A DNA stretch of 64,000 nt from Saccostrea echinata (lineage: Eukaryota): the NCBI RefSeq assembly GCF_033153115.1, contig NW_026889774.1, forward strand, positions 992,001 to 1,056,000, in the 5' to 3' direction. Both the position numbers and the translations under genes were made by a program. A model generated the notes under the pieces. The model did no database searches and had not been told where the DNA came from. It saw only the letters and a program-made list of their open reading frames with translations. This document shows positions 1 to 64,000 of the stretch, in pieces. Numbering within the stretch: position 1 is the first letter of the stretch; each line of letters starts with the position of its first letter.

Positions 1-126
1 GAACTCAAGCTTCTTTGGCATCTCAAGACTTGATTTTCCAGAACTTCAGATCGAAAAGTACTGATAGATTATTTTCAGGCATCAAAACACTTTTTGATAG
101 GTCTAACGCTTTTTATTATCCTTTAG

Positions 127-3100
127 CGATATCTCCTACCAACAAAGACCACATTAAAGGAGTAATTGATATTCTTAAAAATGGGACGTTAGAGGAGACT
201 TGTGATATAGCAGAACCCTACAACACGTCGTCTTTTGTAATGCTAGTCAAAGATGGTAAAATCGGCAACTATACATAGTTTTCCTTTTGCGTATCATTTT
301 GTGTTGTGAAAAAATGTTTCTATTTATAAAATATCTATTGTTGTGCAGTTGTATTCTGCTCGTATCTGGCAATTTTAGTCTCTTTTTTCCTGCCTTTAGC
401 TCAATTTGACCTTTTTGAATCTCCAAGCACTTTTTTGGTATAGTTGAAATGTTGCCTCGCACGTGGGCATTTGTGCACTTCATTCACTGCGTTTATCATA
501 TCATTTTCATGTATGATAATTGAATACTTTTATGGTTAAGCCTGCACATTGTGGATTTTTGCATCGTTTTTCTTTTGTTTTGTTCACTGCTCTTGATTTT
601 GTTTTTATGTGCTAGATATTTGTCAGCATTCACTTTGAGCGAAACGCACATGCACAATTAATCAAATACAGATTTAAAGGTGAGGTCATATTATTTGTAC
701 ATTCCATTTTATGTTAGAAAAAATATTATCAATTTACTCTTCAAAAGTGAACTAAATATATAAAAGATGCTGTACAATAATTATTAGAAAATAGTCATGC
801 TATGGTAAATTGAAAAATTAGAAAGAGTAAATCTGCGTCTGCCACAATTATAATCAAGTTAAGACATGTAATTTGTTGAATAATTAATTATAATTCTGGT
901 GGTTATGATCAAACCTTAAAGCTATTTTTGATTAGAAAATATCACTAATCAGTCAGAGTTATTTGAAATATAAAACTGAGAGAAAAAAAAATCAACATTA
1001 CTAGCAATCAGTTGTGAACACAAAACCTACATGTACTTAAAATGAGATTTTTGGAGAATTTGTTTTACGTATGTATTGAATCGAAGTTTTCAAAAATATA
1101 AATTCTGTCGAGTGGTTTTCATAAGCAATTTCTCATCGAATTAGGATGTAACTGAGTAAAAAGATTCACTTAAAACAGATTTGAAAAAAGAACACTTGTT
1201 GGGTGATGACCGACATTTTGCCATATATATTGATATCTGGGTGGCAGACACAGGTTTACCTTATATTGATTTTGTTAATTTATTCAAGCATTTTAAACTT
1301 TGAACAAAATTTTTGTTGTTTAAGTCATTTGATGGACAGTCAATACCCTTTTAAAGGATCATACACACAAAAATTGAAAACAATTAGCATGAATGGAACT
1401 GACTAGTGATAGTTTTTGAAGTGACAGAAACGCACACACACACAAACTTAAATGTATAAAAATGAATTCCTTATTTAATATGTTAGGTACAATTACGACG
1501 GGGGCATCAGAAGCTACATGTGCGACTGATCTATTGGCATCATATAGCTCTGTATCAATAACCGACTCTACCGGAAGTACGTCATGTTCCCCTAATGTTA
1601 TGGATGGTTGCACCGACAGAACAGAGATGAGGTTCACGTACGCTTCTGGATGTGGAAACACACAAAAATTTTCAAGTAAGATCATTGTTTTCATTTCATT
1701 CCATGTTTATGTGGAATCTTTCCAGAAACAATAGTTTTTGTTTAGACTTCATACACATACAGATACCAAGCAAAACATATGAACAGTTTCATCTCTATAC
1801 AACCTCTTTTGCGTTCTACGATCCGTATTTGAGATCGAGTACATGTAAGTGAACTAGACCTAAAACCATAATTGCAATCAAATGTGTGCATATTCAATAT
1901 ATATTTTTATTATATATCTAATGAATAGACTACTAAAGCTCTAGAGAATTTTAGCGTTCAATATTTAGGCGTTTTATTTAACGTTGTGTTTGTAATATGT
2001 ATACGATAGGAATGTCAATTTTGTCAATAATTCATATTCGAATATTCAATGAAAGTATTCAAATATATTCGAATATCCGATAAGATTTAGTTAATTTTAT
2101 ATATGCATCATCTTACCCTCATGAAAGGTTTGGAAGAAAAATTGGGTGTAGAATTTTGTAGAGGTTCAGTAAGGAATTTTACATTTGCTATTTGTCGATG
2201 TTTGAAATAAATATATTGATTTGAGTGCACATGTAAACATCCGAAATATTATTCTAAAAAACTATATCTTGAAGCTCTAAACGATGAGCCGATCGTCTTA
2301 CCAAGGTCAAGATTGTCATATACTGTTCAAATTTAAATGCGTGTAATTAATTACAATCATCTACCAAATAAGAATTATAATTATATTCCTTGATTCAATA
2401 TTTTCAAAACATAAACAAACACTTACAAGGTCAATTTTCGTAGGTAATTAACTATTTCCGAAAATGATTTTTAAAATTTGGAATATGTACATGTATAACC
2501 CGAGATGATCATGTAATTAACACAATTTATTCTGAAATTGATCCCTTTACGGTATTAAAGACCAATTCTATAAAACAAGTAATTCAATAATCAACGCATT
2601 TATTTTGTCAAGTAAACTCTTCACATTTTTAGACTGACAAAGAATAGTTTCATTTTGTTGTCCTCGAAATTAATCATAGGAATCATTTTTTTTGTGTGAA
2701 ATCTGGGAAAAAACCGAATATTCGAATCGTAAATTCTTATTCGAATATCAACTCATCGAATGAATATTCGAATAATCGAATTTTCGTTGACATCCCTAGT
2801 ATACGAGTATTATCTAAAACATTCCGAGTGCTAACGTTCAATATCGAACGCTCCGTTGTAAACAAAAATTGTCTGGCCAACCGCTCAACGGCAATATCTT
2901 TGATGGGTAGAGTCAGCTAAGTAAGATGTGCCTATTTTCACACAAAATTGAAATTATTAATTAATAATTCAGTACCTATAAGCCTCAATAAAAACCTCAG
3001 TAAGCAAATCATAATAGTTGGTAAGGTGTGATATTGAACACTTTCAGGACAGACGCTGATATTACACAGTTTTAATTTAAATACCGATACTGAAAAATTC

Positions 3101-4363
3101 TCGTTGATTTTGAGTTATTTAATATAATAAATAATTAACATAAATCAATAGGAGAATGTTTTAGCTATATAATAAAGGATTTATTGAACTTCTATTGGTG
3201 AATATTGGCACTCGCAAGCTCGTGCATTTGTACAGCCAACTCGTGCCAATATTCACCAATACAAGTTCAATATTTTCTGAAGACAGTTAAAATATTATTT
3301 TGTTGTAGCTGGTGGGTTTTGGACCTGCATGCATAGTATGAGTAGTGGAGGGAACACTTATCTCTCGGTCTGGAACAATGACAGTTCAGTTGTTGGGACC
3401 ACGTCCTACACATACGCTTCTGGAGTAAACTACCAGTTTGCCTGTTTAGTGAGTAATACAAGTCTTGCGAAATACACTCATCAGAAAATCGTATGTGATT
3501 GACTCATTTAAAGTAAGCATTTGAATCCTTCTTCATGTTCTTGTCCCTGAATTTTTCGTAATTATACTCTTTTGCAGGTGATCAGTGGGTCGTCAGCAAC
3601 TATGTTTCCAAACTACTGCTCAGACAGTACACAAACAGCATCAACAGTTGCATCTCCAGGCCTCACAATGGCATTTACAGGAGCTACACAGACTTGCTGT
3701 AAGTTATTTCAGTACAATTAGAATGACGTCACTTTCACTGTCTATGCATTAATGTTCAGTGTATTTTTTTTTAAGTTAAAGGATTTTAAATGTTATACCT
3801 TAACAATGTAACATATTTATTTAGTACATGTAACTGTCATCGGAAAAGTGGATAGGTAACTCTCCTTTTTATGATATATAGAAGAATGTCTGTAAATTTT
3901 GAGAATTTCACTTTCAGATGACGAAGTAGAAGGTGGATCAAGTGCTGTATACTACATCACAATAGTATTGGGTGCCTTATTTATCATAGCCTTGATTATC
4001 TTAATCATTATTCTGAAGAAGAAAGGCTATTGTTCTCTACAAAAATGCAAAAAGCAGCGACCCAGTTCACCAGAAAGCAGTGTGGAGCAGGGAGAGCACG
4101 TGACTAATACTGTATTCAAAATGAACAAATTGGATCCAATCCCAGGTTTCCGGGCAAAGAGACCACTTCGAATTGGGCCAATAGTGGAGCCTAATCTAGA
4201 TATCCTTCCAAAAGTGGAGCCATTGTATGCTCTGTCAGACAAGAAGGACACCAGTAAACCGGCAAAACGAGGTTCGCTTGGCAGTATTTTCACTTGCGAT
4301 ATTTCTGCATTTTTAATTGATCGACATATTCCTCCAACTGAAACTGTTGAACGTAAAACATAA
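127..4363 (+). CDS. Type I single-pass membrane glycoprotein, paralog A (5'-partial; exons 127-255, 1487-1675, 3309-3448, 3578-3698, 3918-4363)
   Basis: GT-AG exons join in frame (phases 1,1,0,1): ...LEETCDIAEPY..VKDG / ..EATCATDLLASYSS..DGCTDRT..CGNTQKFS / GGFWTCMHS..YLSVWNND..QFACL / ..FPNYCSD..QTC / YDEVEGG-AVYYITIVLGALFIIALIILIIIL-KKK + cytoplasmic tail. Cys spacing and intron positions align with paralogs B and C. Upstream exons lie before the window. Confidence 0.8.
2007..2798. mobile_element. Non-autonomous hAT-type DNA transposon (MITE) in an intron of paralog A
   Basis: TIRs TAGGAATGTCAA / TTGACATCCCTA. Perfect 8-bp TSD GTATACGA (1999-2006, 2799-2806). Clustered subterminal ATTCGAAT motifs at both ends. 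Confidence 0.85.
3182..3272. repeat. Palindromic/hairpin element
   Basis: 30-bp arms TATTGAACTT(C/G)TATTGGTGAATATTGGCAC with one mismatch. Confidence 0.8.
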
Positions 4364-5685
4364 ACTCGTTATCTTTTATATACTTTACTTCTATTGAATA
4401 TTTTCATATTGTTAAATATTAACCATATTTGAAATTTATAACATTAATTTGATACTAATTTTGTGGATATTGTGTTCTTACTGTGCCATGCCTTTCACTG
4501 TATTAACTTTTTCTAACATGTGTGTGTGTGTGGTGTTATAAAGGAACAATCATCAACTGTCATTCTATGTATAATATACAATACCAGACATCAACTGTAT
4601 GCCTACATGTATGTATTCCATTATTGTAATCTTCTCATTCACAGTACTTAACACTGCAATAACTACATGTATTTTTATAAAATATTTAATTATTTAAATA
4701 GCTGATTCAGTGTAAGTTAAATATGCAATAGTGAGGATTTCTTGGGGAGAGAAAGAGAGAGGAAGAAAGAGATACTAATATTTTCTTTTTGTGTATTATT
4801 GTTGAGTTACACTCCTTTTTATTTCTCCGAGAGAATATTTACTAGATTTGGATAATTAATCGGCGTAATCTTTTTTATACATTGTCCTAATATATTCCAT
4901 TCACTTTCCACGAGGAAAGTCAAACCGATCCCTTCCAAGCCATTGTACCTTTTCCGATTCATATATGCCACACTAGCTCAAATGATCCATTCCTATCTAA
5001 TGTAATACATACAATTTAAATACGTCTCCAACTTTCGTATTGTAGGACTGAGGGAAATTTATCGTTCAGAGGACCGCTTTCTTTACCATTCATATGATCA
5101 GTTATATCGTTCATTTGAGAAACTATACAGCTCAGCAGAGTCCGTCTATCACTCCGGAGTCATTTGTGAAAGTCCTGATTACGCGAACTGCACTTCCGCG
5201 ATAAGAGAGAGTCCCATAAATGAGGACTCAAAATAAATGAACTATTACAGATCCAAGCTGAAATTGACTATAATTGAAACTTTATTTGTCACAGTCAGTT
5301 TGTATATATATATATATAAAATGCGTTTTGGTTTTGTTTGTTTATTTAAGTATGTTTTATTCATTTTCTTAGTAGCAACTACTGTCTTAAAATATGTTTT
5401 CCTAGGATTGAGTGTGTTTGTTTTGACATTTTAGCTTAGGTAGATTTGTGACATGTGTTGGAGGAGTTGGTTTTATGCTTTGATCAAAAGAGAGGCTGAA
5501 TCATCTAATAAGTTAAATAACTGTGATATCTATAGATTGTGATAAAAAAAATTGTGATATATATATTTTAAATTATATTGTGATTAATGCAATAAAGTTT
5601 GATCACAAAACTAACACATTTTTGCGTCGATGATTAACACCACATGCTTATATAGCTTATTTAGTTTCACATCACTTGACTAGAA

Positions 5686-6216
5686 ATGTAGAAGTCAGTA
5701 TCTTTTGACCACGCTGTCATAGCAATAGTTCACAGCACTTAGTAACTGGAGCACGACTCTGCACGGTGAGTTAAAAATCATATCTTCTTATAACTAATCT
5801 CAATAATCGGCAAAAATTCGCGCAGACGCAATGAAGTCGTTTACTTTTTTTCATTTGCAGATGATGATACAATCTCTGTGGACAGCGTAGATGAGGATAA
5901 TCCATTTAATTTCTACAATATCGCCAAGTTCGTGCTTCTTCCTAAGATTGTCTCCAAGAAAAGCTTTGATGTTGGAGCTCTTGCAGATCCAAAACGAAAC
6001 ACATTGCACGATATCTTAGAGATAAAGAAATCAAAACTTAAAAGAGAAAGCAAGGCTTCCGAGGAACAGGAGACTAAAAACGACAAAAGCAGGGATGAAA
6101 AAGACAAAGAAAAGGATAAGGATAAGAAAAAGACAACCGGCAAACCAAAGCTTGAAAAACAAAGTTCAAAAGAGCCCAAACCTGGGGATAAAAATCGTAA
6201 AATGTCTAAAAAGTAA
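5686..6216 (+). pseudogene. Small Lys-rich protein gene, probable damaged paralog of 9453-11465 (putative exon 1 about 5686-5765, exon 2 5861-6216)
   Basis: Strong donor GCACG|GTGAGT at 5765 and acceptor TTTGCAG at 5860. Exon 2 is open (DDTISVDSVDEDNPFNF...KDKKKTTGKPK...KMSKK*) but has no early Met. The upstream exon reads M*KS...AIVHST* and then shifts frame to SNWSTTLH, echoing GIVHSTRSTAYSSSI of the paralog. It could be intact via an exon not identified here. Confidence 0.45.
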
Positions 6217-9200
6217 ACAAATGTTTCGATGCACAGTATGAATTAGATGTATAAATGGCAAAATATGCAATCCAAGACTTTCTGAAATTGGTTTTGAGTG
6301 GAGGACTACTTGAAATATTTCATATGGTTTATTTGTTATTTTTTTTTTGGGAATGTTGTTATTTTATTATATCTTCAAGGAGACACTTTGGTGCAATTGT
6401 TTATATAAAATTCATTATGCTGAAGGACATATCGCATGATATTGACTTCAGTTTCCATTTTGGGAATCATCTATTTGAATCATTTGTACAAAACTTTGAA
6501 TCCTGATTCACTGTGTTCATCTTTTCCTTTTGTATTTTTCATGTTTGTATTATATACATGTATTGTGTATGCATTCAGATTAACGATTTTACACTAGTAA
6601 AAGTTTTACAATATAATTTGCATTAATAGATACCTTATTCCAAGGGAAAAACTTGGGCGTGTTCAATACAAAGGTTTGTATACAATATATCACGACGTAT
6701 TCCCTTTTTAAGATTTTGATAACGTTAGCTATTAAAAGACATGAACAACCTTATGGCAAATATTTGTTACTTGGACATTGCTTTGAAAGCTCACACTGTA
6801 TTGATTTCGTTTACAATCTTTGCAGGAGGTATATCAAGGGTTTTGTCTTTGCAATTACGTAAGAGATGTATTGCATAATTTTCGAATTTGAACTATTCCC
6901 TTTTAAGAAAGGAAGTTGTATGAAGGAAATCTGCGGGTAATTTCTAGACAGCTAGCATAGAATCTATAATATTTCCTTTCACTTTGTCTTCCGAGCTTAC
7001 CTTTGACATTATTTATCTCCCTCATAGAATAACATATTCGCACTTTGCCAAAATTTGAAATTATTAAATATAAGTATTTTTGTCAAAAATTTTTGGAATA
7101 CTCCAAATTATGCAACTCACGGGTTTTCTTTTCCGTTTTATTGCTATGAACGATTATCAAAGTCAATGGCCTTGGACGAACTTCATGAAGCCTGAAGATT
7201 GAAAGAGTCTAAATTTGTAAGGCTTAAAACGACTTATTCAGACACATTGTCACAGGCGGGAACTATCAATTTCGTCTGGTCGGGGATACAAATTATAGGT
7301 AATTTGGAAAGAAATTAGGTTCTTTAAGTATTAGGAAGACGTCTTCAGGTAAAGTGTCTTAGGTTTTGGAGACTTTCGATAGAATTCCATCGGAGCGTGT
7401 ACCTTTCGGCTTATTCATGGAAGTATGGGTTGTTTCTATTCTCTGTCAAGATGTTTCTCACTACGAATTTGTTAAAATTTCTGATAGACTTGTTCTGGTT
7501 GTTGATAGAGCTGGTTGTTTGTTATGTTGTTGAACTTTATGAAACTATTTTAACATTTATAGGAAATGGATCAATATAATAAAGTTGGCGACTTCAATTG
7601 TTTGTTTTATTTACACCTTTATAAAGGTACAGCATTGAACTGGACAGCAAAAGTGTCAGATATGTAGTAAATCTAATTATTTGTAGAAAGAAAATGCTTC
7701 TTTTCTTCTCTTTCAACAATTATTCTGCTAGAAAAAGATGCATATTATGCCCTACGTTAAAGGAAATATATCAGTGAAATTAGATAGGTATCCTTTGCAT
7801 TGAATGTTGTTAAAATCATATTATTTGGGAGCAGTTAAAGATTCTGCTCTGAAATGATTACAAGGAATGAGTAAAATCAATATTCATTTTAATAGAAAGC
7901 TCTTATTATATTTTTAAAAAATATTTTCAGTTTAAATGTATTTATAGAAACCTGATTCAAATTTACAAATATAAATAACAGAAAAATGCTTACAAAGCTC
8001 AATACATATAAAAAAGTAATCTACAGTATGAAAGTCAAACGCAGAGGTTAGTCTTAAATAATAAGACACGACTTTAATATTTACAGAGAAATTGCAGAAG
8101 TCGTGGATATCAATTTCATTGGTATCTTCATATGTGCCTTGTGAATGGATGAAAAAATGCAAAATTTAAGTAGAATAAACAGACTAGTACTGTAGATGTT
8201 AATTAGAGTTGTTTTATCAACTCAGCAATTCAGAACAGCCACGAAGTCATTACAAATGTTATTATATTGATATCTTCAGTGACAACAGAATGCAAGGTTT
8301 TCTACATCTATATCCACCAATCAAAGGTAGAGCACTCGTTAGAATGTTCACATTCATATGTTAGAACAATTAATTTAAAAATGCACATTTTTAATTAAGA
8401 TGAGAAGCATACACTGTAATTTACTCTGTATTTTTTTGCAGAAATGAAATCAAATCAAATAGATAAAATAAATCTAAGTAGCTCAGTTAAAACATGATGA
8501 TTTGAAAGAGACAAGAATTTTAATTTCCATGTCATTGTGTTTTGAATTTGCTATATTTGATAGTTCTACAATAGTTCTATATAGTTCTATAATATATCTT
8601 TCAATGAATATGATATACAGAATAACAGTATTTTCTAAATATAAGGCTATTTTTTAAAAAACAAATTGCCCCTTTACGTAGATTACAAGCTGGTTACATG
8701 TACAGAGTCTATGTTTGACTAAATGTTAACATGAGGAAAAACTCATATCCAAATCTCCCTTTCTCAATCAATTCATCATTGTTTACAATTTCAAGTACAA
8801 TACACAAGATGTTATAATACTGGCAATCTAAAGACTGCACAAATGGTATATTTCTCTTATATGGAAAAACATTGCTATTAATTCTGATATTTATTTTAAT
8901 TTATAATCTAAGGAGGAATCAATATATTTCAAAAGTTTATTAATATTCGTTGGCGAAATTACCACTAAATGAGTTTCAGACAAAGAAACTTTTTATTGTG
9001 CACTGTATCTACTATATATTTTTCAATCTTTAAGAAACAGTATTCTTGGTATTCTGATATTGCATTTGATTAACTCAATACATGCCTGAATACAAAAAGT
9101 AGTTTACTTAATTCTGGTTATCTTAATCCGCTCAATGATTGCTAGAGACTGTGTTTACCTATAGAAGATTAAATTCCTACAACGTAACAATTAAGCGCTC

Positions 9201-9452
9201 TTGTACCTTCAGCATGCCAAAATAATAGTAAGTTTCCTTAGATCTCAGAGCGAATTCTTTTGAGATTGACTGACAACGCATTTCATAAAATTAACGTTTT
9301 CATATTGCAATGTAATGGCTATTAATGTACTCGAATTAATTCCAGGGATTACAAAAGTTACTGTAGTGCATTAACTGCACTGATCAGTATTCCTTCTTAA
9401 ACTGGGAAATGTGGTTGGATGTAGCTCGGGAAAGGTTGGAATCAGAGAAACC

Positions 9453-11465
9453 ATGGGTAACTCACAAACGAGACATCTGAATTCCGGGATCGTTCATTCT
9501 ACCCGATCAACAGCATACTCAAGTTCTATAGGTAAGGATGAAAGTTAAAAAAAAAAAAATTAAGATCGATTTACCTGACAATTTAATGACTTTTTTCTGT
9601 TACCTATTTAAAAAGAAGAAAATAACTGAATACTATTTCTATCTGTGAAAAAACTTATTGAAACTTTAGGCAGGAGAACAGGCTCCGGGGCCATAAAACT
9701 TAGACGAGCTCACTTTTGTTCTCAGTCTCACTTTTACCAAAGGAATTAACAGAAGAAATGTGAGATCTAGACTGAGATCAAAAATGAGCTCATCTAAGTT
9801 TTATGGCCTCGGAGCCAGTTCTTTCTGCACAGAATGGCCTGTTTAAGGTGTTTCTGTAAACCAAAATATCATTTCTGTTGTTCAATGTACCATAGGACAT
9901 TGCCTTCAAAATTGACCTTAATACGTTCTATTTCCATTAGTGAACTCTTCAAAATTAGAGGCGCGTTTGGTCGTCTGACTGGGACAGCATGGTGTTGCGG
10001 ATAATACAAAACGTGCCAATCTCAATCCAATTTTAAATGTTAAATGTATTTGTCATTCCATTTAAAGAATAGAAGAACTAAAAGACATATGTAAGAGAGC
10101 GAGAATCCTAAATTTATAATCCATTAATAAAAATACGACATTTCCGAGGCATGTGTACTGTATTTAGATGTACCATACGATAAATAGATACATACGATCA
10201 ACAATAGATATAAATTGATATCGATGTTATTCCTACTCTTGATGTATATAAAGTCCACAACAATAAAATATTTCATTTGCATTTTCTTAGGAATTGTTCA
10301 TCGACATTCAATATATTGTTTACATGTTTATGTTACGTTTGTCCCAGAAATCCCGCGAGATTTGTACGTTTTCCGACTTTTTCACAAAAGAGCGCACTAA
10401 GAAGTATAACTCTTCAATAGTGGAAATAGAACGTATTGATGTTATACTGCATGTTGTTTTACTTCTTATATTCAAATTAAATACTTTACTTATTGAGAGC
10501 GAAATTTTATCAAAATCATTTTTTTAATCTAGCCAAGGGAAAAGTATTCATTTGATATATCTGATGATTGTTTGTTTCAACCTTGTCAGAGTATTGAAAA
10601 GTTTTGAAAGAAGTATATGACAGCATGTGAACTTTTCAATGGGAAAAAATGGTCATATTTCTCACTAATGTCGACGTAGAAAACAAATAATGTATACGGG
10701 GTATTGAAAGATGCAAGAAAAAAATCAATACATTGTTCAGGGAAGTGGACATAAGATCGAAACATCGGAATATTGAATTGACAGTAGTTTTTAAACTCAG
10801 CAATTCAATACAATTGTCAAAATGACATGTTGTGTTTACAATATATTCGGAAGCGTATTCAGAACTGAACTTTCTGTGAAAAATCTGTCAGTTCTGTCTT
10901 TCTTCTAAAGAATGGATACACTTCTGTTAATTTGTTAAATAACATAAATATAAACAATATTGGCTAAATTTTTAAATATGAGACACACAAAAGATTCCTT
11001 CAAAATCGTGTTTAAAAAAAACTTTTTACTACTTGTTCCCAAAACGCACAAAAGATAAACTGTTCGTTGTTTATTTCGTTCAAGATACATAACTCCATTG
11101 CAGATTACGACACGGTTTCTTTAGATAGTGACAGTGATACAGATTTGCCCTTCCGGTTCAGTTTTACACGATTGTCAAATCTTCCACCTTTACCCGGTAT
11201 CCATCCTCTAGACTATAAAGCATACATGAATACACCAAGTACATCCACTGCCAGCACAAAGCAATCTCAACGCACCCTCAAATATGGACGACAGACAACT
11301 TTTCATTTGCCATTAATTTCAAACCACGTCTCTGGTTATCAGCATCTTCATCCTGGCGGTGTTGTTACAGTGAAGGAAAAACCAAAGGAAAAGAAAAATT
11401 CTAAGACTGGAAGGAAAAAGAAGAAAAGTACCAAGAAAAAAAGAAAAGCTTTTCAAAAACGTTAG
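9453..11465 (+). CDS. Small (about 146 aa) basic protein with MGNSQT N-terminus and polybasic C-terminus (exons 9453-9531, 11104-11465)
   Basis: ACCATGG start context. Donor ATAG|GTAAGG (phase 1) matches acceptor TTGCAG|AT. Protein: MGNSQTRHLNSGIVHSTRSTAYSSSIDYDTVSLDSDSDTDLPFRF...KEKPKEKKNSKTGRKKKKSTKKKRKAFQKR*. AATAAA lies about 40 nt after the stop. Confidence 0.7.
9682..9815. mobile_element. Short MITE, PIF/Harbinger-like
   Basis: Long TIRs GCTCCGGGGCCATAAAACTTAGA.. / ..TCTAAGTTTTATGGCCTCGGAGC flanked by CAG on both sides. Confidence 0.7.
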
Positions 11466-11896
11466 AAGTCTACGTTGAAATTTTTACCTGGAAAGATAAA
11501 TGTGTAATAAATTCATTGTTTTGATTTTGAATTTATCTCAGTAGCAATGTTTTGATAATATCGTACCTACATGTATGCAATAGATACTTACATGTAAAGT
11601 TCAAGAAGCTTAAAATAAAAGGAACAATCTTTTATTGTATAGACATTTATTGCATGAAATGTAAAATATGAAAGACATTTACATTTTAACAAGAAAGTTA
11701 TTGTTTCTGCATGTGTTAACGTTATCTAAATTGAATTTATTATTGTGGAAATTAACCGTCAAATGACTCGCCTAAAATATTCGTCCAAAATGTATTGCTT
11801 TATAGCTAGTAAGTTTGCAGAATAATCATACTTTCCAAATCCAAATCTTATAATTCTGATTTATATTCAAACTGGTTCTAAAATGCTATTGGAATA

Positions 11897-39257: not shown

Positions 39258-40756
39258 AAATAAATTCTGCTTCATAATAATTTTATTTAAAGGGTTGGCT
39301 AACAAAATAACACAAAATAACTGCCCAAAAAGTTTCAACAGATAGTTGGAAGACCTTGTGTCGAAGAACAACATAGATATTGTGAATTAAATACTTCAGC
39401 ATCTTGTTGATATCAACTTTAGTGTGCTTGTGCGTAGAATCAGCATTATTTTAACAAAGTAACTTTGTAAATGACCAATTACAAGGAATGAAAATTTTCG
39501 AGTTCCATTTTTCTTGAATGTTGTCTAATTACCTGGAAAAAATTGTGATTTCAGGTATAATTTCAGATTCAAAATAATTATGACAAGTTAGGGTATCTTT
39601 AATATGTATATATACAATGACTTCTCTTTTTTCATAAGAGAAGGAGTTTGAACAAAAGTGTGTATCTGATCTAGTAAAAAATGCAAAACATTTTCTGCAT
39701 CTGTTACCAAATAGGTATGGTCGAGGAATCAGCTTTTTTTCTATGTACACTCTACGTCCCTGAAATATACAGTTACAGTAGTTTGGGCTTTATTGACCAT
39801 AGATATCGACCGGATAGCACTGGTTACTGAGTAGCAATCTAGAAGTCCCAGACTAAACATTTTCTATCTTCCTTTTACGCAGCGATGGCTATTTAAGAAT
39901 CCGGTCAATTTTTTTGGATAAGGGGAGGGAGTGTATGAGAGTTTCTAAAAAGTTTTAAGTTGAATTGATTTAACCGTATATGTATTGATCAATCTATCAA
40001 ACTGGGACAAACATATAACTTATCAAACTATTGCAAAGAAAATACATCAGAAATGATGCATTGTTTGTGATGAAAATTTCTTAATGGCCTACAGATCTCA
40101 ATGAAAATTGAAATTATTAGTGAACAACAGAAATTATATAAGTGACATATGCACAGAAGAGAAGAGACAATGAATGACATTCGCACTTTACACTAAATCA
40201 GCTTAGTTGGTACAGCAAACATAAAACTTAATCATATAAGATATCCGTTCGGTCATTACACATGTTTTTATTCGATGATACACACTCAATGTGTGTTGTG
40301 TGTGATCAGTATGAATCTGTAACTTCATTGATAAAGATTGATTACTGTTTGATAATGTAGCAAAGTAGTTCATATACAATAGATGCAATAAAATTAATCC
40401 TTTCTGTATATTATAGTAGTAAAAAATTATATAAATATATACATGAATTCATAAATGAAACAAATCTGACGAAATATTCAGAACAATATTTCTTCATAAA
40501 AAATCTGGCACCCATGCATCACAGATCATGTGCATATTAGTCTACACTTATCAATATACATGTATGATAGGAGAACTCCTGCATAGTTACAGTAGGATTC
40601 AAAAATATATATTACATTTTAAATCTTGATATATATGACATCATTTGTATTGAAAAAAAAACACGTCAAAGTTTTGAATAAATATGCCTGTCTGTTTATG
40701 GTTCGATTATGTTATGACTACATATACAAAGGCTTTTAAACATGATAATTTAGGTG

Positions 40757-40789
40757 TGCGTCACTTTACGCATGATAAGTGTATATAAA
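40757..40789 (+). promoter_or_regulatory. Putative core promoter of Mieap-like 3 (TGCGTCA..GATAAG..TATATAAA)
   Basis: TATATAAAGG at 40782, about 55 nt upstream of the ATG; same arrangement as gene 2. Confidence 0.45.
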
Positions 40790-40838
40790 GGGAATAGTCC
40801 GTCGATCAGCGAACGATATTTTAATCTAAAGATTCACG

Positions 40839-42621
40839 ATGACTGACGTAAATGATTTAATTCTTCTCATATCGAGACTACAAGGAGATCTAGACGAAAC
40901 TCAACGCAGACTAAAAGCTGAGACATTGGAAAAAGAAAGGGCCCTCACGAGGTATTTATCTTTATGAATGTATGAAAAAAAAATATCTATTTTAAAAAAG
41001 ATACATGGTATACATTTGAGAAAAACTACTTTTTCTTGTCCTTTAAACCTTTGAGTCAAATATTGTTATTAAAATACAGTTTTACTAAAACAATATTAAA
41101 TTCATTTGTAATACAAGTATCAAGACTCTAGTGCATATTTTCATCATTTTCTGAATTAATTAATGTTAACAAATCCTGATTATATGTACATAAATGTTAA
41201 CAGATGTTCAAGACCAATTTGTAATATAATGTTCGTGAAATGTCGGTGTTGCAGGCTCAGTTCAATAGCTGGAACAAAACTTACATATAACAATCCTGGT
41301 ATCACCGATCTCTCAGACAAGAACAGACCACAGAAAATTGGTGAAAATTTCAATGAACTCTACGACAATGAGTGGACAGAGGCTGTTGACCAGCTATCGG
41401 GGGATCACGGAGAGGAGGGTGCGGTACAAATGCTCAGGGAGGCTCTTAAGGTAAGGAATCTGTTCAAATTTTTATCTTATAAAACTAAAACTGAAATATC
41501 TTAAATTTTTTAACTTCAAATCTTCGCATTCTCTTGGTCGTTTCAAATCTAACCAATCCTAAATTCGGTTATATGATATGTTTTCAAAACAACTCTGTAT
41601 TATAAATTTTTGTAACATATCATTTGCATTGCGAATTGTTTTGCTGCACTCCAGTTTACGCCTGTGCACTTAATGACGTTGTGTTTATTGTAGTTCATTG
41701 CCAACAAAACAAAGAGCTCAGCTGACAAACAGTACAAGAATTTACAAGAGGCGTTGTTTCAGGTATGAATGTTCAGTCATTCATATATTATACATATGTC
41801 TGCTATCTAAATAAATTTAAAGGTTTTTCGAGTTTTAAAACAAATCTAATTTTTTTTTAATTACGTTTAAACCCTTTTATAAATTAACTTCGTTAGAGGC
41901 AAAGAGAAATATCATTAATGTCCATAGGAGAACACAAATACATATAAATTCACTCTCATGAACTACATATCTAAATATAGGATCTATTTAGTTAATCAAA
42001 CAAACAATTTAGTATCACGTACAAACTATATCTGTAAAATATTTTATGTAACACATTATAGAGAGATTTGAGAGAATCCGAGGCTGGAAATTTTATGACA
42101 ATCTACAAGAAAATCAGCGACCTACAAAAGGATGTCTCCAGTATCTCAATGGCTAATGCTAAAAAGGTATTGAGGCCTCCCTAATCACAATAAAGCAGCT
42201 ATAACTGCAAATTTTATTTTATAAGAATACATTCAAATACTTAAGTTCACCTAGTGCATTTAATAAAATAAATATATATTTTTTTCAGTTTCTGAAGGAG
42301 GATACAAAATTTGTTTCAAAGTATAAAGACGTGTTATTTGGTTGTGAAACATTTGTGGATAGATGTGTGGAACTGTGCTGGATGATGCATATCCAGGACC
42401 CGCCTATGTACTTAGAATTTGAATCTCCAAACGTCATTGACAAAAACATGTTCAGATTGTTTACAAGAAGTGGAGAACGTCCTGATTACGTGGTTTGGCC
42501 CGCGTTATTATTACATGAAAATGGACCTCTTGTTCAAAAGGGTGTAGTCCAACCTGTTAAATCGAATACCGGTGGCAAAAAATCAACACCCACAAAACCA
42601 GAAAGAACGATAAATAAGTGA
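40839..42621 (+). CDS. Mieap-C-domain-like protein 3 (about 271 aa; exons 40839-40951, 41255-41450, 41694-41762, 42062-42166, 42289-42621)
   Basis: 816 nt in frame. Internal exon sizes 196/69/105 are identical to gene 1. Motifs NNPGITDLSDKNRPQKIGENFNELYDNEW and CVELCWMMHIQDPPM..VVWPALLLHENGPLVQKGVVQP. Confidence 0.87.
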
Positions 42622-43376
42622 AAATTTAATATCTGAAAATCCATTAAGCATTAACACAACTTAGATATATTGTGTGACATTTCAAGGGTACCGGTTGAAA
42701 TCGGGTACACGGCGCTTAGATTGTGAATGCGTTAGCCTAAACTACCCAGAACAATATTATATAAACCACCATCAACCCAGTCTGAATTGGAAGCTAGTCA
42801 TTTTATTTTATAATGACCTTGAAGGGCAATATTTGATAAGTTTTGATTGTTCTTTCCTTCAAATAAACGAAAACATGTGTTCATTTTATATATAAAATTG
42901 TTTGGATTTACACATAAATTTTATTACTTATTTACTCATCTTCATTTTATTATAATTAATTTTGGGTAACCGCTCTTGAACATCTATATAGAATTTATCT
43001 AGTGCTGAATTGAACACTTTAAATAAAACAGTATTGAACACTTTAAATAAAACAGCTCGTACCACGTCCTCTTTAGTATAAGAGTTTTGCGTCATTTAGC
43101 TATTAATTTCCTTATTGATTGTCGAACTTTACCAAATTTTTTACCATGATTACCAAATATCAACCACATTTTTAAGTTCCTTCGAAACATTTATCTAACA
43201 TTTACATTTACACCACATCACGCATTCAAGACTGATATGTTTGTCCTGCTTTGTGAAACCAAAAACAGAGGATAATTTAACCAAATCCAAATGAATTTCT
43301 GCTAATATATCAGCATATTATAAAACTTAAAGAAATCGTATCTTAGAGTAAATTAAAGAGTGTTGCGGCAAGAGAT

Positions 43377-43379
<3 letters not shown>

Positions 43380-43440
<61 letters not shown>

Positions 43441-43450
43441 TATATATATA
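43380..43450. repeat. (AT)n microsatellite
   Basis: Direct reading. Confidence 0.95.
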
Positions 43451-43784
43451 AAACTTAAAATATAAACTTATACATGTACGTAAGTTTATTAATTGAAAAG
43501 TGGGATAGACTAAAATGACATAAAATATGTAATCTATGTAGTTCATGAGAAGAGGACTCTTTTAAAAGAAATATAACATATATTACCCATTTTTATCACT
43601 CAGGTACTACATGAATAACTAGTAAAGGTTATAGTCAATGAACTGTTGCTACATGTTTATATCTTAAAGATGGAAATACTTTTATATACATGTATGTTGA
43701 CTTTGCAAATAATAATGATAAGTGCATTTCACAAAACTAATACCCCTGGTAAATGTCCATTTATAGTAGATTGATTAATTATTT

Positions 43785-44335
43785 GATTGATTGTGTGCTG
43801 TTTAACATCCCATATGAAAATTTTTCACTCATCTGGTTTAAGTAAAGTGCCACAAATGTTCAGCTTTACATGATGCTTACGGTCATAGCAGTGAGGGATC
43901 TTTACGTGCTATCGTCTACCGTAAAATGGGACCTCGGTTCTTGAGGTTTTATTGGGAAAGACCCGTGACTTTCACTTCTATATCGAGGGCTTGGCGAAGG
44001 AGCAGTCACTACCTATATGTTAAACTTCTCAAGTTTGACGCGGAGCGAGAATATAACCCTGGCCTCTAAAGCACTGTTAAAGCTGCAAAACGGGGAGAGG
44101 GCCTAATTTATACGGGAAATGTTTACTGTGACATTACAAAAATATATCAAAATATAATACAAATATCACACAAAAATTACCAATTCCTCATAATACCGGA
44201 ATATGAAATAATATGCGATTTTAAGATGTAAATACTACCTAATAATATTAAACGCTTATGTTTGACGCGGTGCCGGGAACAAGAATCGAACCCGAAACAT
44301 CCAGATCACGAGGCGAACGCACTACCATTAGGTCA
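43785..44335 (-). mobile_element. Degenerate/interrupted tRNA-derived SINE
   Basis: (TTGA)n tail and body motifs GCAGTGAGGGATCTTT..GGGACCTCGGTT..CTTGGCGAAGGAGCAGTC. Head remnant at about 44270-44330. Confidence 0.65.
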
Positions 44336-44508
44336 TTTTTGTTTATTGAATTGATTTGAAGGAATATTTTACGACAACACGTACCAGGCAAGGTTTTATA
44401 AAAAGGAAATCTGTTAACAAAGCTTTACCACAATTATGTTTTCAGGCTGCGTATAACATTGTTATTGTACTTTAACTATTTATTGTAGTGTATTTAACTT
44501 TTTTTCAG

Positions 44509-45151
44509 TTTCTGGGGACAGACATGAAATCTGTGTCACAGTATAAAGACTTGCTATTTAGTTGTGAAGCTTAATTGATTGATTGGTTGTATGTTATTTT
44601 ACATTTTCACTCATATAGAGACGTCACCATAAACTGGTGAAGGGCTTCAAATTTAGACCTTTACTCGGCACTCAGGGCCATTGAGCAATAAGGGTTCCCT
44701 AACGTGCCAACGCCTACCGTGACACGGGGCCTCGGTTTTTAAGGTCTCACCCGAAGGACCCGCTACTTTCACTTCAAATTAAAATGCCGAGCACTTGGCG
44801 AGGAACAGTTGCTACCTATTTTTTAATCGACTTATGTCAGTCGCGGCCCTGATTCGAACGCACGACCTTCCAATCACGGATCGAGCGCTCGAACGACTTG
44901 TGAAGCTTGTAGTACTGTGTTGGATGATGCCTATCCAGGACCGACCCATATACTTGGAATTTTAATCCCCTAATGTCGTTGACAAAAATTTTCACACTGT
45001 TTGCAAGAAGTAAAATCATCACTTTATTTTGGCCCACACTTTTCTTTCATGAAAATTAACCTCTTGTTCAAAAGTTGTAGTCAAAGCTATTAGATTAAAC
45101 GCTGTATGTAAAAATTCAACACCAAAAACCAGAAAGAACCATAAATAAGTG
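44509..45151 (+). pseudogene. Decayed copy of the Mieap-like 3 terminal exon, interrupted by a SINE
   Basis: TTTCAG|FLGTDMKSVSQYKDLLFSCEA[SINE]..LCWMMPIQD..VVDK..WPTLFFHEN*PLVQK..KPERTINK*. Frameshifts and stops are present. The end matches 42590-42621. Confidence 0.85.
44573..44897 (-). mobile_element. tRNA-derived SINE with 11-bp TSD
   Basis: TSD TTGTGAAGCTT at 44562-44572 and 44898-44908; body matches the 61390-61727 copy. Confidence 0.88.
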
Positions 45152-46391
45152 AAAAGTTGCAAAAATGAAAATATTTGATTTAAAAAAAAATGTCATTAAG
45201 AACAGCAACAATATGATACCGTAAAAACTATTTTTATGAAATAAAAGAAAAGAAAATTTTTAACAGCATCAATGCAATATACAGGTCTTGTCCGAAGAGA
45301 AGCGGTTAAAATCGAGGGACACGGTGCATAAATTGAGATAGCACTAACCCAAATATCTGGAAAAGCAAGACACGACACCATGATATTATTTTTTTCTCTT
45401 TTTATCTTTGCAAATACTTAATAATTGATTTTCAGTCCTCATTCTTTAGCCAGTGTCGTATTTAATGCTTTAAATCAAAGTACAAATGCAATATTAATGT
45501 AGTAGTTGGTGACCTGTTCCTTTAGAGTGAGGGTTTTGTGCGTGTCATTCCGCTAAATTTATTTTCCTACATATACTGAATATTGCACCTTGTGCAATCA
45601 GATAAAAGTAATCTTACGTCATATTTCAACCTGTCATTTACCATTTAAATCTTGGCCATTTGCGTTTAATTCGTATTAGGTACTCACTGGAGTTTAAATG
45701 TTTGTCCTACAATATGAACCTAGAAGTCAGGGATGTCATTGACATTCTGCTAAGATAACAATTAATTCCCATATTCTAAAATGAGCATCAAACTGATATC
45801 TACAGGAAACATGGGTATTGCTGGTGGGAAAAGGTAACTGCAAATTAAACATTGTATAGAAAAATAAAAATAAATGTGTAGTACATGCATTCTGATGATA
45901 AAAAAATTATCGCATTTCATCAATAAAGAAAGACATGAAATAACAAATATCAAATATTTTTAAAATTTCCTTGTTTTTTTTTTTAAGAATTTGCAAATTG
46001 CAATGGAAAGTTCACAAGTCTCACAAAACACTGAAAAAATAAAGACTTTTAGCAGATCTGACCAATTGCCCAGATGCGATATCAAAGCCCGTTTTGTATA
46101 TTATACCTAATATCGGATAAAAGTATAAAGTGCAAAAAGATGAGAAGAATATTTTTAGTATCAATTGAGCAATTAAGGACTTTTATAACCCTTTTCTGCT
46201 ATAAAATCAGTTCGTACCAGATATATGCATTATGGTTAATTTAGAGTTCATAAGCTTTATAACTTTCTAACAATTTTAAGCTTAGCTTAATTTTACTTTC
46301 TAAACTATGATTTCAGGAATTATACAATATTGTTATATTGTAGCATATATATAATTAATTAATTATTGAAGTGTATTGTACAGATTTTTAG

Positions 46392-46650
46392 TTTCTGAAG
46401 AACAGTTCAAAATTTGTCTCAAACTATAAAGATGTGATATTGAGTTGTGAAGTTGAGAGGTGTATAATTGTTGGTCATTTTATATACTAGCCCATTCATA
46501 CACTCACAATTTCAATCTGATCAAAGGCATTGACAAAAGCAGACATGTTCACACCTTTTTCAAGAGTTGGAGAACTTACTTGTTACGTGGTGTGGTCCGT
46601 GCTGTTTTTGCATGAAAAAGACATTTTGTTTTAAATGGTGTTGTCTAAAT
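46392..46650 (+). pseudogene. Second, older decayed copy of a Mieap-like terminal exon
   Basis: TTTTTAG|FLKNSSKFVSNYKDVILSCE..IDK..MFTPFSRVGELTCYVVWSVLFLHEKD..GVV with indels. Confidence 0.75.
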
Positions 46651-47489
46651 TGCTACGTCAAACTCTGATGGTATTATCTCGCTTAATTACAAGAAAGAAG
46701 AGGATGATGCATACATGTACATTTGTAAATGAAGGATTGTGAAGATTCCAATTATTCAGTTTATTCTCGTCGTATCCTTGGCATCACGTACAGCATAATC
46801 TAGTGATCTAACACTTGCCCGCTTTTGGAATCACTTATCTAGTTGAAATTGCTGAGAAAAAGCAGCATTTTGATACAGTATTTTTTATTGTTTTAAATTC
46901 TTACAATCTAAGTAATTTGTTGATGAGATCTAAGGAGCACAAAATTAAACATCTTGGGAAGCAAGATTCCTATTTACCTCACCATATATTCCTGTATCAC
47001 TGATATTGTTATTCTGATATCAGTTTGATTAATATTCTGAGATCATTAAATTGATAAAATCCAAAAACAAATAGTGTTTATTTATGAATAAAACAAATTA
47101 TAACAAAGCTCACTACGTCTTAGGGTGTGTGTGTGTGTGTGTGTGATTTCTTGTATTTTATTTATATACCATTGCCTCATATCTAAGCCTTAATGAGTCA
47201 TGCCTATTTTTTGACTCTCAATATCTCGGTGATAAAAGCAAGGGACATTAAACAAAATTGCTTATCTCTAAGAAATATGAAGCAGTTACTGCGCTTATAA
47301 TAACACAATCAGAACAAAAACCAACAGGAACTAGCTTAAATATATACAAAAAGTGGGTTTCGCTAATTTATTCCAATACAAAGACGTAAATGACATTTCT
47401 TCGCTAATTATATGTGTTGAAGATTTCTATACTGTATTCCTTCATATCTTTTAATTACTATTAAGATTATTGCCATAAATCTAATTAGT

Positions 47490-47569
47490 CTATCTGATCA
47501 ATACATAGGGCTCACGGCGGGTGTGACCGATCGACAGGGGATGCTTACTACTCCTGTTCACAGATTTGT
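47490..47569 (+). mobile_element. Penelope-like 3'-flank module abutting an assembly gap
   Basis: CACGGCGGGTGTGACCGATCGACAGGGGATGCTTACT. Confidence 0.7.
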
Positions 47570-47736
47570 NNNNNNNNNNNNNNNNNNNNNNNNNNNNNNN
47601 NNNNNNNNNNNNNNNNNNNNNNNNNNNNNNNNNNNNNNNNNNNNNNNNNNNNNNNNNNNNNNNNNNNNNNNNNNNNNNNNNNNNNNNNNNNNNNNNNNNN
47701 NNNNNNNNNNNNNNNNNNNNNNNNNNNNNNNNNNNN
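47570..47736. other. Assembly gap (N run)
   Basis: Ns in sequence. Confidence 1.
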
Positions 47737-49016
47737 GGTTTTGTCAAGAAATTAATTTTCCATATAGACATCTGTATCAACATTAGACATGCCCATTAAG
47801 GAAAGGAATTCACGCAATGTGCATGGACTGCAAAAACTGTTGTAATCCACTAGGAGTTACAATATACCTTGTTTATACTGAAAGAATTAATTTACAGAGA
47901 TTTATACAATGTTTATTATCATGAGTGTATATTTCACCACCTGGAAAAGAAGCTCTGTAATTCATTCAACCTGTAATCGAAATACAACGTTAAGACTTTC
48001 AAAATTAAATTCTAAAGTGTGGAGATGTCTGGTCAACAGTACAGAATAACAAGATGCCGCCCAAGATGAAAAAGAAAACATGGAAATATTCTAAAAGAAA
48101 GGCCGATTTTAAATTCGTGAAGTCTAAAATATGTGAAATAGAATTAACAAATATGCAAAACAGTCAAGCATTCTACACATAAGGTGTATTTTGTTGAAAA
48201 AAGCTGCCCTTTTTTCTATTAAATCTATTTAAATGTTATTTTCTGACTGGAATCGGGTAATTCTATTTAAAACCTATTTAAAATCATGTGGGTTTTGAAA
48301 TCACCGATGGGTTTAAAAGTTCGCATACTTAAATTGTAAAATGGCAACAACATCACATATATAGCATGATATACTAGTAGTATATATGGAAGGGGGGTCA
48401 TGCACCTTTTATTTGTACTATAGCTGTTGCGCTATACAATATATAATATTAGAATTGTAGATAATTTAAATACATTTTTTTAAAAAAACGATAAATTCAT
48501 GGTGCATCAGTAAAATGCCGCACCTTGCGATACAGAACACAATCCAAAAGTAGCAATTACAGGTGCCATAAGTCGCATATATAGCAACCACGCTCGCGCT
48601 GTTATCAGAAACCTTATTGAATCAAATATTTTAATGATCTTGTGAAATATTACAGACATGGGAAATCATTAACGATTAAAATATCCTATCAGTTTTGATA
48701 CAAATAATTTTGCGTAATTTGTGTATAACATAGTAAATGCAAATATAGTTACTGTAAGGTCCAGTAACATACATTAAATATGTAGGTGTAACTAAGACAG
48801 TTAATGGATTGCTCCATATACGTGTTCAACTAACAAAACAACTCTAGTACATAAAAACTTACTAAACTTTAATAATTATGTCTTAATCAAATATACTACC
48901 ATGCCTAAACGTTTAATTGACGTATACTGCCTCTTTGATGTAAACCTAAACCAATATAGTAGCGGGTGTTTCAATTCGCACGTGCACTTTACAAGCAGTG
49001 ATATACATGTTGGTGG

Positions 49017-49020
<4 letters not shown>

Positions 49021-49101
<81 letters not shown>
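49021..49101. repeat. (AT)n microsatellite
   Basis: Direct reading. Confidence 0.95.
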
Positions 49102-49102
<1 letters not shown>

Positions 49103-49740
49103 GTGTTGTATCTGCAATTCTACGATGAAAATAAATGCATACTTATAAGCACTATTTCTATATCATTAAGATTAGAACAAACAAAATCACACATAAGGTC
49201 TCACAATTACATTCTAATGCGCGCATGTTTAAATCAAAATGAAAATGACTTCAATTTATTAGGTACTTGGGGAAATAAAAACTTTCTATTGTACTATTTT
49301 TTAATTATCCTTATTTATCGCATATCAGAATTTTGACTTTGGGTTTTCCCTACTAGATAGATCCTTAAAAAATTAGATCCGCGAATCTTCTATCAAACAT
49401 ATCACGTTTAAACTGATAAAGCTTGTACACGGTTTGTCTCGTTGATTATCGCTCTTTGTAAAAACCCGACACATCAAAACGAAAGTAGATTTTAACTTTT
49501 AACAAGGTTTGAGGATTTTGCTCTTTGTAAATTTTCTTGTGCTCCCATTTGTATAAGTATTGAGTTTTTATTTCATCTTTTACAATTTTCAAATATATGG
49601 GAGGATGTAAATGTTAGGCACGTGGTAGTGAAGGGGGCTCGAGCACCCCGAATCAGTAATTTTGCCAGTATATACTTTACTTCACAGACACAAAGTAATT
49701 CAGGTGTGTTCCCCCTGGAGAATGTGTGACAATGATGACA

Positions 49741-50575
49741 TTTTTATGCCCCCGTAATCTTAGCTTAGGGGCATTTAGCTTTTGTACTGTCTGTCTGTCT
49801 GTTTGTCTATAAAAACTCTAACCTTGCCCTTAACTTTTGATTGGTCAAAGCTATGTCTTTCATATTTTCACACATATATCCCTTTATCCCTTGTGATAAG
49901 ACCTTTCTTTTGGTACCAACATATTTGACCTCTTGACCTTAGAGTTTGACCCACTTTTTGCAAAATTTTACCCAAACTTTAACCTTGGCCATAACTTTTG
50001 AACATTGGTGCTAGGGCTGTCATACATGTACCTAACATCTGTATTCCTTGTGAGAAGATCTTGCCTTGGGTACAAATATTTTTAACCTTTTGACCTTAGA
50101 GTTTAACCCACCTTTAAAGACTTGAACCTTGGCCATAACTCTTGAACGGTTTGTATTGGGTCATTCATGCTTCACAGATTTATTCCTTGTGACAAGACTT
50201 CTCTTTGGATACCAACAATTTTGACTGTTTGACCTTGACCTTGGAATCGGACCTCTTTTTAAAAACATTCAATTTGTTCGTGACCTTATGTATTTCATGG
50301 GACAAGACTTTTCCTTGGGCACCATTAATTTTGACTATTTGACCTTGACATTTGATCTACTTTGGAAAAACTTTAACCATTGCCATAACTTTTCAGAAGT
50401 TGATGCTGGAGCTTTCATATTTCACAGGTGTATTCCTCAAGACAAGGCCTTGTTTTGGATACCAACATTTTTGATCTCTTTGACCTTGGATTTTGATTTG
50501 CATTTGAGAAATTTAACCTTTAATTGCCATAAGCTGCCGTATAGGGGAATCAGTGTTTCACAATCACATCTTGTT
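49741..50575 (+). mobile_element. Helentron-associated non-autonomous element (HINE-type) with internal tandem repeats of about 140-150 bp
   Basis: TTTTTATGCCCC..GGGGCAT start, short (CTGT)n microsatellite, 4-5 diverged units (AACCTTGGCCATAACTTTTG..CCTTGTGACAAGAC..TTTGACCTT), and end GGGGAATCAGTGTTTCACAATCACATCTTGTT. Confidence 0.75.
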
Positions 50576-50872
50576 TAATCTACAATTTTAGAAAGCGATG
50601 TACATTGAATTGTTAGTGTATGCATACAGCTGTATATGTAAAATCTCACAAATACTGTAACTTTTATGTAGATTTGAAAAATCCATTATCTGGTACTGGA
50701 ACCTCCGCACACACCTTGCCGCTCACTGCCATATTTGCCAAAATGTAAGTATAAGGTTTTATCTAATTTTAAGATGTCACTATAAAATCCTTTCATTCTC
50801 ACATTCTCTCTCTTTCTCCTCGTTGTTGTGACATTTTTAAAATTTGATTTGTTGTCCATAGGTTTTAATACC

Positions 50873-53800
50873 ATGTCAAGGCATCCGTATCACCTCATCC
50901 CAACAGAAGAACCGACAGAAAGTTTAAATCCTGGGGATTGCATTATTCAAATAAATGACAATATGTCAGAAATGAAAAAATCTAATCCAAAGTACTTTCT
51001 TGATTGTTGTCGTTGCTGTTACACAATGTTCTGTTACAATGTTTTTGTGGATTGGTGTTTTGCAAGTGTAAATGCAGTTTATGGATGTATTTGCTCAAAA
51101 TGTTCCCAATCGAAGGAGAGCAAGTAAGTGTCTCGAACTCGCAACACGTAAAGAATATATATTTTTTTAAATATTCACATTTTGTGTGAAATAATGATGT
51201 ACTAATCATACTACAGTACATAATGCACCCACAAATTATTAGCGATTCTCTGTAACCACTTAAACTTCTTTGCCACGCATGGTCACCGATTTTGATGAAA
51301 CTTTGCCCATTATTACAACTTGACACCAGAAACATATATAAAATAAAATTTCGTTGCTATGTGTCTTGGTTGCCATGGTAACAGCCAGAAAAGTTGAAAA
51401 AATTGAGATTTTCAGCTACTTTAAATCTTTATTAAGCCTTAATAAAGACTAAGAAAAACAAACAAACCATTCTCCCAAAAACATGACACCTTGTTGCCAC
51501 TTATGCTATAAAGAAACTATTTAGAATTTATCTCTAAGTAAGTGGTAACCATGGGTACATTTGGAATACATTTTAGATGCTGAAAAACGCTCTATAGTCA
51601 CAAATGATAGATGTTACATGATCAAACTCAATCAACAACGTAAGAAAAACAATGAAAAATATTTGACCTCATGTAATTAGGTATTGGCAATATTATTCTA
51701 AAAATAACTTTCATGGTTGCCATGGTAACACAGTGTCACCATGCAAAATCTGTTGCTATGATTGGGTTAATGCTACTATCGTGAGGAAAAACAATAAAAT
51801 TCACGACTGGCACATATGCATCTTTAGGACCTTGCAACACCGACAACATAAGAAAAATTGAGATTAATTGTTACTTTGCAGTGTAACCATGGAAACAACG
51901 TACTAGTTGTTTAAAGTGATATTTTTTGCTGCTTTAGGAATTTACTAACCTTTTAATATGAATATTCAAAAGGAAAATGAAATATATTTTGTTATTCTTT
52001 CATGTGACATGATTATTACTTTTGATCTACAGTAACAAAAATAGCATGGATATATACACATGTAGGACTCGAAAGTGTGAAGGGAAGTCCGATGGTCACG
52101 ACGAAGTCCGATGGTCTGCGACAAACCCTGGCGGTTTGACACGCCAAAGTCCGATGGTGCGGAAAAACAATTATCGCAAATCTTGCTTGAAAGTATACAC
52201 TACAAGCGAAATAGTGATGCGTTGAGTGACAACACTAATGAATCTGACTGAAATACAATTGAATCTGAGTGAATAACAATTGAGAAATCCAACAAAGAAT
52301 CCGATTGGTTCATTATTATAGGTCCGCCCACTATCTCAAATGTATTGCCGAAAACGTGGAAAGTGTTTTGAAAACGGACAAAAAGTTGTGTTTATATATA
52401 CTGAGCTAGATACCGACTTTTGGTGAACAAGCGGGACGATGGAATACTTTGTTAAATGATCCTGAGTGCTGGTAAACTGTAAAATGGTCCTGCAATGAAA
52501 TCTGTGCCAGGAGTTTCAAGTTGATTTTCTGCGATCGAAAAACACGACCGTTTTCCCACAATTTTCTTCTTCAGTACATCAATAAAATTAAAAGAACTTA
52601 GATTCCGTGAATTCCGTTAGATTCCGTGAATACTAATTAGTCTGTAATGAATATAAATAATATTTGCTGTAACAATTGCACTGAAAAACACATGGATTTC
52701 GATTTTCTGGTCGCTTGTTTATTTACATGACGGCTGGTAAAACAGAAATACAGTTACAAACACACACTGAAACTCGATAGTCGTGGCAATAAACCATTTG
52801 AATAATTCATAATATAAATAAAATATTATAAAAATATATAAAATAAAAGAAAATAAATGTTTCACATTGCGTTTAATCGACTATGAATATGTTTTCGGTA
52901 TCAGCTGGGTATAATTTACAATAATACCTGGGTTTTTCATTTTCTTGGGTTTGCCTACCCAGTGTAATAATTTACTTGTTTACAAACACTAAGGACTAAA
53001 ACTTAACAGGGATATGTCCCTGAACTTAGAGAAAGAGATTTTTAGTACACTGAAAAGTTGCACAAACTATTCAATTTAAGAACTGTTTAACGAACACCGA
53101 AAATGAAAAATGTCGTCAATTTATTGCCGAGAAATACATGTATAGTAGGATAAACAATATGGATGTACATGTAACGTCTGTGAAAAGAATATCACATGCT
53201 GAAATATGATTTTATGGTTTGATTCTTTTTTTTTCTAATCAAAAAGTCAACCAAGTTTTCGCCGATCAACTGATCAAACATGGTAGGCCGTTAGACTCTT
53301 CAAACTATATATATAGGCAAAGGATACCACACGAGAGTGGGCGGGCCCAAATCAACCAATTAAAACGCATGCTTTATAGAATGGATTGCCGTAATTCAAT
53401 TGTTCAATTGTCAAATCCAACAGTGTCATCTCTCAACGCATCGCTATTTTGGTCGTAGTGTATACTTTCAAGCGAGATTTGCGATCACATTTGTGACGTT
53501 ATAGTACTACTGTGCCAAATTGCGATGCCGCACCATGCTAAGATCTAAATAAATACAAATAATTTTTTTATGTCAGGACTAACCGTTATCTCTCGGAGAG
53601 GTGCAAGCTTAAGACTAACCCTAATCGGTCGAAAAGTGTGTAAGAACTATAACCTAGATATCTTGGGTGGGTGCGAGACCAGCCCTAATAAGTCGAATAG
53701 TATGCGAGGACTAACCCTTAATCTCTCAGGTTTATGCGAAACTATCCTATAATCAGTCCAAAAGTGTGCAAGGACTAACCCTGGTAAGCGAGGACTAACC

Positions 53801-56800
53801 CATTTATCTCTGGTGGGTGCAAGCAATAAGCAAAATCAGTGAACTTGTATGTAAGGACGAATACTGAATTGATGGCTTTTGAATGCAAGACAACGGCGTC
53901 AAGGATTGACGTTGGAATATTGTGACGTCATAAACGTTGATTGTTTCTCCACACCAACGGACTTTGGCGTGTCAGACCATCACACTCTAGCGCAACGCGT
54001 CTCATGGGAAACGAGCCATCGGACTTTGGCGTGACCATCGGACTTTGGAGTCTTACATATACACACATTGTTTGGAGAATTTAAAGGTGTTGTTTTAGAA
54101 TGCAAACGTAGTTTGTGTGACTTAATTTAATTGCTGATTAAGAGAATCTTAGGAATATTTTGTCTGAGTTGAAAAGAGCACGATAGTAAAGTTTATGAAT
54201 AATTAGATTTGCAAATATTTCGTATTTTTCTTCAGCTGGCGATGGTGTTGCTTCTTCAGATTAAAAAACTGCATCCGTGGTATAATTCAATGGATTTTAA
54301 ATTGTTTTCGAAAAATCAAGAGAACACCAAGGGCTGGAGAAATTGAAATATTGCAATCAAGGTACATTTGAAGGGGTTTTGTAATTCTTCCATATAATAT
54401 GATATATATAATATGATCATCAATTATGATATAATAATTATAATAATATACAGTGACAATAAAGCATGGATAGACACCTTTTATCACCCTTTATTTGGTT
54501 TATCCCCCAAAAAAGTACAGATGTTTTGAGAATATTTTAAGCGACTAAAATGCTGATTAAGAAATCTTAAGAACCCTCTCTACACTGCACACTAAAGAGT
54601 TCTGATTCTATGGTATTTTTCTGCAGTTAGAGTGCTCTGCCCTTAGATTTAAATTCTAAAAAATAGAAATTTACAGTATATTACTCAATTTGTAATCAAT
54701 CCAAGTATTCTTAACATTTTAAGGGCCAAGATAAATTAATTGAACATGTTATTTACATGTATTTTCTCTATGGAGGTAAACAACAGTGATTTCTATTCAC
54801 TGATACTGTGTTTTGTTTGAACATTTTTCCTGGGGGTAAATGCCAGGTACCATATATATATATAGTGAAAATTAAATAGAAAAGTTCAATATTAACACCT
54901 TTATACAATATATTTTTCTCAATGTCCAAAATATATTTTTCACTGGTGTAGAGAGGGTCCTTAAGGATTGAAAATCCTTTCTTTTTTTAAGAACAAGGAA
55001 CGGTTTCAGTACATATCTGGCCTTGCTTTTTTCTGAGATATGAAAGTGATGTAAGAAATTAAAACTCATGCCTTCTGAATCATTGAAATTCCATGCAGTA
55101 AGCTCATACAAATCTTTTTCTCACATGACCTCCTAAATGCTAATTGTAACGTCATGAACTCGTGCATTTTTCCCCGTATTTTCTTAAAAAGTTACAGAAG
55201 ACATCATTTTTGCAGTGGAATTTTCTTTCAGATAATATAGACCACATGCATCGCTCATAAATATTTTGAAAAAATGTGATTTTTCAAAGAATTTTACACA
55301 ACATATCCAAAATTATAATGGGCGACGACTGTGGACACTATTTTCTTAAGGAAAACAAGCTTGGACTGGGTCCTTTTGAGGCTTTTTCTGTTTTAAACAG
55401 AAAAAATATATCAAATTAATGACGTAATATTTCCAGAATGACCCTCCTTCATGCAATATTCTTTCATGATTTATCATAGTCATATACTCAACTCATATTT
55501 AGGCCAGTTTCAAAACTTTTTGAAAATATCAAATTTTTAGGGCACAATAAAGCCAAAACCGTACCTTCTTCTTTAAAAAAAAAAACTTGATGGTAAAGTT
55601 TATGAATGATTAGATTTGCATATATTTCATATTTTTCTTCAGAAGCCGATGGTGTTGCTTTGTCAGATTTAGAAGTTGGTTCTGTGGTGTAATTGAATGG
55701 ATTTCAAATTGTTTTCGAAATATCAGTAGAGCACCAAAGGCTAAAGTAATTGACATATTGCAATCAAGGTACATTATTAGATTTTTTTTTTGTTTTAATT
55801 TTGACATCGCTCATTTACTACGATTTATCAAAAAATCGGTTATTTTTTTTTGCACATAAAAAATACCTCTATTTTCGACAAAATTGCGAACTCATGTGGA
55901 TCATTGTTCATATTAGCATTTTGTACATTTTTGGCATGAAATGCAAAATTTATGCAAAAGACATTACTTGATAGCGAAAGTAGCAGAATTATCGAAGAGT
56001 ATGTCGACTATTGTCTGATCCTAATTTTTGTCAGTGATTTTAACCTTTTATTAGCAAAACATGTTCTTTATATAGCTTATTCTCTGATTTGATCAATTTT
56101 ACGAGCTACCGTGATTTTTTCAATGTTATCTTAATTTCAACTAATAATTCTCTCATTTATGCCTAGTTTTTTAAAAATGCTTTTGTTTTGTTATTTTTTG
56201 TTAATTTGTTAGAGTTTGATTTTGTTTTGTGTGTATTTATTAATTTTTTAAGGATGCTTTTAATGTCCCTGTGCCTTGATGAGCAATTAAAGTTATCAGT
56301 CGATAGAGTTGTAGAATTTGCATAGATGACACTATATACTCCATAAAACATTAGATTATTTCTATTAGTTTACATATAATTATTATAACAAAATTACTTA
56401 TTACCTCCTTTTGTTTTTAATTAGATTACACGAGTGTGAAAAGGAAGTTGAAAAGCAGAAACGGTTAAATGAAGATTTGGTAGCAAAGTGAGATTTATGC
56501 AAATCCTGTGTATTTAAATATCTATAATTATAATTGGAATGAAATTTCTTTCATTTCCTTTTAGAGTTTTAACTTGTAACGTCCTTAACGGCTACTTTTC
56601 TCTCGTTTGATTATAGAAATCAGCATTTAACCCATGATATGCAGGTGCTAAAAACTGAAAAAGACCAGTAAGTTCCGATTAAGTGTATTTCTTACCCAGG
56701 AGAAATATTAATTTCTTATAGCTTATCAAATTTGTACATACATGTACCACATGCTTCCATGTCGATAAGTTGGCTGTTATGATAATTTTTTTGACATTTT

Positions 56801-59258
56801 TTTATTTAAAGGCTGGAAAGAAAAGTTTCTGATCTCCANNNNNNNNNNNNNNNNNNNNNNNNNNNNNNNNNNNNNNNNNNNNNNNNNNNNNNNNNNNNNN
56901 NNNNNNNNNNNNNNNNNNNNNNNNNNNNNNNNNNNNNNNNNNNNNNNNNNNNNNNNNNNNNNNNNNNNNNNNNNNNNNNNNNNNNNGCCTAGCTTTATTG
57001 TATTGTGTATGGGTTTTTAGCAGACCTTTTTTGTATTCATATGAAGCAGAATTTGTCCAAAATCTTATACATGAAAAGAAGAAAACACTTGCTGTGGCCT
57101 TCAACTCGACATTTAGATATATCAACGACGTATTGTCAATTAACAATGGATATTTCCATTCTTATGTCGATACGATATATCCAGGTGAGCTTGAGAAAAA
57201 AGATACCACAGAGTCTGACACATATGTGTCATATTTAGATAGTTTACTTGAAAAAGACGTTAATGGTAATCTAACAACCAAGCTTTATGATAAACGTGAT
57301 GACTTTAACTTTTCAATCGTCAACTTCCCTTACTTATTCAGCAATGAGCAATATACCTTCATCACCTGCATACGGGGGTTTATATCTCTCAGTTAATTCA
57401 ATACGCAAGAGCATGCTCTACGTATGTACAATTTCTAAAACGAGGTAAGTTATTGACAAACAAGTTGATGAAACAAAAATATCAGCAGTCTCGTTGAAAG
57501 TCATCATTTTGTAAGTTCTGTGGTCGAAACAATGACCTTGTCAGCAAATACAATTTATCATTGAATCAAATGCTGACTGACGTTTTTCATACTAATTGTT
57601 AGGCCATTATTTACACACTGAATTGTCGACGGATTTTTCCTTTATTTCCCGATCATGACAAGGAGCACACGGCGGGTGTGACAGGTCGACAGGGGATGCT
57701 CACTCCTCCATGGCACCTGAGCCCACCTCTGATGTTTTGGAGGACTTTTGATCTTGAATACTGCTCGTTATCTCCATATATTTCATGTACATCTATATTT
57801 TAATGTTGTACCTTTAAAATGTATATTTTCTTACAGCTTAGCTATGGAAAAAAGAAACTTTGAAGAGGAAAAAAAGGAGAAAGAGAAAGCACTTACAAGG
57901 TTATTTTTTTTTTATCTTATTTATGTACTATTAAAAAACATATTTCCTAATTTTTTTGTTTTTTGTTTTGTTTTTGTTTTTTGTTTTTGCAAATAATTAT
58001 GTTTTCTAATAAAATCATGATGAAATGAAAAATGAAAAAGTATCTTTCAAGCAAGCTAATTTGATTTTTTTCTCAAATATAATAATAAATTAATAGTATA
58101 CATCAGAATACATTTGAGAAAAATGAATAAGTTTGAATAGTAATTTGAAATATTACAGATTAAGTGCCGTAGCTGGGGATAAACTGAGAGTCAATAACCC
58201 AGGGATAGCTGATTTGTCTGATGAGAACCGACCAAACAAACTGGCAGAAAAATTCAGTGAACTGTACGACAACGAATGGACTGAATTGTACGAAGTTTTA
58301 GAAGAGAGTGGACAAACGGAAGAGGACATCATTGGGAACTTGCTGCAAATATTGCAGGTAACAGAATTTTTCTTAAATCTATATTTGTGAGTGGTAAAAC
58401 GCTTCCATCATATAAATGTGAAAGAGTATAGCATTGCAAATGTTCAAATTTGTTTGATTTGATAATTTGTTTCATTTGTAGGAGACTTACAACTCTAGTA
58501 ACAATCTTGCGGAAAATCAACGCAGAGAATTAAAAAAAGTAATTTTACATCCTGCAAACGTAGGGTCAAGGGAGGTAAGTCAGTCATAAAATTGTGTAGT
58601 TGAATCAAAATCAAGTTAAAAAATAAGGGACAGAAATACATTTTAGTTGGAATTTCAACTCTTTTAAAAACAAGATATTTAGAAAATGAATTATGTTGTA
58701 GGACATCAAACCTCCAGAGGGAATATTGTCTAAAATCACTGATATTCAGAAACAGACAGCATCAATTGTTTTTGGAGATGTCAGAAAAGAAATTGTAAGC
58801 CCTTTATTCTCTTTTGATTATTTTTGGAATAACATTTTCTTTACAAGATGCATAATTAGATCTAGAGAGACTGGTTCTCTAGGTAATTAAAATTTTGGGG
58901 GAGATTTAAATCTTTAAAATACTTATCATATTTTGCTATAACATGATTAGCCCTTTCTGCCATAAATATTTTTACGTGTGTGCTATTGTAGATGGAGAGC
59001 AATAAACTCATCTCCGATGGAATGAATGAAGTGAAGAGAAAATACGTAGAAAGATGTATTCAGCTGTGTTGGATGATGGCTATCCAGGACCCCCCGATGC
59101 ATTTGGATTTTGGACCTTCAGCGAATTCAGAGGCTGACAAAAACGTGTACAGAATGTATACTAAACAAGGAGACAAAGTAGATTTTGTTGTGTGGCCTGC
59201 TGTATTTCTTCATAACCAAGGACCCTTAGTCCAGAAAGGTGTACTACAGCCAAAGTAA
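50873..59258 (+). CDS. Mieap-C-domain-like protein 4, long form with Cys-rich/amphipathic N-terminus (about 443 aa; exons 50873-51123, 54236-54361, 55643-55768, 56425-56487, 56617-56667, 57837-57899, 58159-58357, 58482-58574, 58702-58794, 58992-59258)
   Basis: Ten GT-AG exons sum to 1332 nt (phases 2,2,2,2,2,2,0,0,0) and are open throughout. The 3' five exons are clearly homologous to genes 1-3 (EKEKALTR / NNPGIADLSDENRPNKL..ELYDNEW / CIQLCWMMAIQDPPM..VVWPAVFLHNQGPLVQKGVLQP). Linkage of the 5' exons rests on phase continuity and splice-site quality. An N-gap lies in intron 5. Confidence 0.75.
52173..53485. mobile_element. Nested long-TIR element inside the 52061-54057 transposon
   Basis: ATCGCAAATCTTGCTTGAAAGTATACACTAC..GATGCGTTGAG.. 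is mirrored by ..CTCAACGCATC..GTAGTGTATACTTTCAAGCGAGATTTGCGAT; imperfect arms of about 150 bp. No TSD identified. Confidence 0.7.
53575..53825. repeat. Tandem array of about 31-bp units with GACTAACCCT core
   Basis: About 8 diverged units, alternating ..ATCTCT..GGTGC and ..ATC.GTC.AAA.GTGTG types. Confidence 0.7.
54571..54960. mobile_element. Kolobok-type MITE (TTAA target)
   Basis: TTAA-GAACCCTCTCTACAC ... GTGTAGAGAGGGTCC-TTAA. Confidence 0.7.
54991..55572. mobile_element. Second TTAA-flanked element (Kolobok-like, older)
   Basis: TTAA-GAACAAGGAACGGTTT ... AAACCGTACCTTCTTCT-TTAA imperfect TIRs. Confidence 0.5.
56839..56986. other. Assembly gap (N run)
   Basis: Ns in sequence. Confidence 1.
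57020..57780 (+). mobile_element. Penelope-like retroelement fragment in an intron of Mieap-like 4
   Basis: FLYSYEAEFVQNL..FRYINDVLSINN..YPGELE.KDTTES..TKLYDKRDDFNFSIVNFP. Near-colinear with the 27 kb copy, including the 3' flank. Confidence 0.88.
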
Positions 59259-59539
59259 AACTAAACATGTAGCCACAATCATTCAATGTTCAAGCATTTG
59301 TAGCAATCTAGATTTCAATATGCCTGTTATATAAGTACATAATATATATATTCACTTTTCATGTGTAGAACTTCATCCTCTAAAACTGTTATACATAATT
59401 ATGCATTAATATTTGTTACATAATTCCTATTTTCTCTTGAAAGGGGATATAATCAAGAAAATACCAGAAAGATACGCTGGTTGTCTTAAAATTTCTTTTC
59501 AAGTACCAGTTGGTAAGAAAGGATGAACCTTATGTGAAA

Positions 59540-62250
59540 GGCTCCTGAAATTTAAGTTTGTTCAAATTATGATCCCTATGGCTAGGCATTGTCCACAATA
59601 AAATATCAAAGTTTTTCATGAGAATATGTAGGGAAAATCTTTAAAAATCTCCTTCTCAGTAACAGCGATACCTTTATTAGTCTTATAAATATTTACAAGC
59701 ATCCTCAAAAGTGCCAATTTAACTTTGATCTTATGGCCCCCGGGTTGAGTGGGGCCACAGTTGGAGATCGAAGCTGATTGGAATATATGGGTGAAAGTCT
59801 CTCCACTGTTCTTAAGTTCTCAAGAACAGTGGCGCCAGGATTAGTGATATTAATATGCAAGCATCCTTGGATGTTGCAAATTCTTTTTTCAAATTTTATC
59901 CATTCCGTGCCACTCTTTTTAAAAATCTTCTTTCTAATATCAGTAAGGCTGAAGTTAGTGTTATCAATAAGCAAGCATCAACAGGTAGCGAAGATTCACG
60001 TTTGTTCACATCATGGCTCTAAAGAGTAGGAGGGACCTAATATAGAATTAATGTTTCGCAAAATATAATACATGTACCTGGGAAGCATTTTAAAGATCTT
60101 TTTTTCAAGAACAAGACCTGATTATTAGATATATAAATATGCAAAAATCATAAGGTAATGGAGATTCAAGATTGTTCGCATCAGGCATTGGATAGAAGCT
60201 GAATGAGAAGGTATCTTGAAAATTAGAATAACCTTAACAAGATCAGAGTTGCAGAATGAATATGCAAACAATTCCATGTAGTGTGGATTTATTTTTAATT
60301 TTCGGGTTAGGTAGGATTAAAATCGGGGATCAAATTTTACCTAATGCATGTACACAGGATAAAAATCTCCTTCTCAATAACAATAAGGTATAGATAAGTT
60401 AGAATTTTAAAAAAAAGTATCCTCAGGAAGTGCCAATTCAATTTTGCTCATAACATGGTTCCCGAGTTGAATTGGTCCATAAAAGGAGATCAAAAGTAAT
60501 TAGAATATATCTGTTAAAATGAATATTGTTTAATATCTTCTGGAGCAAACAGCGCCAAGATATTCAAGTACCTGGGGTAGTGAAGATTTTTTTGTTTCAA
60601 ATTATAACCCCTGAGTATATGGTGGTGCCACACTAAAGGATTAAATTATTGTCATGGAAGTCTTTTTTAAAGCCAAAACTACTTAAGAGGGCTGGGTGGT
60701 TGTGGCCATTTTCAGACTATATTGATCTCCTTTAGAAGAAGAGTTCCATATAAAGATATACAAAAATGATCAAATTTTAAAACTAAAATGTATGAATTTT
60801 TTGTTTGCCAAATGATAGTTGACAGCTTAAGATATCTTATCTAAAAATTCAAGTTATATCTGATTAAGTTATATCTGGATATTTGTTGACCCCCCAGCTT
60901 CCTTAAGAACTAAGCATCAGGTAGCGCAGAATCAAGGTTGTTTACACCATGAAGGTACCAAATAGGGGATCAGTGTTTCGCATGAGACAATACATAAAAC
61001 AGAAATTAAAATCTCCCTTTCAAGAACAAGGCCTGATTAGTGATATAAATTCTTACGTATGCAAACAGTGTAAGGTAATGGATATTTAAGTTTGTTCAAA
61101 TGAAGGCACGAATGGGTTCAAAGCTTAAAATATATATAGATATCTTGGAATTTAGTGATCAGAGTAGGAGTAAGTTAAATCGCATTGGACTTTTGTGGAA
61201 AGCGCTGACTTTTATAGTTTACCGCTTACTTTGACAAATAAATCTGCGTTATGTACGGAGGTACGAAATTCATAATAAATAAGAAAAACTTAATATCGAT
61301 TAAAGGTATGGTGTTAGGGGCGCTAACATGATTTATCAGTTGAGATGAGGGGTACTATATCCTTCCAGTTTCATCTTCAAAAAGAATCACGATAGCTCAG
61401 TCGGTAGAGCGCTCGCTCCGTGATCGGAAGGTAGTGTGTTCGAATCACGGCCGCGACTGACCCAAGTCGATAAAAAATATAGGTAGCAACTGTTCCTTCG
61501 CCAAGCGATCGGCACTTTTAAGTGAAAGTTGTGGTTCGGATGAGACCTTAAAAAACCGAGGCCCCGTGTCACGGTAGGCGTTGGCACAATAAAGAACCCT
61601 CACTGCTCAAGGAGTGCCGAGTAAAGGTCTAAATTTGAAGCCCTTCACCGGTACATTGTATATGGTCACGTCTCTATAAGGGTGAAAATTTCTCGAATGG
61701 GACCTAAATCAACATACAATCAATCAGAAAGAATCAAATAAGGAAGGAAAAACATCCCGTTAGGAAAACCTGGTAGGAATTGCTGAAAATGGGAAGAGAG
61801 GGGGTTGAGGATAGGGTGATTGCCGTTCTCTTCCTAGACAACGTTATCTGTGCTTTGAAATGGTCCATTATTATCTTCTGATTAACTGTTAAGCTAAATA
61901 TTTCTATCGAAAAATAGTTTCATTATAATATCTCAGGGTAAAAGTATGCGTCGACTATAAAAGTGAGTGCTTCTCGTTAAGGTCTAGTACAACATTCTCA
62001 AGCTGTGAGGATTTTTTTTCAACAATGGACTCTGGGGTTCAAATTTTATACTTACAAGTATATAGGAAAGATCTTTATAAGAACAACAAGGCCATGTTAG
62101 TTGGTTTTGATATTTAAGCAACCCCCATGTCACGCGAATATCCAAATTAAATCATAATGAAATAAATAATGTGTGAGGCAACAATATGGGATCAATTTTT
62201 TTTCATAGGAATAAAGAGAGGGAAATAAACAGAAATCTTTAAAAATATCT
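59540..62250. repeat. Degenerate tandem array of about 160-170 bp units (Cg170-like satellite/HINE interior), interrupted by a SINE
   Basis: Recurring GTTTGTTCAAAT.ATG..CCC..GG..GGGCCACAAT.GGG.ATCAAA.TTTT..ATAGGGAAAATCTTTAAAAATCT.CTTCTCAAGAACA motifs. Family name is from recall and not verified. Confidence 0.6.
61390..61727 (+). mobile_element. Full-length tRNA-derived SINE
   Basis: A-box TAGCTCAGTCGG, B-box GTTCGAATC, about 250-bp body, (CAAT)n tail. TSD AAAGAATCA (61381-61389, 61728-61736). Confidence 0.9.
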
Positions 62251-63129
62251 TTGAAACGTTATCTAATTCCTAAAAATAATGAAAGTTAAAATTATATGTC
62301 TTTCATTTGGTTCTTTGCATTTGGAAAATAAGTTGAGTTACATTTAGAAAAAAATGATGTCGTGTTGTTTTACGAATATATATTTATTCCACAGCGTGCA
62401 CAAAAGGACATAGAATTTCTTATGCATGTATGTACATTGTAATTATATGTGTGTGTCCTCTAGAATTATTGTAATTACAACTCAATTTTTAATAATTATC
62501 GAGGAATGAGTTCACAGAATTGACATCACCCTGAGATGTTTCAAAATTTCATTGATATTTAAATGTTCTTATGAAATACATGTATTGTGTTGACTTTGTG
62601 TGTATATTTTAATAATATGGTAAACATAATTTATCTGCAGATCATGCACATATTGAAAGTGAAAGAGTTAGCGGAGCAACATGTGAAGCCGAGTGTATGG
62701 TTGCTTTAAGTGAGATTCAAATACAATCTGGAGTATTTCATTCCAATTTAAATTTCCATATTCAAGTGCAAGTTTCTGTGTACATTTCTTTTACTATTTA
62801 TTGAACAGTACGAAGTGTGTTTTTCTTCAGTTTGAAATATTGTCAAAAGTGATTTTTTTTTTGGGGGGGGGGGGCAATAACGTATCTGTAACCTTCCAAT
62901 AAGGTTTGAATATTGAACATTATAATTTCTCATAATGGATAGATTTTATAATATATACTTGACAGTTACAGATAGTATTGTACTGTATTGAGCTTTTCGT
63001 GAAATAAAGAGTATTAAAAAAAGATGACTTTATACAAATGTTTTAATTTCTTTTCAGCAAAGTTGAATAAAGAAAGACAATCAGTGTCATATTCTTTTCA
63101 TAGAGATAAATTTCCAATCTTAACAAGTA

Positions 63130-63205
63130 GCATAAGGCGGGTGCGACCTCTCTGCAGGGAAGGCTTATTCCTCCGTGGTACCTGATCCCACCTCTGTTTT
63201 CAGAG
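63130..63205 (+). mobile_element. Penelope-like 3'-flank module (solo, diverged)
   Basis: GGCGGGTGCGACC..CAGGGGAAGGCTTATTCCTCCGTGGTACCTGATCCCACCTCTG. Confidence 0.65.
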
Positions 63206-63364
63206 GTTGACTCAGTTTACAATTTGCATCGTTTAAATGCACTTCTGAAAATGATTACTGTTCCTTACCTTCACATTTTATATATAATTATAATAAATTT
63301 TTAAAAGTGGAAATACTATTTTGTATCAGATTTTGAAACATGTCTTAAATGCCATGTTGCAGAA

Positions 63365-63470
63365 AGATTGATTGATTGTATGTTGTTTTACGTACCCTTC
63401 GAGAATTTTCACTCCTGTAAAGACGTCAACATATATCGTTGAAGGGCATCAAATTAAGACCTTTACTTGG
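63365..63470 (-). mobile_element. SINE 3' fragment
   Basis: (TTGA)n tail plus TTTTACGT.CC.TTCGAGAATTTT..AGACGTCA..GAAGGGC matching the other copies. Confidence 0.7.
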
Positions 63471-64000
63471 TGTGATCCCATTCGCCTTAACTGTGAAATA
63501 CAGATAAGAAAATTTCTTAAAAAGTACTAATGGGAATTTCTTAATAATACTTTTGTTAATACAAACCTTGAAAATTGATGAGGTGTTTTTACATTGATTA
63601 GTTAATTACACAGTATTTTGGATTTAAAATGATTCTTTAGTCAATGTACATGTACATTTGAAAATAAAAAGTATATTCAACTTAAAACGGGAATTAATTT
63701 ATGAATACTGTGAATGAAATAATTTTGTTTTTTATATATATTTTATAAAAATAATGATTTCTTTATTGTAAAATGTTTATATAATTGTTTATCACTATTA
63801 GCATATTATCTTAAAATAAATAAAATTAATATAAAATGCTAATAAATAATATTTAAAATAAAACTTTATAATCTCTACCTCCACAAGAGTTTCACAGAAT
63901 TACTAATACTTTAAGTTAAGATTCATAAAAATACTGCTACACAAACAATATTTAGACTTAATTAGATGTTTATACAAGTTCCCATTTCGCCTTAATTCAC

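Follow-up and report, generated by a model that had tools for sequence, protein, structure and literature searches.

The host gene and its exons

The stretch of DNA analysed here, hereafter the window, comprises 64,000 nt of the Saccostrea echinata genome (contig NW_026889774.1, positions 992,001 to 1,056,000), and all coordinates below are counted from its first letter. The features of interest belong to LOC133191854, a Mieap-like gene (PF16026) on the plus strand, whose last exon is 100% identical to its 258-aa RefSeq protein, P0003. Exons D to H (57837-57899, 58159-58357, 58482-58574, 58702-58794 and 58992-59258), present in a spliced contig of run X2, encode the end of a coiled coil and the MIEAP domain. 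Their translation corresponds exactly to residues 22-258 of P0003, and exon H matches PF16026 with 47.2 bits against a Pfam cut-off of 27 (E 3.3e-12). That the coiled coil precedes the MIEAP domain is indicated by long helices in both structure models and by coiled-coil matches.

Upstream of exon D lies the start of exon C3 (56812..56838), whose end is unreadable in the window and which has 11 codons according to the RefSeq protein. It is preceded by exon C2 (56617..56667, 51 nt), represented by contig pieces in runs X2, X3 and X5, and by exon C (56425..56487, 63 nt), in which the coiled coil begins. Two exons of 126 nt in phase 2/2, A (54236..54361) and B (55643..55768), lie further upstream. 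They are followed in the 5' direction by exon E1 (50862..51123), which measures 262 nt, is not symmetric and probably carries the start codon, at 50873; its 83 codons include 10 for Cys, and a contig piece of run X3 covers 50862-51046. The outermost exon, E0 (50672..50744, 73 nt), is an upstream leader without an in-frame ATG. No convincing coding exon was found upstream of E0: of five strong donors checked there, one was accompanied by an in-frame ATG, and the best candidate had 69 open codons without an ATG.

The RefSeq model starts at the ATG at 56639 within exon C2, leaving out E1, A, B and C, and appears to be truncated at its N-terminus by 112-196 residues when the full length is counted with E1. 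With E1 included, the predicted protein would have 370, 412 or 454 aa for zero, one or two of the cassettes A and B, one exon length being taken from RefSeq. The exon structure described here thus corrects the truncated model of LOC133191854. Exons A and B are symmetric, as had been pointed out in the original prediction, but this is no special property of the pair: the lengths of exons C, C2, D, F and G can likewise be divided by three, and so can that of every readable exon from A to D, which makes symmetric exons the norm here.

A tandem duplication of one exon

The coordinates, splice sites, phase and peptides predicted for A and B agree with our analysis, each 126-nt exon being preceded by TTTTTCTTCAG and followed by GTACAT. 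The duplication that carries them had been estimated at about 185 bp; it is present, but measures 197 nt with 84% identity (54172-54368 versus 55579-55775). A 27-nt match upstream of this core (54129-54155 versus 54548-54573), reached by 1 of 300 shuffles, extends the first copy to 54129..54368. The counterpart of this match lies apart from the second copy (55579..55775), before two TTAA-flanked inverted-repeat elements (54567..54964 and 54987..55576), both of which show repeat-level contig depth. This arrangement suggests that the original duplicated unit was longer and was later split by the two elements, which now make up most of the 1281-nt intron between A and B. Another element of about 2 kb with terminal inverted repeats (52088..54042; 23 of 25 terminal letters complementary) occupies the intron between E1 and A and ends about 190 nt before the acceptor of A.

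The two exons are 81% identical, differing at 24 of 126 nt, and encode the same residue at 23 of 41 whole codons. As predicted, neither a stop nor an indel separates them despite the many substitutions. The antisense open reading frames seen as their shadows are also there, with 66 aa and 65 aa overlapping A and B, respectively.

It had been considered that the duplicated unit might be a high-copy repeat, which would have undermined its reading as an exon pair. This is not so, because a DNA search of the oyster's own 923-Mb genome located the unit at two places only, A and B, and a protein search with B gave E<=6e-10 for A and B themselves and E>=0.39 for three other places, these counts being lower bounds. 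No homologue of A, B or E1 that would polarise the changes between A and B was found in the mirrored cluster. Database protein searches, including one of the Atlas, returned no protein holding B or E1. Cys-rich tail-anchor modules such as CYSTM are represented in Pfam; no Pfam family matched A or B at E<=1, and E1 matched only a phage family with E 0.11.

Splicing upstream of the coiled coil

Evidence of splicing was drawn from contigs of six of seven listed runs, none of which is recorded as RNA (their RNA nature is our guess), and only joints with GT..AG ends were relied on. The joint between B and C (55768-56425), one of the junctions proposed for checking, was seen in contigs of two of the four runs compared, X2 (side 28) and X4 (side 31), which represent one sample from one study. 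The X2 contig retains 150 nt of intron upstream of B. The X4 contig enters B from the exon ending at 50744, its end matching the 3' end of E0 at 29 of 30 letters, and therefore E1, the exon with the ATG, and A are skipped. The joints establish B as a real exon and show that E1 and A can be left out of the same transcript; the proposed inclusion of B without A is observed directly in this E0-B-C contig.

The other four proposed junctions (51123-54236, 51123-55643, 54361-55643 and 54361-56425) are not among the joints listed. Since these would join E1 to A, E1 to B, A to B and A to C, the coding use of B is something that we infer. Contigs as shallow as these show presence, not absence, and in this sense neither cover of exon A in X1, X2, X3 and X6 (bin 54192-54482) nor an A-like contig placed on B at 80% likeness in X2 to X5 was found. 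A depth of 2.36 in the B bin of X3 did not reappear in a second contig comparison and is not taken as cover of B. E1 itself was probably joined to E0 in X3, where the acceptor of E1 marks the beginning of a contig piece whose depth of 3.53 equals the 3.53 expected.

The E0-B-C path is open in the main frame, but none of its three exons holds an in-frame ATG, and four out-of-frame ATGs come before the start codon in C2. It would therefore yield the 258-aa form without an anchor, unless a further exon supplies an ATG. By a rough matrix, the donors of A and B both score 1.6, in comparison with 2.5-5.0 for those of E0, E1, C, C2 and E. In X2, X3 and X5 the contigs start 1-2 letters upstream of exon C2; converging splice paths could explain this, but the signal is too weak to use.

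Predicted properties of the encoded helices

The peptides of A and B, each with four Cys and three Trp, had been described as looking like palmitoylated interfacial membrane helices. The hydrophobic-moment check supports strong amphipathicity: the best 18-mer of A reaches a muH of 0.72 with a charge of +5 (shuffle P 0.0065) and that of B a muH of 0.67 with a charge of +2 (shuffle P 0.011), in comparison with 0.49 for E1 (P 0.17). Among 42 chance segments of 90-165 nt, bounded by AG..GT, in phase 2/2 and stop-free, taken from both strands of 144 kb, A has the highest moment, followed by B. Neither peptide should cross the membrane, because their best 19-residue hydropathy (0.87 for A and 0.85 for B) is too low when set against the 2.2-2.6 of transmembrane-like paralogs. 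Both peptides thus combine a high hydrophobic moment and a basic polar face with the lack of a transmembrane stretch.

On amphipathic helices, Cys pairs that neighbour aromatic and basic residues are typical S-acylation sites. To judge by their composition, A and B are likely S-acylated helices. A is predicted to be the more cationic of the two and would favour anionic lipids. A mitochondrial location, cardiolipin binding and a role in mitochondrial quality control are known for the human Mieap/SPATA18 protein only; according to the accessible text of PMC10845071, its N-terminal half is hydrophilic, and it contacts cardiolipin by way of a C-terminal hydrophobic region. As human Mieap binds this lipid through its C-terminal half, it lends no support to cardiolipin binding by the N-terminal peptides of A and B. 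In the oyster and human proteins alike the MIEAP region comes after a coiled coil, whereas the oyster clade would add a hydrophobic N-terminal anchor; the string "palmitoyl" occurs 0 times in PMC10845071.

Constraint and change in the two exons

The retention of short motifs in both peptides had been read as a sign of selection. Taken as amino-acid conservation, this reading is not supported: 21 of the 23 changes scored between A and B are nonsynonymous and 2 are synonymous (dN/dS 3.0, Fisher p 0.10), and values of omega up to 0.5 are rejected. Omega was judged from the fixed-omega profile alone, in which lnL is -243.04 at 0.5, -240.34 at 1 and -239.11 at 2. Omega <=0.5 is rejected at about p 0.005 in comparison with omega 2, and omega 1 is kept at p about 0.1 (about 0.12). 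The differences are spread over the codon positions as 8/7/8; such a spread, together with an omega not different from 1, is also expected of neutral sequence. The mean BLOSUM score of the changes has a P of about 0.09.

The reading frame gives a different picture. Under neutrality an open frame alone has a P of about 0.22-0.28, whereas the joint lack of a stop and of a frameshift, with both copies neutral, has a P of about 0.012-0.015. In this estimate 3.8 indels were expected and 0 were seen, frameshifting indels arising locally at 0.12 per substitution (110 per 906), with the proviso that intronic rates may overstate exonic ones. Because of this low probability, found alongside mostly nonsynonymous changes, the frame and the helix pattern look held, while the residues would be changing freely or being driven apart. 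If only A is neutral, the intact frame is unremarkable. The exons have diverged by 19% in comparison with 7% in the 54-nt acceptor flank, which differs at just four sites (p 0.035), and this flank is itself constrained.

N-terminal segments of related oyster proteins

The expansion of Mieap genes in bivalves is known from the accessible text of PMC8382680, in which orthogroup OG24 comprises 807 genes. LOC133191854 resembles OG24 in its PF16026 domain, its tandem array and its membership of a large family, with 107 exon-level matches in the S. echinata genome; this likeness does not imply that it belongs to OG24. In a domain tree of 31 rows and 224 columns, nine Crassostrea/Magallana-type proteins form the sister group of LOC133191854 (98/95). 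A rival grouping with Ostrea and the mirror paralogs, named after the tree was seen, is rejected with a p-AU of 0.018.

Cys/Trp-rich N-termini are a common trait of this part of the family. The wider clade has 18 rows; leaving LOC133191854 aside, 15 of 17 have three or more Cys ahead of the domain, in comparison with 2 of 13 rows outside the clade, and five of these Cys-bearing rows of the wider clade have transmembrane-like hydropathy. Optional inclusion at the position of A and B, as originally proposed, is in line with relatives that carry optional Cys/Trp segments there. Annotated isoforms vary likewise in LOC128193129 (Magallana), LOC125681061 and LOC125681055 (Ostrea edulis) and LOC111125994 (C. 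virginica), where Cys-containing stretches, 8-55 aa long, make the difference between the first exon and the coiled coil. An N-terminal Cys-containing segment distinguishes 11 of 16 isoform pairs, which were chosen by us, in six genes or clusters. The optional segments measure 24 aa in LOC128193129 of M. angulata, 29 aa between P0068 and P0010, and 49-55 aa in O. edulis. Unlike S. echinata, the relatives show a single cassette in the proteins seen, with little identity to A and B, and their exon borders are deduced from the protein differences.

In shuffle tests against the N-termini of 13 relatives, A matched 6 of 13 and B 2 of 13 at P<=0.003, and E1 matched 3 of 13, resembling the N-termini of P0013, P0017 and P0011 (shuffle P<=0.002). 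These matches centre on the pattern I-x-W-I-x-N-x-x-R. The M. angulata isoform with the cassette is matched by A (P 0.003); the M. gigas isoform, which lacks it, is not (P 0.54). With a profile built from five cassettes of the relatives, A came first among 4743 open reading frames (E 0.021) and B fell outside the top 8; profiles for E1 and C missed their own counterparts. A significant moment was found in only 2 of 7 segments of the relatives. The AlphaFold model of the relative P0013 shows the matching segment as a helix, with a pLDDT of about 60, that continues into the coiled coil. Homology of A and B to the relatives' cassettes is plausible by position and pattern. It is short and weak by sequence, because the profile found A but not B, the profiles for E1 and C missed, and few N-termini matched B.

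Interpretation

The duplicated exon pair is real and B is spliced in one sample; its function we infer. The reading that we favour, at a probability of about one half, is that a local duplication gave rise to two in-frame exon copies and that splicing likely sets the number and charge of the predicted membrane-surface helices. LOC133191854 owes its two copies of one exon to this tandem duplication; B enters RNA, and A likely does too. Each cassette would add a Cys-rich, probably fatty-acylated amphipathic helix between E1 and the coiled coil. A and B would act as independent cassettes with weak donors rather than as an enforced either-or pair, so that inclusion of zero, one or two of them could tune the number and charge of the anchors. 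Skipping of E1, as in E0-B-C, would move the start to the ATG in C2 and give the RefSeq form without an anchor. The anchor sequence would drift or diversify fast, its frame, splice sites and helix pattern being kept.

The alternative that survives best, although unlikely, is that only B functions as a cassette, A being a pseudo-exon that the duplication left behind, silent and in decay. The X4 contig bridges E0 and B over A, the pattern of nonsynonymous and synonymous changes is consistent with neutrality, and the 2-kb element ends close to the acceptor of A. The intact frame would also not be rare if about half of the changes fell on a neutral A branch (an estimate of roughly 0.1). A has, however, retained both splice sites, the frame and all four Cys, and its acceptor flank has barely diverged from that of B. 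Its moment exceeds that of B, a value reached in 1.8% of neutral simulations starting from B, and it is A, not B, that lies nearest to the cassettes of the relatives.

Somewhat less likely is a strictly mutually exclusive choice between two anchors of unlike charge, in the manner of exons 5a/5b of SNAP25. In that gene, as described in the accessible text of PMC2581893, the choice between duplicated exons alters a palmitoylated cysteine quartet and changes membrane association; by analogy, A and B would work in a like manner under the favoured reading as well. The two cases are alike in having a tandem duplicated exon with a four-Cys cluster adjoining a coiled-coil helix (PMC2581893). The SNAP25 copies are an obligate choice, closely spaced and ancient, with nine differing residues and proven palmitoylation (PMC2581893), whereas 1.3 kb separates A from B, 18 of their 41 residues differ, the pair is found in one species only and its acylation is predicted. 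A wider comparison can be made with tandem duplicated exon substitutions, which likewise involve neighbouring homologous exons that share length and phase; to the extent covered by the accessible text of PMC9741552 and PMC8373072, these are mostly ancient and conservative, whereas the changes between A and B are mostly nonsynonymous and no exclusion device accompanies them.

Exclusion between exons can be imposed by a short intron, a U2/U12 mismatch, a frameshift, or a docking site with its selector. No such device was found at A and B: three duplex tests and four exact-match scans gave nothing above shuffles, and docking-site pairing never exceeded them. The intron between the two is 1281 nt long, both exons have GT-AG ends, and double inclusion would stay in frame. 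In favour of strict exclusion, the copies are homologous, adjacent and equal in length and phase, B was observed without A, and a single cassette gives a protein of 412 aa, a doubled cassette being absent from the relatives' proteins seen. The changes are not conservative in the way described for such pairs in the accessible text of PMC9741552, nor do they show a sign of purifying selection. With changes that are not conservative and no exclusion device found, A and B are not classed as a mutually exclusive pair.

It is improbable that B, and A with it, serve mainly as 5' untranslated exons of transcripts that skip E1, their open frames being relics of a former coding exon. The sole joint seen into B comes from E0, without an in-frame ATG before C2; the RefSeq start lies in C2, and the spread of differences over the codon positions is flat. 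Against this, E1 is transcribed, was by its depth joined to E0 in X3, and offers 83 open codons that resemble the N-termini of relatives; neither exon carries an indel where 3.8 were expected, and such N-termini occur in 15 of 17 clade members. Least probable is that the Cys/Trp helices are coding but bind a metal or a partner protein instead of lipid, with their fast change reflecting an arms race: the omega point estimate of 2-3 and the excess of exon divergence over the flank, itself constrained, would fit this, but omega above 1 is not significant, the Cys spacing varies among relatives, and membrane anchoring is favoured because sister paralogs bear transmembrane-like segments at the same place.

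Independent, spliceable cassettes, if this favoured reading holds, would point to an undescribed feature of a clade within the largest Mieap expansion known, namely modular N-terminal membrane anchors, here predicted. No description of N-terminal anchors in bivalve or oyster Mieap was found in the open literature, and neither anchors nor splicing is discussed for OG24 in the part of PMC8382680 that was accessible, to whose supplements the point may extend. No literature on alternative splicing in S. echinata was found. If splicing retargets these proteins between the cytosol and membranes, it would offer a direct handle on the functions of the hundreds of bivalve Mieap copies. The pair A and B would also offer a view of a SNAP25-like arrangement while young, at a stage preceding the evolution of exclusion.

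A possible GrpE-like fold as a lead

The predicted structure of P0003 (pLDDT 87) provides a further lead. The top three VIA-align rows among 48161 chains were GrpE chains, with Z values of 7.6, 7.0 and 6.9 and rmsd values of 6.1, 9.6 and 8.6 over 143-148 aligned residues (model residues 6-258). GrpE also occupied ranks 2-7 in Foldseek, with E 0.46-0.96. With every Z below 8 and an identity of 6-16%, these matches fall short of firm thresholds; GrpE did not appear in a sequence-profile search. The likeness to the GrpE nucleotide-exchange factors is one of fold only and concerns a predicted model of a MIEAP-domain protein. As a lead, GrpE is the best match of the MIEAP domain model, and the domain could possibly have a role in Hsp70 nucleotide exchange. 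If the fold is right, such a role could be tested; none is assigned to the domain in the accessible text of PMC8382680 and PMC10845071.

A bolder proposal can be built on this lead, in which one clade of oyster Mieap proteins would consist of membrane-tethered, GrpE-like Hsp70 co-factors with a fast-diversifying, combinatorial splice anchor. Skipping of E1 would make the protein soluble, and the use of A, B or both would give it zero to two acylated helices of unlike charge, through which one and the same domain would reach different membranes when the oyster is under intertidal stress. Positive selection would be driving A and B apart. This proposal is doubtful, falling in plausibility between strict exclusion and untranslated use. 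In fold searches with the full-length relative P0013, only coiled coils were returned.

Fold of the MIEAP domain

The best whole-length matches to the predicted structure of the MIEAP domain, modelled on P0003, the 258-aa RefSeq protein of the Mieap-like gene LOC133191854 (window 56639-59258), are GrpE nucleotide-exchange factors. In VIA they occupied the top 3 rows, with Z values of 6.9-7.6, and in Foldseek they were found at ranks 2-7, with weak E values. Since GrpE is the best match to this model, an Hsp70 co-chaperone-like role is hinted at for the Mieap proteins.

Splice sites and putative membrane segments

A tandem acceptor, CAG-AAG, lies at exon B, the second of the duplicated 126-nt exons (window 55640-55646); use of the distal AG would remove one codon, and in an X4 contig, from a sequencing run presumed to be of RNA, the proximal AG was taken. 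At the inferred joint between the leader exon E0 and E1, an upstream ORF of three codons (ATG TTT TAA) arises from window 50743-50744 and 50862-50868, ending 4 nt upstream of the likely start codon in E1.

Copy 2 of the cluster (window 36378-37949) encodes a short protein, P0076, with the N-terminus MGC. An MGC start is a signal pattern for myristoylation plus palmitoylation, and it may provide P0076 with a membrane route unlike that predicted for the duplicated exons A and B. The annotated C. virginica protein P0008 (LOC111123104 X1) carries a hydrophobic Cys-rich segment in two copies, possibly reflecting an independent anchor-exon duplication or a merged gene model.

Mieap cluster and surrounding elements

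The Mieap cluster at window 23268-60248 has an inverted twin in its own genome, 5.3 Mb off (G000:C25:6355001-6435000, loci L008-L015), with 84-94% identity across copies 1-3, which may represent a segmental duplication or an uncollapsed haplotype. There, the counterpart of LOC133191854 is frameshifted (about 6380878-6381884), has no detectable E1, A or B, and is adjoined by P0007, another anchored paralog. Two degenerate pieces of the Mieap last exon lie at window 44510-45074, split by an insertion, and 46392-46619.

Each of two adjoining non-autonomous elements (54567-54964 and 54987-55576) is bounded by a TTAA target duplication and has RR...YY ends; both are presumably Kolobok-like. ORF appearance and very high depth suggest reverse-transcriptase-like fragments of a high-copy retroelement at 27150-27916 (minus strand) and 56987-57750 (plus strand). 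The ORF scan also returned exon-like ORFs at 3281-6213 and 11016-11462 (plus strand) and at 19882-22669 (minus strand). They would belong to two putative genes, alike and on opposite strands, for membrane proteins that cross the bilayer once and have tails rich in lysine.
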